This document shows, in pieces, positions 1 through 64,000 of a stretch of DNA of 64,000 nt (the first letter of the stretch is position 1; the number at the start of each line of letters is the position of its first letter). The translations under genes were made by a program, and so were the position numbers. Origin of the DNA: an uncultured Candidatus Saccharibacteria bacterium (lineage in GTDB: Bacteria; Patescibacteriota; Dojkabacteria; CAZCSM01). The notes below the pieces were generated by a model, which saw only the letters and a program-made list of their open reading frames with translations, had not been told where the DNA came from and did no database searches. The stretch is from assembly GCA_964501355.1 (NCBI GenBank), contig CAZCSM010000003.1, positions 1,660 to 65,659 of the forward strand, read 5' to 3'.

Positions 1-1
1 T

Positions 2-3000
2 CCTAGAAATACCGGCAAAGTGATTGACTCATCAGGTAATGGCAACCACGGAACAATTAATGGAGGTGCTAAATACACAGCAGGCAAAGTTCCTGCTTCA
101 AGTTATGCATCACATCAAGGTGTATTTATTGAAGAAGGAACAACTAACCTTGTCGATAATCCAAGTTTTGAAAATAATATAACTGATTTCTGGAGTGGAA
201 AAAGTGCAGTCACTGCTTATACTTCAGGAGCAACGGATGCAGATGGTAATGCCTATCTTGGAAACAACAATGTCAATGATGTTTACTTTTACGACACTGC
301 AAATGATTCCGATGCAGCGACTCAAGTAACACTTGGCGTAGATCCGAATTGGAGAAAGGGAGTTGTACTCAAAACAGGTACACTTAGTACTACTAACAAC
401 GGATCGTTGATTGAAGTAACAGGAACAAATGCAAATGGAAAAGGAATAGAGATTACAGTTACCTCAACTACAACATTTACCTGGAAAGAAGATGGCGGTG
501 CAGATTCAGCATCAACAGCAATGAGCAAGGGTAACTGGGTACAACTGGAAACTGGAGATAACGATATCTGGGTTAGATTTTCAAGCACGGGAACATTTAC
601 AACAAACGATGTATTTAGAATAAACAGTTGGGTAATAGAACCATTCTCAGCAACAAGAGGATATAGACGAGATTTTCCTGAGCAAAGTTATCTAGTCGCA
701 ACCGATTCAACGCTCGATATTATTGATGCGGTAGAGGATAAGTTGTGGATGAGGTTTATTCAATCGGGGTCGTTGAAAATGATTGCAGCCTTTGGTGGTA
801 CAATGCCTAACTCTACTTTTTCCCTAAATGGAATGCTGTATCTGGGAACCAAAGCTCCAATACCCACGACATTTGGATATTTACATAATGTTGATTTAGT
901 AAATGATTATGGTAAGCATACATGCAGTAGTACTGATGGAGGGCAAAGACTTTTTAAAGGAAATGTTGCTACACGTAATCAGGATTTAGATGCGACAATT
1001 ATAAATGTTTATCATCTTGTAGATAGAAGAGTTAATGATGTCCACGCTGTTGTGATCAACAGTAAGCAATATGTGGCGGTGGCAACGGATGGTGGGGTGA
1101 GTGTAATTAATGAGACGGATGGAAGTGTGGCGCATTTTTATGATTCAGACTGGAATGCACCCCGAACACACTATGTCTGGCTAACCTCTGGAGGAGAACT
1201 CTATTTTACAAGTGGTTCTTATGCAGTTACATATACTGATGCAAGGTATTTGCTTAGAATTGACGATATAAACACTAAAAGTACGAATACTGATCTCTTT
1301 GGAACATATTCTGGAATTTATAATGCTACATATGAGAATGGCGTACGTTATGATCCCGACAAATTTCCAGATATAGATGCAATTTACAGTGCAGTATACC
1401 CATCATATTCAACTTATAGAGGTGAGCTTTATTTAAACAATTTCCCGATTTTGGATATATTTGTCACCGAGGGGACTTCCTCCGTTGATAATTCTTCAAA
1501 CTCAATCTATGTTGCAGGAACAAGATCCTTAACGATTGCAAATGAAAAACAAGGCGATGAATCTAATGGTTCTGTTAAATACTACACCAAAGACGAAATT
1601 ACCGAAGAACTTATCGGCGATATCCGCGGAGCGTGGGGATTTAATACTAATGCCACTCTAGCCAATGGAGATACGGTGGCGGATGTGAGTGTGCGAGGGG
1701 CGGATATGACCGCGGTTGCAGATGCAGGCGGAATCGGAGTGATGAATGGCGTTCGAGGCAAGGCTTTTCAATTTGACGGAACGAATGATTATCTGACACA
1801 GAAAGTTTATGAAGATCAAACCGGTGCTAGCTGGGGACCGGCTAACCATGGACTGAGTTTGGCTAATGGACAAGCTTTCGCGAGAGTGCAGGGAGTAACG
1901 CTAGCGCCTTTTGCAGAAGCGGCCAATCCATATATGTTAGTTGTCAAAGACCCCGAGGGTGATGTCGCTTGGGGGTATATTGATACTGCTGGAGGTGGAG
2001 AGACATTGGGGAATGAGTTGGTTATTGATGGAACCTTTGATTCATGGACTGATAATGAGCTGAATAATTGGGTAGAAGCAGTATCTGTTGATGCTGATCC
2101 AGAAACGATCTCACCATACGGAGGAACCGGAACGTCTGTTAAGTTAGTTCTCTCTGGTAATAATCAATCGCTTAGTCAAAACTTAAGTGTTTCCGCAGGA
2201 AAGCTATACAAAATTACTTTCGCATATAAAGGAAATTATGTTAAATATCATGTAAAAGATCTTACAAACAATGTTTTTATCAAGAGTTGGACTGAAAATA
2301 ACCCCTCGAATTCTATTGACTGGTCTTTATATTCAGCATATTTTACAGTACCCTCAACCTGTACAAGTATTTCAATAGGTGTTTGGGGAACCTATTTAGG
2401 CGATACCGTTTATTTTGACAATGTGTCTGTCAAAGAAGTAACTGATACTGCTACTGATGGCGTCAAAATAATGTCTACCAAAGGTGGTTCAACCCAATCT
2501 TGGGCGGGGATTTCTGCATCTTTCAACTACAACGCCTCGTCATATACATTTGAAGTAAGGAAAACAGATTTTCAGATAACGGGAGATTTGACGGTGGGAG
2601 CATGGGTAAAAAATAATCAATCCAATACAGTTGAAAAGGGCGTTATTTCAAGAGGCACAGGAGGGACTGGTCCCTTTATACTTTTTGGAGGAACCGGAAG
2701 TAATAGTGCCTATCTTAGAATTCATACCGTTGGTGGTAGAGCTGATTCCCCCAAAACATTTTTACCTGTAAATGAGTGGGCATATCTGGTTGGAACCTAT
2801 GATGGAAATACCGTACGTCTATATTTGAATGGTACTGAACAAGGCACAGGTACAATAAAAGCAAGTGCCATTTTAGATTTAAATGATAACTTACTTATTG
2901 GAGCTTATGGCGTTGGAAGTGATAAGATTTCCGGCACCATCGATGAGCCCTTTATCACAGCCGAAGCCTTAACAGCAGATCAGATCAAAAACATGTTTGA

Positions 3001-6000
3001 CCAAGGCTGCCGAGCGATGGGAGGAACTCCGGGAACGGGAACTTGTACAGGAATTAATGAAGCTAGCACCACGAACTACATCGGCGGATCGACAAATATT
3101 ACAAATGCAGTATCAGTAAATTCTGCAGGAACCAGAGCTTTAATCGGCACAGATGGTGCCACCGGAGCGATTTCACTTCTGGATCTCACAGGAGATAAGA
3201 TAATCAAATCCTTCACCACCGCAACCACGCCGGCACTAGTAAATAACGACACCACAGCACTGGCAGTAGTCAGATGGGATGATACAAACCCACAATTTAT
3301 CGCAGGAAGCGAAACTGCAGGAGTGAGTGTAATTAATAATGATTTGACAGTTGAAACTCAAAATACAAGCACGGCGTATTCTAGATTTGGGACCGATTCA
3401 CTTAAGATTGACAATAGCGTTTCCGCTACAAACACATTATACAAATTTACAAAAACACTCACCGCTGCAAGCTACACCTTTAGCTTTTATGCATATACCG
3501 ACGGAAACCAAGTAACAAGTGCAGATTTAGTTCCATATTTAAATAGCGGAGAAATTTTAACCAATGTAACTTACGAAGACGCCGGCGGAGGTTTTACCAG
3601 AGTTTACGGAACATTCAGAGGCTTTGCATCAGCAAATATTTTCGGAGTAAAAGTGAAAGCCGGAAAAACGGTCTACATCGACGGAATACAACTTGAAGCT
3701 AAAGCCTATGCAACAACATATGCGGATGGAAGTTTGGGGACGGGGTATAGTTGGAGTGGGACGGAGAATAATAGTAATAGTGTGAGAACAAATTCGGATT
3801 TGTCCTATCTAAACAGCTTAAACATAGATTCCCAAAAAGGTTCTATGTCGTTTTGGTACAAACCAGATTTCAGTGCAGCTAATCCAAAGGCCGATTATAA
3901 TGCTGTTCCTATTATTACCGTCCAGAACACTGATGGACAAGTACTTTTACATGTATCTTTCAGGGGAGCAAACTTTGTATTTCAAAGGTATTCACAAGAA
4001 GGCTATAAACATACATCAAGTGCTGTTCAAACTTTTGACAAAAACGATTGGTTGCACCTCGTTATAAACTGGGGACCAGGGAATCAAACATTATATGTTT
4101 CGAATGCATCGTTTTTGGGTTATCCTTCAGAAACTTGGACTGTATCTGACATTTCTAATAAAAATATAATGATTGGTACCAGTCATTATTTTGGTTCAAC
4201 CAGAGCAAAAGCTGCCATCTCCGACTTTAGAATCTATGATCAACCTTTAACCCCAGCCGAAGTATCAGACATCTACTACCAAGGCCTGCAAAGCCACGGA
4301 ATCACAGAAACAAAAGGAAGATTTGACGGGATCACAGATGCTTCATACTACTCAGGACGAATAGATTTAAACGCAGTTTCAGCTTGGAGTGAGACAGATG
4401 ATCTAACCATAGCCTCAGCACTAAACGGAGGAACAATTAACTACTACACCTGCACAAAGAATCTAATCACAGGAGTATGTGCAGAAGAAGATTTCTTACC
4501 AATAGTAGGAAATGAAATACAATCCGATCCCGCAAGATACATGTTCGTCAAAGGAGTATTCAACTCAGCAGATAGCTACACAACTCCAACACTAACAGGA
4601 ATCACATTTAACTACGCACCGGATAACGATGCACCAACAAATCCAACAGAGATACACGCATACTCAACAAGTACAAAAGAGACAGAATACAACGAGGTAG
4701 ACTATGCTAACTCAAACAGACCATACTTCGAGTGGCCACAAGCGGAAGAAGTAGGAGGAGCAAGTGATACGGGAGAAGGATCAAGTGGAGTAAACGGATA
4801 CTATGTATACTTCGGAGAAGATGATACAGCTACTCCACAAACAGCAGGAACATACCAAATCGAGTCTGAAGAAGGAAACAACCACTACCAATTACCGGTA
4901 GACGATGCTCTAACAACAAAAGGAAACTACTACCTACGAATCCAATCAATGGATAACGCAGGAAGTATACAGTCTACAGTATGGGAGGCCTACACATACC
5001 AATATGATAATGAAGAACCAAACAACCCATCAGGAGTAAGTGTAACCCCAGCAGGATGGAGTAAGGTAAACTCATATGAATTCTACTGGCCGACAGGAGC
5101 AGATGATGACTCACAGCTTTGGGGATACTGCTACAAGACAGGAGACCCAGAAGTAGAAGAAGTATGTATAGAAGATAACTCAGTACAAAACATACAAGCA
5201 TATCAAGCAGGAGAGAATATCTTCTACTTAAGAAGTATGGATAATGCAGGAAACAAGAATACTAACTTTATCCAGACAACATACTACTACAATGCAGATG
5301 CACCAAGTTCTCCTAACAACCTAGATGTAACACCAGATACAAGTGATGAGAATGAATTCACTTTTACATGGGATGCACCATCTGACTTTAACGGAGAGAT
5401 AAAGGGATACTACTACAGTATCAATACAGAACCAACAATAGACAACAGTATCTTCACAACAGAAACACAAGTAGGTCCAGGTCCATATGCAACCAGACAA
5501 GGAGAGAACAAATTCTACGTACTCGCTGAAGATACAGCCGGAAACAAGAACTTCGATATTTACTCAGAAGTATCCTTCTATGCAAATACAACCGCTCCCG
5601 GGATTCCAACAAATTTAACAGTAAACGATTCATCAGATAGAAATACAAATACATATTCTTTAACATTAAACTGGAAAGCACCAACAGATACAACTCCGGA
5701 TCATTACAACATATATAGATCTTCAGATAACGAAACATTTACAGCAATTTCAACAACAACTTCGTTAGGACTTTTAGACCTTGGACTTTCGACGGATTTA
5801 ACGTACTACTACTACATCACAGCCGAAGATAGTGCAGGAGCAGAGTCAGGACACAGCCAGACAGTAAGCAAGAAACCATCAGGTAAGTTCACAACACCAC
5901 CAACAATTACAGTCAATCCTACCGCTACAGCAGGAAGAACAAGTTCAGTAATCACATGGGAAACAGATAGGGAGTCAAACAGCTTCGTACAAATAGGGAC

Positions 6001-7132
6001 ACAAGATGTATACACAAGAACACAGGGACAATGGATAACGTCTAAACAACATAGCGTAGAACTCAAAGGACTAAACCCTGCAACAGTTTATCACTACAGA
6101 GTACAAAGTATAGATGATCCTGAACTAATCGATTACGATTCAAACGAAGCATTCAGTCAAGATTATACATTTACAACAGGAGAAATACCGAAGATTAAAG
6201 ACCTTGAAGTAAAAGAAGTAAGACACTCATCAGCCATAGTAACATGGGGAACAGATGTAACATCTACCTCAGTAGTATACCTAACAGGAGGAGAAGAAAG
6301 AACAATAGAAGATCAATCATCAGGAGGAACAACAACACATACCATACTAGTAGATAACCTAAGTGCAGGAACAAGCTACAACGTGAGAGTATCAGGAACA
6401 GATGAAGAGGGTAATACACTAATAGGAGAGGAACACTCATTTACAACCCCTGCATATCCTAAAGTTAGCGAAGTTCGACTAGAACAACAGAAGGAAGAAG
6501 CAGAAGGAACAGTAAAGGTAACATGGATAACAAATGTGCCAACAACAAGTGTAGTTAAGTACAACAAGAAGGGAGAGACAGAAACGGTAGAAACAAGTAA
6601 TTCAGAACTAGTAACAGAACATGAAATGATAGCAAGTGGATTGCAAGACAATAGCGAATATGAAATACTAGTAGAAGGAAGAGATGGATATGGAAACTTA
6701 GCACAGTCAGAAGTAAATACATTCCTAACAGATGTAGACACAAGACCACCGAAGATAGAGAACGTACTGATTGAGACAGGACTGATAGGAAGTGGAACGA
6801 AAGCAAAAGCACAGATCATAGTGAGCTGGGAGACAGATGAGTTATCATCAAGCCAGGTAGAATATGATATAGGGATAGGTGAGACAGACGGTACAGTAAC
6901 GTATGCACAAAAGACGAAGGAAGATAACGGACTGGTAAACAAACATGTAGTAGTAATCTCAGAGCTATCACCAAGTCAGGTGTATAGAGTAAGACTACTA
7001 TCAAAAGATAAGAGTGGAAACGAGACATATTCAGATAACAACATCGTAGTAACAGACGAAGCCACAGAGAATGCACTGGAACTTGTAATGAACTCTCTGC
7101 TTGAAACCTTCGGATGGTTGTTCGGTGAATAG
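2..7132 (+). CDS. Giant secreted/surface protein, 5'-truncated at the window edge. It is a repeat-rich beta-domain protein whose regions look like LamG/concanavalin-like lectin and fibronectin-III modules.
   Basis: A single 7.1-kb ORF (2370 aa called from GTG at 20) remains open in frame back to nt 2. The composition is Thr/Ser/Gly/Asn-rich. Repeated ~90-aa modules carry the pattern 'W..P....Y.Y...A.D.AGN', typical of FN3-like repeats in large adhesins. LamG-like blocks ('FDGTNDYL', 'SFWYKPD', 'LYLNGTEQG') are present. Confidence 0.7.
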   Translation, partial: PRNTGKVIDSSGNGNHGTINGGAKYTAGKVPASSYASHQGVFIEEGTTNLVDNPSFENNITDFWSGKSAVTAYTSGATDADGNAYLGNNNVNDVYFYDTANDSDAATQVTLGVDPNWRKGVVLKTGTLSTTNNGSLIEVTGTNANGKGIEITVTSTTTFTWKEDGGADSASTAMSKGNWVQLETGDNDIWVRFSSTGTFTTNDVFRINSWVIEPFSATRGYRRDFPEQSYLVATDSTLDIIDAVEDKLWMRFIQSGSLKMIAAFGGTMPNSTFSLNGMLYLGTKAPIPTTFGYLHNVDLVNDYGKHTCSSTDGGQRLFKGNVATRNQDLDATIINVYHLVDRRVNDVHAVVINSKQYVAVATDGGVSVINETDGSVAHFYDSDWNAPRTHYVWLTSGGELYFTSGSYAVTYTDARYLLRIDDINTKSTNTDLFGTYSGIYNATYENGVRYDPDKFPDIDAIYSAVYPSYSTYRGELYLNNFPILDIFVTEGTSSVDNSSNSIYVAGTRSLTIANEKQGDESNGSVKYYTKDEITEELIGDIRGAWGFNTNATLANGDTVADVSVRGADMTAVADAGGIGVMNGVRGKAFQFDGTNDYLTQKVYEDQTGASWGPANHGLSLANGQAFARVQGVTLAPFAEAANPYMLVVKDPEGDVAWGYIDTAGGGETLGNELVIDGTFDSWTDNELNNWVEAVSVDADPETISPYGGTGTSVKLVLSGNNQSLSQNLSVSAGKLYKITFAYKGNYVKYHVKDLTNNVFIKSWTENNPSNSIDWSLYSAYFTVPSTCTSISIGVWGTYLGDTVYFDNVSVKEVTDTATDGVKIMSTKGGSTQSWAGISASFNYNASSYTFEVRKTDFQITGDLTVGAWVKNNQSNTVEKGVISRGTGGTGPFILFGGTGSNSAYLRIHTVGGRADSPKTFLPVNEWAYLVGTYDGNTVRLYLNGTEQGTGTIKASAILDLNDNLLIGAYGVGSDKISGTIDEPFITAEALTADQIKNMFDQGCRAMGGTPGTGTCTGINEASTTNYIGGSTNITNAVSVNSAGTRALIGTDGATGAISLLDLTGDKIIKSFTTATTPALVNNDTTALAVVRWDDTNPQFIAGSETAGVSVINNDLTVETQNTSTAYSRFGTDSLKIDNSVSATNTLYKFTKTLTAASYTFSFYAYTDGNQVTSADLVPYLNSGEILTNVTYEDAGGGFTRVYGTFRGFASANIFGVKVKAGKTVYIDGIQLEAKAYATTYADGSLGTGYSWSGTENNSNSVRTNSDLSYLNSLNIDSQKGSMSFWYKPDFSAANPKADYNAVPIITVQNTDGQVLLHVSFRGANFVFQRYSQEGYKHTSSAVQTFDKNDWLHLVINWGPGNQTLYVSNASFLGYPSETWTVSDISNKNIMIGTSHYFGSTRAKAAISDFRIYDQPLTPAEVSDIYYQGLQSHGITETKGRFDGITDASYYSGRIDLNAVSAWSETDDLTIASALNGGTINYYTCTKNLITGVCAEEDFLPIVGNEIQSDPARYMFVKGVFNSADSYTTPTLTGITFNYAPDNDAPTNPTEIHAYSTSTKETEYNEVDYANSNRPYFEWPQAEEVGGASDTGEGSSGVNGYYVYFGEDDTATPQTAGTYQIESEEGNNHYQLPVDDALTTKGNYYLRIQSMDNAGSIQSTVWEAYTYQYDNEEPNNPSGVSVTPAGWSKVNSYEFYWPTGADDDSQLWGYCYKTGDPEVEEVCIEDNSVQNIQAYQAGENIFYLRSMDNAGNKNTNFIQTTYYYNADAPSSPNNLDVTPDTSDENEFTFTWDAPSDFNGEIKGYYYSINTEPTIDNSIFTTETQVGPGPYATRQGENKFYVLAEDTAGNKNFDIYSEVSFYANTTAPGIPTNLTVNDSSDRNTNTYSLTLNWKAPTDTTPDHYNIYRSSDNETFTAISTTTSLGLLDLGLSTDLTYYYYITAEDSAGAESGHSQTVSKKPSGKFTTPPTITVNPTATAGRTSSVITWETDRESNSFVQIGTQDVYTRTQGQWITSKQHSVELKGLNPATVYHYRVQSIDDPELIDYDSNEAFSQDYTFTTGEIPKIKDLEVKEVRHSSAIVTWGTDVTSTSVVYLTGGEERTIEDQSSGGTTTHTILVDNLSAGTSYNVRVSGTDEEGNTLIGEEHSFTTPAYPKVSEVRLEQQKEEAEGTVKVTWITNVPTTSVVKYNKKGETETVETSNSELVTEHEMIASGLQDNSEYEILVEGRDGYGNLAQSEVNTFLTDVDTRPPKIENVLIETGLIGSGTKAKAQIIVSWETDELSSSQVEYDIGIGETDGTVTYAQKTKEDNGLVNKHVVVISELSPSQVYRVRLLSKDKSGNETYSDNNIVVTDEATENALELVMNSLLETFGWLFGE

Positions 7133-7237
7133 AAGACAGTTTCTAGGTACTAGGTTTTAGTTTCTAGAAAATAGATGAATATTAAATTCTAACATTTACA
7201 GTCATAGCAACTAAAAGATTTTAAGAAAGAAATAAAG

Positions 7238-8002
7238 ATGTCTAACGATTCTGATAATTCAATAGTAATTAAACTTCGAAATATTCATAAGTCATATGAC
7301 ACCGGTTTTCGAAAGGTTCATGCGGTAAGGGGTGTTGACTTTGATATTAATAGTCAGGATTTTGTCATTATTTTTGGTCCATCCGGTTGTGGGAAATCAA
7401 CGTTACTAAACGTTATTCTTGGTCTCGATGCTCCTGATGAAGGAAAGGTTTTCGTTCGCGGGGAAGATATCTATACGATGAACGATGATGAGCGCGCTTA
7501 TTTTCGTTCCAACCGAATGGGTGTAGTTTACCAACAACCAACTTGGATTAAAAGCCTTTCTGTTATAGATAACGTTGCATTTCCTCTTTTTTTGAAGGGG
7601 ATAAGCACCTCTGCTGCACACAAACTTGCTATGAGGCAACTTGAGGAAGTCGGTATGGAGCAGTATAAAGATCATCGTCCTGTTGAGCTTTCTGGTGGTC
7701 AACAGCAGAAAGTCAGTCTTGCCAGAGCTTTAGTGAATAATCCTTGGACACTTTTACTTGATGAGCCAACCGGTAATTTAGACAGTAAGTCCGGAGATGA
7801 TGTAATTCACTCTTTGAAAAAGATTAATAAAGAGGGAAAGCGAACGATAATTATGGTTACGCATAATTATTCTTATCTTCTCTATGCCAATAAGGTCATT
7901 CATATGATGGATGGAAAGATAGAAGGCCTTTATGATACGACGGTACAAGTCCAATCATTTATTAAAAATGTTATATTAAATATTAATCAACCCCAATCGT
8001 GA
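7238..8002 (+). CDS. ABC transporter ATP-binding protein (MacB/LolD/FtsE-like)
   Basis: Walker A 'GPSGCGKST', ABC signature 'LSGGQQQKVSLARAL' and Walker B 'LLLDEPTGNLD'. It overlaps the next gene by 4 bp (GTGA). Confidence 0.9.
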   Translation: MSNDSDNSIVIKLRNIHKSYDTGFRKVHAVRGVDFDINSQDFVIIFGPSGCGKSTLLNVILGLDAPDEGKVFVRGEDIYTMNDDERAYFRSNRMGVVYQQPTWIKSLSVIDNVAFPLFLKGISTSAAHKLAMRQLEEVGMEQYKDHRPVELSGGQQQKVSLARALVNNPWTLLLDEPTGNLDSKSGDDVIHSLKKINKEGKRTIIMVTHNYSYLLYANKVIHMMDGKIEGLYDTTVQVQSFIKNVILNINQPQS

Positions 8003-9216
8003 AAATCGGACAGGTAATCAGGATATCCCTACATAATTTACTGAGTAAGAAATCTAGAACTCTATTTACGATTTCTGCAATAGCGGTAAGTTTTGCTGCT
8101 ATTCTCATCCTTCTTTCTTTAGGATATGGACTTCAGAGACTCGTAGAGCAACAAACCGTAGGATTGGAAGCATTGAGATTGATTGATGTTGATGCCGAGA
8201 ATTCAAGCATTGTTAGTCTTAATAGCGAAAGTGTGAACCGCATAAAGTCAATTGCTGGTGTTGAGAATGTTATCCCTCAAATTAGTGCGGCGGGGAAGCT
8301 GCATATAGATGGTTCAATAATCGATGCTACTGTATTTTTAACGGAAGGAGATTATCTTGAACTCTCATATAAAAGCACGCTTTGGGGCAATACAGACGAT
8401 GCTCTCGGAGAACGATCTTTATTTCTCAATGATGTCGTTCCCGGATTGTTAAGTATTGAAGCTAGTGAACAAATCATTGACAGGGAGGTCGGTATTGATC
8501 TGGTTTTCTCCCCATCTGTATTAGAAATAAATGAGGATTCCCAGACGACATACTCTGGTTTATTAAGGACCGTACAGGGTGTAGTAGTGGATAGAAAGGT
8601 CGAGAATAGAGTTCCCATTGTCTATCTTTCCATTAATCAATTTCCGGATTTGTATTCAAATGCAAACTTCTCCCGCGTGAAAGTTCTGCTGAATGATCCA
8701 GAAAGCCTTGAGTCTGTCAGGGCGCAGATAGAGAACTTGGGATATCGCACGTCTTCTGCGGCAGATACCGTAGAGCAGATCGATTCAGTCTTCACGACAT
8801 TTCGGATTGTATTATTCGTAATAGGATTAGTTGGTGTAACGATAGCAATTCTAGGCATGTTCAACACTCTTACAATCTCCCTTATGGATAGAATGAGAGA
8901 AATTGGGATAATGAAGGCCCTTGGCATGCAGGGAAAATATGTTTTGGGCTTATTCTTAACAGAGTCTGTGATGATTAGTATTTCAGGTGGTATTGCCGGG
9001 CTCATAATTAGCGTTCTTGGTGGAAATATTTTAGAAAAAACGATGCAGTTCGCCGCTGAAGTTCAAGATCGCCCAAGTGTGGACTTCTATTATACACCTC
9101 TTAGCATAGCAGGATTAATGCTCTTGTTCTCTGCTTTAACAGGACTTATCACCGGAATATATCCTGCTGTGAAGGCGATGAGGATGAAACCTCTTGATGC
9201 TTTACGTTACGAATAA
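7999..9216 (+). CDS. ABC transporter permease, FtsX/MacB-type
   Basis: GTG start overlapping the upstream stop. It has an N-terminal TM helix, a large extracytoplasmic domain and three C-terminal TM helices, the FtsX-like architecture. It is translationally coupled to the ATPase. Confidence 0.8.
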   Translation: MKIGQVIRISLHNLLSKKSRTLFTISAIAVSFAAILILLSLGYGLQRLVEQQTVGLEALRLIDVDAENSSIVSLNSESVNRIKSIAGVENVIPQISAAGKLHIDGSIIDATVFLTEGDYLELSYKSTLWGNTDDALGERSLFLNDVVPGLLSIEASEQIIDREVGIDLVFSPSVLEINEDSQTTYSGLLRTVQGVVVDRKVENRVPIVYLSINQFPDLYSNANFSRVKVLLNDPESLESVRAQIENLGYRTSSAADTVEQIDSVFTTFRIVLFVIGLVGVTIAILGMFNTLTISLMDRMREIGIMKALGMQGKYVLGLFLTESVMISISGGIAGLIISVLGGNILEKTMQFAAEVQDRPSVDFYYTPLSIAGLMLLFSALTGLITGIYPAVKAMRMKPLDALRYE

Positions 9217-9222
9217 TTTCTC

Positions 9223-9249
9223 TTGACACTCATTCCTCTCAAGTGCTAA
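9223..9249 (+). promoter_or_regulatory. CIRCE-like HrcA operator overlapping a TTGACA -35 hexamer
   Basis: TTGACACTC-N9-AAGTGCTAA versus the CIRCE consensus TTAGCACTC-N9-GAGTGCTAA. An exact right half-site GAGTGCTAA recurs at 9275-9283. It lies immediately upstream of hrcA-grpE-dnaK. Confidence 0.65.
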
Positions 9250-9287
9250 ACTTGCTGTAGCAGTTCGCTGCCACGAGTGCTAATTTT

Positions 9288-10025
9288 ATGATTAACAAAA
9301 TGACACCAAGACAAAAGAAAATTCTCGCTGCAATTATTAACGAATTCATGAATTCCGCTGAAGCTGTGGGTTCTTTGGCAATTTCTGAGAAATATAATCT
9401 TGGTGTAAGTCCAGCCACAATTCGAAATGAAATGGCAGATCTTGTTCATCAAGGATACATTACGATGTCTCATTCATCTTCCGGTCGTGTTCCTACCAGC
9501 ACGGGATACAGATTCTATATTAATGAAATAATGGATGATGAGGAACCCTCCTATATTGAAGAACTAGAAGTTAATAGAAGAATTTTTGAATCAAGATTTG
9601 CGAAGGAACGGTTGGTTAAACAATCTGTTGATGTTGCCGCAGAGGTTTCCAGGTGTATGGCAATAGCACTTTTGGACAATGTTAATTTTTATGCTGGGGT
9701 TTCGGATTTGATTCGTTATCCGGAATTCCAGGATGTAGAACAATTGAAGAATTTACTTACGATTTTAGAAAATTATCAGATAATGTCGAATATGTTCGGC
9801 AGAATCCGTGGGCAAAATGAAAAAGGCGTGAAGATTCTTATTGGCGATGAAACCGAGATTGAATCAATGTCAGATTGTGGAGTTGTTTTCAACAATTTTA
9901 AAGTTCATGGCGGAGAACAAGGCGTTTTTGCTATAATTGGCCCTGCTCGAATGAATTATGCGAAAATAGTACCTTTGGTCAATTTGATAACGAATAAACT
10001 TGACCAGGCCGTCTTTGGCTGGTAA
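9288..10025 (+). CDS. hrcA: Heat-inducible transcription repressor HrcA (short form)
   Basis: N-terminal winged-helix 'TPRQKKILAAIINEF' and HrcA-like C-terminal region. It has the conserved position before grpE-dnaK and a CIRCE-like site upstream. Confidence 0.8.
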   Translation: MINKMTPRQKKILAAIINEFMNSAEAVGSLAISEKYNLGVSPATIRNEMADLVHQGYITMSHSSSGRVPTSTGYRFYINEIMDDEEPSYIEELEVNRRIFESRFAKERLVKQSVDVAAEVSRCMAIALLDNVNFYAGVSDLIRYPEFQDVEQLKNLLTILENYQIMSNMFGRIRGQNEKGVKILIGDETEIESMSDCGVVFNNFKVHGGEQGVFAIIGPARMNYAKIVPLVNLITNKLDQAVFGW

Positions 10026-10080
10026 TAATATTCCTGCCCGCAAAGTTAGATAGTAGATTTACTTTTTGTAGATTAGGATA

Positions 10081-10623
10081 ATGTTTGAAAAAAAGAAGAA
10101 GGAAAATTGCGAATGCAAAGATTGCAACTGTAGTACAGATGAATGCAGGAATGTCTGTGAAAACTGTAAAAGGCTAGAGCAAGAAGTTTCTGATTTAAAC
10201 GATAAATTAAAAAGAGTTCTTGCAGATTATCAGAATTTGAAGAGAAGAACTGCAGAGGAAAAATCTGAACTTTCATTCTATTCAAACCTTGCCGTGCTGG
10301 GAAGCCTTCTTGATGTCTCAGATGACTTCGATTTAGCAATTGAGAAATATACGAAGACAGAAGCTGATGAAGCAGATTGGTTAACCGGAATAAAAATGGT
10401 TAGAAATAAGATGAGTAACTTACTTGAAAATCAGCAGGTTACAGAAGTTGTTTGCCAGATTGATGACGAATTTAATCCAGATTTTCATGAAGCATTAAGC
10501 ACGATGAAAGTTGACGATGAGAAGATGGATGGAATCATTATGGGGATAATTAGAAAAGGGTATATGTTAGGCGATCGTGTTTTGAGACCGGCAAGAGTAG
10601 TTGTTGGTAAATTTGAGAAATAA
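10081..10623 (+). CDS. grpE: Nucleotide exchange factor GrpE with an unusual N-terminal Cys-rich extension
   Basis: Coiled-coil plus C-terminal GrpE beta domain ('KGYMLGDRVLRPARVVVGK'). The N-terminal 30 aa contain CxC-x2-C-x-C-x5-C-x3-C-x2-C. Confidence 0.85.
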   Translation: MFEKKKKENCECKDCNCSTDECRNVCENCKRLEQEVSDLNDKLKRVLADYQNLKRRTAEEKSELSFYSNLAVLGSLLDVSDDFDLAIEKYTKTEADEADWLTGIKMVRNKMSNLLENQQVTEVVCQIDDEFNPDFHEALSTMKVDDEKMDGIIMGIIRKGYMLGDRVLRPARVVVGKFEK

Positions 10624-10705
10624 GGTTTTACTCTTCGAGCGAACAAAGTGAGTCGAGAAGTTCTCGACAAGCTCGAACAATATTATTATTTAAGTTATTT
10701 TTATT

Positions 10706-12607
10706 ATGTCAAAGGTTGTAGGTATCGACTTGGGTACAACAAACTCATGTATGGCAATAATGGAAGGTGGAAATCCTGTTGTTATTGCTAACTCACAGGG
10801 AGGAAGATTAACTCCTTCAGTTGTCGCTATTACCAAAGATGGAGAAAGAATCGTTGGTACACCAGCAAGAAATCAAATGGTCACGAATGCAAAGAATACA
10901 GTTTATTCAGTAAAAAGACTTATTGGTCGAAGATGGGAAGATAAGGAAACTCAGCAGGATATCAAATTGCTCCCTTTTGATACTCGCAAGGGAAAGGGTG
11001 GTGGAATTGAAATTAAAATGGGTGATAAATGGCACTCGCCACAGGAAATTTCTGCAATGGTTCTTGCAAAAATGAAGGCTGATGCAGAGGCATATCTTGG
11101 TGAGGAAATTAAAGATGCAGTAATTACAGTTCCTGCATATTTTGATGATGCTCAAAGAAAAGCAACAAAAGATGCCGGAAAGATCGCTGGGTTCAATGTT
11201 CTTCGTGTGTTCAACGAACCAACTGCAGCTGCTCTTGCTTATGGTATGGACAAAGAGAAGAACGAGAAGATTGCCGTATACGACTTAGGAGGAGGAACAT
11301 TTGATATCTCCATTCTTGATATCGGAGATGGTGTTTTCGAAGTTCTTTCAACTAATGGTGATACTCATCTTGGTGGTGATAACATTGATCAGGAAATTAT
11401 TAATTACCTTGCCGAAGATTTCAAAAAGGCAGAAGGAATTGATCTTCGCGAAGATTCTGTTGCTCTTCAGAGACTTAAGGAAGCAGCCGAAAAGGCAAAA
11501 ATTGAACTCTCAACATCTGAGCAAACTTCTATTAATCTTCCATTCATCACTGCGGATGCATCCGGTCCAAAGCATTTGAACAGAGAATTTAAGAGATCTG
11601 AACTGGAAAACCTTATTGGTGATTTGATAGAGAGTTCTATTGAACCATGCAAGAAAGCTCTTAAGGATGCAAAATTAACCATTAACGATATTGATCAAGT
11701 TCTTCTTGTTGGAGGTATGACAAGAATGCCACTTGTTCAAAAAACTGTAAAAGACTTTTTCAAGAAAGAACCTCACAAAGGAGTTAATCCTGATGAGGTA
11801 GTTGGCGTAGGAGCCGGAATTCAAGGTGGCGTTCTAGCGGGAGACGTAAAAGACATTACTCTTCTCGATGTAACTCCATTATCTTTAGGAATTGAGGTTA
11901 ATCAGGGCCAAATGCATGTGATGATTCCTAGAAATACTACAATCCCAACCGAGAAGAAAGATGACAGGTTTACGACAGGTGCTGATAATCAACCTGCAAT
12001 TGATGTAAAGGTTTTCCAGGGAGAAAGACCAATGTGTGCCGATAACAAGCTTCTTGGAGAATTCACATTAGAGGGAATACCACCTGCACCACGAGGAGTT
12101 CCTAGATTTGAAGTCATCTTTGATATTGATGCAAACGGAATCTTACACGTAAGTGCAAAGGATCTTGGTACCGGTAAAGAGAAGAAGATTCCTATCAAAG
12201 CAACAACATCTCTTTCTGATGATGAGGTCAGTAAGATGGTTGAAGATGCTGCAAAGCATGCATCGGAAGATAAGAAGAAAAAAGAAATTGCCGAAGCCAG
12301 AAACGAAGCAGATTCATTATGCTTTACTGTGGAAAAAACAATCAAGGATCTTGGTGATAAGATGTCTGATGAAGAAAAGAAAGATCTCGAGGAAATGATT
12401 AAGTCTCTTCGAGAGGAATCTGCAAAAGAAGAGATAGATACTGACGAGGTAAAGAAGAAGATGGAAGAATTAATGAAGAAGATTCAAGATATTTCAGCGA
12501 AGCTTTATGAGGCACAGGCCGCAGAGCAACCTGAATCAATGGAAGATTCTTCGGGTGAGGAAAAGAAAGATGATAAGACTGTGGAAGAAGGGGAGATAGT
12601 GGAGTAG
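10706..12607 (+). CDS. dnaK: Chaperone DnaK (Hsp70)
   Basis: '[10 protein letters not shown]', 'DLGGGTFD' and '[11 protein letters not shown]' motifs. Full-length at 633 aa with an acidic C-terminal tail. Confidence 0.97.
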
Positions 12608-12625
12608 TTTTTAGGTGTTAGTTTG

Positions 12626-12667
12626 TAGTAGGGACAGGCCTTGTGCCTGTCCTTCGTTTTTTCTTAG
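12626..12667 (+). terminator. Rho-independent terminator of dnaK; a member of the GTAGGGACAGG hairpin repeat family
   Basis: GTAGGGACAGGCC-TTGT-GCCTGTCC hairpin followed by TTCGTTTTTTC. Confidence 0.75.
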
Positions 12668-12711
12668 GTATGATATGATAAAATGTATCAGATAATTTTA
12701 ACTACATACGG

Positions 12712-13494
12712 ATGATGAGTGAATTAATTGATCTTGCAAAAGAAGTCGCTGTACAAGCCGGAGATCTTCTTTTGGAGATGTTTGATGATCGACTGAATGT
12801 TGGCTCAAGTGAGAAAGGCGTGAAGGATATTGTCACTGATGCTGATGTAAAAGCTGAAGAACTTATTAAACAAAAGCTTTTAGCGAAGTATCCTAATATT
12901 CCAGTAATCAGTGAGGAGTCTGATATGGAAAAAGAACATTCTCATTTTAGAAATGGTGATTTCTGGGTAATTGATCCTCTTGATGGTACGAGAAACTTTT
13001 CGATTGGTAATCCAAACTTTGTTGTTTCGATTGGCTACGTTGACTCCGATATGAAATTACACGGTGTTGTCTGTTACCCGATTTTGAAACAACTATTTTA
13101 TACAGAAGATGGTAAATCTTATCTTAACGGTAAATTAATTGCGGTAAGAGATGAGGACGACCTAGATGATGCAATCGTCGCATATTGGGATAAAAGAGAA
13201 AAGGACCCACAATGGGATAAACCTGACGTTTTAAATTCCCTACGAGGTAAGGTAAAAGTTTTGCGAATGTTCGGTGCAAGCGCATTGGAAAAGTCATGGG
13301 TTGCGAATGATCAAGTTGATTTATATATAGGGAATTCTTCTTCAATATTTGGTGCTGTTGCAGGTGTTGGTTTAGTTCGCAATGCAGGTGGTGTTGTTTT
13401 GAATTTTGAAGGAAATGAATGGCAGTTAGGGGATATAGGGATAATTTGTGGAAAGGAGAAATTAGTTAAAAAGGCTTTACCGTATTTGAAATAG
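12712..13494 (+). CDS. Inositol monophosphatase family protein (SuhB/IMPase-like)
   Basis: The 'FWVIDPLDGTRNF' metal-binding motif and overall IMPase length (260 aa). Confidence 0.85.
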   Translation: MMSELIDLAKEVAVQAGDLLLEMFDDRLNVGSSEKGVKDIVTDADVKAEELIKQKLLAKYPNIPVISEESDMEKEHSHFRNGDFWVIDPLDGTRNFSIGNPNFVVSIGYVDSDMKLHGVVCYPILKQLFYTEDGKSYLNGKLIAVRDEDDLDDAIVAYWDKREKDPQWDKPDVLNSLRGKVKVLRMFGASALEKSWVANDQVDLYIGNSSSIFGAVAGVGLVRNAGGVVLNFEGNEWQLGDIGIICGKEKLVKKALPYLK

Positions 13495-13595
13495 CCGAAT
13501 AACCTTCAATTAGTGGTATATATTGCAATGTTTCCATACATTTGCGATAATTCAAATATCTCTATTCCTTTTTCTATTTTATCTTTTCTATTCCT

Positions 13596-13937
13596 ATGAA
13601 CAAGAATGAAAAAGCTTTCGAGTCCTCGAAAGAAAAGAATTTTTTCTCCGGTGCACTTAAATTCTCATCGGATTATGTTTCTAAAGCAGAGCTATTTGAT
13701 GCAGCTTCTAGATGGACAGCAGCAGATAAAAATGTATTAAGGGTCTCCATTCGTCAAGGTGGTACAGATCAACACGCGTTAGATTTTATGTATGATCTTT
13801 CCGGCCTTTCGAATAGCCAATGTCCCAAAGGTTCTTCTGTTTTAGGTATGGTTTTTAAACCAGCATTTAAAGAATACCTAGGTGGAGACTATATGATTGG
13901 TTGGGACTGCGGGCAACCAACTTACATTGTAAAATAA
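13596..13937 (+). CDS. Hypothetical protein
   Basis: 113-aa ORF in coding-like context with no recognisable motif. Confidence 0.4.
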   Translation: MNKNEKAFESSKEKNFFSGALKFSSDYVSKAELFDAASRWTAADKNVLRVSIRQGGTDQHALDFMYDLSGLSNSQCPKGSSVLGMVFKPAFKEYLGGDYMIGWDCGQPTYIVK

Positions 13938-13991
13938 TTTCATAATCTGGAATAGGATAAATAAAGAACCTCCTTCGAGGTTCTTTTGCTA

Positions 13992-14050
13992 TGTAGGGAC
14001 AGGTCTTGTGCCTGTCCTAAAAGGACAACCACGAGGGTTGTCCCTACGAG
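13992..14050. repeat. Compound GTAGGGACAGG/CCTGTCCCTAC palindromic hairpin element (nested hairpins)
   Basis: TGTAGGGACAGGTCTTGTGCCTGTCC...AGGACAACCACGAGGGTTGTCCCTAC. The same family occurs at 12626, 47608 and 51275. It probably acts as a bidirectional terminator between convergent genes. Confidence 0.7.
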
Positions 14051-14055
14051 AACAA

Positions 14056-14619
14056 TTACATCTCTACTATCTGGAACAGTACTTGCCCCTTTACTGTTTC
14101 TGTATCAAGTACATCAGCTGTTACAGAAAGTTTGATATCTTCTGCCTGGTATGGATCAAGACTGATTGCGAAATAGTCTTGATTAGGTTTCTTCGAGAAG
14201 CTATACAACTCAAATGTTCCACCGTCGACGAGCATCCTGACTTCCAATTCGTTCATATTCGGATTAGTAACGGTCTTTGGTGTTATTCGTAAAGAAATTC
14301 GATCGTTCGTCTTATTTGTTAATTTGAAAAGATCATAGGTTACAGTTGCCTCCGAATATGCCGTGAATTCAATTTCCTGCTGGTCAAGATATCTTCCATC
14401 AAAAGTTCCTGATTGATCCCTAACAACAAGATCCATTCCATAATTTATTAATGGAGTTTTTGAATATGTTTCATTTTGTGTTGTTGCACCTTTAACTTCA
14501 ACCGTTTGTTCCTTTGGTGTCGGTGCAATCAATCCTACATAAATTAGTGTCCCAAAACTGACCACAGCTACAATTACTGCTAAGCTGTACGGGTGGAATA
14601 GGTTAAACTTTTTCTCCAT
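14056..14619 (-). CDS. Small membrane-anchored extracellular beta-rich protein, the last gene of the surface cluster
   Basis: N-terminal TM helix 'LAVIVAVVSFGTLIYVGLI' followed by a Thr/Val-rich domain. It overlaps the upstream gene by 17 nt. Confidence 0.6.
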   Translation of the reverse strand: MEKKFNLFHPYSLAVIVAVVSFGTLIYVGLIAPTPKEQTVEVKGATTQNETYSKTPLINYGMDLVVRDQSGTFDGRYLDQQEIEFTAYSEATVTYDLFKLTNKTNDRISLRITPKTVTNPNMNELEVRMLVDGGTFELYSFSKKPNQDYFAISLDPYQAEDIKLSVTADVLDTETVKGQVLFQIVEM

Positions 14620-15637
14620 TTGTTTCTTCTGTATCTAATTTATTTATGTTTGGCAGTTTTGATTTTACTTCTGGCTCTTTCTCGATCTTTACCTTTTTAA
14701 GCTCTGTTTTTTTCTTATCTTTATTATATCCGACAATTATTAACAGAATCACAACCACTAGTACTGCGATAACGACTTTCCAAGGAATTACCCAGAAATA
14801 GACTTCTGAACTTAGAGGTAAATCGTCAACACCATAAGCAAGTTCAACTTCTGCCTTATAGATGCCAAATCTCCAAGTTCCTTTCCATTCTGTTTCCCAA
14901 AGTCTAACTGCGGTAGGAAAGATGTTTGCCGGTTTTATAATCCATTCTGCGACTTCATTTCCCAAAGTGTTTTTTATTGTTACCGTTCCGCTTACTGGAA
15001 TATGGGTATTCCCATCATTTAGTATTTTCAATGTAAGAGGAATTGGGCCATATTCTGAAAAGAATGGTGCGGAGAACTCAGTAATTTCTGCAGACTCTTT
15101 AATATCACCTGATACAGTTAGTTTAACATAGGTTCCAAGCTTGTGTTCTACAAGAGGACCTACAACTTCTTCCTCGACTATTACCGGTGTAAATAGAATG
15201 CTTGTATAATGTCCTCCTGGTGTAGCGTCTTGTGGAATATCAATTGTAAAAGGAACATCTTTTGATTCGTTTGGTTCCAATAAAAATTCTTGGTACTCTT
15301 CTGCGACACCAATCCATTTGCTCATTGACCAAATGGATGAACCGGATTCAACAAATGTAGGAACACCGCTCTCAGACTCAACAATGAAGTCGAATAATTC
15401 GGTTTTAATTTTTAGTGTTTCTTCACTTAAGTTTGTAACTTTTGTCGTGCTATTCAGTGTGTCACCAGGATTACCATATAGATCAACACTCAAGTTGCCG
15501 GTTTCATCCGCTGAGCCACTCACAACGATTTTGCTCTCTTCGGTCCCACCTGTTTGTGCATAGGCTGGAATTGCAAATCCAAGAAGTAAAGTGGAAGCAA
15601 CTAATATTTTTGGCAGTGTTTTGTTCATTGTTTTCAT
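14603..15637 (-). CDS. Cell-surface protein with an N-terminal signal peptide and a C-terminal TM anchor plus Lys-rich tail (DUF916/DUF3324-like architecture)
   Basis: Signal peptide 'LLLGFAIPAYAQ', C-terminal 'VIAVLVVVILLIIVGYNKDKKK'. It is paralogous to the C-terminal half of the 16815-18140 product (block 'GTVTIKN.LGNEV' versus 'GTIKIRDRKGDIV'). Confidence 0.6.
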   Translation of the reverse strand: MKTMNKTLPKILVASTLLLGFAIPAYAQTGGTEESKIVVSGSADETGNLSVDLYGNPGDTLNSTTKVTNLSEETLKIKTELFDFIVESESGVPTFVESGSSIWSMSKWIGVAEEYQEFLLEPNESKDVPFTIDIPQDATPGGHYTSILFTPVIVEEEVVGPLVEHKLGTYVKLTVSGDIKESAEITEFSAPFFSEYGPIPLTLKILNDGNTHIPVSGTVTIKNTLGNEVAEWIIKPANIFPTAVRLWETEWKGTWRFGIYKAEVELAYGVDDLPLSSEVYFWVIPWKVVIAVLVVVILLIIVGYNKDKKKTELKKVKIEKEPEVKSKLPNINKLDTEETNGEKV

Positions 15638-15651
15638 TAATTATGCAATAT

Positions 15652-16752
15652 CTAGAAAATTGGTGTTGACACGTAAGTAATAGTTGTTCCAGAATAGTTT
15701 CCTGTTGGTTGTGAGGTATTTACTTCAATTTGATAAGTGATTGTTGTTGCCTCTGCTGTAACTGGTCCGTTATTATATGCGACTTCATAAGCCGTGCTTG
15801 TGCTCCAAGCTGCATATGTATCTGCTAATGAAAACCTCGTAGTTGTTCCTGTTCCAAGAACTCCGTCATTCGTATGATAACCCAGATATCCAGTGTTTGT
15901 ATTTGGTGTTATGCTTACCGGTGCTGCCCAAGCTGTTGGCGCTGCATTAGTTCCTGTAAACCAGTCAATATCATTTGCCCCTGAAGTTAACTGTGCATCT
16001 GCGATGGTTGTAGTTGTATATCCACCAGTTGCATTGGTTGAAATGGTTAGTGTTTGTGTGCAAGTCTCTGCTGTACCTGGAATTATTGACGCAAAATCAA
16101 CACTTGTTGCAGTTACTGTTCCGCTATCACAGGAACCTCCAGCAATTGCAAAAGATAGGGTTGTATCGATTTGAGCTGTAATTGTAACTCCAGAGACAAT
16201 TCCGACTCTCATGTTAATTGAATCATATACCGGTGAACCTCCTCCATCTGTTGTAGTTACTGCAACTGTACAGATATTCGAATCATTTCCTGCTCCGCAA
16301 ACTGCACCGGAAGGATTTTCAACTTTGTTTGTATCTCCGATGGTTACTCTTATCCATGTTGTTGCAGCAATATCTGTAGCTCCAAGAGGGATTGTTACAT
16401 TAGGTGATGAAACTACAATCGTTCCTGCCGTGTAAGAGGCCCAACTTGGAGTACCTCCAGTTCCGCCAGTTTCTACCGTAACATCTGTATTTGCAAGGGA
16501 ATTAAAAGTGAAATCGGCTTCGAATGCGAATCGGATCTCATCGTTACCTCCACCACCGGTTCCAGATAATGCTGTTGGGTTTCTGAAGACAAATGTGTGA
16601 ATTGCATCTGTTGACGGAAGAGATGTTTCCAATGTATCGCTTGCGCTCGTCAACGAATCAGATAACACTCTTTGTGGTAGAGAAACAAGTAGCAATAATG
16701 CTATTGTAACAATCACTAAACTCGTTCTGATATTTTTATTAAAAACTTTCAC
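15652..16752 (-). CDS. Secreted Thr/Gly-rich beta-protein with a WxL-like/pilin-like C-terminal strand
   Basis: Signal peptide, then a Thr/Gly/Ala-rich low-complexity beta region. It ends '...PTGNYSGTTITYVSTPIF', a motif shared with the 245-aa protein. Confidence 0.55.
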   Translation of the reverse strand: MKVFNKNIRTSLVIVTIALLLLVSLPQRVLSDSLTSASDTLETSLPSTDAIHTFVFRNPTALSGTGGGGNDEIRFAFEADFTFNSLANTDVTVETGGTGGTPSWASYTAGTIVVSSPNVTIPLGATDIAATTWIRVTIGDTNKVENPSGAVCGAGNDSNICTVAVTTTDGGGSPVYDSINMRVGIVSGVTITAQIDTTLSFAIAGGSCDSGTVTATSVDFASIIPGTAETCTQTLTISTNATGGYTTTTIADAQLTSGANDIDWFTGTNAAPTAWAAPVSITPNTNTGYLGYHTNDGVLGTGTTTRFSLADTYAAWSTSTAYEVAYNNGPVTAEATTITYQIEVNTSQPTGNYSGTTITYVSTPIF

Positions 16753-16814
16753 GATGATTATTCGTCAATATATATAAATTCTTATACTCATTAAATTGTC
16801 TTTTGCCAATCTTG

Positions 16815-18140
16815 TCAAGTCCCTTGCGATCTTTTTGTCCTCCGAATCGCAATAATAGTTATAGAACAAAGACAAACTAGAACTACAAGAGAGTTTATTA
16901 TCAATTTAATAGGAATGACATAAAATGATATTGAACTATTTAAGCCAACGGTGCCATCTTCACTTTTTACTTCTATCTCTGCATTATATTTCCCAAACAG
17001 ATACTTAAATTCCCATGAAGGAGAATCTTCTTGACTCTCCAATCGCCTTATTGTTCCGGGAAGAACAGTTGTTTTATCAAGAACAATCGTATCAACAATA
17101 TCACCTTTTCGATCTCTAATTTTTATCGTCCCATAAGCATTGTAGTGTAGTGTTCCTGTATTATTCACTCTTGCTGTAAACTCAACCGGGGAAATAAAGT
17201 TCCAGTCGTTCTTTACAGAAAATTCAACAATTTGACCGCTCTTCACAAGTTCTCCAAGGATTTCTCCTGAGTGAACAAAGTTGATATAACTTAGTATTCC
17301 GATTTTTCCGGTAACAAAAGACCCTGAACCGACTGTTGTTGATGCGGTGGGTATTGGTTCAATAAAAATTACATAATAGTATTCACCTTGTGGCAAAGTC
17401 TTTTCACCGTAAAAGTTGGCCGTAATAATTTTTGATGAATTGGCTGGGATTTTGACGGTGGATTCACTGAAGATAATTTCAATTTCTTTCTTTTCTTTTT
17501 CAAGAAAGTTTAATTTTCCATATTCTCCCACGATCTCAAATTTTTCGTAATAAACAAGATATTCTTGATCCAGGTTATTTAAGTTATAAACTTTAATTTC
17601 TTCATTCTTCGTTTCTTCTGCAACCAAATCCATTTCAAATTTAATTGGGTCTACGCCAAGAGAAGTTTTATCTTGAGCGTGAATTGGATGAGGGAAGAGT
17701 ATAGATGCTAGAGATAATATGGACATGAATGGAATTAGAGTAGCTAGTAGTTGGTAGCTAGTAGTTGTGGACTTTCTGATGCTTGAGATAAGCGCATTTA
17801 TTAACTTGGCAATCTCAATGCTTGTATTGGCTAATTCTTTAAAGACGTCTCGTTTCATGTAATCCAAATCTTTTGCAATTATTAATTGGTTTTGAACTTC
17901 CGTTAATGAACTAACGGAGACTTGATAGAATTGGATCTTTTCCTTTCTCGACCTTCTCGAAAATCCTTCTGCCAAATTACTGGTTATTGAAACGGCGGCT
18001 CGTCGTATTTGTGAGGAAAGTCCATATAATTCTTCCTTTGGAAATTTGTTTGTAATGCTGTAAATATCTAAAACAAAAACATGTCCTTTTTGCCAGGCTA
18101 TTAAATCGGTAAAGTTTTTAATCTTCTTGTTGTCGTCCAT
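16815..18140 (-). CDS. Fusion ORF: an N-terminal Avd-like four-helix-bundle domain (TIGR02436 / 23S-rRNA-IVS protein family) joined in frame to a signal-peptide surface protein with a C-terminal TM anchor
   Basis: Residues 1-~120 'IAWQKGHVFVLDIYSITNKFPKEELYGLSSQIRRAAVSITSNLAEGF...' are a classic four-helix-bundle protein with a strong RBS (AGGAG N6 ATG at 18140). The remainder starts at an internal Met (~17736) with signal peptide 'MSILSLASILFPHPIHAQ' and ends with a TM plus 'RRTKRSQGT'. Imperfect direct repeats GTAGCTAGCAACTAG / CTAGCTACCAACTACTAGCTAC flank the bundle module. Confidence 0.6.
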   Translation of the reverse strand: MDDNKKIKNFTDLIAWQKGHVFVLDIYSITNKFPKEELYGLSSQIRRAAVSITSNLAEGFSRRSRKEKIQFYQVSVSSLTEVQNQLIIAKDLDYMKRDVFKELANTSIEIAKLINALISSIRKSTTTSYQLLATLIPFMSILSLASILFPHPIHAQDKTSLGVDPIKFEMDLVAEETKNEEIKVYNLNNLDQEYLVYYEKFEIVGEYGKLNFLEKEKKEIEIIFSESTVKIPANSSKIITANFYGEKTLPQGEYYYVIFIEPIPTASTTVGSGSFVTGKIGILSYINFVHSGEILGELVKSGQIVEFSVKNDWNFISPVEFTARVNNTGTLHYNAYGTIKIRDRKGDIVDTIVLDKTTVLPGTIRRLESQEDSPSWEFKYLFGKYNAEIEVKSEDGTVGLNSSISFYVIPIKLIINSLVVLVCLCSITIIAIRRTKRSQGT

Positions 18141-18177
18141 ATATTTCTCCTAGTTGCTAGCTACGAATTCCCATCTA

Positions 18178-18915
18178 CTAAAAAGTTGCTGTCAGAATGT
18201 AAACTATCGTATTTTCATATGTTCCTGCCGGCTGAATATCGTCAACATTTACCTGATAAGTTACTCTAGTTGAAGCCCCTGTTTCTGGTGTACTTCCATT
18301 TTTGCTCATAATCTCTTGTGGAATTTCAGAGAAACTATAGTCTGCAAATTCCCTGTAACCTGAGGTAAGTGTTGCGTCTGTTCCTGTCAGATTTTCAACA
18401 GTAAATCCGAAACCGAACTCTGTATCATAATCTGTCCAAGAACCTTCGGTACTTTCTGTAATTGAATTGAATGGCAGGTCATCACCATTTGCTGCTCCGT
18501 ACGGAACCTTTTGCGTTCCGGTGACGTTCTTCAATTTGAAAGGTGTCGTTTCATATGTAGTTACTTTGTATCCTTCGGGACTATTTGTAATGACGGTAAT
18601 GTCAGAGCTTCCTGTTGCGGGTGTTCTCGGTGTCAGTGTTCCGAAGTCGACGACAGTATTTGAGATCGTGAAAGATAGGGGAATAAGGTCATAATACATG
18701 ACTCCTGACTGTATTATGAAATTATCACTTACAATTTCTCCTGAGGTTGTTTGACCCAATGCATCATTAACTTTGTAGTTATCTGATTCTTTTTCTTGCC
18801 CCATTTGATCAATTGTGTCGTTTTCGACATCAAGGCTTTGCGCAAATGTAAATACGGGGAACATGATTATTCCTGCGAATATGGTGAAGATGATGAATTT
18901 GCGAAAAGCTCTCAC
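18178..18915 (-). CDS. Secreted beta-protein with a WxL-like/pilin-like C-terminal strand, the first gene of the surface cluster
   Basis: Signal peptide 'IIFTIFAGIIMFPVFTFAQ', C-terminal 'PAGTYENTIVYILTATF'. Confidence 0.55.
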   Translation of the reverse strand: MRAFRKFIIFTIFAGIIMFPVFTFAQSLDVENDTIDQMGQEKESDNYKVNDALGQTTSGEIVSDNFIIQSGVMYYDLIPLSFTISNTVVDFGTLTPRTPATGSSDITVITNSPEGYKVTTYETTPFKLKNVTGTQKVPYGAANGDDLPFNSITESTEGSWTDYDTEFGFGFTVENLTGTDATLTSGYREFADYSFSEIPQEIMSKNGSTPETGASTRVTYQVNVDDIQPAGTYENTIVYILTATF

Positions 18916-19180
18916 GTGTTTGTTGTTAGATTTATCTAACTTTATATTAGCACGAGAGAATGGAATATGGAATCTGGAATTTTGAATCTGGCGAATTCAG
19001 TTGTTTCTTAATTCCTGTAACTGATACTGTGACTGTAACTATAACCGATTGTTGCGTAAGTCATACTCTAGATCCCGGATCACGCTTTGCCCCGCAAGCG
19101 GGACAAGCTGTCCGGGATGACACCTTCTTTTGAGTATTTGTTAATTGGTAATTGGAAATTGGTAATTTGGAATTCTTTGT

Positions 19181-21025
19181 CTATCCTCTCTTCATTATTG
19201 TCAAAAAGGCATCGGAAGGAATTTCTACATTTCCGAATTTCTTCAGTTTCAACTTTCCTTTCTTTTGTCTATCCAAAACTTTCATCTTTCGAGTAATATC
19301 TCCACCGTAAAGTTTTGCAGTAACATCTTTTCGCATTGCGGAAATGTCTGCTCTTGCAATAATGTCAGCTCCGATTGCGGCTTGAATTGGAATTTTAAAT
19401 TGTTGTTTTGGAATAATATCTTTCAATTTTTCGACAACTGTCATCCCTTCTTCTCGAGCGTGTGATTTGTGTGTAAGGAAAGACATCGGTTCAATAATTT
19501 TATTATTAACCAAAATATCGACCTTCTGAACTTCTCCTGCTCTAAAATCTTTCAGCTTATAATCCATTGAAGCATAGCCTTGGCTTAAACTTTTCATTTT
19601 GTCGAAAAAGTCAGTAATTAGTTCTGCCATCGGAACTTCATATCGCAAGATTGCTCTCGCTAAATCTTGATCTACACTATTCTTATCCAAGTATTCTGTA
19701 TCTTTGTAGTTTCCTCTTTTGTCCTGACAAAGCTGCATAATTGAACCTAAATATCTTGCTGGTACAATTATTTCAACGTTTGCCCAAGGCTCTCGAATTT
19801 CATCAATATATGAAGGATCCGGCATATCTTGAGGAGTCTCAATTACTTCCACATTTCCTTTTGTTAATAAAACCTCGTATCGAACACTTGGAACTGTTAA
19901 TAATGTTTCTACATCAAATTCTCGTTCAAGTCGTTCTTTCACAATTTCCATATGCAAAAGTCCCAAGAACCCGCATCTGTAACCCGGGCCAAGCGCAGAA
20001 GAAACTTGTGGTGTATAACTTAATGCGGCATCGTTTAGTGCTAATTTTTCCAGAGCTTCACGAAATCCTTTGTAATTATCATTGCTCATTGGGAACATAC
20101 TCGCGTAAACCATTGGTAGCGGTTGTCGATAACCTGCTAACGGTTCATAATTTTCGTCGTACTCGTCATTAATCGCAAGAGTGTCTCCAACTCTAATATC
20201 TCGGATTTCTTTTAACCCTGTTGCAATATATCCGACTTCGCCGGTTAAAATTTGATTTGCTGGATTCATATGAGGCGTTAGAAATCCAAATTCAATGGGC
20301 TCGAAAACGGTTTTTGTTCTAACGCATCTTAGCTTAGGATATAACCCTTTTTTCTCGATAGCACCTTCAAATATTCGAACGAGAGCAACTGCTCCTTTAT
20401 GTTCATCATAAAATGAATCGAAAATAAGAGCTTTTGTTTTCGCACTTGTATCTCCACGCGGGTGAGGGATAATTTCTACGACTTTGTTTAATAATTCAAC
20501 AACACCAATTCCGGTTTTTCCAGAAGTCATTAATATCTCGTCTTCTTTAAAACCAAACATTTCAACCAATTCTCTTTTTGTTTTTTCAATTTCTGCATTT
20601 GGTAAATCGACCTTATTAATAACCGGTATTATTTCCAAGTCATTTTCAAGCGCTTGAAAAATAGTGCTTACAGTTTGTGCTTCGATTCCTTGTGTAGCGT
20701 CAACTAGAAGTAGTGCTCCTTCACAAGCGGCGAGAGATCTGGAAACTTCATAAGCGAAATCAACATGTCCCGGTGTATCAATTAGATTCAGAATATATTC
20801 CTCGTCATTTACAACCCAACGCATTTTTACCGCTTGAAGTTTTATGGTAATGCCTTTTTCTTGCTCCAGTTCAAGCGTATCCATCATGCGATCTTTTACT
20901 TTTCTCTGTTCAATCGTTCCTGTTGTTTCTAATAGTCTATCGGCAAGAGTAGATTTCCCATGATCAATATGGGCTATTATGCTGAAATTTCGTATGTGGT
21001 TTTGTTTATCTTGATTACTTTGCAT
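19181..21025 (-). CDS. lepA: Elongation factor 4 (LepA)
   Basis: 'IRNFSIIAHIDHGKSTLADRLL' G1 motif and the LepA-specific C-terminal domain. Length 614 aa. Confidence 0.97.
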   Translation of the reverse strand: MQSNQDKQNHIRNFSIIAHIDHGKSTLADRLLETTGTIEQRKVKDRMMDTLELEQEKGITIKLQAVKMRWVVNDEEYILNLIDTPGHVDFAYEVSRSLAACEGALLLVDATQGIEAQTVSTIFQALENDLEIIPVINKVDLPNAEIEKTKRELVEMFGFKEDEILMTSGKTGIGVVELLNKVVEIIPHPRGDTSAKTKALIFDSFYDEHKGAVALVRIFEGAIEKKGLYPKLRCVRTKTVFEPIEFGFLTPHMNPANQILTGEVGYIATGLKEIRDIRVGDTLAINDEYDENYEPLAGYRQPLPMVYASMFPMSNDNYKGFREALEKLALNDAALSYTPQVSSALGPGYRCGFLGLLHMEIVKERLEREFDVETLLTVPSVRYEVLLTKGNVEVIETPQDMPDPSYIDEIREPWANVEIIVPARYLGSIMQLCQDKRGNYKDTEYLDKNSVDQDLARAILRYEVPMAELITDFFDKMKSLSQGYASMDYKLKDFRAGEVQKVDILVNNKIIEPMSFLTHKSHAREEGMTVVEKLKDIIPKQQFKIPIQAAIGADIIARADISAMRKDVTAKLYGGDITRKMKVLDRQKKGKLKLKKFGNVEIPSDAFLTIMKRG

Positions 21026-21274
21026 ATCGTATGGATTGTACTATAAAAGGGTAATAGAATAAAGAATAAAGAATAAAGAAGAAAGAATGAGGAATCTAGC
21101 GAAGCGGGAAACGAATCTAGAATTTGGAATCTAGAATCTAGCAAGAAACGGGTCAATATTTGAATGGATAAATAAAGGTGTTCTCTCTCATTTAAGTAGA
21201 GAGGACCAACATTGTCCCAGGATTGTAACGATTTTGTTCAAATTGGCACAATGTGGCTCTACGTAGTACAATTT

Positions 21275-21898
21275 TTATTTCGCGAAAATATCGGCCCTTA
21301 TACTGAAATATGAAGGCTCTTGCAAGTCTTTGCTAATGAATACTCCAATTGTTAGCCATTCGTTTGGCTGTAAAGTTATAGCGGGTTCAAATCCCGATTT
21401 TTTTACAATATCCGAAAGGGTAAATGCTGTATCGTCAATTTTTAACTTGAGATTTTCTAATTGTTCATCTTTAAAATAATCGGTAACATGTATGACAATT
21501 GTTTCGCTTCTATCGGAAGTGTTAACGATTCGAAGTAAATCTTCATTTCTATCTTGAGTTGAATCTTTGTAAGCTCTAATGGTCATTTCATAAGAATCAT
21601 TTTCTTTTTTTGCTTCTTCAATGACTATACTTTCCAAGGTTGTTGGGAGAAGTTCGGTTTTGTAAGAAATGACTTCATCATCAACTGTCGTTTGAACACC
21701 GAGAACATCCTTTTTCGCAAGGGATAACGTTTTCACAGAAGGTGTTCTGGTAGTTGGACTAAATCCTCCAAATACGAGAACTGGAATAGCTAGAAGTGCG
21801 ACGAAAGATGCTACTAGTAATGTTTCTGCGATTGTGTTGGCAATGTTTTTCATTAAAATCTTTTGCAAATTAATTTTGCTTTTTTCCAGTATAGTCAA
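21275..21898 (-). CDS. Hypothetical membrane-anchored protein
   Basis: N-terminal TM helix. It overlaps the upstream ORF at 21870-21898. Confidence 0.5.
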   Translation of the reverse strand: MTILEKSKINLQKILMKNIANTIAETLLVASFVALLAIPVLVFGGFSPTTRTPSVKTLSLAKKDVLGVQTTVDDEVISYKTELLPTTLESIVIEEAKKENDSYEMTIRAYKDSTQDRNEDLLRIVNTSDRSETIVIHVTDYFKDEQLENLKLKIDDTAFTLSDIVKKSGFEPAITLQPNEWLTIGVFISKDLQEPSYFSIRADIFAK

Positions 21899-22406
21899 TT
21901 TCTAGATTCTTCACCAGTACAAGTGTAGAAATTATTCCAAACCCGACTGCAATTATCGCCGTCCAAATATGTGATTCTGCTTTCGCGGCATTTACAGTTG
22001 TTAGAATAATAGCTAACCAGAGAAATGCGAGCCATACGATTGCTTTTGTGTAAATTGATAAAGAAGATTCAATCGAAGATAATCTGTCTTTATCAGCAAT
22101 TTGAATTAACTTTTGTGGCGTAATTCTCGAATCCTGAAAATGATTTAATTTATATAAAACATAATTAAAACCAATAACTGGAACAATTAGCATTAATAAA
22201 TTTGAAAAAGTGTTTACCGTTAGCAAATCATTTAATGATTGAAATGTTATTTCATAAGGAATTATCTTTCCATTTTCGACTTGGTTTATTTCATATTTCA
22301 GTCCAAATAGGATTACCGCAAGAACCATACCACCAACTTTCGAAAGTACCAAAGCAAGAGACGGTATTATTGATTCATCAACAAGTTTTATTAATGTTTT
22401 CGACAT
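21870..22406 (-). CDS. Hypothetical integral membrane protein
   Basis: Four or five predicted TM helices. Confidence 0.5.
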   Translation of the reverse strand: MSKTLIKLVDESIIPSLALVLSKVGGMVLAVILFGLKYEINQVENGKIIPYEITFQSLNDLLTVNTFSNLLMLIVPVIGFNYVLYKLNHFQDSRITPQKLIQIADKDRLSSIESSLSIYTKAIVWLAFLWLAIILTTVNAAKAESHIWTAIIAVGFGIISTLVLVKNLEIDYTGKKQN

Positions 22407-22461
22407 GAGACTTGGCAGATTTATTACATCTTTAGAATAGAGAATAATTGGGGAAGAGTAA

Positions 22462-22624
22462 AGGGGAATTCAAAATGCAAATATTTCGATAAACTCAGCA
22501 CAAGTCTCAAAAATCAAATCAAAAATAAAAATATAATTCAGTATAAAGGATGTATCAAAGTAGTTGCAAAATAGATAAAAATGGTTACAAAGTTGTTAAA
22601 ACATTGTTCAAACGTAGATAAAAC
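22462..22624 (+). repeat. Direct repeat copy A (~160 bp), upstream boundary of the DGR island
   Basis: AGGGGAATTCAAAATGCAAA...AAAAATAAAAATATAATTCAGTATAAAG..TCAAAGTAGTTGCAAAATAGATA.AAATGGTTACAAAGTTGTTAAAACATTGTTCAAACGT.GATAAAA is nearly identical to 27046-27194. Confidence 0.85.
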
Positions 22625-22927
22625 GCCCTGTTTCTCCTCCTTTTTTACCCACGCCTTGGCGGGGCAAGCAAGGAGGGGTGATTCCGAAGGAATCGGGGTG
22701 GTTGAGGGAAGTGCAATAGGGTTCCAAAACCTTTCTGCGAAAAGATAGTTTGATAAACTCATCACAGGTTTAGGAACCATCGGTAGTTTTTAATTTGGAA
22801 TTTTGGTAATTGTAATTTGTTTGGAAATTGAGATTTGGAAATTGGTGCTTAAATGTTGTGCCAGTCACTCACTTTCGGGTGACGGTTTACAATCAGAACG
22901 CTAAATGAACATAAGTTGTCATTGCGA

Positions 22928-23016
22928 GGAGTGTAACGACGAAGCAATCTCTTGAAAATGGGATTGCCACGCTCGCCCCGCCTTGGCGGGACAAGCTCGC
23001 AATGACAAAACACACT
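22928..23016. mobile_element. MITE-like palindromic element with 11-bp terminal inverted repeats GTCATTGCGAG / CTCGCAATGAC
   Basis: Perfect 11-bp TIRs enclose GC-rich hairpins. The internal sequence recurs at 46286-46310 (ATTGCGAGGAtTGTgACGAtGAAG) and 19081-19110 (CACGCT.GCCCCGC..GCGGGACAAGCT). Confidence 0.6.
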
Positions 23017-23101
23017 CATTGAACAGCCCTACTTCTTCTTGACTTCACTCCACACTTTACGTATTCTGAATATGTAGAATTCTATATTACACAAATCCAT
23101 C

Positions 23102-24031
23102 ATGAAAATTCAGAAACGTGATATTTTAATCTTTTCTATCGGTGTGCTCATTACCTTAGCATTTTCTCCATTCTTCAAATCTCTCGTTTCCGCGGAGCAA
23201 TCCGGCACTACTCCAAATAGCGGAGCAACATCATACATCAAACAACTTTACGATTCGCTGGTATCACTAGGCAATGGTTCTGATTCATCGGGATCATGGG
23301 GAGATTGGGGAGGGATGTGGAATAGGATTCGCTCATCTTCGGAATGGGTGCCAAGCGGAGATGCAACTGCGGGAGATGTGGTGGCGGGGAAGATGTTTTA
23401 TGGCAATTCAAGAACGCAGATGATTGGGACTGGTCCAGAACCGATAGATTTTTCACTTTTTCAGTACAGTGCCAGAGACGATTACGCAGGTGCATACTAT
23501 ACAGGACTTGGACCTGAAGACTATCAGGGCGAGGAAGCGGAATGGACAGATCATAGTGTTGATGCTGATGTGGTCTGGAAAGATGAACGGGCAGGTATGT
23601 ACTGGACCGCTGACAGAGGAATTCTGACTGCGAATAATTTCACAATGGCAACCTGTCAATTTTTCACATCAGAGCCTAGATCGAGTTATGACGGGAGCGA
23701 CTTGACATGTGGGGGGACAGCAGAAGAACCTCATGCGATAAACTACTGTGCTACACTAGATTATGGAGGAAGAACCGACTGGTATCTACCATCTCAGAAG
23801 GAGCTAATGATGGCATACATAGATGGTATGTACAATCAGGCAGGAGCTACACCAGCAGAAGCAGCAGCATTTACGTATGGCACTTCAGGAGGTGGTGGTT
23901 ATCGGTTCTGGTCGTCTTCCGAGGTGTCTAACAATCCAACAAACGCTTGGACCGTAAACATGAGCATCGGCAACACGAACTACACCATTAAGACGAATGC
24001 GCTCGCCGTTAGGTGTGTAGCGAGGGACTGA
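23102..24031 (+). CDS. DGR target protein: a secreted/membrane-anchored DUF1566 (Lcl-like C-type-lectin fold) protein with a C-terminal variable region
   Basis: N-terminal signal/TM segment. 'CATLDYGGRTDWYLPSQKEL' is the DUF1566 hallmark. The C-terminus '...YRFWSSSEVSNNPTNAWTVNMSIGNTNYTIKTNALAVRCVARD' is the VR, matched by the TR at 24361-24483. Confidence 0.85.
   Translation: MKIQKRDILIFSIGVLITLAFSPFFKSLVSAEQSGTTPNSGATSYIKQLYDSLVSLGNGSDSSGSWGDWGGMWNRIRSSSEWVPSGDATAGDVVAGKMFYGNSRTQMIGTGPEPIDFSLFQYSARDDYAGAYYTGLGPEDYQGEEAEWTDHSVDADVVWKDERAGMYWTADRGILTANNFTMATCQFFTSEPRSSYDGSDLTCGGTAEEPHAINYCATLDYGGRTDWYLPSQKELMMAYIDGMYNQAGATPAEAAAFTYGTSGGGGYRFWSSSEVSNNPTNAWTVNMSIGNTNYTIKTNALAVRCVARD
23906..24028 (+). 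other. DGR variable region (VR)
   Basis: 123 bp aligning with the TR. The 5' 45 bp are identical. The 3' part shows 11 substitutions, 10 of them at TR adenines (AAC->ACC/AGC/ATC/TAC/CTC, AAT->ATT, ACA->ACG, GCA->GCG). It ends GTTAGGTGTGTAGCGAGGGAC. Confidence 0.85.
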
Positions 24032-24065
24032 TGATTAGAATTTAATAATTTCTTATTTAAAATTT

Positions 24066-24091
24066 ATCATCCGATCTTTAGATCGGATGAT
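24066..24091 (+). promoter_or_regulatory. Perfect stem-loop 38 bp downstream of the VR (ATCATCCGATC-TTTA-GATCGGATGAT)
   Basis: 11-bp perfect stem with a 4-nt loop. Its position matches the DNA hairpin/cruciform that enhances homing in characterised DGRs. Confidence 0.6.
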
Positions 24092-24360
24092 TTGCGACAA
24101 AAAACTACTATATTGAAAAAACTAGTAAAGTGGTGTAGATTATTGTCGCGTGGATTCTATAGTTACAACTTCATCGTAAGCTCTGAGCTATAGGGAAGGC
24201 CCGATTTTCAGTCCGTTCCACTGCACCTGATTTTTTCAGGTATTATTATTCAGTGAGACTTTTTCGCTGAAATGCGAATCAGTCTTATGGTGGATTCTGT
24301 GTTAGACAAGATTCTAATGTCTTGTCTTGCAGAATAAAGTCAGTGGGAAATAGCGTTGTG

Positions 24361-24483
24361 TTCTGGTCGTCTTCCGAGGTGTCTAACAATCCAACAAACG
24401 CTTGGAACGTAAACTTGAACAACGGCAACACGAACAACAACAATAAGACAAATGCAAACGCCGTTAGGTGTGTAGCGAGGGAC
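24361..24483 (+). other. DGR template repeat (TR), adenine-rich (AAC-codon rich)
   Basis: TTCTGGTCGTCTTCCGAGGTGTCTAACAATCCAACAAACGCTTGGAACGTAAACTTGAACAACGGCAACACGAACAACAACAATAAGACAAATGCAAACGCCGTTAGGTGTGTAGCGAGGGAC, in the same orientation as the VR (plus strand). Confidence 0.85.
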
Positions 24484-24497
24484 TTATCATCGGGCTT

Positions 24498-24857
24498 TTA
24501 CGCAGTCTGGTTCTCCGACCACTTGATCCATCCGTTAAGCATTTTAGCGATTTCCTCATTTTGGGATATTATGTAAGCATACTGTTGGGAAGCGATAAGT
24601 TTCAACTCATGTGCCATACGCAGTCGTGATTTCAACCTGTCAAACGAAGCAGAAGCTTGACGAATAATTCCAGCCTTTTGAGTGTTTTGGCGAGTATTCG
24701 TAGCAATTATTTTATCAAGAGTTTCCCATGCACAGTCAATTATTGATTGACCAAGCGTGTACTTATATTCTTTTTTGAAATTCCTGACAAGTAGATACAA
24801 ATATTTCAAAAGTTTGTATGTGGCTACATACAGAGGAAGTTCGTCTAATTTGCTCAT
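24498..24857 (-). CDS. avd: DGR accessory variability determinant (Avd)
   Basis: 119-aa basic helical protein immediately downstream of and 4-bp overlapping the RT. Size and position are typical of Avd. Its 3' end abuts the TR. Confidence 0.75.
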   Translation of the reverse strand: MSKLDELPLYVATYKLLKYLYLLVRNFKKEYKYTLGQSIIDCAWETLDKIIATNTRQNTQKAGIIRQASASFDRLKSRLRMAHELKLIASQQYAYIISQNEEIAKMLNGWIKWSENQTA

Positions 24858-26056
24858 TTTTGTTTTGCAACTAAAGTAAAATATGAATAATTGTCATCAA
24901 TTGGCACTAAGTACTCTTTCAAAGTTCCAAAATGATTTTCATACAGATCTCTACGAAGATTGAAGCAGTTCGCATGTTTAAAATGTCCGTAGTACGAATT
25001 AACCATAGCTAGCATCTTTCTTAACTCTTGCTTTGTTGGGGGTGTAGACAACGGTAATACCATCTGTTTTTGATTTTGCGAAACAAGCAGTTTCCCCTGA
25101 TTGAAGTAATGAAGCTTCGTTTTGAGATTTTGCACCACACGTTTTCTTGCCAGAGTATATTTAGGCTTAACTATATAACCAATAAAATCTATTCCTGAAT
25201 AAACTGAATTGTATTTATCCTTATTTGGGTGAAGTATCAATTGTAAATTTTTCTGTAGAAAAGTGTTTATCTTTTTCCTCCACTGTTTTATCTTATTCAT
25301 ATCATTTGAAATAACGACAAAATCATCAACATACCGTATGTAGTGCTTGATTTTCAACTCACGTTTTACGTACTGATCAAGCTCATTCAAGTATACGTTA
25401 GCAAAAAATTGTGATGTTAAATTTCCTATTGGAAGTCCTTTGTCTTTCCCAGCTTTAAAAAGCGTTTTGTGAGGCGGTATCTGTTTTAGAAGAGATCTAT
25501 CACCTTTGAAGAAAAAATTATCGGTAGGATTATGGTTAAGAATAATTTCTGTGAGCCAGATCAGGTCATCCTTTCTATGTTTTGGAAAATGATTTTCTAT
25601 CTCACTGATGATGATTTCTTTTAGAATATTTTTATCAATCGAAGTAAAAAAGCTTCTGACATCAAACTGCCCATAAAACGCTTTTTTGCTGTAATTTCCT
25701 GTTACGGATCGAATAGCTTTCTTGAGACAGGTTATGGCAGTCAGAAGCCCTTTGTTTTTCCTGCATGCAAAAGAAGAATAGATGAACCGTTTTTCAAAAT
25801 GAGGCTCAAGGTGTGATACAAGCAGATGATGGATAATCCTATCTCTAAAATCGGCGGCAAACACCTCTCTGATCTTCGGATATGTAACCACAAAACAGAT
25901 AGACTTGCCAGGTCTGTACGTTCTGTTTTTCAGTTCTTCAAAAAGCTTCAGGATACTGGATTCAAAATTCATCTCAAACTTAAGAGAGTTAATGGTATTT
26001 CGTTTGTTCTTTCTGCAGGAAAGGTAAGCTTTTAATAAATCTTTTAGTGTAAACAT
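24854..26056 (-). CDS. DGR reverse transcriptase
   Basis: RT motifs 'PKIREVFAADFRDRIIHHLL' and 'YVDDFVV' (YxDD). The DGR-specific 'LPIGNLTSQFFANVYLNELD' (I/LGxxxSQ) replaces the QGxxxSP of other RTs. Confidence 0.9.
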   Translation of the reverse strand: MFTLKDLLKAYLSCRKNKRNTINSLKFEMNFESSILKLFEELKNRTYRPGKSICFVVTYPKIREVFAADFRDRIIHHLLVSHLEPHFEKRFIYSSFACRKNKGLLTAITCLKKAIRSVTGNYSKKAFYGQFDVRSFFTSIDKNILKEIIISEIENHFPKHRKDDLIWLTEIILNHNPTDNFFFKGDRSLLKQIPPHKTLFKAGKDKGLPIGNLTSQFFANVYLNELDQYVKRELKIKHYIRYVDDFVVISNDMNKIKQWRKKINTFLQKNLQLILHPNKDKYNSVYSGIDFIGYIVKPKYTLARKRVVQNLKTKLHYFNQGKLLVSQNQKQMVLPLSTPPTKQELRKMLAMVNSYYGHFKHANCFNLRRDLYENHFGTLKEYLVPIDDNYSYFTLVAKQK

Positions 26057-26122
26057 ATGAAAAGATAAGAAAGATGTTTAAAAATCTCTTCAATTATTGT
26101 ACTATGGTATTATAATAATTAA

Positions 26123-27001
26123 TTGATTATGAAAAACATGCTCAAAATACGAATTATTGTAACCCTTCTTCCTCTTTTGTTAGCGACATTTATAGTTCCA
26201 AGTGCAACTTTTGCTGCTTCGGTTTCTCTCAAAGGTACAGCTGAAGTTGTGAATACTGGCAATTCACTATTATTCGAATCGAATAACAGTGCTGTTACTG
26301 TTGATACTGAAACTGGTAATTTATCAGGATTTGTTTGGTCGGAAGATTTGGGTTGGATTGATTTTGATAATAATAGCGGTGCTAATTCTGCAAAGATTAA
26401 TCTGGAAACAGGTGTAGTTTCAGGCCTTGCTTATGTAGTTAACACTGCTTCCATTGTTGATTTTACAAATTTCAATAGCAATGTCATTGTTAATTTAGAA
26501 ACTGGTGTTTTCACTGGCTTTGCATGGTCAGTCGAGCTTGGGTGGATTGATTTTTCAACTGTAAATACAGGTGGAGTGAAATTGGTGCTTGATGAAAACT
26601 TTGTAAATATAACAACGATCGATTCTGAAACTGCACCGGTAGATGGTGTGTGGAAAGTGACTAATAAAAAACCAGTACTTTCAGGAATAACTGCACCAAA
26701 TGCTGTAGTGACTATAACTTTAACGAGAGACGGAACATCAGTTGATGTAGAGGTTATTGCTGATGCTGAAGGTAAATGGAGTTGGACTCCAACAAGTGAT
26801 TTGGTGCTTGGCGCTTATACTGTGAGAATCGTGTCAGAAAATGCAGATGGCGTAATTTCCGAGACTACATTTACTTTAAATATAATGATTTCTGATTTAG
26901 CAAGCTCTGGACTTAGTAATCCGTATGTGATGATTGTTCTAACGATTGTTGGAGTCTTGGTTGTGGTTTTTTCGGCTAAGAAGAAGGTCGTAACAATGTA
27001 G
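26123..27001 (+). CDS. Secreted surface protein with a signal peptide and a C-terminal TM anchor, inside the DGR island
   Basis: Signal peptide 'LLPLLLATFIVPSATFAAS'. It has repeated 'TG..SG..WSE.LGWIDF' motifs and C-terminal 'VMIVLTIVGVLVVVFSAKKK'. Confidence 0.6.
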   Translation: MIMKNMLKIRIIVTLLPLLLATFIVPSATFAASVSLKGTAEVVNTGNSLLFESNNSAVTVDTETGNLSGFVWSEDLGWIDFDNNSGANSAKINLETGVVSGLAYVVNTASIVDFTNFNSNVIVNLETGVFTGFAWSVELGWIDFSTVNTGGVKLVLDENFVNITTIDSETAPVDGVWKVTNKKPVLSGITAPNAVVTITLTRDGTSVDVEVIADAEGKWSWTPTSDLVLGAYTVRIVSENADGVISETTFTLNIMISDLASSGLSNPYVMIVLTIVGVLVVVFSAKKKVVTM

Positions 27002-27045
27002 ATGCAATGTTGAATCAATGTGGTAGCAATGTTGAAGAATCGTAG

Positions 27046-27194
27046 AGGGGAATTCAAAATGCAAAAATCAAAAATCAAAATAACAAATCAAAAATAAAAA
27101 TATAATTCAGTATAAAGAACGTTTCAAAGTAGTTGCAAAATAGATACAAAATGGTTACAAAGTTGTTAAAACATTGTTCAAACGTGGATAAAAG
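27046..27194 (+). repeat. Direct repeat copy B, downstream boundary of the DGR island
   Basis: See copy A. It is followed by a dense array of GC-rich hairpins at 27200-27410 (CCTTCC-TAATAA-GGAAGG, CCCCTTCTTTTTAGAGGGG, GTCAC-TTC-GTGAC, CCTTCC-TTTTTA-GGAAGG). Confidence 0.85.
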
Positions 27195-27379
27195 GTAGAA
27201 TAATCCTTCCTAATAAGGAAGGTGGGCTTTGCGAAGCAAAGGTCGGAAGGTGTAAACAATTAAACACACCCCGGCTTCACTTTGTTCAGTCCCCCTTCTT
27301 TTTAGAGGGGATCTGACGGAAGGCGTTGTAGAGGATACCTTCTGTCACTTCGTGACACCTTCCTTTTTAGGAAGGAAGA

Positions 27380-27407
27380 ACAAAAAAGGTCCAGACATGT
27401 CTGGACC
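27380..27407 (-). terminator. rpsT terminator: a perfect 20-bp palindrome GGTCCAGACATGTCTGGACC followed by a U-run on the minus strand
   Basis: On the minus strand the hairpin is followed by TTTTTTGTTCTTCC, 24 nt after the rpsT stop. Confidence 0.75.
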
Positions 27408-27430
27408 CTACGAGTTCTGAAAATTCCTAC

Positions 27431-27694
27431 TTATTTTGCAATAGAGTTTACTTTCTTTGCCATTCTAGATTTTAGTCTAGCGGCTGTGTTTGGGTGCATA
27501 AATCTTCTTGCTGCTTTATCAAGAGCTTTTGTTGCTTCTTGAAGTTTGGTTGTAGCTGTTTTTGCATCTTTTTCTACAACGGCTTTATTCGTTTCTTTAA
27601 CCAATCTCTTCGTTTTTACTCGAATCTTTTTGTTAATTTCAGCTTTTCTTCCTTGTACTCTGATTGCTTTTTTTGCGTTTGCTAAATTTGCCAC
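27431..27694 (-). CDS. rpsT: 30S ribosomal protein S20
   Basis: 'ANLANAKKAIRVQGRKAEINKKIRVKTK...ARRFMHPNTAARLKSRMAKKVN' matches S20 ('ANIKSAKKR...HKNKAAR'). The likely GTG start is at 27694. The longer 137-aa ORF call carries a non-S20 N-terminal extension. Confidence 0.8.
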   Translation of the reverse strand: MANLANAKKAIRVQGRKAEINKKIRVKTKRLVKETNKAVVEKDAKTATTKLQEATKALDKAARRFMHPNTAARLKSRMAKKVNSIAK

Positions 27695-28089
27695 GTTCTT
27701 AAAATTTTTAATAATTATTGTATATTTACCTTTGCGTTTTGATTGGGTCTGAGCTTCCAATCGATATGAATAGTACCAATAAATAGGTGGTAAGTCAATT
27801 ATTAATTGGGCAATATAGTAAATCATTTTAAGTAGTTTTTCCATAAATTTGTGAAAATCTCAAATTTAAAATTACAAATTTCAAATAAATTACAAATTCA
27901 AAAAATAAAATCACAAGCTATTATATATTTGTTATTTTTGTAAAAAACGTCACTTGATATAGTTTTAAATTTGAGTTTTTGGTAATTGAGGGTTGTTTGG
28001 AAATTGGTGCTTGGGATTTGGAAATTAAAGGCTGTTTCTACAGCCGCATCTGTAGTATAATTTCGATACTTCAATTTAGATTTGTAATA

Positions 28090-28497
28090 ATGTTAATTAC
28101 ACACAGTTTATATACAGATGGCGGTTCTCGTGGAAATCCGGGTCCTGCAGCTTATGGTTGTGCACTTTACGATGAGGCTGGAATTTTAGTTGATATTGAT
28201 GCGGCGTTTTTGGGAAATAAGACAAATAATTATGCGGAATATCAAGGACTTATTTGTGGATTGAAACTTGCACAGAGATCCGGTGTAACTGATATTGTCT
28301 GTTATTTAGATAGTGAACTGATTGTTAAACAGGTTAATGGTGAGTACAAAGTTAAACATGAAAATATTAAGCCTTTGTACAAGGAGTTAATGGAACTTGT
28401 TGAAACATTTGATTCTTTTTCTTTCTCTCATGTTTATAGAGAAAAGAATAAAGTTGCGGATAAATTGGTGAATTTGATTTTAGATGCGGTGAAATGA
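28090..28497 (+). CDS. rnhA: Ribonuclease H (RNase HI-like)
   Basis: 'YTDGGSRGNPGPAAYG', 'NNYAEYQGLI', 'DSELIVKQVNGEY' and 'REKNKVADKLVN' give the RNase H catalytic DEDD arrangement. The start is taken at the internal ATG 28090; the ORF-track start at 27979 lies in repeat DNA. Confidence 0.8.
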   Translation: MLITHSLYTDGGSRGNPGPAAYGCALYDEAGILVDIDAAFLGNKTNNYAEYQGLICGLKLAQRSGVTDIVCYLDSELIVKQVNGEYKVKHENIKPLYKELMELVETFDSFSFSHVYREKNKVADKLVNLILDAVK

Positions 28498-28626
28498 TTA
28501 AAATCAAAATTCAAAAATCAAATCTCAAAATGACAAATCAAAATGTAAAATGACTTTACACGAGATATGATTTTTTGTCTGAGATTTGTTAAGGAAATTG
28601 CGTTGATTTTATTGAAAATGAAGCAC

Positions 28627-28676
28627 GGAAAAGTGAAATCCTGAAACAACTCAGGACTTTCGCTAGTGTCTTTTTT
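28627..28676 (+). repeat. Mini-copy (R5) of the CTGAAACAAC structured element family, lacking the internal domain
   Basis: GGAAAAGTGAAATCCTGAAACAAC-TCAGGACTTTCGCTAGTGTCTTTTTT compared with the full-copy core CCAAAAGTGCTGAAACAAC...GTTGTTTCAGACTTCGACGACTG. Confidence 0.5.
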
Positions 28677-28715
28677 AATTTTTAACTTTTAATTTTTATT
28701 TTTTAACTTATTTTT

Positions 28716-29372
28716 ATGGAACTAAAAGAATTTCTCGAAGTTTTGAAAAAGAACTGGATGTTAATTTCCGCGGTTACAGTTTTTTGCGTTATTGCAACAG
28801 CTGTTATTACAAATGTTATTCCTTCTAAATATATTTCATCAATTGATGTTTATGTTTCTAGAAAATCAGAAAAGGAGACTGATCAATATTATTCATACGA
28901 TGGTTATTATTCTACTCAATCAAGCGTTCAGTATGCAAATACAGTTTCTGGTCTTTTCCAAAGTCTACAGATAGTAAGAGATGCTGCGGTTGAAGTTCAA
29001 AAAAGTAATTTATATGAAAAATTGGAGAATGAGCCAAATGTGTTATCGGAAGATGTTGACTTTCTGCGAGGTGTTTCAAAGAAAATTACGGTTGAAGATA
29101 TTGCTCCGCAAGTCATCACGGTTAGTTTTAAACATGAGGATATGGTTAAATCAGAACTTTGGGTTACAAGTTTAGGGAAAGTTGTTCAGGATAAAGTAAC
29201 CGAGCTTAACTTAGATTCCGATGGAAAGTTTCAAGTTGATATTTCAGCCAATCCTTTGGTTGAAGAGGTCACACCTAGCCTTGTTATTAATATTGTAGTA
29301 AGCTTGATGGCGGGTCTTTTAATCGGGACTCTGTGGGCTTTTGCAAGGGTATATTTTAAAAATGAGAAGTAG
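28716..29372 (+). CDS. Polysaccharide chain-length determinant (Wzz/CpsC-like) protein
   Basis: N-terminal TM, extracytoplasmic domain and C-terminal TM 'LVINIVVSLMAGLLIGTLWAF'. It sits next to an LCP gene. Confidence 0.55.
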   Translation: MELKEFLEVLKKNWMLISAVTVFCVIATAVITNVIPSKYISSIDVYVSRKSEKETDQYYSYDGYYSTQSSVQYANTVSGLFQSLQIVRDAAVEVQKSNLYEKLENEPNVLSEDVDFLRGVSKKITVEDIAPQVITVSFKHEDMVKSELWVTSLGKVVQDKVTELNLDSDGKFQVDISANPLVEEVTPSLVINIVVSLMAGLLIGTLWAFARVYFKNEK

Positions 29373-29375
29373 GTC

Positions 29376-30812
29376 TTGAAAGAAGTAAAACTCGGCACTT
29401 ATAATAATAGACAAAGAGCGAGAGATCAGGAATTCTCGCAAAAAATCGAAAAAACAAAAGGACAATCAAAAAAGAAGTTTGCCCTTTTGTTTGTGTTTGG
29501 TTTAGCTTTTATCCTTGGTTCGCTGTACTTTCTATATGCGAGTTTCTTCAAAGACTTTCTTTACGGAAACGAATGTGTGGACGGCATTTGTACACAAGGT
29601 GGCGGATTATTCGGTTCTTTGGTTGAAGAACCAGAGCTTAGGAAAACCGGTAATCTTACAAACGCTTTACTGATAGGAATTGATACAAGAAAAGATCAAC
29701 CCGGACTTCTCAACACGGATACTATTATGGTCATTACGTATGATCATTCAAACGGTAATGTGTTTATGACATCTTTGCCACGTGATTTATACGTCAAGAT
29801 TCCTGCTATTCGTCCATATTCATCCAGGATTAATGCTGTTTATGCGCAAGGTGTGAATGATGCCGACCATGATACCGGTGTCGATTATCTTGTTCAGGTC
29901 GTAGAAGAGATAACAGGACTTAATATCCATTATCATGCCATGATTAATTACGACGGATTTCTGGAAGTAATTAATGAAGTTGGTGGTGTTGAGGTCTGTG
30001 TAGAAAATGAATTTTACGGTCAGTATCCAAAGGGAGAAGGGTGGGAGAATATTCATTTCGCAGAGGGATGTCAGGAAATGGATGGAGAAACTGCTCTAAA
30101 ATATGCGAGAACAAGATATTCTACAAATCCACTAGAGGCGTCTGATTTTGCTCGTGCAAGAAGACAGCAAAAGGTCATTATTGCAACGAAAGATAAGGTA
30201 ATGAAACTCGAAAATTTATTAAATCCACTGAAACTTTCCGAATTTATTCAAATTGCTGGGGATAATATTAAACTTTCTGAATATAATCAGGAAGATGTTC
30301 GCGCAGGAATTAAGGCTCTTCAATCCTTCGATAATTCAAAAATTACAAGTCTTGTTCTAGATCCGAGCATTGCCGGAGGAAATTTAATTCACGTCATCCC
30401 AAATAGCGATGCGTACCTTCTTGGTCCGACAACAGGAAGTTGGACGCAGGTTCATGACTTTGTTCAAACTGTTGTGAAATCGCCGGCATTGCTTCAAGAG
30501 AATGCAAAGATTTATGTTTACAATGGCGGTGCTTCGGTTGGCGCTGCCGGTGAATTGGTTGAGGATATCAAAGAGAATGTATTGCTTAGCGCTTGGGTTG
30601 GAGGGAATACGACAGCAAGAGATCATGTTGGTTTAAAGATTTATGACTTTTCCGGCGGCCAAGCTTCTGGTACAATTGCCGCTTTACAAACCTTGCTAGA
30701 TGATGAGCAGGTTATCACAGAAATTCCTGAAGGAATTGAAAACTGGTATGATGAAGATATTGTGATAATTGTCGGCGGAGAAGAGGTTGAGGAAGAGATT
30801 TTAGCTCCGTAA
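29376..30812 (+). CDS. LytR-CpsA-Psr (LCP) family cell-envelope polymer transferase
   Basis: 'LLIGIDTR....LLNTDTIMVITYDHSNGNVFMTSLPRDLYVKIP' and 'INYDGFLEVINEVGGVEV' LCP core, plus a C-terminal LytR_C-like domain. TTG start. Confidence 0.85.
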   Translation: MKEVKLGTYNNRQRARDQEFSQKIEKTKGQSKKKFALLFVFGLAFILGSLYFLYASFFKDFLYGNECVDGICTQGGGLFGSLVEEPELRKTGNLTNALLIGIDTRKDQPGLLNTDTIMVITYDHSNGNVFMTSLPRDLYVKIPAIRPYSSRINAVYAQGVNDADHDTGVDYLVQVVEEITGLNIHYHAMINYDGFLEVINEVGGVEVCVENEFYGQYPKGEGWENIHFAEGCQEMDGETALKYARTRYSTNPLEASDFARARRQQKVIIATKDKVMKLENLLNPLKLSEFIQIAGDNIKLSEYNQEDVRAGIKALQSFDNSKITSLVLDPSIAGGNLIHVIPNSDAYLLGPTTGSWTQVHDFVQTVVKSPALLQENAKIYVYNGGASVGAAGELVEDIKENVLLSAWVGGNTTARDHVGLKIYDFSGGQASGTIAALQTLLDDEQVITEIPEGIENWYDEDIVIIVGGEEVEEEILAP

Positions 30813-30822
30813 ATCAATTGTA

Positions 30823-31338
30823 TTGAAAATAATGCTTACGTCTGACGAGGAAAAATATCTTTTAAAAATTCCCGAAGATAAGATTGCACATATCTATCCT
30901 TACGATTCAAAGGTTAAAACCGTTGTTGCATTTTTGAAATCAAAGTTAAAAGCTGCCGGGATAGAAAATGATTTTCTTTGGATTGGAGCTTCCGCTCTTG
31001 GAATCGCGGGTCAAAATGATATTGATTTTCATATTCTTTCAAGGTCTGATGAATGGCAATCTTTAGCACAAAAAGTTTCTTCCGTTTTTGGCGAGCGTGT
31101 AAAAGGAATATCAATCTTTAAGTGGGATTTGAAAATAGATGGCTTTGAGGTTGAACTTTATTTATCAGATCCGGAAAGTCGTGGGATGTCAGTTCAAATA
31201 GAAGTTTACAATATTTTGAAAAATAATAGGAAACTTTTGGAAGGGTATGAAAAATTGAAAATCGAATCTGATGGAATTTTGTTCCGTGAGTATATGAGAA
31301 AGAAATACGAATTCTTTCACAGGATACTAAAACGTTGA
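30823..31338 (+). CDS. Hypothetical protein, possibly a GrpB-like nucleotidyltransferase fold
   Basis: 'FLWIGASALGIAGQNDIDFHIL' resembles the GrpB/UPF0157 'HIGSTAVPGLAAKPIIDI' core. Confidence 0.35.
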   Translation: MKIMLTSDEEKYLLKIPEDKIAHIYPYDSKVKTVVAFLKSKLKAAGIENDFLWIGASALGIAGQNDIDFHILSRSDEWQSLAQKVSSVFGERVKGISIFKWDLKIDGFEVELYLSDPESRGMSVQIEVYNILKNNRKLLEGYEKLKIESDGILFREYMRKKYEFFHRILKR

Positions 31339-31595
31339 AGTTGGGGGAAAAACAAAAAGTGGCATTCAAGAAATCGGCGGGTGCATTAATCATTTCCTTA
31401 CGAATCTGATTCTGCATTAGTCTTTAAAACCCACGGACTAACATTTAATTTCTAGAATACCAATATCAATATAACAGTGCATTGTTAACAAATTCTAAGC
31501 TTTTTACCAAACAATTGTTTTTCAGTATTTCTCTTCGTGCGAAATCTTCATTTGGGTGTTAATATGATTGAATAAGCAATTATCTCATATTACCT

Positions 31596-34124
31596 ATGAA
31601 CTACTGGAATACAAAATTATCTGAGCTAATAAAAGATTTTAACCATTTTGAAACGGGACTTGACCGAAAGGAATATAAGTCTCGTCTTGAGCAGTTCGGC
31701 TACAATGAAATTCGCGATATGGATTCTGCGAATGCTTTCAAAATTCTTCTTGCACAATTCTCCAATCCTTTGGTAATTATTCTCATTGGTGTAATTTTCA
31801 TTTCATTTATTGCAGAGGATCACACGAATGCGATTGTTATTCTCGTTATGCTTCTTGTTAATACAACAATTGGTTTTGTTCAAGAGTATCGTGCCCACAA
31901 GTCTCTAGAGAAACTTAAGAAATTAATCGTAATAAATGCCAAGGTTTATCGTGATGGAAAAATTGAAATTGTTAATAGTAGGGACATCGTTCCGGGAGAT
32001 GTTGTAATTTTGAATAAAGGAGACGTGGTTCCGGCAGATATTCGTCTAATTGAGACGAAGGGATTACTTGCCAATGAATCCGTTCTAACTGGTGAGTCGG
32101 CTGATGTTGAGAAAGATGAGAATGCACTTTTCGAAAATGCCAAACTTCCACAGGATATTAAGAATGGTGTTTTTCAGGGAACTTCTATTTCCTCCGGTTA
32201 TGGTAAAGGAATAGTCGTTGCAACTGCAACTTATACTTTTCTTGGTAAATCCGTTCGGCTTGGAGAAAAAGAACAGAAAAGTCATTTCTCACAAAAAATG
32301 GAATCTTTCACAAAGGTACTTTTTATGTTCGTGCTTGGGATTACGACTTTCTCCACTATTGTAAATGTGTATTTCGGCAGGAGTATTTTAGAATCATTGA
32401 TAATCGGAATTCTTCTTGCACTTGGAATAACACCGGAAACTATGCCGGTTATTGTTTCAATTTCGCTTTCTTATGCAGCATCTCGACTTTCGAAAAAGAA
32501 GGTATTAATTAAAAAACTTTCTGCATTTGAAGACCTGGGGAATATGGATATTTTGTGCTCTGATAAAACCGGAACGCTGACTTCTGCGAAGTTGGTTGTG
32601 CACAATTTTGTGGATACTTCATTCAAGAGAGATTCTGACATTTTGAGATATTCTTTAATTTGTAATGCATCAAATCCTTCTACAAACGGTTTAATCTTAC
32701 AAAATTCTATTGATGAAACCATTTGGGAAGATGATCATTCACAATCTCTGAAAAATGATTTGGATAAAATCACAGTCACAAAGGCTTGGGATTTCAGCTT
32801 CGAAAACAGAATGATGGGGGTTTTAATTAATCATGCTGTGGAGAAGACCCTTGTTATCAAAGGTGCACCGGATCAAGTTATGCAAAGATGTTCCGCTTGT
32901 GAAAATAAAGATATGGTTTTAGAAAATATTCAAAAATACGAGCAGCGCGGATATCGGATTATTGCCATTGCGACGAAACATGTTGAGCGCGAACTTCATC
33001 GTGATGATTTGACTACAATTAATGACTTAACACTAGCAGGCTTCGTTCTTCTCGAAGATCCTCCTCGCTCTAATGTTATCGCTCAAGTGAAGAAACTTTC
33101 TAACCTTGGGGTGCAACTGAAAATAATTACCGGAGATAGTCTTGCTGTTACGAAAGAGCTTTGTGAAAAAGTGAATCTCGGAGTTACTGACGAACAGATA
33201 ATCTCCGGAGAAGATCTGGAAACTTTAGAGCATTCGGATAAATCTGCTTATGAAGAAAAAGTTAAAACAGGAATAATTTTTGCTCGAGTTTCTCCTGAGC
33301 AGAAGAAACAAATTATTGAATTTCTTCGAGAATCCGGTCATGTGGTTGGTTACATGGGGGATGGGATTAATGATGTCGGAGCCTTGCGATCTGCGGACAT
33401 TGGAATTGCAGTTGATACCGCGACTGATGTTGCGAAGGATAGCTCCGATATTATTCTTATGGCTCGAAATCTGGATGCTGTTGCAACTGCTATTACCGAA
33501 GGTCGAAAGGTTTTTGTAAACACAATGAAATTCATTTTCAGTACAATGAGTTCGAGTTTCGGGAATGTAATTACTATTACATTTGCCTCGCTATTTCTCC
33601 CATTTCTCCCGCTTCTTCCTGTTCAACTTTTGCTTTTGGATTTCTTAAGCGATTTTCAACACTTGGCGATTTCAACGGATAATGTAGATAATGTTTTATT
33701 ACGAAAACCGAAGAGTTGGGATATGAGAATTTTCGTGAAGTATTCAATTCTTTGGGGAATTGTAAGTACTTTTTTTGATGTTTTTCACATTCTCGTTATT
33801 TTAGCAATTACTGATTCTCCTGCACTCTTTCGAACCACATGGATTTTCGAATCGATTTCAACGGAAATATTGGCAACGATGGCGCTTCGTACTCCAAAAC
33901 TTCTCATCAAGAGCAAGCCAAGCCGTTTGCTTTTAATATTCTCTGCGGTTCCAGTTATTATCTTTATCGTTCTATCGTACACTTCTTACTTCGATAAATG
34001 GTTTGAAGTTGTGCCGATGAATGCATTAATCATGCTGGTTATTTCCGGAATCGTGGCGATTTATGTAGTTGGACTGGAACTTGTGAAGAAATCGTATTAT
34101 CGAGAGTTTTGGGGAGTGGGGTAA
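31596..34124 (+). CDS. Cation-transporting P-type ATPase (type II, Mg2+/Ca2+-like)
   Basis: 'CSDKTGTLT' phosphorylation motif, 'MGDGINDVGAL' hinge and ten TM segments. Length 842 aa. Confidence 0.92.
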   Translation: MNYWNTKLSELIKDFNHFETGLDRKEYKSRLEQFGYNEIRDMDSANAFKILLAQFSNPLVIILIGVIFISFIAEDHTNAIVILVMLLVNTTIGFVQEYRAHKSLEKLKKLIVINAKVYRDGKIEIVNSRDIVPGDVVILNKGDVVPADIRLIETKGLLANESVLTGESADVEKDENALFENAKLPQDIKNGVFQGTSISSGYGKGIVVATATYTFLGKSVRLGEKEQKSHFSQKMESFTKVLFMFVLGITTFSTIVNVYFGRSILESLIIGILLALGITPETMPVIVSISLSYAASRLSKKKVLIKKLSAFEDLGNMDILCSDKTGTLTSAKLVVHNFVDTSFKRDSDILRYSLICNASNPSTNGLILQNSIDETIWEDDHSQSLKNDLDKITVTKAWDFSFENRMMGVLINHAVEKTLVIKGAPDQVMQRCSACENKDMVLENIQKYEQRGYRIIAIATKHVERELHRDDLTTINDLTLAGFVLLEDPPRSNVIAQVKKLSNLGVQLKIITGDSLAVTKELCEKVNLGVTDEQIISGEDLETLEHSDKSAYEEKVKTGIIFARVSPEQKKQIIEFLRESGHVVGYMGDGINDVGALRSADIGIAVDTATDVAKDSSDIILMARNLDAVATAITEGRKVFVNTMKFIFSTMSSSFGNVITITFASLFLPFLPLLPVQLLLLDFLSDFQHLAISTDNVDNVLLRKPKSWDMRIFVKYSILWGIVSTFFDVFHILVILAITDSPALFRTTWIFESISTEILATMALRTPKLLIKSKPSRLLLIFSAVPVIIFIVLSYTSYFDKWFEVVPMNALIMLVISGIVAIYVVGLELVKKSYYREFWGVG

Positions 34125-34606
34125 AGAAAGTTTTCCCATTCCGCCCTCAACTTCTTTGGTAATCTTTCACTTTGCCAATCATACCACTTTTCCTTAAGAC
34201 TTTTGGGAATCGTTTGGTTCTGCCATTTGAATTCATTTGCAATCTTTTCCTCAGGATTTTCTAAATTAGATTCTGCGATTTTTAACGAATAATATGCTGC
34301 ACCGAATGCGTGTTCGGGTACGTGTGCTGTGGCAACGGCTTGGCCCGCTGCTCGTGCTGCAAAACAAGCATTATCATTTCCATCTTCTTTCGCTTTTCGT
34401 GCTGCTGCATGGGAATCCAGAGATGCACTTCGAATAACAGGCATTTTGAATTCACCTGTTTTAGTCCACTTGCCCAGGGTTTCTAGAGCAATTCCCGGTC
34501 GATCATCTTCCGGATACTTTTCCTCAAAAATTGGAAGAATTCGACTCGCACATTTTAGTGCCCAAACTGCTAATAACTTTTGTTCCTGCCTATCAAATTT
34601 CGTCAT
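34097..34606 (-). CDS. Hypothetical protein
   Basis: 169-aa helical ORF. Its 3' end overlaps the convergent ATPase gene by 28 nt. Confidence 0.45.
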   Translation of the reverse strand: MTKFDRQEQKLLAVWALKCASRILPIFEEKYPEDDRPGIALETLGKWTKTGEFKMPVIRSASLDSHAAARKAKEDGNDNACFAARAAGQAVATAHVPEHAFGAAYYSLKIAESNLENPEEKIANEFKWQNQTIPKSLKEKWYDWQSERLPKKLRAEWENFLYPTPQNSR

Positions 34607-35008
34607 TTGAGGTTCAGTGTTAGTATGAGAAAATAAATGTATAAGTTGTGATACATATTACTAATTTTATAAACATTTTTGTTCATATTTTGAACGAGTT
34701 TTAAAGTTAGTTTGTTGTATAAATATTCTTCCCATACTTTTGTGACCAAAAGTATGCAAAAGTCTTGGGGTGAATAAGTGCCCTCCAAGCACGAACTAAT
34801 TACAAATAGCAACCGGCATCATTCACCCCAAACCCCAGGTTAAAACAATCATTATTTACTACCAACCAGAAAATACACAAATGTAGACCTGTATTTTAAT
34901 GTGCTTACTTTCGTAACATGTATACAATCAGAACAATATATTTCAAATCAATCAACAGATATAGTATAATTCGATTGGTGTCAGAATGTCAGTTATTAAT
35001 TTAGTCAG

Positions 35009-35383
35009 ATGTCAGTTATGTCAGATCAAGGCACGTATTCCGCGCACTTCGTTTCAGGAGTGCTCAAGTTCGACTTCAAGGTCGCCGGTTTTCCGGATCT
35101 CCTCAAAGTTGCTCAGGACTGGGCAAAGGATGAAAATTTCTACGAATTACAAGTACGTTCTGTTTCCGATAAAAATTTCGGATTGCAGTTCAACTATTAT
35201 GCCGAAGGAACAAAGATTGGATGGTTTGGTGATAATTATATCAAGCCATTACTGAAGAAATTTCCTTCTTATGCAGTTGATGTTGCTTACGAAGGTAGAA
35301 CCGGTGAACATGCAAAAGGAGAAGTTTTGGAAGGGGTTATAGTTAGCAAGGCTCTTCCGATTAAAAATAACTTCAAGCATTAG
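35009..35383 (+). CDS. Hypothetical protein
   Basis: 124-aa ORF preceded by TATAAT (34964-34969) and a TGTCAG repeat array. Confidence 0.45.
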   Translation: MSVMSDQGTYSAHFVSGVLKFDFKVAGFPDLLKVAQDWAKDENFYELQVRSVSDKNFGLQFNYYAEGTKIGWFGDNYIKPLLKKFPSYAVDVAYEGRTGEHAKGEVLEGVIVSKALPIKNNFKH

Positions 35384-35447
35384 GAAAAAATAAAATACAT
35401 ATGGTGATTCTGACACCCACCATATGCATTAGTTTTGACTTTTTGTT

Positions 35448-35840
35448 TTATTCTTCTTTATGGAGCCACTTCAATGCTTCTTCACGTGTTTCGAAAAGTT
35501 CTACCGCCCAGTTTTCTTCCGCTGCAACATCTTTATAAAAAATAACTTTCTCCTGAGCCTGAGGATCCATTTGTTTCGGGAGAATGACCGCGATTCGCGA
35601 AACTTGGCGATATTGCGGTTCCTGTTTATATGATGCTGTCTGACGAAAAGCATCTGCGAATGAGGCTTGCAGGTTGCAGTTACTTAGGTCAACAAGGAAT
35701 TTGAAGCAGTTATTCTTTAATGATAACTCTGTGGATTTGTCCGAGGTGGAAGATAATGTTTCTGTTGTTACAGTTCCTCTGCATATGGTCTCTATTATGT
35801 TGAGGTCTTTATCATAAGATACTACGTATTCCTCTTGCAT
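35448..35840 (-). CDS. Hypothetical protein
   Basis: 130-aa ORF. Confidence 0.45.
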   Translation of the reverse strand: MQEEYVVSYDKDLNIIETICRGTVTTETLSSTSDKSTELSLKNNCFKFLVDLSNCNLQASFADAFRQTASYKQEPQYRQVSRIAVILPKQMDPQAQEKVIFYKDVAAEENWAVELFETREEALKWLHKEE

Positions 35841-35925
35841 AGATTCTTTATTAAAGTAGTTATTAATATTTATACTAGAGAAATGTGAGATTGTTGTAAA
35901 GTTGGGGCTTTAGATGAAAATCAAA

Positions 35926-36015
35926 TGGCGGAGAGGACAGGATTTGAACCTGCGGTAGCGGTTATGCTACACAGTCTTTCCAGGACTGCCAATTAAGCCA
36001 CTCTTGCACCTCTCC
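35926..36015 (-). tRNA. tRNA-Ser (anticodon GGA), type II with a long variable arm and encoded CCA
   Basis: Reverse complement GGAGAGGTGCAAGAGTGGCTTAATTGGCAGTCCTGGAAAGACTGTGTAGCATAACCGCTACCGCAGGTTCAAATCCTGTCCTCTCCGCCA. The anticodon loop is CTGGAAA, the T-arm is GGTTCAAATCC, and the acceptor stem is 7 bp. Confidence 0.85.
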
Positions 36016-36062
36016 ATTTTGAAGCGAACCAATTATAGCGTATTTATTAAGGATTCGAAAGA

Positions 36063-36611
36063 TTATTCCTCTACAGGCACAAACTTGAATTCGTCCATGA
36101 CATAGGCAGCATATGTACCTTCATCCTTCGTGAAGGATATTTGATTAGATCCTTCATTTAGTGGGATATCGCCAATCTTATACCATTTCCATCCCTTTGT
36201 GTCTTCCGAGATGTGATTGTACTTTTTCGTATTCGAATTATTTGTCACAATAGTAACACTTCTTGCGCCGTTTTCATGCACACCGTCGTCACTTAGCTTA
36301 ACCCACAATGTATATGTTCCCATTGTTGGAGAGCTGAACTCATATACCGCAGAAGCACTCTCATCTCCAAGATATGCTTCCAATCCCCGTGCTGATTCCG
36401 CAATGTAGGAATACGTTCCACCATTTACCAAAGTTCCTTCTCCGCCTTCAACGTAAATCGTTCCGGCAGGATCAGTCGTTTCTTGCGTTGTCTCATCTTG
36501 AGAACTTTCGCCATTTTCATTCGTTCTTCTCTGATTCATTAAAATGATAGCAATAGAAACACCAACGACGACCATAATAATCGGAATAAAGAACCATAAC
36601 TTCATTTTCAT
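36063..36611 (-). CDS. Secreted/membrane-anchored hypothetical protein
   Basis: N-terminal TM helix 'LWFFIPIIMVVVGVSIAIILM'. Confidence 0.5.
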   Translation of the reverse strand: MKMKLWFFIPIIMVVVGVSIAIILMNQRRTNENGESSQDETTQETTDPAGTIYVEGGEGTLVNGGTYSYIAESARGLEAYLGDESASAVYEFSSPTMGTYTLWVKLSDDGVHENGARSVTIVTNNSNTKKYNHISEDTKGWKWYKIGDIPLNEGSNQISFTKDEGTYAAYVMDEFKFVPVEE

Positions 36612-36818
36612 CTTTTACAAAAACTTAACTATTTATAATAAATAGTTGCAAATATGTTTGGTATAGTCAATAGCTGTTATTCGCAGCTTCTTGTTACTGC
36701 TATTACAATCTTTTCTTCCAATAGCGAGAGAGTCAATCACAAGGATATTATCCTTTGAAAACGTAATAACTAATTGATAATATCGTTTTAGTTAGTAGCT
36801 TAATTTATTCATAAATAA

Positions 36819-37445
36819 ATGAAAAAGAATTCGATACTTTTAGTCGCAATGGGAATCCTTGCTTTTGTTGCTGTTGCAATTGTGGCAGCACGAGTTCTGA
36901 CTCCTGAAGATACATGGCTTTGTGACAATGGTGCTTGGGTAAAGCATGGAAACCCTTCTGATCCTGCTCCAACAACTGGGTGTGGTGATGATGCTGTTGA
37001 GTCCGAGGTCTCGAATTTTGAAGAATGTGTGGCAGCGGGCAATCCTGTGATGGAGAGTTATCCGAGACAGTGTGCAAGTAATGGTGAAACATACGTTGAA
37101 AATATCGGAAATGAACTTGCAATGATTGATCAAATCATCGTTAATTATCCTCGTCCTAATAACGAAGTTGAAGAGAGTTTCCTTTTATCCGGTGAGGCTA
37201 GGGGAACCTGGTTTTTTGAAGCAGAGTTTCCTGTTAAGCTTCTGGATGAAGATGGGAATGTATTATTCTCAGGTCCTGTTATGACGGATATGGATTGGAT
37301 GACGGAAAGCTTCGTTCCTTTTCAAACTGAAATTGTTTTCAATAGACCGGCTTCAGAAAAGGGAACTTTGATTTTAGAGAAGGCGAATCCTTCCGGTCTT
37401 GAGGAAAATGCGGCACAATTGGAAGTTCCAGTGGTGTTTAAGTAA
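36819..37445 (+). CDS. Secreted hypothetical protein
   Basis: Signal peptide 'LLVAMGILAFVAVAIVAA' with Cys pairs in the mature part. Confidence 0.5.
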   Translation: MKKNSILLVAMGILAFVAVAIVAARVLTPEDTWLCDNGAWVKHGNPSDPAPTTGCGDDAVESEVSNFEECVAAGNPVMESYPRQCASNGETYVENIGNELAMIDQIIVNYPRPNNEVEESFLLSGEARGTWFFEAEFPVKLLDEDGNVLFSGPVMTDMDWMTESFVPFQTEIVFNRPASEKGTLILEKANPSGLEENAAQLEVPVVFK

Positions 37446-37639
37446 GTTCAAAAATCAAATACTTCGACAGGCTCAGTACAGGTGGAGGATCAGACACATT
37501 ATAGTCACTAACTATAAATGAAGTCGGTAGATATGTTTTTAGTGTTGTGTTTTGTTAACAAAAGTTTTTAATTTGAGGCTAGTAAATAGTTATGTTCCTT
37601 TTGACACCAAATAACCCCCTTTGTTGCTTCGCAACATTT

Positions 37640-37780
37640 CCCCCTTATCAGGGGGAATCTACCAAAAGTGCCGAAACAACAGAACGTCCTCCAATCACGA
37701 CCTAAAAACAGGTTGCAACCGACATCTGTCGTTTCGGACTTCAACGAGTAACCGACCATCTACAGATAACAAAGGGGTAA
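37640..37780 (+). repeat. Structured intergenic element copy R1 of the CTGAAACAAC family (divergent)
   Basis: CCCCCTTATCAGGGGG hairpin, CCAAAAGTGCCGAAACAAC...GTCGTTTCGGACTTCAACGAGTAACCGACCATCTACAGATAACAAAGGGG. Confidence 0.6.
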
Positions 37781-37842
37781 ACAAAATAGTTCAGAACAAA
37801 AAGCTTTCTTTCATCAGATTCTATATTCTTGATAGTAAAGAA

Positions 37843-37882
37843 GTCTCGTGTCTGATTCTCCCTCCGGAGAATGACACGAGAC
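37843..37882. terminator. Bidirectional terminator hairpin between convergent genes (GTCTCGTGTC...GACACGAGAC)
   Basis: 10-bp stem enclosing a TTCTCC-CTCC-GGAGAA palindrome, followed by TTTTGATCTTTC. The inner palindrome is the reverse complement of the 46343-46370 element. Confidence 0.65.
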
Positions 37883-37901
37883 TTTTGATCTTTCAACCTG
37901 T

Positions 37902-38660
37902 TTACTCCGGCCTCAATGTTCCTGCAAATACCTGCCATGCAAGGGCTGATTTTGCAAGTAAACTTAGCAGAATATACATGAATTCTCCGAATAGATAATT
38001 CTTCCACTTTCCTTTCTTTTTGTACTGCATATACATATTCAGTGAGAAAGTATTAAAGAATAGGAATATTGAGAAGAATATCCAATAAACGAAATCGGGT
38101 GCTTTATATTCCCCTTCGCCTGACCCAAAAAGATGGAGTGCAATTACAACCCATGGAACCGCTCCGGCAAAACAACCTACTGCATAAGAAATCCAGTTCG
38201 TTTTCATTTTGCCCTGATTCCAAACTTCCATCATCAATCCGCAAAGAATCATAATTGCATTTATTGAGAACATTAAGACAATGGTTGAAAGGTCATAAAC
38301 GCCAGTCAGCATAGCAATAAGAACAATCATAATTGATGAGCTAAATGCATATTCGTACCATCTTGCTAAATTCATTCCTTTCTTCAAATTCTTTTCATAC
38401 CAATTGAATGCCGGCCCTGCAATTATCAAATGTGCGAATGCGGAAATTAATAAGAAAGATGCAACAAAAGGTCCGAATTTTAAATCAAACACGGTTTCAG
38501 TTTGCGGCACTAATTTCTGTGTTGCGACATCAAATTGTAAATAGTTTGTATTTACTGGAAGTGAGAAATCATTACTTAGGAAAAACATTAATATACCTTG
38601 CACTGCGTGGAAAAGGCCCATGACGAGATTGTAAATCCTGAGCTTTTTGAAATCGTTCAT
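37902..38660 (-). CDS. Integral membrane protein (hypothetical)
   Basis: Six to seven predicted TM helices. Confidence 0.5.
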   Translation of the reverse strand: MNDFKKLRIYNLVMGLFHAVQGILMFFLSNDFSLPVNTNYLQFDVATQKLVPQTETVFDLKFGPFVASFLLISAFAHLIIAGPAFNWYEKNLKKGMNLARWYEYAFSSSIMIVLIAMLTGVYDLSTIVLMFSINAIMILCGLMMEVWNQGKMKTNWISYAVGCFAGAVPWVVIALHLFGSGEGEYKAPDFVYWIFFSIFLFFNTFSLNMYMQYKKKGKWKNYLFGEFMYILLSLLAKSALAWQVFAGTLRPE

Positions 38661-38741
38661 TTTGATTTACTATAAAATAATTCTAATATTATTCAATATA
38701 TACTATCATGAAGAAAAGTTGAATAGTTTAATGAAACAGAA

Positions 38742-39548
38742 ATGAGCCATAACCAAAAGGTTTCAATAATAATTATTACATATAATCAGAAAGCATTTCT
38801 GGAAAAAAGCCTCCCGATTGTTTTTTCTCAAGATTATTCTGATTATGAAGTCGTCGTCGTCGATTCTGGTTCAACAGATGGAAGTTTCGAACTTTATAAA
38901 AAATATCCGATTAAGGTTGTTAAATATATTGGTTCTGTGGGGAGAAATTTCAATTATGCAACAGCCTTCAACCTGGCGGTTGGTAATTCTACGGGTGATA
39001 TCTATGTTCGATTAAGTGGTGATGTGATTCCCGTAGGTGATAATTGGCTGGAAGAACTTATTACTCCATTTCAGGATTCCGGTGTTGCAGGAGTTTATTC
39101 TCATCAAGTCCACAATAAGGATTCTGACCTACATCATAAACTTTTATCTTTCTTCATTTTTTCTCCTTACCGTGAGCATTTTGCAAAGCTTGCCCCTGGT
39201 TTAATGTTTTGGGGAGCATCTGCAGCAATCCGTAAATCTTGTTATGAGGAAGTCCCTTTTTCCGAAAAGCAAAGACGTGGTGAAGATTCCTTGTGGAGTA
39301 TAGAAATGGCTAAGCGTGGCTACAAAACATTTTACGCGTCGAAATCCCAAGTCATACATAATCATCATAAGGAGGATTCTGAAACGGTTGTCGCAATAGC
39401 AGGCTCTTTAAAACGTTTTTTGCAAATGTATCCTTCCTATGCGGTCGGGATGTTATTCAAGAATTTGGCAAAAGAGGCAATTGATTTCAAGAGAGGTTAT
39501 CTTAATGCTTTTAATGAAAACTTTATAGTGAAGAAAAATGAAAACTAA
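38742..39548 (+). CDS. Family 2 glycosyltransferase
   Basis: 'SIIIITYNQKAFLEKSLPIVFSQDYSDYEVVVVDSGSTDGS' is a GT2 N-terminal signature. Confidence 0.8.
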   Translation: MSHNQKVSIIIITYNQKAFLEKSLPIVFSQDYSDYEVVVVDSGSTDGSFELYKKYPIKVVKYIGSVGRNFNYATAFNLAVGNSTGDIYVRLSGDVIPVGDNWLEELITPFQDSGVAGVYSHQVHNKDSDLHHKLLSFFIFSPYREHFAKLAPGLMFWGASAAIRKSCYEEVPFSEKQRRGEDSLWSIEMAKRGYKTFYASKSQVIHNHHKEDSETVVAIAGSLKRFLQMYPSYAVGMLFKNLAKEAIDFKRGYLNAFNENFIVKKNEN

Positions 39549-39951
39549 ACTTATCGCACCATGTGGAATTAATTGCGCATTATGTATGGCGTTACGACGA
39601 GAAAAGAATCCTTGCCGAGGATGTTTGATAGACACAGGTGAAAAGCTGACGCACATTCGAACTTGCAGAATAAAGTTTTGCGAAAATATGAATAAATCCG
39701 GTCGTAAGTTCTGTTCCAAATGCTCAAAATTTCCCTGTGCGAGAATTAGGCATCTGGATAAAAGATACCGTTCAAAATATCATTTAAGTGTTATTGAAAA
39801 TTTACAAAATATTGAAAAATTAGGTTTACGGGAATTTGTGAAGCAACAAGAAAAAGAATGGACCTGTCCTAAGTGCAGGAAAGATTTAATTTGCTGTCAT
39901 CATGGGGATTGTTTTGGTTGTGGATTTGTTAAATATGGAAAAAAAGAATAA
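39538..39951 (+). CDS. Cysteine-rich protein (DUF3795-like)
   Basis: 16 Cys in 137 aa, in CGINCALC...CRGC...CSKCSKFPC...CPKC...CCHHGDCFGCG patterns. Confidence 0.5.
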   Translation: MKTKLIAPCGINCALCMALRREKNPCRGCLIDTGEKLTHIRTCRIKFCENMNKSGRKFCSKCSKFPCARIRHLDKRYRSKYHLSVIENLQNIEKLGLREFVKQQEKEWTCPKCRKDLICCHHGDCFGCGFVKYGKKE

Positions 39952-39978
39952 ATAATATTTAATTTTAAGAATAATCTC

Positions 39979-40878
39979 ATGGATAGAACTCTTGTTGTGA
40001 TGGCTGCTGGTTTTGGAAGTCGGTATGGCGGAATTAAGCAAATGGATGGAGTTGGCCCTTCCGGTGAAACGCTTTTAGAATATGCTGTTTATGACGCAAT
40101 TGCTTCCGGATTTAATAAGGTAGTATTTATCGTTCGGCCTGATATTGATGCCGATTTCAAAGAACGAGTTTCTTCGAAATTTGAAGATAAAATAGAGGTT
40201 GTGCACGCTCATCAAACTCTGCAAAATATTCCAAAAGGCTTTGAAATTAATCCTGAAAGAACAAAACCTCTTGGAACCGGACATGCAGTTTGGTGTGCGC
40301 GAAAAGTTGTTAGCGAGCCTTTCGTTGTTATAAATGCTGATGATTTTTATGGGAGATCATCTTTTAAGAAAGTATTTGAGTATTATGAAAATCCAGAGAA
40401 TTCGAAACGTGGCTCATATTGTATGGTTGCATATAAATTGAAGAATACTCTTTCGGATCATGGTTACGTGAATCGAGGTGAATGCTTCGTAGGTGAAGAT
40501 GTCTTATTAAGTCATGTGGAGGAGCGTATTGGAATTCAAAAACATGATGACAATTTTGCGATTTATCCCGAAGACCAGAAAATTTCGTTAGAAGCTCCGG
40601 TTTCCATGAACTTCTGGGGTTTTACTTCAGACTTTTTCGAGATTGTTGAAAATCAACTAATTGATTTTTTGAATAAAAATGCAAGGGAATTAACCGCCGA
40701 ACTTTACGTTCCAGCGATTGTTTCGTCTTCTATTCAAGATAACTTGTGCTCTGTCAAAGTATTGGAAACAGATAGTAAGTGGTATGGCATGACTTATCCT
40801 GATGATCGTCCTGTTGTTGTCAATGCAATAAAAGAAATGGTTGAAAAGGGAATTTATCCTGAAAATCTTTGGAGATAA
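39979..40878 (+). CDS. Sugar-phosphate nucleotidyltransferase family protein
   Basis: The N-terminal 'VVMAAGFGSRYGG' matches the G-x-G-[ST]-R NTP-transferase signature. Confidence 0.65.
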   Translation: MDRTLVVMAAGFGSRYGGIKQMDGVGPSGETLLEYAVYDAIASGFNKVVFIVRPDIDADFKERVSSKFEDKIEVVHAHQTLQNIPKGFEINPERTKPLGTGHAVWCARKVVSEPFVVINADDFYGRSSFKKVFEYYENPENSKRGSYCMVAYKLKNTLSDHGYVNRGECFVGEDVLLSHVEERIGIQKHDDNFAIYPEDQKISLEAPVSMNFWGFTSDFFEIVENQLIDFLNKNARELTAELYVPAIVSSSIQDNLCSVKVLETDSKWYGMTYPDDRPVVVNAIKEMVEKGIYPENLWR

Positions 40879-41240
40879 AAAGAATCGAAATCGTAAGACT
40901 GTTGCTTTTAATTAACGCCTCGTTCTGGCTAATCTTCAGTCTGCTTCGAGTCTTTGTCTACTTTGATCGATTACAAACACAAGTTGTAATACAGTCTGTC
41001 GTTTTAATTATGATGTTTGGGAACGGAGCCGGATTTTTAATTCTAGCTTGGGGGCTAAAGAAATGGGCCAAACTATTTCTTAAGCTTAGCTTTATTTATG
41101 TATTAATAAACTTCGTTCTGACAATAACAGATCAAGTTGGGATTTTGGATTACATAGTTTTGATGTTAAATGCGCTGACTTTATTCTTCATTATTAAAAA
41201 TATTTCAAAAAAGGATTCTGCCAATGAACCAAAAAGTTGA
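40869..41240 (+). CDS. Small membrane protein (hypothetical)
   Basis: Three or four TM helices. It overlaps its neighbours. Confidence 0.45.
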   Translation: MEIKRIEIVRLLLLINASFWLIFSLLRVFVYFDRLQTQVVIQSVVLIMMFGNGAGFLILAWGLKKWAKLFLKLSFIYVLINFVLTITDQVGILDYIVLMLNALTLFFIIKNISKKDSANEPKS

Positions 41241-41565
41241 TTTATATCTTTCAAAATTATCTTCTCCGCAAAAAGAAATTTGTGAATATTTAAGAAAGCT
41301 GATATTCAGAATCTTCCCGAAAGTTGAAGAGTCATATAAAAACGGGGTTCCTTGGTATGAAGACAAATTTTACATCGTAGGATTACGTGACTCTGTTAAT
41401 CTTGGATTTTCTGTTTACAAATTACCGAAATCTGATTTAGAAAAGTTTTCCGGCAAAGGGAAGTATATGAGGCATTTGAAATTCAAATCTCTTGATGAGA
41501 TCGATGAAGAAAAAGTAATTAAGTTGCTGGAATTGGTTGAGGGGAAGTTTATGCCTTGTCATTAA
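41224..41565 (+). CDS. Hypothetical protein
   Basis: 113-aa ORF. Confidence 0.45.
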   Translation: MNQKVDLYLSKLSSPQKEICEYLRKLIFRIFPKVEESYKNGVPWYEDKFYIVGLRDSVNLGFSVYKLPKSDLEKFSGKGKYMRHLKFKSLDEIDEEKVIKLLELVEGKFMPCH

Positions 41566-41579
41566 AGTTTTTCATTGTA

Positions 41580-41737
41580 CTACTTTTGCAAACAAAAGTA
41601 GCCAAAATTTCTGGGACAACCTAGTTTCGACAAATAGCAATCAGATACAGATAACTACCGGAATAGGTTGGCCCAGACCCCAACGACTAACAGTCCAATA
41701 CCAAATTACAAAGGGAAGGCGGACTGTTACTTCTTTA
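41580..41737 (+). repeat. Structured intergenic element copy R2
   Basis: CTACTTTTG-CAAAC-CAAAAGTAG hairpin, CCAAAATTTCTGGGACAACC...GGTTGGCCCAGACCCCAACGACTAACAGTCC...CAAATTACAAAGGGAAGGCGGACTGTTACTTCTTTA. Confidence 0.65.
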
Positions 41738-42131
41738 AATCATATGATTCTTTTATCCATTCCGTTAATTCCTCATCTATTTCTCCTGCACTTGCAATAA
41801 ATAATTGATGTTTATAATTTGTTGCAGATAATGGTACGGTTTGCACTATTCGTGGACTTTTCAAAATTCTATCAAGGGCAAATCGTATTTCTAATTTGTC
41901 TTTCTTTGGCAACAGTGCGATAAAGTCGTAGTTTCCAAATAAGTGTATGCAGCAAGGTAATGAAATTTCTTTCACTTTTCCAATTTCGGATTCTATTATT
42001 TTTAGCAATTGTTTATAGAGGTTTGCCGCAAGCTCTTTATTTTCAAAGTGCGATTCTATTGGAACCTTTTTGCAACTATGCATCTGGTTAGCTTTATCAA
42101 AAATTCTGCCACAAGATTTACAGGTCCACAT
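41727..42131 (-). CDS. Hypothetical protein (N-terminal CxxC...HxC zinc-ribbon-like)
   Basis: 134-aa ORF starting 'MWTCKSCGRIFDKANQMHSCKK'. Confidence 0.45.
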   Translation of the reverse strand: MWTCKSCGRIFDKANQMHSCKKVPIESHFENKELAANLYKQLLKIIESEIGKVKEISLPCCIHLFGNYDFIALLPKKDKLEIRFALDRILKSPRIVQTVPLSATNYKHQLFIASAGEIDEELTEWIKESYDLKK

Positions 42132-42211
42132 GTTTTATATTCATAAAATAATTCATACATTCTTCACAAATTCAGTATAATATATATAAGTTAAAATAAT
42201 AGAAAAATCTT

Positions 42212-43204
42212 ATGTTTTTGAAAACGATACTTTCATTACTCATCATTCCTGCTTTTGCGGCAGAATCTTTTACGGTTGATGATGTTGCTCGGCACAATAC
42301 AACAAGTGATTGCTATATGATTTACGATGGGAAAGTTTACGATTTCACAACATATCTTCGTGAGCATGATGATTATTACTACGACATCGACGCATGGTGT
42401 GGTTCCGATATGACCGAAGCTTTTGAAACGAAAGATGGAAGAGGTGTTGATCATAAATCTCGAACATATTTAATGTTAGACTCATATTACGTCGGTGATT
42501 TAGTTGCTGTTGAGCCCATTATCGAAGAACCAGTTGTTAATGATTCCGAAGTTACTGAATTAACGGAAGATCACGAAGAAGAATATTCAATTGAAATCAG
42601 TGGAGAGGAACTTAAAACTTACACAATTCAAGAAATTGCGGATATGTGGGGAATTGATGCAGAAGAACTCCTTGCGGGAATTATTCAGGAATTTAGTTTG
42701 AAGTCCGATTATACCGTTAATAATGTTTTAGATTCACTTCGTGCAGAGTACAAATTCTCTCCTGCTTTGGTTAAAGATATTGCTGAAGAAATAAAGCTTG
42801 GTACGTCTGATTCCGAAGATGTTGAAGAATCTGTTGTTACAGAAGAAAAAACTACAAAAACCCAAAGTCCATACAATTTTGCAATTCCATTTTTCGGAAC
42901 ATTGTTTACCTATTTCGTGTCTGAAGTTTTAGTCCGTATCGGTAAAGATAAAAAGGATTGGAGATTTAACAAAACAACGGAGAGGTTTTTCTGGAATACG
43001 GTTTTAATTATCAGTCTTGTTCCGTCTGCTATCTTCGGTTTTTATCTGGTTCTCAGATACAGTATTCCTGTACTTAGTGATATTAATTTTGATTTCCTTT
43101 ATTGGCACGTTGAAGGATCTATTGTCTTTGGTACAGTTTGTGTAATTCATTTTATCGAGCGATTGAAAATGTATTTTGCACAATTCCGAACGTTAAAAAG
43201 GTAG
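42212..43204 (+). CDS. Membrane protein with an N-terminal cytochrome b5-like domain
   Basis: Signal peptide, then 'VARHNTTSDCYMIYDGKVYDFTTYLREH', resembling the cytochrome b5 heme/steroid-binding fold. This is followed by an acidic linker and C-terminal TM helices. Confidence 0.5.
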   Translation: MFLKTILSLLIIPAFAAESFTVDDVARHNTTSDCYMIYDGKVYDFTTYLREHDDYYYDIDAWCGSDMTEAFETKDGRGVDHKSRTYLMLDSYYVGDLVAVEPIIEEPVVNDSEVTELTEDHEEEYSIEISGEELKTYTIQEIADMWGIDAEELLAGIIQEFSLKSDYTVNNVLDSLRAEYKFSPALVKDIAEEIKLGTSDSEDVEESVVTEEKTTKTQSPYNFAIPFFGTLFTYFVSEVLVRIGKDKKDWRFNKTTERFFWNTVLIISLVPSAIFGFYLVLRYSIPVLSDINFDFLYWHVEGSIVFGTVCVIHFIERLKMYFAQFRTLKR

Positions 43205-43285
43205 CGTTATCCGGATACTTCCACTTTTACGAATAGTTCATATCTTCTTTGTAAACTGTTTCTGTAGTATTTAATCATCATTGTT

Positions 43286-44356
43286 ATGAAACTGCAGAAA
43301 TTTACAGCACTTCTCTCAACTCTCTTTCTGCTTAGTATCTTCTCGCTCTCCGTCTCTGCACAGGAATCTCCTCGAGTTGTTCGTGTTGGTATTTACGATA
43401 ATAAACCTAAGGTATATCAGGACCAAGATGGCACGGTAAAGGGATTCTTTGCTGATATTGTTAACTATGTTGCGGAACAAGAAAACTGGAACGTTGAATA
43501 TGTTTATGGTACCTGGGCTGAGGGATTATCAAGATTGGAGAATGGAGAAATTGACACTATGGTTGATGTTGCCCTTTCTGAGGAGCAGAGAGAAAAGTAT
43601 GATTTTAATAATGAAACGGTTTTGATAAATTGGGCAACTGTGTATACAAGAGAAGGTTTTGAAATTCAATCTCTCCAGGATCTGGAGGGAAAGGATATTG
43701 CGGTGATGAAGGGCGGAATTCATTATGACGGTCCCATGGGTATCAAAGTTTTGTTGGAGTCGTTTGGGATTAATGCAAATTTTATTGAGGTTGATCTTTA
43801 TGCAGATGTCTTTGAATTACTTGATAAAAAGGAGGCTGATGCGGGGGTGGTAAATAGGGTTTTTGGAGTTGCCAATGAACCGGATTACGATGTCATACGA
43901 TCAAATGTTGTCTTTAATCCAATTGAGCTTCGATTTGCTTTTACTAAGGATGATTCGGATAATAGTTTGCTTATCTCCGCTTTCGATAAGCAATTGAGGG
44001 AAATGAAGTCTGATCCTGATAGCGTTTATTATGAAAGTATTAGGACATATCTTCCAGGTTTTACCGTTAGAGTTCAGCAAGAGACACCTCTTTGGATTAT
44101 TATTACAATGATCTCACTCGCTTTCGTTTTGGCATGCCTTATTATCATTGTGATCCTCAATCAGTTTTATCAGAGAAGATTGGAAATAAGAGTTAAGGAT
44201 CGTACGGAAGAGCTAAATAAATCTACAGAAAAATATCAGAGACTTTACGAAAAGTCTCAACAGGAAATTCAGGAAATGGAAATATTGATGAAGGCCGCGG
44301 TTAATAGGGAATTGAAGATAAAGGAGCTCAAGAAGCGTTTATCTGATTTTGAATAA
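43286..44356 (+). CDS. Periplasmic-binding-protein-like (PhnD/SsuA-type) domain protein with a TM anchor and a C-terminal coiled coil
   Basis: Signal peptide. 'VVRVGIYDNKPKVYQDQDGTVKGFFADIV...GEIDTMVDVALSEEQREKYDF' resembles type-2 solute-binding folds. It has the TM segment 'WIIITMISLAFVLACLIIIVIL'. Confidence 0.5.
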   Translation: MKLQKFTALLSTLFLLSIFSLSVSAQESPRVVRVGIYDNKPKVYQDQDGTVKGFFADIVNYVAEQENWNVEYVYGTWAEGLSRLENGEIDTMVDVALSEEQREKYDFNNETVLINWATVYTREGFEIQSLQDLEGKDIAVMKGGIHYDGPMGIKVLLESFGINANFIEVDLYADVFELLDKKEADAGVVNRVFGVANEPDYDVIRSNVVFNPIELRFAFTKDDSDNSLLISAFDKQLREMKSDPDSVYYESIRTYLPGFTVRVQQETPLWIIITMISLAFVLACLIIIVILNQFYQRRLEIRVKDRTEELNKSTEKYQRLYEKSQQEIQEMEILMKAAVNRELKIKELKKRLSDFE

Positions 44357-44377
44357 TTATAGTTAAGTAGAAGTTTT

Positions 44378-44806
44378 ATGAAAGAATTTCAAAGGAAAAC
44401 ACTTATTTGGATTGTTGGAGGACAACTCATTTCTACGATTATAATTATTGCATGGGTAGTGGGTAGCGATTCTCTTCGCGAGTTTATGGGAAACATTCCT
44501 TTCTTCGGCTCTGGAATTGCTTTGGTTTTTCTTGGGGTAATAGTTGCGGTGTTGATCAAAAAATATAATGTTGCAAAACCGTTGATAATTTATCTCTCGA
44601 TGTCTGGTTATTCTGCAATTTATTTTTTACCTGCAACCGTTGCGCACAATTTTCTGGAAGTTGGCGGGGAACAACTCGGCGGGATTTTGGGAGGAATAAT
44701 GAGCTTCTTGGGAGCAACCTTTTTTCTAACTTCCGTAATAGGCGTCCCAATAGCATTGTTGGTTGGAATTATCGGCAGCCTAGTTCTGCTTTTGAGGAAG
44801 ACTTAA
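44378..44806 (+). CDS. Small integral membrane protein
   Basis: Four TM helices. Confidence 0.45.
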   Translation: MKEFQRKTLIWIVGGQLISTIIIIAWVVGSDSLREFMGNIPFFGSGIALVFLGVIVAVLIKKYNVAKPLIIYLSMSGYSAIYFLPATVAHNFLEVGGEQLGGILGGIMSFLGATFFLTSVIGVPIALLVGIIGSLVLLLRKT

Positions 44807-45141
44807 TTCGTTGTTGAAATCGACATTCCGAATTCGCAATCTGAATCTTCACATGTTATCGTAACTTCTTGTCCGATTTGCAGTGTCGCAAAGTTTACTT
44901 TTCCTCCATTCGTGTTATCAACTTCGTTCCCTAAACTGATCCAATCTGAGGTTCCTTCGACGTTTGTTAATTGGACCGAAAAGTCATGGTCTCTCTTGTT
45001 TGCAATGCTTCCTGAAATTGTTAATTGATCTGTAAGTCCTGGAAGATTCCTGGCTTCTTGAACATTTTCTTTCTCACTTGTACAAGCTGTGAGAAATACT
45101 ATGCAAAAGACAATTGTTATTATTAGCGTTAGTCTCCTCAT
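44803..45141 (-). CDS. Lipoprotein (hypothetical)
   Basis: 'IVFLTAC' lipobox-like signal. Confidence 0.5.
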   Translation of the reverse strand: MRRLTLIITIVFCIVFLTACTSEKENVQEARNLPGLTDQLTISGSIANKRDHDFSVQLTNVEGTSDWISLGNEVDNTNGGKVNFATLQIGQEVTITCEDSDCEFGMSISTTN

Positions 45142-45252
45142 ATCCTTAAATTTTAATTAATTACATATAGGATAATTCAAAAAATATCGAACTTCAACTT
45201 GACTTAATTAACACACAGTGGAATACTGTTTTTAGTAAATACTTCAAACTGC

Positions 45253-45606
45253 TTGAACCTCGTGGAAGAATTTTGGATGATTATTGGTCTAATATTGACC
45301 GGATGTGTGGTGCTTTTAACGTACTATTTTGCAGTTGTGTTAAAGGAACTCGCAGAGCGGTTGAAAGAATCGAAGTCTGTTGTTGCAAATGTTGATGAAA
45401 TTACAGTTAATGTTTTAGAAAGTCAGAGAAAAATTTCAGGTGCAGTTGAATCAATTGAAAATATTGCAACGGGAATCGAAGAATCTTTTACCGCAATTCG
45501 CGAACAATTCCTGATCCCATTCTCATACATAATGAGGATTGTTCAACAAGTTCAGGAGTATTTCGGGAATAAAAAAGAAGAATCAAAAATATCAGAAGAA
45601 GAATAA
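45253..45606 (+). CDS. DUF948-like membrane-anchored protein
   Basis: N-terminal TM plus coiled coil. It lies adjacent to YtxH-like genes, as in Firmicutes. Confidence 0.45.
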   Translation: MNLVEEFWMIIGLILTGCVVLLTYYFAVVLKELAERLKESKSVVANVDEITVNVLESQRKISGAVESIENIATGIEESFTAIREQFLIPFSYIMRIVQQVQEYFGNKKEESKISEEE

Positions 45607-45631
45607 CTTTTTAAATTTATTAAATTTCAAA

Positions 45632-45880
45632 ATGGACAGAAAAGAAGGAAAAGGTTTAATGTTAGGAGCTCTACTTGGAGGTCTTGCCGGTGCTGCTGCA
45701 GGAATTCTCTTTGCTCCAAAATCTGGAAAGAAAACAAGAGAAGATCTTAAATTAAAAGCTGAGGAATTAGCAAATAATGTTAGAACTGGTGCAAAGAAAT
45801 TCAACAAAGATAAAGTTGAACCAGTTGTAGAAAAGTTGGGTGAGAAGGTAGAAGAAGTAGGAAAGAAGATGCAAGCATAG
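45632..45880 (+). CDS. YtxH-like protein
   Basis: 'GALLGGLAGAAAGILFAPKSGKKTREDLKLKAEE' YtxH motif. The start is taken at the internal ATG. Confidence 0.6.
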   Translation: MDRKEGKGLMLGALLGGLAGAAAGILFAPKSGKKTREDLKLKAEELANNVRTGAKKFNKDKVEPVVEKLGEKVEEVGKKMQA

Positions 45881-46074
45881 GTTAAAATTTTATAACCTTG
45901 TAAATTAAGAGTTAGAGAAATCTAACTCTTTTTGTATATTCTTCTCATCAGTGGTTGAGAATTATAAACGTTGTGAGTGAGGAGTTAGACTCACAAGTCA
46001 GTACCGTCTCAAAAAGAGAATGGTTAATGGCTCCTGTGTGTTCTCAACCACAATTATTTTATTCTGAAAAGGAA

Positions 46075-46260
46075 ATGGATCAAGTTACGACAGCTCCGAG
46101 AACGGCAAGTAAGTTTTTAATTGGTGCTTTGATAGGTAGCGCGGTTGGTGCAACTGCGGGGATTCTTTTTGCACCGAGATCCGGACAAAGGACACGAGCG
46201 ATGCTTCAGGAGAAGGGGACTGAATTTACTGAAAATTTGAAGAAGAAATTTAAGAAATAG
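46075..46260 (+). CDS. YtxH-like protein (second paralog)
   Basis: 'IGALIGSAVGATAGILFAPRSGQRTRAMLQEKG'. Confidence 0.55.
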   Translation: MDQVTTAPRTASKFLIGALIGSAVGATAGILFAPRSGQRTRAMLQEKGTEFTENLKKKFKK

Positions 46261-46463
46261 AAATGGTTAACAGTTTGCTGAAATTGCGAGGATTGTGACG
46301 ATGAAGAAGATGAAAATATAATTTTGCGGAACCCTATTTTATGTCATTCTCCGGAGGGAGAATCTGACATAAAATATTCATCGTATACATTCAATTGTGT
46401 CTTATCCTCCACCTGTGGTGAGCCTGTCGAATCCATTCGGAGGATGACACAAAAGAGGATTTA

Positions 46464-47531
46464 CTATTTCCAGTAACTTTGCACCAGATCCTGATAGTGG
46501 GTAAGATTGTGAATAGTGCACAAATGTTTTCCGAGTGGCTCGTCGACATTCAGCAAGTGGCGTAAATATGCTTTTGTAAATCCGCCTTTGCATGCGTAAC
46601 AATTGCAGTTCGGATCGAGTGGCGTGAAGTCCTCTTTGTATTGTTCATTCTTCAGTCTTACAATTCCCTCCGATGTGAAGATAAAACCATGGCGTGCATT
46701 TCTTGTTGGTAGCACGCTGTCGAACACATCAATCCCTCGCTTAATCGATTCCCGAATATTCTCTGGCGTTCCAATTCCCATTAAATATCTTGGCTTATCT
46801 TCCGGCAAAATAGGATTCAAAACTTCAAGAATTCGATACATTTCTTCCGCACTTTCTCCAACTGCAAGTCCTCCAATTGCATATCCGTCAAATCCAATCG
46901 ACATAATCTGCTCAGCACTTTGCAATCGCAAATCATCATAAGTAGATCCTTGAACAATCCCCCAAAGATGTGGAGGATTTTCATCGTATTTCGTCAATTC
47001 CTCAAATTTCGATTTTGATCTTTTTGCCCACTCGTAAGTTCTTTGCATTGCTTTTTCTGCATATTTCCGCTCACATGGATTGGGTACGCATTCATCCAGA
47101 ACCATCAAAATATCGGAACCTAGTTTATACTGTATCTCAATTGATTTCTCCGGCGTCAGCAAATATTTATTTCCGTCAATGTGTGATTGAAACTCAACGC
47201 CTTCGTCTGTGATTTTCCCAAGTTTGCTTCTATGTACTAGGCTGAATGCTTGAAACCCTCCGGAATCGGTAAGCATTGGCCCTTCATGTCCTACAAACAT
47301 TTGAACACCTCCAGCCTTGTTCACGATGTCTTCTCCAGGACGAAGCATTAGGTGGTATGTATTTGAAAGGATTAATTCCAGCCCAATATCTTTGAAATCT
47401 CTTGGCGTTAAATGTTTAATTGTTGCGCGCGTTGCATCCGGTGCAAAACAAGGTGTGTGAAAATCACCTCTTCGTGTGTGGTAGATTCCGAATCTATGCG
47501 GTTGGGTTTGTTGTAATTCAAAGTTTGACAA
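46464..47531 (-). CDS. tgt: Queuine tRNA-ribosyltransferase
   Basis: 'TPCFAPDATRATIKHLTP', 'LILSNTYHLMLRPG', 'LTDSGGFQAFSL' and the zinc site 'CNCYACKGGFTKAYLRHL'. Confidence 0.95.
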   Translation of the reverse strand: MSNFELQQTQPHRFGIYHTRRGDFHTPCFAPDATRATIKHLTPRDFKDIGLELILSNTYHLMLRPGEDIVNKAGGVQMFVGHEGPMLTDSGGFQAFSLVHRSKLGKITDEGVEFQSHIDGNKYLLTPEKSIEIQYKLGSDILMVLDECVPNPCERKYAEKAMQRTYEWAKRSKSKFEELTKYDENPPHLWGIVQGSTYDDLRLQSAEQIMSIGFDGYAIGGLAVGESAEEMYRILEVLNPILPEDKPRYLMGIGTPENIRESIKRGIDVFDSVLPTRNARHGFIFTSEGIVRLKNEQYKEDFTPLDPNCNCYACKGGFTKAYLRHLLNVDEPLGKHLCTIHNLTHYQDLVQSYWK

Positions 47532-47607
47532 CTGTTTATGTATCTTATCTAAAACGTTACGATTATAGCAAAAATAGTGAGTAGTAAGTAGTGAATAGCG
47601 AGTAGTG

Positions 47608-47683
47608 TAGGGACAGGTTTGAAACCTGTCCCTACGTAAGGTGTCATTCCGGACAGCGATTTTAGGAGCGTGATCCGGAATTT
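47608..47683. repeat. Tandem palindromic repeats: a GTAGGGACAGG hairpin followed by a GTGTCATTCCGGA...TCCGGAAT element
   Basis: GTAGGGACAGGTTTGAAACCTGTCCCTAC, then GTGTCATTCCGGACAGCGATTTTAGGAGCGTGATCCGGAAT. The latter matches the reverse complement of 19081-19135. Confidence 0.7.
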
Positions 47684-47962
47684 ATTTGGAATCAGCAAGG
47701 TAAAAGGAAAAAAGATTTGCTATAATTATTAACTAAACTTTAATAATATGATAAAAGATTTTCTCCATATACGATCTAATATTGAGGAGCATTGGAATGT
47801 AATTCCCCTGACTGCGTTTGTTTGTTATATGGGTTGGATTACTGATAATCCATATATTGCGGAATGGACTCATCAAATGATCCGTTATGGAATTGAGACT
47901 TTTGGAGAAAGCGGGCCATATGGGTCATTGGAGGGTAGATGGATTGGGGATAGGGTTGAGAT

Positions 47963-48994
47963 TTAAATAATTAACATACTGTCACCATAACTTAAAAACT
48001 TGTAATTCTTCTCTTTTGCCTCTTCATACGCTTTGAACAATAAATCCTTTCCACAGAAGGCCGCTGTTAGCATTAGCACAGTAGTTTTTGGTGCGTGAAA
48101 ATTCGTTAAAAGCATATCAACAGCTTTGAATTTGTATCCCGGGTATATGAAAATCCTCGAATCTCCGGTAAATGCATTCACAGTTCCATCTTCATTTGCA
48201 ACTGTTTCAATAACTCTTGTTGCTGTTGTTCCTACAGTAAGCAGTCTTCCTCCGGCTTTTTTCACTTCATTAATTACTTCAGCATCTTGTTCTTCAATCG
48301 AGAACCACTCTGAATGAATATCGTGTTCTTCGACTTCATCTTCGGTAACCGGTGCAAATGTATCCCATCCAACGTGCAGTGTTACATAAACAATTTTCAC
48401 ACCTTTGTTTAATAATTTTTCAATTAACTCATCCGTAAAATTTAACGATGCAGTTGGAGCCGCTACGGCACCTTTTTCTCTTGCAAAAACGGTTTGATAT
48501 CTCTCGACATCTTCCGGAGTATCTTCTCTTTTTATGTATGGAGGAAGAGGCGTATGGCCAACTTGTTCAATTACTTTATCCGCTTGATCGGGAAACTTTA
48601 CAAGTCGTGGTTTGCCGTGCTCATTTTGTATTATCTCTACTTCTGTTTTTCCATCTTCGAGTACTAAATGGTGCTCATCTTGTACACGTTTTCCTCGACC
48701 AATCATTACTTCCCAAATGTGCTCGGTCGGATTGATGTTTTTGAGTAAGAAAAGTTCTACTCGTTTCTTATTATCCTTTCCGTATGCAAACAATCGTGCA
48801 GGAATAACTTTCGTATCATTGAGAACAACACAATCTCCAGGATTTAAAAATTCATCTAGATTGTAATATTTTGAATGTTCAAACTTTCCAGTTTCTCGAT
48901 TTACGACAAACAGATTTGTCGTGCCTCGAATTTCCGGAGGGTACTGTGCTATGTATTTGTCGGGCAGGTTGTAGTCGAAATCGGATACTTTCAC
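47963..48994 (-). CDS. queA: S-adenosylmethionine:tRNA ribosyltransferase-isomerase
   Basis: 'DFDYNLPDKYIAQYP', 'GDCVVLNDTKVIPARL' and the overall QueA length. Confidence 0.93.
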   Translation of the reverse strand: MKVSDFDYNLPDKYIAQYPPEIRGTTNLFVVNRETGKFEHSKYYNLDEFLNPGDCVVLNDTKVIPARLFAYGKDNKKRVELFLLKNINPTEHIWEVMIGRGKRVQDEHHLVLEDGKTEVEIIQNEHGKPRLVKFPDQADKVIEQVGHTPLPPYIKREDTPEDVERYQTVFAREKGAVAAPTASLNFTDELIEKLLNKGVKIVYVTLHVGWDTFAPVTEDEVEEHDIHSEWFSIEEQDAEVINEVKKAGGRLLTVGTTATRVIETVANEDGTVNAFTGDSRIFIYPGYKFKAVDMLLTNFHAPKTTVLMLTAAFCGKDLLFKAYEEAKEKNYKFLSYGDSMLII

Positions 48995-49093
48995 GATAAT
49001 AATTTTTTACTGTAATGATTATTCAGCTTGGATTATAACATTTTATTATCATTGCGAGGAGGGGAATCTTTTTTTAATAAATATTGAGACTAT

Positions 49094-49246
49094 GTTACTT
49101 TTTACACAAAAAGTAACCAAAAGTGCTGAAACAACATAGCGCCTCAGATAGCAACCTTGAAACAAATAACTACCGGCATACGTTGTTTCAGACTTCGACG
49201 ACTGGACAACCCAATACAAATAACAAGGGGGCTGTTACTTCTTTAC
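49094..49246 (+). repeat. Structured intergenic element copy R3, in the fmt 5' region
   Basis: GTTACTTTTT-ACAC-AAAAAGTAAC hairpin, CCAAAAGTGCTGAAACAAC...GTTGTTTCAGACTTCGACGACTGGACAACCCAATACAAATAACAAGGGGGCTGTTACTTCTTTA. Confidence 0.65.
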
Positions 49247-49293
49247 TTTTAAACTGGTATAATTCGGGCAAGTACATAACACGTATTAATAAA

Positions 49294-50265
49294 ATGAATA
49301 ATAAAAAGTATAGTGTTGTTTTTATGGGTACTCCGGAGATTGGAATCCCGAGTCTGGAAAAGTTGATTAATGATCAGCGATTTGATGTAGTGGGTGTATT
49401 CACCAATCCCGATCGGCCGACTGGTCGAAAGATGATAATGACGCCTCCTCCTGTTAAAGAATTTGCGATAGAACATAATATTCCTATTTTCCAACCGGAA
49501 AGATTTAAAGATGGGGCAATTTCTGATTTAGAATCTCTAAATCCAGATGTCGTTGTTGTGATTGCTTATGGTCAAATAATTCCACAAAAGGCGTTGGATA
49601 TTCCTAAATTCGGGTTTGTAAATGTACATTATTCATTACTTCCGAAATATCGTGGTGCGGTTCCTGTGCAAATGGCGATAAAGAATGGTGAGAAGTTTAC
49701 GGGGATTACAATTCAGCGAATGGTTTATGACTTGGATGCAGGAGATATTATTTCTCAAAAGGAATATGAAATTGGAGAAAACGACACGACCGGAGATTTA
49801 TGGGAAAAATATTCTAAACTTGGTGCCAACCAATTGTTAGAATCTTTGCCTCAATATTTGGCCGGTGAAATTTCTCCGGTTCCTCAAAATCATGATGATG
49901 CAACTTTTTGCAAACAATCTGATGTTGCAAAAGAAAAGGCAGAAATCAATTGGGATAATCCTGCTCAGGAAATTCATAACCTTGTTCGAGCGTTCAATCC
50001 TTGGCCAATTGCCTGGACGACATTTGATGACAAACGGGTGAAGATAATTTCAACTCAAGTTGCTGATAAATGTTTAATCGCTCCCGAAAAGCCAGGGACT
50101 ATTTTGATAATTCAGGAAAGATTATTTGCCGTTTGTGCACATGGAATTTTAGAGATTCTTGAGCTTCAAGTGGAAGGTAAACAGAAATCTACTGGGGTAG
50201 AATTTGTAAAGGGTATGATGGGGAGGAAGGATGTTGATTTTAAGAAAATTAGGTTGGGGGAGTAA
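49294..50265 (+). CDS. fmt: Methionyl-tRNA formyltransferase
   Basis: 'VVFMGTPEIGIPSLEKL', 'NVHYSLLPKYRGAVPVQMAI' and 'NPWPIAWT'. The start is taken at ATG 49294. The ORF-track extension to 49123 reads through the R3 element. Confidence 0.93.
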   Translation: MNNKKYSVVFMGTPEIGIPSLEKLINDQRFDVVGVFTNPDRPTGRKMIMTPPPVKEFAIEHNIPIFQPERFKDGAISDLESLNPDVVVVIAYGQIIPQKALDIPKFGFVNVHYSLLPKYRGAVPVQMAIKNGEKFTGITIQRMVYDLDAGDIISQKEYEIGENDTTGDLWEKYSKLGANQLLESLPQYLAGEISPVPQNHDDATFCKQSDVAKEKAEINWDNPAQEIHNLVRAFNPWPIAWTTFDDKRVKIISTQVADKCLIAPEKPGTILIIQERLFAVCAHGILEILELQVEGKQKSTGVEFVKGMMGRKDVDFKKIRLGE

Positions 50266-50273
50266 GGCCTTTA

Positions 50274-50681
50274 TTATTCTGTGTACATTGATTCTTCTAT
50301 CGTTTCAGTTGTACGAACATAGCCGATTTGCCTTAATTCTGGTAGATCAGAACCTTCAGGTGCTTTACTAACCTGTACTCCTATTCTCCAAATAAATCCA
50401 TCTGCACCATGTGTTTTAGGACTGTCTTCACAGACGTATATTTCATGTTTCCCGCCTTCTCTCTCGTCGGCGCTATGGGTTATTTGTCGGTCTAGGTCTT
50501 CTCTTCTTGTTGGCGGAAGATCCTTGAGTATTCGTTCTGTAATTGCTATACGTATAGCTTTAGAGGGTTCCGTACTACCTTCACTTTTATGGAACGGAAG
50601 AAAAGGACGGTGTTCGATAAAAGGAAAATCAGCATTTGCCATTTCATTTTGTTTTTTAGCTCTCCTTTTGATTCGATCCAA
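50274..50681 (-). CDS. Hypothetical protein
   Basis: 135-aa ORF. Confidence 0.45.
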   Translation of the reverse strand: MDRIKRRAKKQNEMANADFPFIEHRPFLPFHKSEGSTEPSKAIRIAITERILKDLPPTRREDLDRQITHSADEREGGKHEIYVCEDSPKTHGADGFIWRIGVQVSKAPEGSDLPELRQIGYVRTTETIEESMYTE

Positions 50682-50873
50682 CTCTTCTTGAAGTACTGCG
50701 GGAGTGTATGATTCATCTTGAATTGCCGCCTGTGCTAGGATTTATTTTGGTGTAATTTGTAGAAGAATGGATTCTATCGTTCTATAGTGTTCCGGTTCCA
50801 TATGATTCGCCATCATTATGATTAGTCAATTAATCCTTTTTAATATAGCACATTTGAATAGGTATCGAAAGGC

Positions 50874-50909
50874 GAGGGCCTCGTTGTACGAGGCCCTCTA
50901 CTGATTTTT
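50874..50909. terminator. Strong GC stem-loop (GAGGGCCTCG-TTGTA-CGAGGCCCTC) with a T-run on the plus side, a possible bidirectional terminator
   Basis: 10-bp perfect stem. TACTGATTTTT follows on the plus strand. It lies 50 nt beyond the rnpB 3' end on the minus strand. Confidence 0.6.
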
Positions 50910-50954
50910 AACCGAAGTTATTCGATAAGCCGAATTTTGTATTCATCAACAAAG

Positions 50955-51247
50955 ATGAACGATGATCATCTATCTAAGCTGCCTACTCTTTGGCATTGCT
51001 CTAGATGGGGGTTACAATGCGTACGTCATTACTGACAATACCGGTGGTCTCTTACACCGCCTTTTCACCCTTACTTATCTTTCGATAAGCGGTATATTTT
51101 CTGTGGCCCTTTTCTCCGTGAGATTGCTCCCACCCAACTTTCGTTGGCATCACGACCTTCGATTTTGCTGGAGGACTTGTCCTGAGCTTGTCGAAGGAGA
51201 GTCCGGACTTTCCTCAGTGCTTGCGCACCGCGATCATCTGAATAACT
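50955..51247 (-). ncRNA. rnpB: RNase P RNA (bacterial type, reduced)
   Basis: The minus strand reads ...CAGATGATCGCGGTGCGCAAGCACTGAGGAAAGTCCGGACTCTCC... (P4 5' strand GGAAAGUCCGG) and ...AGTAAGGGTGAAAAGGCGGTGTAAGAGACCACC... (consensus GGGUGAAAnGGUGcGGUAAGAGCGCACC). It ends with GGCAGCTTAGATAGATGATCATC, closing P1 with the 5' GATGATC. TATAAT lies at 51255-51260 on the minus strand. Confidence 0.8.
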
Positions 51248-51302
51248 TACGGTGCTATTATAGCATTTTTTGTGATGTAGGGACAGAGTATTACTCTGTC
51301 CC

Positions 51303-51337
51303 TACAGAAAAAGAAAAGTCACCCGATGGCGGGTGAC
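51303..51337 (-). terminator. Rho-independent terminator of the 51361-51780 gene
   Basis: Minus strand AAGTCACCCGCCATCGGGTGACTT followed by TTCTTTTTCTG. Confidence 0.7.
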
Positions 51338-51360
51338 TTGCAAAAAATTATATAAGTAAG

Positions 51361-51780
51361 TTATTGAATTTTCGCAAGTTCTGGTTCTAATAAATCGGCT
51401 GTCGCTTTCCAGTATTGTGATGCATGGTCAAAAGTAGCCACTGTCCCCGGATTTCCAAATTGTGGATCTAATTGTATCTCTTTAATACTAAGATATATTC
51501 CTGCTCTGTGAATTGCATATGCCCAAAGTCCGAAAGGGTGTCCTTGTGAAGCTAATGCTGTAATGTCTCTTTCAAGTATTTGGTATGGTTCTAAGGCTTC
51601 ATCTCCTTTCCCCTCTTTTTTTAAACGTTGTTCTCTTGCATCATCTATTCCTTTGCTCCAATTTGCTTTTGCATAAGTAACAGCTTTCGCAATTTCTGAT
51701 GTTGGTGGAAATTCTCCATCTTGGTTCATATATTGGGAAGCTTCTTGGGGAAAGGGAATCACAATTGGTTCATTGTCCAT
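51361..51780 (-). CDS. Hypothetical protein
   Basis: 139-aa ORF with its own terminator. Confidence 0.5.
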   Translation of the reverse strand: MDNEPIVIPFPQEASQYMNQDGEFPPTSEIAKAVTYAKANWSKGIDDAREQRLKKEGKGDEALEPYQILERDITALASQGHPFGLWAYAIHRAGIYLSIKEIQLDPQFGNPGTVATFDHASQYWKATADLLEPELAKIQ

Positions 51781-51849
51781 TTAAATTACGTTGATAATTA
51801 ATTACTTATATTTTACTTACTTACTTACTTGTCAACTATCGGCTATTTT

Positions 51850-52110
51850 GCTATGATTTCTTCAAGCCTTTAGGCAAGTTCGGGTAGCTGTGAGCCGAAT
51901 AGGGTTTAAGAAAAGAGTAAAAACTAATATATTGCTAAGAGTGGTTTTCTGCTTATGCGTGAGACCAAATGGGTGGCACCGTGTTAATAAGTAAAAAGGC
52001 AAAAGGAAAAAGTAATAAAAAGAAGGACTTTTGCTAATTTGTTTTATCACCCTTGAATTATTGTTATTATGGTAATAGTAATTTGAGGGTGATTTTTTAT
52101 TTTATAAATA
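51850..52110 (+). promoter_or_regulatory. T-box-like leader upstream of argS (putative tRNA-Arg-sensing antitermination element)
   Basis: T-box sequence AAATGGGTGGCACCGTG (51981-51997) versus the consensus AAnnnGGGTGGnACCGCG. Terminator ATCACCCTTGAATT...AATTTGAGGGTGAT plus TTTTTTATTTT (52057-52110), whose 5' strand can pair with the T-box GGGTG. Stem-I-like GTGA and AGAGTA elements are present. A candidate specifier AGG (Arg) sits in GAATAGGGTT. Confidence 0.55.
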
Positions 52111-52116
52111 ATATTG

Positions 52117-54840
52117 ATGAAATTTACAGTTAATCAAAAAATATTTGAAAAGTACCCAAATGTAATTCTTGGTATTATTCATGTTTCAGATTTGCAGAAT
52201 AAGAAAGAATTTGAAAAAGAGGATGCGATGGAATTTCTACAAGGTCATGAAGCAAATGTGCGGGAATTCTTGAAAGAGAATGAAATAACAGATTTGTCTG
52301 TTGTTCAAAACTGGCGTGAGATATTCCAATCTTTTGGTTCAAAACCAAGTAAGTTCAAATCGTCAATTGAAGCACTCCTTCGTCGTGAGAAAAAAGGAGA
52401 GGCTTTGCCTGATATTAATCCGTTGGTTAATTTTTACAATGCTCTTTCATTACATTACAAAATCCCATTTGGAGCAGAGGATTTAACAAAAATTGTTGGC
52501 AATGTTGAACTTACATTTTCTGATGGAACGGTTGCTTGTCAGTTGATTGGTGATAATGAACCTAAACTTGCAGATGAGGGTGAAGTTGTTTACAAGGATG
52601 ATGTTGGCGCAATTTGCCGCAAGTGGTGCTGGCGAGAATCGGATCGTACAAAGATTACAGAGGAAACAACTGATGCCTTCTTCGTTATAGAATTTAATGA
52701 CGGTGATTTAGAAAATGCAAAGCAGGTTGTTGCAGAAACAATCGATGCAATGAATCACTTCTTCGATGTGAAAACACAAAGCTGGATTGTAAATAAAGAT
52801 AATAATGAAATTGAAATTCCGTTTGGAACGAAGCAAGAAGGAGAAAAACTGGTTGTGCAGGAACGAAAAGAATCCGCCTTCGCCAAGGCTTCGGCGGACA
52901 AGAGAGAAAATAAGGTATATCAGCCGAAGACGAATATTGAAGCGAAGGTTTTTCAAGTCTTATCGTTAGTTGTCAAAGAAAAGTTTGGAGAAGAATTTGT
53001 TTCAGATATTGAGCTTGAGCATCCGGCAGATGAATCGCATGGTGACCTCGCGACTAATATCGCAATGAAATTAGCCGGAAGGTTGAAACGAAATCCAAGA
53101 GAAATTGCGCAGGAAATTTTTGAAGAGTTGGATCCAATGGTTCGCGGTATGTTGAAAAAAGGTGATAGAGTAACACGGGTAACCTATTTTGATTTTCCTA
53201 ATGGTTTGATAGGCGATGTTAAGATTGCAGGATCGGGATTTATCAACTTCTTTATTCATAAAGAGAGTTTGGTCTCTGAGATTAAAGACATGAACGAATC
53301 ATATGGTAAATCTTCAAAATATTCCGGTCAAAAAGTTTTACTTGAGCACACTAGTGCCAATCCCAATAAAGCTATGCACATTGGGCATGTTAGAAATAAT
53401 ATTCTTGGTAACTCATTAATAAAACTTCTCGAAGCGGTGGGATATGAAGTTACTGCGGATTACATTGTAAATGATCGCGGGGCTTCAATCTCGAAGGTAA
53501 TGTGGGGTTACCTGAACTTTGCGCAAAAGCAAAATAATCAGGTTTTGAGTACGTGGGAGGATATTAAAGTAAATCTCGCAGGAACAAACTTCGATGAACT
53601 ATTATCAACATGGAATAATTCTCCTGAGCAATGGTTAACACCGGAAGATTTTGAAAATCTGAAATCAGACGAGATGATGGAAAAAGTTTATGTTCTTGCG
53701 TCTCATGCATCGAAAGAACTTGATTGGGTAGATGCTCAGGTCTCGAAGATTCTTGTTGATTGGGAATCAGAAATTCCTGAGAATCGAAAACTTTGGAAGC
53801 AAATATTAGATTGGGTTTTTTCCGGACAGAAGAAAACGATGGCAAGAATGGGAAGTCGGACAGATCATTTCTGGTTTGAGAGCGATTTCTATAAGGAAGG
53901 AAAAGAAATTGTAACAGAAGGATTGGAAAAAGGAGTTTTTCGAAAAGATGGAACGGCAATTATTACCAACTTTGAGGAACATGGTTTGCCGGATACAATT
54001 GTTATCAAATCTGATGGAACGGCGCTTTACATCACGCAGGATTTGAAACTTACTGAATTAAAAACTCAGAAATTCCCATCCAATAAATATATCTGGGTAG
54101 TCGGTGCGGAACAAAAATTAACGCTTCAACAAGCTTTCCTCGCAGATCATCTATTAGGTATTGTCGACAAAGAAAAACTTTATCACTTTGCCTATGGACT
54201 ATTTACAACTGCATCCGGAGAGAAAATTGGATCTCGAAAAGGAAATGTTGTTTCTGCAGATAATCTTCTGGATTTAGTTACAGATAGCGCAAAGAGCGTA
54301 ATTGAAGAGAAGGGGTTGGAATATTCAGAAGACGAGAAACGAAATATTGCAGAGAAAGTAGGGATTGGGGCTTTGAAATATTTCATTTTGAAATCTAACC
54401 CGTTAAGTTCTCTGAAGTTTGACGCTATAGAAGCAACCTCGTTTGATGGTAATACCGGCCCATATTTGCAGTACACTTATGCGAGGGCAAAAAGTATATT
54501 ACGTGATTCGGACTCCCACCACCCCGATTCCTTCGGAATCACCCCTCCTCGGGCAGAAGGGGAAAATTTGTTTGTTGCGGATTCAGAAATGGCGCTCCTT
54601 CGAACTCTGTACAGGTTTCCTGAATCTGTAATCAATGCAGCAGAAAACTATGCACCGAATTATGTCGCCGATTACATTTTTGATCTTGCGCAGAAATTCA
54701 ATGCGTTCTATCGCGAATGTCCTGTTCTTAGCGCAGAAGACTCCGTAAAGAACTCAAGATTGTTATTAACCGCTTCGGTTGCACAGGTATTGAAGAACGG
54801 ATTAAACCTACTGGGGATCGAAACGTTGGAACGAATGTAA
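52117..54840 (+). CDS. argS: Arginine--tRNA ligase with an N-terminal B3/4 (tRNA-binding) domain fusion
   Basis: Residues ~300-908 carry the Arg_tRNA_synt_N domain ('IELEHPADESHGDLATNIAMKLA'), the class I 'HIGH' motif ('PNKAMHIGHVRNNILGN') and the anticodon-binding C-terminus. Residues 1-~240 resemble stand-alone B3/4-domain proteins. An in-frame palindromic repeat lies near codon 800. Confidence 0.88.
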   Translation: MKFTVNQKIFEKYPNVILGIIHVSDLQNKKEFEKEDAMEFLQGHEANVREFLKENEITDLSVVQNWREIFQSFGSKPSKFKSSIEALLRREKKGEALPDINPLVNFYNALSLHYKIPFGAEDLTKIVGNVELTFSDGTVACQLIGDNEPKLADEGEVVYKDDVGAICRKWCWRESDRTKITEETTDAFFVIEFNDGDLENAKQVVAETIDAMNHFFDVKTQSWIVNKDNNEIEIPFGTKQEGEKLVVQERKESAFAKASADKRENKVYQPKTNIEAKVFQVLSLVVKEKFGEEFVSDIELEHPADESHGDLATNIAMKLAGRLKRNPREIAQEIFEELDPMVRGMLKKGDRVTRVTYFDFPNGLIGDVKIAGSGFINFFIHKESLVSEIKDMNESYGKSSKYSGQKVLLEHTSANPNKAMHIGHVRNNILGNSLIKLLEAVGYEVTADYIVNDRGASISKVMWGYLNFAQKQNNQVLSTWEDIKVNLAGTNFDELLSTWNNSPEQWLTPEDFENLKSDEMMEKVYVLASHASKELDWVDAQVSKILVDWESEIPENRKLWKQILDWVFSGQKKTMARMGSRTDHFWFESDFYKEGKEIVTEGLEKGVFRKDGTAIITNFEEHGLPDTIVIKSDGTALYITQDLKLTELKTQKFPSNKYIWVVGAEQKLTLQQAFLADHLLGIVDKEKLYHFAYGLFTTASGEKIGSRKGNVVSADNLLDLVTDSAKSVIEEKGLEYSEDEKRNIAEKVGIGALKYFILKSNPLSSLKFDAIEATSFDGNTGPYLQYTYARAKSILRDSDSHHPDSFGITPPRAEGENLFVADSEMALLRTLYRFPESVINAAENYAPNYVADYIFDLAQKFNAFYRECPVLSAEDSVKNSRLLLTASVAQVLKNGLNLLGIETLERM
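54508..54565. repeat. Palindromic GC-rich element inserted in frame within argS
   Basis: GGACTCCCACCACCCCGATTCCTTCGGAATCACCCCTCCTCGG. Its reverse complement, GAGGAGGGGTGATTCCGAAGGAATCGGGGTGGT, matches the intergenic sequence at 22671-22702 over 30 of 30 core nt. It encodes '...SDSHHPDSFGITPPRAEGE...'. Confidence 0.75.
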
Positions 54841-54905
54841 TTCTTCTGTAATTTACACTCGAAACAAGGTATTCTGAGTATGTAAATTATATTAATTACA
54901 GTTTC

Positions 54906-56402
54906 TTGCACAAGAAGATTTTTGACAAAGAGTTGTTCGTATCAGTGTCGCTTTTGTCGTTGCTGCTTTGTGCTACCATCGGATTCTTCCTGCTTGCAGA
55001 AATATTCTACTCCAAATCGGCTAAATCAGAAGATATCGATACACGTGTTGTCGTGTATTTGTGCGGGAATAATGTTCTTGAATCTGTAGAAGTTTGTGAT
55101 GGAACGGCTCTTGGTGGAGAGTTCTGTCAATCTTTAGGATATGACTTCGGAACGCTGGCTTGCAAGAGTGATTGTTCAGGATATGATACGACTTCCTGTT
55201 ACACATATGACATGTGCGGAAATGAACTTCAGGAAGAAGGTGAGTTTTGTGATGGAAGTGATTTGGCAGGAAGAACCTGTCTATCGTTTGGTTACGATGG
55301 TGGAGATTTGGCCTGTTCCCCAGATTGCGGTAGTTATGATTATGACGATTGTACAATTGAGATTGTTCCAACATCCGTCTGCGGAAATAATACTCAGGAA
55401 TTGGGAGAGCTTTGTGATGGGCCGGATTTAGGAGGTAAGATATGTACAAGTTTCGGATTTAACTATGGATCTCTAAATTGTGCAAGTTCGTGCGATGCGT
55501 TTGATACTTCCGGATGCAAGACGTACCCGGTATCACCTGTTGTGCAGTTATGCGGAAACAATCAACTCGATGGCAACGAACCATGCGATGGAAACCTTCT
55601 CAACGATGAGACTTGTGAATCTCTCGGTTTTGATGCCGGATACTTAGATTGTAGTGCAGACTGTCGAACCTTCGATACTTCGGGCTGTTATACCGCACTC
55701 GAGGTGTGTGATAATGAAAAAGATGACGACGACAATGGATTCGCGGACTGTTTTGATCTTGGTTGTATGGCAACTGATGAGTGTTTATCCGGGGTCAAAG
55801 AACTTTGTTATAATGGAATTGATGATGATCAGGATTCATACGTCGATTGTTTTGATGCTGATTGTCTTGGCTACGAATACTGTTTGAATAAGCTGGGTGA
55901 GAATTGTGGAAATGAGGTTGACGATAATGGAAATGCACAAATTGATTGTGAGGATGATGCGTGTTTGACGCACCAGCTTTGTTATGAAAAGGAGCCTACA
56001 GAAGAACCTGAGAAAGAAGAACCAATTGATATTCTTCCTGAAACCGGAGAGAAAGCAGAAACGAGTAAGTTCTTAATAATTGGATTAGTTGTTGGTCTAC
56101 TTCTTTTAGTCGCTTTGATAATATTCTTTATAGTTTGGAAGCGGAAGAAAAAAGAACAAGATGAAGGTGAGGATAAAGATGATGTCGAAGATGATACTCC
56201 CGGTTCACTAGATGACTCAAACAAAGGGAGTGGGGATGAACTCATGAATGAGGTTCCAATTGTAATTGAGCCGCCGATTGCACCGGTTCCAATGCAAGAG
56301 GTTCCTGTTGTAGATGACGATGATGAATCGCCCGAGTGGACATTTGAAGTTGAGCTGCTACCTGATGGTGAGACGTTGGAGATTCCGGAAGATGAGAATT
56401 AA
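54906..56402 (+). CDS. Membrane-anchored extracellular Cys-rich repeat protein (Myxococcales-type CGN-x-EC-D-G repeats plus Asp-rich calcium-binding-like repeats)
   Basis: Five ~45-aa repeats of 'CGNN..E..E.CDG..L....C.S.G[YF]D.G.L.C...C..[FY]D.S.C', then repeats of the form 'C.D..DDD.DG..DC.D..C'. These are followed by the TM helix 'FLIIGLVVGLLLLVALIIFFIVW' and an acidic tail. Confidence 0.65.
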   Translation: MHKKIFDKELFVSVSLLSLLLCATIGFFLLAEIFYSKSAKSEDIDTRVVVYLCGNNVLESVEVCDGTALGGEFCQSLGYDFGTLACKSDCSGYDTTSCYTYDMCGNELQEEGEFCDGSDLAGRTCLSFGYDGGDLACSPDCGSYDYDDCTIEIVPTSVCGNNTQELGELCDGPDLGGKICTSFGFNYGSLNCASSCDAFDTSGCKTYPVSPVVQLCGNNQLDGNEPCDGNLLNDETCESLGFDAGYLDCSADCRTFDTSGCYTALEVCDNEKDDDDNGFADCFDLGCMATDECLSGVKELCYNGIDDDQDSYVDCFDADCLGYEYCLNKLGENCGNEVDDNGNAQIDCEDDACLTHQLCYEKEPTEEPEKEEPIDILPETGEKAETSKFLIIGLVVGLLLLVALIIFFIVWKRKKKEQDEGEDKDDVEDDTPGSLDDSNKGSGDELMNEVPIVIEPPIAPVPMQEVPVVDDDDESPEWTFEVELLPDGETLEIPEDEN

Positions 56403-56457
56403 AGATTACATAAACAGTGTTTGGTTAAGGTCAGAAAAATAACAATAATTTGATAAT

Positions 56458-56597
56458 GTTACTTTTGTCACCAAAAGTAACCAAAAGTGCTGAAACAAAC
56501 CAGTTCCAACAAATAGCAATCAAATACAAATAGCTATCGGAATGGCTTGTTTCAGACTTCGTCGACTGTCCGACCTGATTCAGATAACAGAAGGAAC
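56458..56597 (+). repeat. Structured intergenic element copy R4
   Basis: GTTACTTTT-GTCACC-AAAAGTAAC hairpin, CCAAAAGTGCTGAAACAAACC...GGCTTGTTTCAGACTTCGTCGACTGTCCGACCTGATTCAGATAACAGAAGGAAC. Confidence 0.65.
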
Positions 56598-56682
56598 TTT
56601 CACAAACAACTTTCTCCTTGAGTTTACCTCGCCTTAATAATTCCCTGATTTAATGTTAATGCCTAATTTATGATTTGGATAA

Positions 56683-58197
56683 ATGCTTGCGAAGGTAAAA
56701 ACTGCCACCGTTTTGGGTTTGGATGGTATAGGGATTGATGTTGAGGTTGATGTGAGGAAAGGCGGTTGTTCACTAACAGTTGTTGGTTTACCTGATAAAG
56801 CGGTTCAAGAATCTCGAGATCGTGTCATTACAGCAATCAAGAATTCAGAAGCTGATTTTCCGGTAATTCGAGTTACTGTAAATCTTGCTCCTGCAGATAT
56901 TCCAAAAGAAGGACCTTCGTATGATCTCCCGATTGCGATTGGCATTTTAGCAGCATCTGGACAAGTTCAGGTAGATCCTGAAAAGCAACTATTCGTCGGT
57001 GAACTGGCACTCGATGGGAAACTTCGTTTTATTAACGGCATTTTGCCAATTGCAGATTTTTGTCGAAATAAGAAAGTTCCTGAGTTATTCGTTCCCTACG
57101 ATAATGCTTACGAGGCTTCATTAATCCCCGGGATTACAGTTTATCCTGTTGAAAACCTTCAGCAGTTGATTTCACATTTGAATAAAGAACGATTGATTGA
57201 GCCATTTTCAGCAGATCAAATTATAACAGAGGAAGATGATATTCTTGATGTTGTAGATTTCAAATATGTCCGAGGACAGCAGCAGGCAAGGCGAGCGGTG
57301 GAGATTGCCTCCGCCGGTTGTCACAATTTGTTGATGAATGGAACTCCGGGATCCGGCAAAACAATGATTGCCAGGTGTATACCTTCAATTTTGCCAAAAA
57401 TGAGTATTGATGAAAGTTTAGAAGTTTCAAGAATTTACAGTGTTGCTGGACTTTTAGCTAAAGACACTCCTCTTGTTCGCAGGCGTCCTTTTCGAAAACC
57501 ACATCATACGATTTCTGACGCTGCTCTTGTAGGCGGCGGGCGGATTCCGAAACCTGGTGAAATTAGTTTGTCTCATCGGGGAGTTTTGTTCTTGGACGAA
57601 TTTCCGGAATTTCCATCAAAAGTTCTTGAAACTCTTCGCCAGCCACTTGAAGATAAAATTGTCACCATTTCCAGAGCTTCCGGCACATTAACTTATCCAA
57701 CTAACTTTATGTTAGTTGCCGCAATGAATCCATGCAAATGCGGTTGGAAAGGTGATCCTGAAAGAGAATGCACTTGTTCACAAAATGATATTCAAAGGTA
57801 TTCTCAAAAAATCTCTGGGCCGATTCTCGATAGAATAGATCTAAAAATCTTTGTTCCCCGGGTTGAGTATGAAAAACTTCAAAAGGATGAGTTAGGGGAG
57901 TCGTCAGAAGATATTTTGAAAAGAGTAGAAAATGCGAGAATTTTGCAGCGGGAACGATTTACAAACACGAAATTTGTTACAAATAGCGAAATGGGGACGA
58001 AGGAAATTAACAACTACTGTAAACTTTCAGATTCCTGCAAAGAGCTTCTCAAGAAAGCTTCAGAAAGATTTTTACTTTCGGCTCGTTCATATTTCAGAAT
58101 TATTAAGGTGGCAAGAACGATTGCAGATTTGGAAAACTCCGGTGATATTATGGAATCTCATATTGCTGAGGCACTTCAGTACAGGATGGGGGAGTAG
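56683..58197 (+). CDS. comM: YifB/ComM-family Mg-chelatase-like AAA+ ATPase
   Basis: N-terminal Lon-like domain, 'LLMNGTPGSGKTM' Walker A, 'VLFLDEFPEF' Walker B and a C-terminal ComM domain. Length 504 aa. Confidence 0.9.
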   Translation: MLAKVKTATVLGLDGIGIDVEVDVRKGGCSLTVVGLPDKAVQESRDRVITAIKNSEADFPVIRVTVNLAPADIPKEGPSYDLPIAIGILAASGQVQVDPEKQLFVGELALDGKLRFINGILPIADFCRNKKVPELFVPYDNAYEASLIPGITVYPVENLQQLISHLNKERLIEPFSADQIITEEDDILDVVDFKYVRGQQQARRAVEIASAGCHNLLMNGTPGSGKTMIARCIPSILPKMSIDESLEVSRIYSVAGLLAKDTPLVRRRPFRKPHHTISDAALVGGGRIPKPGEISLSHRGVLFLDEFPEFPSKVLETLRQPLEDKIVTISRASGTLTYPTNFMLVAAMNPCKCGWKGDPERECTCSQNDIQRYSQKISGPILDRIDLKIFVPRVEYEKLQKDELGESSEDILKRVENARILQRERFTNTKFVTNSEMGTKEINNYCKLSDSCKELLKKASERFLLSARSYFRIIKVARTIADLENSGDIMESHIAEALQYRMGE

Positions 58198-58216
58198 TGC
58201 TGTAGAATTTTGAAGA

Positions 58217-59236
58217 TTAGTCTTCAATTGTCTGTATTGGATTGGTAGCTGGATATATTATTGTTGCCGATACATCTTCACTTTGATTTGTAACTACATC
58301 TCCGGTCATAACAAATACAGGAACAAGAAGTGTTCCGGTTTCAGTTTCTTTTATCTGATATACTAAATTAAGATTAGTTATCTTCGTATATGTAATATTC
58401 CCCACAATTTCCGTTGGGTGGGAATGAAGTTCTTCTTGGCTAGTTGGTGATATTTCTAATGCGAGAATAGTGATTCGACCAAGTTCATTTATCTGTTTTA
58501 TTGACAAGCTTGAGAGTTCCTTTTTTGATAAGATATTAACGGAATCTATCTTATCTACATTTAAAATATCAAGATTCGAGACTTGGACAAAATACACCTG
58601 TAATTCACTATTAATGTCTACGCTGATTGGAATCGATAAACTTAGATCCTTGAATACTTCGTAATCATCTAATTTTCGATGACAAGTAAACTGGAAATAT
58701 GTTGTTTTTGATTCCGTTTTACATGTCAATTGTAGGTTGTCTACATCCAGTGCAAAAGTTTGTAGTAGAAAACTTTTGGCAATTTCGTTTGCTGAAGACT
58801 CTAGATTCATGTCCGCGCCTTGCTCTGCTTTATATTTCTTGCTGCCAAGTGTGTATTTTTTCACATCTTTTTCCTTTACAAATATCCAGTCATCGTTTTC
58901 CAATTCTTCATAATTTATATTTTGAACCTTTGGCGTTAGCATCAATGTTTTCTCTAGGTCCGTAAAATCGAATGGATTAGTTTGATAAATGCCCATTACT
59001 TGTGGTATTACCAAAGAGTCCGCATCATTAAATTCAATATTTCCCTTGAGATTTTCTTTTACGAGGTTATCACTTTTTTCTGAGATGTTAATATAATCCT
59101 CAATCTCGGATTGTTGTCTTAACTCTAAACCGTTATTTTTACGAGATTGAAGAAGCGTTATTGCAAGAATAAGCACCAATATACAATAACTAGAAATTAT
59201 TAGAATTTTTTGTTTTTGTGTTAAGTTTTTTAACAT
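58217..59236 (-). CDS. Membrane-anchored hypothetical protein
   Basis: N-terminal TM 'ILIISSYCILVLILAITLL'. Its start abuts the stop of the upstream giant ORF at 59236. Confidence 0.5.
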   Translation of the reverse strand: MLKNLTQKQKILIISSYCILVLILAITLLQSRKNNGLELRQQSEIEDYINISEKSDNLVKENLKGNIEFNDADSLVIPQVMGIYQTNPFDFTDLEKTLMLTPKVQNINYEELENDDWIFVKEKDVKKYTLGSKKYKAEQGADMNLESSANEIAKSFLLQTFALDVDNLQLTCKTESKTTYFQFTCHRKLDDYEVFKDLSLSIPISVDINSELQVYFVQVSNLDILNVDKIDSVNILSKKELSSLSIKQINELGRITILALEISPTSQEELHSHPTEIVGNITYTKITNLNLVYQIKETETGTLLVPVFVMTGDVVTNQSEDVSATIIYPATNPIQTIED

Positions 59237-62200
59237 TAGTAATTATAGCTATGATCCCAATTATTTTTTGCTGCTTGGCAATTTTGATCAATAAAGTCTA
59301 TTATTGCTTTGCATGGTGGCGTGCCTGTGTAAATTCCAAAGTGTAGATGCGGACCTGTCCACCAGGTTCCTTGCGCAACGCCATTCTTGGGATATAAACC
59401 AGTTCTTCCACCTGGGTTCTGATAACAAGTGTCGATAGTTGGATCTCCCATCGCACCGTCCCAAAGCCAACCAATGAGCTGTCCTTCTACAACGGTATCT
59501 CCAACTTTCAATTCCTTACCATTTACATAAAAATGATCAAATGAGTTAGTGTCAAATCCCAAGTGCCAATATGCATAATTTACACCACTATTATCAACGA
59601 TATCAACCACAAATCCACCATCAAAACAACCTCCTTCGCTTAATCTCCCCTCGTCCGTTAAATCCTTTGGACTTCGCAGCCTAGCAATTCTGCCATTGAC
59701 CGATGAATAGACTTCAGAATTTGCTGCTGCTGCAAAATCTATTGCACTCGTTGGGTGACAAGCTGCACTAGGTACACTATATGGTACATTTATCGGACAT
59801 TTTCCTCCTGGACCTGTTATGTTTCCATCTTTATCTATACAGACTGTATCTGAGTATGATAGTGTATCTCCACCATCAATTTGTCCAATTATCTTGCCCG
59901 TATTACACATCTTTTCACTAGGCATGGAGGATATCCAATCGGGAAAAGTTTTGCTGCTTGTATTAAATTTTATTTCAAGGTTGTTTTCTTCTCCGACGGC
60001 GAGGGTCTTCTCCTGTTGGGTGAGTGTTATAATGCTTTCGGCACGATTATCCGAGACTGTTTCTCCGTTAAGAATTTCGTAGGTTATATCATTTTGCATC
60101 GCGTTATCTTTGACTGAAAGCACATCTTCAAAGTGTATTGTCATATTTCTATTTTCGTCATCACTATTGCTGACATGTATTTTGTAAGTTATAGATTTTT
60201 TATCTGAGGAAAAGCCTGTTGTCGACTTGGAAAAATCTTTTATAGATGTTGGTATGTTTATTGTTCCTCCAGGACCCTCTGCATGTTCTCCGCTTCCTCC
60301 GCTTGCCATATACGTTGCTGATGCTAGTGATGAGTTCTGTACTGTTGAAAAAGTGAATACTCCTGCGAGGGCTAACATGAAAGCACCTGTTGCCACATCA
60401 GCAAGATCTCTGCTGAAAAGAAACTTAATTGCCTGGATAATATTCATTGCATTTCCGAGTATGTTCATTCCTGCGGCTATATTGGAGCTGATATTTTTAA
60501 ACATGTTGAGATTCTTCTCCATCCAGTTGCCGATCCAGCCACCAATTAACCCTCCGGGTATTGCGCCGACAATAGCTCCAATTATTGCACCGATTGCAGT
60601 TCCTAGAACTGGAAAGAGAGTGGTTCCAATGAAAGAACCTAGCAATACACCACCCGCAATTCCTCCAAGCGCACCACCAACCATTCCTCCTGCGATTCCT
60701 CCGATTGTTCCAAAGGCGAGCATTCCAACAATAGCTCCAACAATCATACCTATTTTGGCATAAGTTCCTATTGCTCCTCCAAAGACCGAATTTGCAAATC
60801 TTTTTGAAACGAAGTCAAGTAAGAACTTCCCTCCAGAAACCGCCGTATTGTAAATAGTGATTGCACCCTGTACCGCTCCGATAAGTGTAAATGCCGTACT
60901 TGCAAATGGTATTGCTCCTCCGAAATGTGCTTCCTTCCATTCATCCCATTCTTTCCCTCCTGCTTGAAATGCTTCAATACCGCTTTTAATTAAACCCATT
61001 CCAACTGCGACATTCACTCCTCCCATAAACATCGTGCCTGCGCCTTTCGCAACGCCTGATATCGCATTCATGGTTCCTTGCCATTTTGCCATACTGTGTT
61101 CAACCCAAGATGCTAAGTGTTCGTATCCAACAGAAACAACCATAGTTCCTCCGGCGGCAAGGGCTGCTGTAAATATATTTCCTGTTAACATATATACCAG
61201 ACCGAATACATTTGTCGCTCGTCCGAATCCTTTGAGCACACCTCGGATGTTTGCATGGTTAGAGAGGAATTTGGCAAGATTCCCACTTCGCATTTTATAT
61301 CCCATCTTCTCAACAGAGCCCACTTTTTCTATTACAGTAGCCTTTGTCTCATAGATAAGTCTTTCTAACCCAAAAGGTAATTTAGGAACTTTCGCCATAT
61401 TAGCACTCCCAAATATCTGTGCTGAATCAATGTGGCTTTTGTAAAGCAGCTTGCCTAGCGTATCTAACCCTTCAAACTTTGATGCAAAAAAATCATTGCT
61501 TGCAGCCAGTGAAGCGAAGTTCATTAGTCCATTAGGTACAGCTACCGCTGCTGCCGCAATTCCCATCATCCATGGACTATTAAAAGCTAGACCCACAATT
61601 GCTGCTGGTACTATGGATTGTCCTAACGTTTTGACAAGTGTTCCGCCAATTCCCCAACCGGTTTTTATCCAATTACCTAGGTTTCTTAATCCTTGTTGAG
61701 ATAGAACACCCCCTGTTTCAGGTAAGATTTTTGAATAAATGTTTTGTGGAATTTGAGCAAATCTTCGGACTTGTGTCGCAATTTGTGTAAATTGCTTTAC
61801 TCTTCCTACGACAAGGTCTCCAACCAGGTTGACCATAACACCCGTAGCCATACGAATAGCAATCTCGAAGATTCCCATTCGTTTCTTCTGTCGTTCGGAC
61901 TGAAAAATGCCTTTGAACACTCTTGGCTCCCAGATCTTCTTTTCATACTTTCCCGTCGCAGAATCGTACTTCCAAACTCTTATGTTTCTATTTCGCAAGA
62001 ATCTATCCAGTATTCCGGGCATTTGCTCGTTCCCGACAAGAAACTCAAATCCTGTTTCAACTGATTGTCCCAAGATGTACGCAGTTCTTGGAATCATCAT
62101 ATTTGTCATTGGATCATAGACAAACAGCGGTGCAAGCAAATTCTTCTTCATGAAGGTTTTTGCCATCTCCGCCAGTTGTTTAGGATCCAATTGTTTGAAT

Positions 62201-63810
62201 TTTGGCAATAGACTGTTTCTTTGATGTAGGATGCCATTAGTAACATCAAATGCTTGTCTCGCTCCGGGAATCATATTTAGCATCATGTTTCCGACAGAGT
62301 TGTAGTACCAGGTAACGGGGTAGGTCAGTGGGTCATTTGCAAACTGCTGAATTTGATTTCGAATAGCGATTGCCTGAGCCATATTCCCAGTTCGAACCTG
62401 GTATTCATAGGCGTCTTCAGCATCGAGGTAAACTGTACGGACGGTATTGCCCGGAGCTGCCATTTGAATTTTTATCCTAATGCCGTTAGGACCCCGGATT
62501 ATCTCCGCCTGATTGTTCGGAGCGTCGGAGAAACCGTCCTGCTTAAGGAACTTGCCGGCAAGGAATGCTCCCACATCTTCTGCGACACCATCAACGGCAT
62601 CTCGTATCTCTATCAGTTCTTGTGCTTTTGCTGCACCGTCTGCGCCGGAGGCTCTTAAATTTGCTATTTCAGTATCAAAATCTTCTTGGGTCATTGTTCC
62701 CCAATATTCCGGTGCAAAACCCCTGTCCTCATACGCTCTCCATCCTTTATAATACGCGTTGAATTCTTTTTCTCCCTCTTTTCCTTTGTAGGGCATTTCT
62801 ACTGCATGGAATCCATACTGAACGTACATGTTTCCGATTCCTCCTAAAACCATTCTTCTTGCATCTTCGACTGTGATTAGAGGCTTCTTATCATCATCTG
62901 CTAATTGTGCATTATTTGCTATTATTCGTGCATTTGTCGCTTCAAATGTAGCATAAATCAATCCCTTTAGGGCATCAAATTTTTGATTTCCTGTTTTCGG
63001 ATCAGTTGAATAACAGCCTGCAATTTGATCATCTGTAGCACCGAGGGCTCTCAGCATACTTACTTCATTGACGGCTGTTCCTAAATGTTTTCTAAAATAT
63101 TTCTCAAGTGTAGATGAATACTTCGCTGCCCAGTCTTTTGCTAAATCGCTTGCGAAAGAACTTCTTCTGGATTCTCCTTCTTTGTCTGCATAGAAGGCTT
63201 CATAGAGGCGGGCTTTTTTACGAACATCCTGCGATAGTTTGTTTCTAGCTCCTCCGACACTTTGGCCTTCTAACTCAAGTACTCCTCCAAGTTTTTTCCC
63301 TAGTCCGTAAATATCATTGAATATCATATTTCCTCGTACGGCTGCGGCAAAAGCTTCCCTTGCCAATTCCGCATTCTCTCTGTCTAACGCCGCAATGGTT
63401 CCTCCTCCCTTTGTTTTTGTATCAACTAAACCACTCATGTCTTTGTGGGTAGTTCGTGCGAATATTTTATCTTCTGATATCCTCCCATCGCCATCAAGAA
63501 GAGTTGTTCCGCTTACTTCAACGGTTTCCTTTTTTCCGGTAATTGGATCAATTATGTATTGAGGTATTGTTGAATATTGTAGTACTAGGAATTGACCCTC
63601 TATGGTCATATTCCAGGGTTTTCTTTCTGCGCCCTTTGAACCGGCAGATCGAAACTTTTGACTACAGTTGCGAGCCATCGTTGGCTTAGTTTCAAGCCTT
63701 GTAATAAAGTCAACCTCTTCTGGTGTTGGTTCTTTTGGAAGAGGGGTTGTAGGTCCTTTCTTTGATCCGGCAGGAAGTACGGGTGCTGCTGGCAATACAG
63801 GAATAAACAC
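59236..63810 (-). CDS. Giant (1524 aa) multi-pass Gly-zipper membrane protein with a C-terminal M23 (LytM-type) metallopeptidase domain; tape-measure-like or secretion-apparatus-like
   Basis: C-terminal 'YAYWHLGFD...GDTVVEGQLIGW...GPHLHFGIYTG' carries the M23 HxH / HLH motifs. The central ~400 aa consist of GxxxG/AxxxG glycine-zipper TM segments ('GGIAGGMVGGALGGIAGGVLLGSFIG...'). The N-terminal ~700 aa are helical and soluble. Confidence 0.7.
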   Translation of the reverse strand: MFIPVLPAAPVLPAGSKKGPTTPLPKEPTPEEVDFITRLETKPTMARNCSQKFRSAGSKGAERKPWNMTIEGQFLVLQYSTIPQYIIDPITGKKETVEVSGTTLLDGDGRISEDKIFARTTHKDMSGLVDTKTKGGGTIAALDRENAELAREAFAAAVRGNMIFNDIYGLGKKLGGVLELEGQSVGGARNKLSQDVRKKARLYEAFYADKEGESRRSSFASDLAKDWAAKYSSTLEKYFRKHLGTAVNEVSMLRALGATDDQIAGCYSTDPKTGNQKFDALKGLIYATFEATNARIIANNAQLADDDKKPLITVEDARRMVLGGIGNMYVQYGFHAVEMPYKGKEGEKEFNAYYKGWRAYEDRGFAPEYWGTMTQEDFDTEIANLRASGADGAAKAQELIEIRDAVDGVAEDVGAFLAGKFLKQDGFSDAPNNQAEIIRGPNGIRIKIQMAAPGNTVRTVYLDAEDAYEYQVRTGNMAQAIAIRNQIQQFANDPLTYPVTWYYNSVGNMMLNMIPGARQAFDVTNGILHQRNSLLPKFKQLDPKQLAEMAKTFMKKNLLAPLFVYDPMTNMMIPRTAYILGQSVETGFEFLVGNEQMPGILDRFLRNRNIRVWKYDSATGKYEKKIWEPRVFKGIFQSERQKKRMGIFEIAIRMATGVMVNLVGDLVVGRVKQFTQIATQVRRFAQIPQNIYSKILPETGGVLSQQGLRNLGNWIKTGWGIGGTLVKTLGQSIVPAAIVGLAFNSPWMMGIAAAAVAVPNGLMNFASLAASNDFFASKFEGLDTLGKLLYKSHIDSAQIFGSANMAKVPKLPFGLERLIYETKATVIEKVGSVEKMGYKMRSGNLAKFLSNHANIRGVLKGFGRATNVFGLVYMLTGNIFTAALAAGGTMVVSVGYEHLASWVEHSMAKWQGTMNAISGVAKGAGTMFMGGVNVAVGMGLIKSGIEAFQAGGKEWDEWKEAHFGGAIPFASTAFTLIGAVQGAITIYNTAVSGGKFLLDFVSKRFANSVFGGAIGTYAKIGMIVGAIVGMLAFGTIGGIAGGMVGGALGGIAGGVLLGSFIGTTLFPVLGTAIGAIIGAIVGAIPGGLIGGWIGNWMEKNLNMFKNISSNIAAGMNILGNAMNIIQAIKFLFSRDLADVATGAFMLALAGVFTFSTVQNSSLASATYMASGGSGEHAEGPGGTINIPTSIKDFSKSTTGFSSDKKSITYKIHVSNSDDENRNMTIHFEDVLSVKDNAMQNDITYEILNGETVSDNRAESIITLTQQEKTLAVGEENNLEIKFNTSSKTFPDWISSMPSEKMCNTGKIIGQIDGGDTLSYSDTVCIDKDGNITGPGGKCPINVPYSVPSAACHPTSAIDFAAAANSEVYSSVNGRIARLRSPKDLTDEGRLSEGGCFDGGFVVDIVDNSGVNYAYWHLGFDTNSFDHFYVNGKELKVGDTVVEGQLIGWLWDGAMGDPTIDTCYQNPGGRTGLYPKNGVAQGTWWTGPHLHFGIYTGTPPCKAIIDFIDQNCQAAKNNWDHSYNY

Positions 63811-64000
63811 TCTCTCTTCTTTCCAGGTTTCCTCTTTAAGTTTTTGCTGGAAAGATGCCCTAATTAGGTCAATATTTCTTTTTGTATATTTTGACTGTAC
63901 AAGATTTTCTGCATGTTCCTGTACGAATCGCCCTCCGCTTGTTCTTGGATTTTCTCTCCAGATAGAGTCGAGGACATCGACGATCTTTTTATTATTCGGG

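Follow-up and report, generated by a model that had tools for sequence, protein, structure and literature searches.

In the arginyl-tRNA synthetase gene (argS) of this Patescibacteria-like genome, the core of an interdomain linker has probably been replaced by a copy of an intergenic hairpin repeat, which entered the reading frame and now persists as a tolerated passenger without a function of its own. The evidence comes from an exact 32-nt inverted match between argS and an intergenic copy, from a repeat family to which both copies belong and from the absence of the element in the nearest ArgRS relatives. This reading would mean that a streamlined, AT-rich genome can let selfish or structural repeat DNA into one of its essential enzymes, and that, the repeat having landed where neither length nor sequence is constrained, an interdomain linker was re-coded rather than extended.

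A two-hairpin module in argS and between genes

We analysed a stretch of 64 kb, referred to here as the window, in which a 32-nt core within argS is matched perfectly, in inverted orientation, by part of an intergenic hairpin repeat (Table 1), and the similarity between these two copies stops abruptly at the edges of the core. Two exact occurrences of the 30-mer exist in the window, whereas 100 dinucleotide-preserving shuffles contain none, even at three mismatches, and chance would produce no such match. The sequence-only reading of this DNA had reported such a match over a 30-nt core; the exact inverted match is real, and its length is in fact 32 nt. It had also placed the element at codons ~797-815, which is correct as to the gene, but the element spans codons 802-816/817 (HHPDSFGITPPRAEG[E]), and the peptide quoted at the time, DSDSHHPDSFGITPPRAEGENLF, corresponds to residues 798-820.

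The argS module consists, in order, of CCACCCC, hairpin A (54526-54540, GATTCC-TTC-GGAATC), a single A and hairpin B (54542-54562, CCCCTCC-TCGGGCA-GAAGGGG, with one C.A mismatch). No other run of 16 codons in argS is as rich in GC (62% vs 39%), and the module employs rare codons (CCC 0.09, CGG 0.05 and GGG 0.11). The element is open in five of its six reading frames, and the 908-aa argS ORF runs across it unbroken, as had been claimed. The earlier reading was also right that the spurious ORF calls at 22538-22780 (-) and 54443-54631 (+) are explained by the element, since both contain TTPIPSESPLL, the product of reading this DNA in a different frame. GC-rich peptides like HPDSFGITP or TPIPSESPL, when met in metagenomic proteins, should be treated with caution, as translated repeats. 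The host enzyme carries the Pfam domains B3_4, Arg_tRNA_synt_N, tRNA-synt_1d and DALR_1 (PF03483, PF03485, PF00750 and PF05746), and its best solved homologue is 2ZUE from P. horikoshii (E 1.5e-67).

Table 1. Positions of the element, its host gene and related features in the window
Feature	Position	Strand	Remarks
argS, arginyl-tRNA synthetase, 908 aa, with N-terminal B3/4 domain	52114..54840	+	Host gene of the element; ORF list and Pfam
ArgRS interdomain linker, D798-E825	54505..54588	+	Between helix ...YARAKSILR and helix MALLRTLYRFPE; alignments
32-nt core	54518..54549	+	Perfect reverse complement of 22671-22702, 100% complementary
Two-hairpin module, ~45 nt (44 nt in argS)	54519..54562	+	Codes for H802-G816, in-frame HHPDSFGITPPRAEG
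Full intergenic copy, 67 nt	22636..22702	-	5' part and hairpin A (22680-22694) same as in the argS copy
Divergent third member	27266..27310	+	ACACCCC-[GGCTTCACTTTGTTCAGT]-CCCCCTTCTTTTTAGAGGGG; frame fits the Cloacimonadota consensus
~175-nt direct repeat bracketing the DGR cassette	22448..22623 (right copy 27032-27204)	+	Alignment

The window holds three copies of the family, one of them coding. The layout CACCCC-hairpin A-CACCCC-TC..hairpin B is common to the argS copy and the full intergenic copy and, in divergent form, to the third member, whose middle part differs and has no predicted pairing. Hairpin B of the full intergenic copy is formed by 22670-22676 and 22636-22642, and its loop holds a nested extra hairpin, GCCCCGCCAAGGCGTGGG; this copy has a minimum free energy of -35.3 kcal/mol (z -4.2), and none of 200 shuffles was equally stable. 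Each copy of the ~175-nt direct repeat has one family member immediately to its right, and the full intergenic copy adjoins the left one, in agreement with the sequence-only reading. A separate hairpin family (12628, 13993, 47607 and 51266), whose sequence starts with GTAG, is also found in the window.

The ArgRS linker as the site of the copy

The element lies in the linker that joins the catalytic core to the DALR domain, a variable segment present in every ArgRS compared. Across 120 homologues this linker is 15-34 aa long (median 21), and in 2ZUE it measures 23 aa. Here it is 28 aa, whereas the linkers of the nearest relatives, which are 48-68% identical to this ArgRS, measure 23-25 and 34 aa; it is only 2-5 aa longer than in three of these four, and the spacing between the conserved RD and LF motifs is 19 aa vs 15-17 aa in relatives. 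Thus, the suggestion that the anticodon-binding domain had received an additional 15-20 residues is not supported: because the linker is variable in every ArgRS and its length here is close to that of the relatives, the element appears to have replaced the linker core and not to have extended the protein. Two other expectations of the sequence-only reading, that the segment would be specific to this lineage and would lie in a surface loop, agree with our results. None of the four nearest relatives (L032, L033, L034 and L035) carries the hairpin in its linker DNA, where GC content is ordinary, and AlphaFold2 predicts the linker as low-confidence coil (model residues 530-553, pLDDT 55-62) between helices at pLDDT 94, in a model with a mean pLDDT of 91.9. 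According to this model, the element sits in a flexible, surface-type loop where the protein fold tolerates it.

We propose that a short, GC-rich double-hairpin repeat, usually intergenic and terminator-like, was the starting material, and that one copy of it would have entered argS in the sense orientation, either through templated patch repair or gene conversion or through trans-mobilisation, although our analysis identified no enzyme for these routes. This copy would now provide about 15 of the 19 residues of the linker core between the catalytic and DALR anticodon-binding domains, and the loss of the ancestral core would explain why the net gain is so small. An insertion-plus-deletion path, amounting to replacement, appears more plausible than pure insertion. 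Several properties may together have made the copy tolerable: its many open frames, a linker that lacks conserved sequence and varies in length across ArgRS, a net change of only +2 to +5 aa relative to three of the four nearest relatives and the predicted flexibility of the loop. The copy is presumably neutral and its origin may be fairly recent. The only direct repeat flanking the element, GATTCGGA / GATTCAGA, was considered as a target-site duplication and rejected, because it codes for the linker ends (DSD and DSE) and an ancestor reconstructed in this way would be left without a linker.

It is improbable that the argS copy is instead a working cis-acting RNA signal kept by selection, such as an attenuator or pause site within the gene, or a hairpin at the domain boundary that is recognised by an RNase or another protein. 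This explanation would suit the terminator scan of the window, in which argS hairpin B with the downstream AAAATTTGTT was the sole flagged copy, weakly terminator-like, and it would suit a rare-codon cluster placed exactly at the domain boundary; selection is also a possible reason why the 32 nt contain no substitution, though the linker evolves fast in relatives. However, the whole argS segment shows no gain in stability over shuffles (z 0.0), hairpin B is mismatched and four A stand ahead of the T-rich run, and the lack of a hairpin at this position in all four nearest relatives indicates that argS needs none. The terminator-like second hairpin of the argS copy is already weakened, and most likely the element inside argS has no function of its own.

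A repeat family in Cloacimonadota and the direction of copying

The 28-nt core CACCCCGATTCCTTCGGAATCACCCCTC is identical at 11 sites in four Cloacimonadota MAGs and at 19 sites in 18 metagenome contigs, and the repeat family itself, with this identity between a Patescibacterium and Cloacimonadota, is the more interesting by-product of the analysis. The general frame of the family is (A/C)CACCCC-N6-70-CCCCTYY-loop-RRAGGGG, and a scan that allowed variant middle hairpins returned 41 matches in the loci covered, corresponding to 26 distinct Cloacimonadota sites. These sites are intergenic except for three, which overlap short open frames that we consider spurious, and we found no family copy in frame other than the one in argS. 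In Cloacimonadota the module is multi-copy and terminator-like, with a GC stem of 7 bp free of mismatches and a tail rich in A and T, and its copies fold at z -3.8 to -4.8 vs shuffles; of 23 sites, 16 have an upstream gene that points to the element. For twelve of the 41 matches, a DUF559 protein match ends 5-23 nt before the element, and where the DUF559 ORF was traced, the distance from its stop codon is 2 nt. The Cloacimonadota form is modular, its first hairpin being swappable, and it is often linked to DUF559 genes. The two copies from CPR (Patescibacteria) have the derived states CCACCCC and TCCT in common, relative to the Cloacimonadota consensus, and are on this basis each other's closest relatives.

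Neither Rfam nor the papers that we found describe this repeat family. No Rfam family matched the element in the window at gathering score, nor in five Cloacimonadota loci, and a search at E up to 10 over 22300-27500, a range outside which the argS copy lies, gave no match to the element either. The CPR-type 29-mer, the variant of this Patescibacteria-like genome, had no match in the JGI metagenomes, and the general family pattern had none in viral contigs. To look for in-frame copies elsewhere, a concatenated peptide query was made from all open frames; it had words in common with 600 candidates, none of which reached E <= 10 at that database size, a result that is uninformative. Two further matches to the core pattern lie in L001 and L020. 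By our own arithmetic, 2 x 596 Gb should hold about 0.3 chance occurrences of 21 specified bases; the match in L020 (73% GC) looks like chance and was set aside, and the archaeal match in L001 keeps the two-hairpin layout.

The breadth of this family bears on whether the two copies in the window could act in trans as an antisense pair: a + strand transcript of the intergenic region at 22.6 kb would form a perfect 32-nt duplex with the argS mRNA and control it. The + strand of 22671-22702 is indeed perfectly complementary to the argS sense strand, and the intergenic copy lies within a well-folded region, but the family has intergenic copies in another phylum without such an argS target. Moreover, promoter consensus scans, which are weak evidence for or against this explanation, detected nothing promoter-like on the + strand ahead of 22671; the sites that they did detect point along the - strand, including within both copies of the ~175-nt direct repeat, or downstream at 23039. 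We regard antisense regulation as very unlikely.

That the copying ran from the repeat to the gene is suggested by the same distribution. The 32-nt identity is by itself silent on direction, and the linker could in principle be native to argS, with a fragment of the gene copied into the intergenic region. Such a course is hardly plausible, since the core and the two-hairpin layout recur at many Cloacimonadota intergenic sites and a third variant occurs at 27266-27310, and since the argS segment differs in composition from the gene around it, is absent from relatives and has an intergenic counterpart that carries no flanking argS sequence. An assembly or binning artefact, whether a chimera formed at a short repeat or contamination with Cloacimonadota DNA, might be feared in a metagenome-assembled contig whose repeats can seed misjoins, but it is scarcely credible here, because a misjoin would alter sequence context and this context is preserved: the same ArgRS frame continues on both flanks, with conserved residues (SILRD ... 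LFVADSEMALLRTLYRFPE) that align with relatives, and synteny with relatives (fmt, argS and a Mg-chelatase-like gene, in that order) holds on either side. Finally, a CRISPR spacer was rejected because no direct repeats flank the 32-mer, which itself belongs to a hairpin family, and off-target DGR retrohoming because the common VR/TR 3' ends (GCCGTTAGGTGTGTAGCGAGGGACT) are unlike the element.

Mobility and known repeat systems

We also considered whether the module could be a mobile double-hairpin cassette that has crossed phyla (Cloacimonadota, Patescibacteria and perhaps DPANN archaea), and we view this as unlikely. In every variant a (A)CACCCC direct repeat stands on both sides of the first hairpin, which gives the impression that small hairpins enter the 5' shoulder of a ACACCCCTCT...AGAGGGG terminator and duplicate the target; hairpins are also nested within one another's loops. 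Many copies accompany genes for DUF559, a Vsr-like nuclease; around the window copies tblastn detected neither a DUF559 gene nor a remnant of one, and the 64-kb window contains no DUF559 gene. If DUF559 or another enzyme mobilises the hairpins, the argS copy would be the footprint of an undescribed hairpin-targeting mobility system entering coding DNA. As an intergenic repeat copied into a tolerant linker, it is a tidy instance of a known phenomenon and involves no new mechanism.

The sequence-only reading had compared the element with Rickettsia palindromic elements (RPEs), which are ~150 bp long, form ten Rickettsia families and occur in dozens per genome, about half of them in ORFs (PMC10969869). 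Like these, the present repeat is a palindromic hairpin sequence found both between genes and in frame within a housekeeping gene (PMC10969869), and its peptide is located where the fold appears to tolerate it, in a variable linker modelled by AlphaFold2 as coil. It nevertheless departs from RPEs: the element is ~45 nt long (44 in argS, 67 in the intergenic copy) and made of two short hairpins, whereas an RPE is a long palindromic hairpin of about 100-150 bp; the lineage is unrelated, the host being Patescibacteria-like as judged by its ArgRS relatives; and linker sequence was apparently replaced, whereas an RPE adds a new surface module. One coding copy is known, among three copies in 64 kb. 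The term RPE-like may therefore be used only as an analogy of behaviour.

Other repeat systems show partial likenesses. The unit resembles an intrinsic terminator and clusters with or nests into other repeats, as SPRITE-type elements do (PMC10969869), but it differs in sequence, in host phyla and in its two-hairpin frame with a swappable first hairpin, and its terminator role is putative. Small non-autonomous repeats of the MITE type (ERIC, BOX, Correia and QMITE) now and then form in-frame parts of ORFs (PMC10969869, PMC2229807), and the argS copy shares this property. In contrast to MITEs, which have terminal inverted repeats and target-site duplications and usually measure 100-400 bp, the element has none of these features, and terminal inverted repeats with a target-site duplication were not found at the argS copy. 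REP/REPIN sequences, which RAYT transposases mobilise, resemble the element as short (20-40 nt), imperfect palindromes rich in GC, with a dispersed and mostly extragenic distribution and occasional clustering or nesting; however, the present family starts with (A/C)CACCCC and lacks a conserved 5' tetranucleotide of the GTAG type. Pfam scans of 54 ORFs of the 64-kb window, which are all those with 110 aa or more once nested frames and lepA are set aside, revealed no transposase, RAYT or Y1 transposase. In fungal mitochondrial DNA, paired adjacent GC-rich hairpins are dispersed in an AT-rich genome and have been reported within coding regions; these double-hairpin elements are organellar and unrelated in sequence, yet their layout is alike.

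The repeat shared by argS and an intergenic region

A repeat comparison of the window identified AGGAGGGGTGATTCCGAAGGAATCGGGGTGGT at 22671-22702 as the perfect reverse complement, over 32 nt, of 54518-54549 inside argS. The 30-mer occurs exactly twice in the window, and no 30-mer match arose in 100 dinucleotide-preserving shuffles, even with up to three mismatches allowed, confirming the inverted match that the sequence-only reading had noticed. A comparison of the two regions found no simple collinear similarity beyond the 32 nt. The small ORFs at 22538-22780 (-) and 54443-54631 (+), both containing TTPIPSESPLL, are spurious, as had been proposed, and represent the same repeat in another frame.

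On the minus strand, the intergenic copy starts identically to the argS element, and its hairpin B is CCCCTCCTT...AAGGAGGAG, with a further nested hairpin in the loop. A pattern scan of the window added a divergent third member, and the two intergenic members each adjoin the right side of one copy of the ~175-nt direct repeat that brackets the diversity-generating DGR cassette. Both the argS and the intergenic copies have CCACCCC and TCCT, whereas related copies in Cloacimonadota have ACACCCC and TCT; this shared difference indicates that the two derive one from the other, or from a common copy in the same lineage. Relative to shuffles, the intergenic copy folds with a z score of -4.2 and the argS copy with 0.0, and hairpin B of the latter has one C.A mismatch, as would be expected if selection opposes a terminator-like structure in an essential gene.

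Coordinates of the repeat family, its host gene and other features of the window
Feature	Position	Strand	Remarks
argS	52114-54840	+	B3/4 domain fused to complete arginyl-tRNA synthetase; ORF of 908 aa, Pfam
argS element	54519-54562	+ (sense)	CCACCCC-GATTCC-TTC-GGAATC-A-CCCCTCC-TCGGGCA-GAAGGGG: hairpin A, hairpin B, then AAAATTTG
Intergenic copy	22636-22702	-
Third, divergent member	27266-27310	+	ACACCCC-GGCTTCACTTTGTTCAGT-CCCCCTTCTTTTTAGAGGGG
N-terminal B3/4 domain of ArgRS	52114-52900	+	PF03483
Linker hairpin in argS	52873-52899	+	TCCGCC-TTCGCCAAGGCTTC-GGCGGA; codes SAFAKASADK
RNase P RNA	50910-51249	-	class A, 167 bits
~175-nt direct repeat, two copies	22448-22623, 27032-27204		minus-strand promoter-like hexamers inside
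DGR target gene	23102-24031	+	Lcl_C domain, Pfam
TR	~24360-24490	+
bAvd gene	24498-24857	-
RT gene	24854-26056	-
Gene of 441-aa protein	16815-18140	-	PF05635
~148-nt repeat, three copies	41570-41717, 49085-49232, 56449-56596	+	intergenic
Hairpin repeat pairs	37463-37498/46396-46431, 37849-37876/46342-46369		GC-rich, 92-96% identical
GTAG-starting hairpins	12628-12653, 13993-14018, 47607-47632, 51266-51316		GTAGGGACAGG...CCTGTCC
Heliorhodopsin gene	37902-38660	-	PF18761, E 3e-99

The ArgRS linker and its probable replacement

The closest solved structure to the argS product is P. horikoshii ArgRS (2ZUE, E 1.5e-67), and the closest proteins among 5.8 billion sequences searched are 48-68% identical to it. 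No hairpin or GC spike was found in the corresponding linker DNA of any of the four nearest relatives, so the argS segment is lineage-specific, as the sequence-only reading had anticipated. Its view of the segment as an addition of 15-20 residues did not hold, since the segment fills a linker present in every ArgRS, after the helix ending in YARAKSILR and before the first DALR helix (MALLRTLYRFPE). This linker measures 28 aa in the window ArgRS, against 23-25 and 34 aa among its four nearest relatives, 23 aa in 2ZUE and a median of 21 aa (range 15-34) across 120 homologues. The spacing from the RD to the LF motif is 19 aa here (SDSHHPDSFGITPPRAEGEN) and 15-17 aa in the relatives, which have in common a weak xxLKxxQxD pattern that is absent from the window ArgRS. 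Because simple insertion would require an ancestral linker core of only ~5 aa, we infer that the element took the place of the core, at a single stroke or through insertion with subsequent deletion, for a net gain of 2-5 aa.

The site appears permissive. The element has no stop codon in any of the three sense frames and is likewise open in two of three antisense frames. In an AlphaFold2 model of residues 270-908 (58-sequence alignment, mean pLDDT 91.9), residues 800-819 form a coil of pLDDT 55-62 between helices at pLDDT 94 (model residues 513-529 and 554-563), a prediction that agrees with the suggested loop placement. In addition, the stretch has the highest GC content in argS and contains rare codons, consistent with a foreign and fairly recent origin.

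A second GC-rich hairpin lies in the linker joining the B3/4 domain to the ArgRS N-domain, where a lysine-rich stretch, shorter by 2 aa, is found in relatives P0002 and P0005; no second copy was found within the window. Thus argS may have acquired two hairpin-derived linkers. The B3/4 fusion is common to many Patescibacteria-like homologues, but of the relatives the closest two, P0003 and P0004, are without B3/4. The neighbourhood of argS and RNase P RNA, the latter overlapped by a spurious 124-aa ORF (50962-51336), also occurs in one relative (L035).

A modular repeat family and the origin of the argS copy

We scanned for CCCCGATTCCNNNGGAATCACCCC in one representative genome per GTDB species, the source genome not being included. 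Four Cloacimonadota MAGs contributed 11 sites and a Nanobdellati (DPANN) archaeon a single one; JGI metagenomes yielded 19 contigs, 18 of Cloacimonadota type and one in 73%-GC DNA, the last probably a chance match. By our own arithmetic, scanning one genome collection should yield ~0.3 matches by chance. The Cloacimonadota copies (AACACACCCCGATTCCTTCGGAATCACCCCTCT-loop-AGAGGGGA) agree with the argS copy over 28 consecutive bases and in the layout of two hairpins, and fold much better than shuffles (z -3.8 to -4.8). The archaeal site (L001, 2150-2215, minus strand) reads CCCCGATTCC-CTG-GGAATCACCCCC...GGGGG, a hairpin A stem with another loop and a possible second hairpin, and could be a true member or a chance match.

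A broader scan of family-bearing loci, with 41 matches falling on 26 distinct sites, revealed a modular frame, in which constant (A)CACCCC and (A)CCCCTCT-loop-AGAGGGG (ACACCCC and ACCCCTCT-loop-AGAGGGG across the Cloacimonadota loci) enclose at least seven different, swappable middle hairpins, some with nested insertions. Orthologous sites across MAGs differ by insertions within the hairpin A loop (L003 at 6967 versus L005 at 7391). None of the 26 sites lies within a credible gene; the short open frames that three of them overlap were judged spurious. At 16 of 23 sites the upstream neighbour faces the element. For 12 of the 41 matches, a protein match to a DUF559 gene of ~120 aa (PF04480, E 1.2e-31) ends 5-23 nt away, the distance to the stop codon being 2 nt where the ORF was traced, and one locus (L024) has tandem DUF559 genes with a copy after each. 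Neither an Rfam match nor, in a literature search, a published description of the family was found.

Our best reading is that a terminator-like repeat was copied as a passenger into a permissive argS linker. The sharp-edged 32-nt identity is as compatible with a short patch of templated repair or gene conversion as with transposition; no transposase, RAYT or DUF559 gene was found in the window, nor a target-site duplication at the argS element. A functional cis-acting RNA signal within argS is less likely, given the weak fold of the argS copy and its absence from relatives. Pairing of the two copies as trans-antisense partners is also less likely, as a consensus scan detected no promoter-like site on the plus strand ahead of the intergenic copy and the family-bearing Cloacimonadota genomes are without such a target. 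Copying from argS to the intergenic region is disfavoured by the existence of the wider family, and misassembly by the intact frame, by conservation of the residues on either side and by synteny with relatives. We consider it improbable that the repeat is a mobile hairpin cassette crossing phyla, with a possible tie to DUF559 nucleases and with the CACCCC direct repeat around hairpin A as a target duplication.

Small palindromic repeats in frame within genes are already well known, including RPE, ERIC, BOX and QMITE (PMC10969869, PMC2229807). The earlier comparison with Rickettsia palindromic elements (RPE) was right in part: the observation stands and the in-frame residence is alike, but the size is wrong for RPE. 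Unlike REP/REPIN, the argS element has no GTAG-type tetranucleotide and no RAYT accompanies it in the window; unlike MITEs, it is without terminal inverted repeats or target-site duplication. SPRITEs, as terminator-like repeats, are similar in form to the family as a whole. The main value of the finding is a previously undescribed modular repeat family common to two phyla.

Other repeats and genes in the window

The two further hairpin repeat pairs lie in convergent intergenic regions directly after stop codons, preceded by heliorhodopsin, tgt and the gene at 36819-37445; the source genome seems generally to carry hairpin repeats of terminator-like form. Another hairpin family starts with GTAG, as REP elements typically do. 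The ~148-nt repeat combines a local hairpin, which is conserved, with a long-range stem, CTGAAACAAC...GTTGTTTCAG; in one copy the stem reads CTGGGACAAC...GTTGGCCCAG, with both sides changed. No Rfam match was found for this repeat, which may be a structured RNA or have a regulatory role.

Together with its flanking repeats, the DGR cassette spans 22448-27204, and its TR-to-VR differences fall mostly at TR adenines. The flanking repeats are 84-98% identical by segment and contain promoter-like sites as well as a motif with an 11-nt period. Far from the cassette, the 441-aa protein combines an N-terminal 23S-rRNA-intervening-sequence/Avd-like four-helix-bundle domain with a C-terminal hydrophobic segment. 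The window also places a heliorhodopsin gene in a Patescibacteria-like genome.
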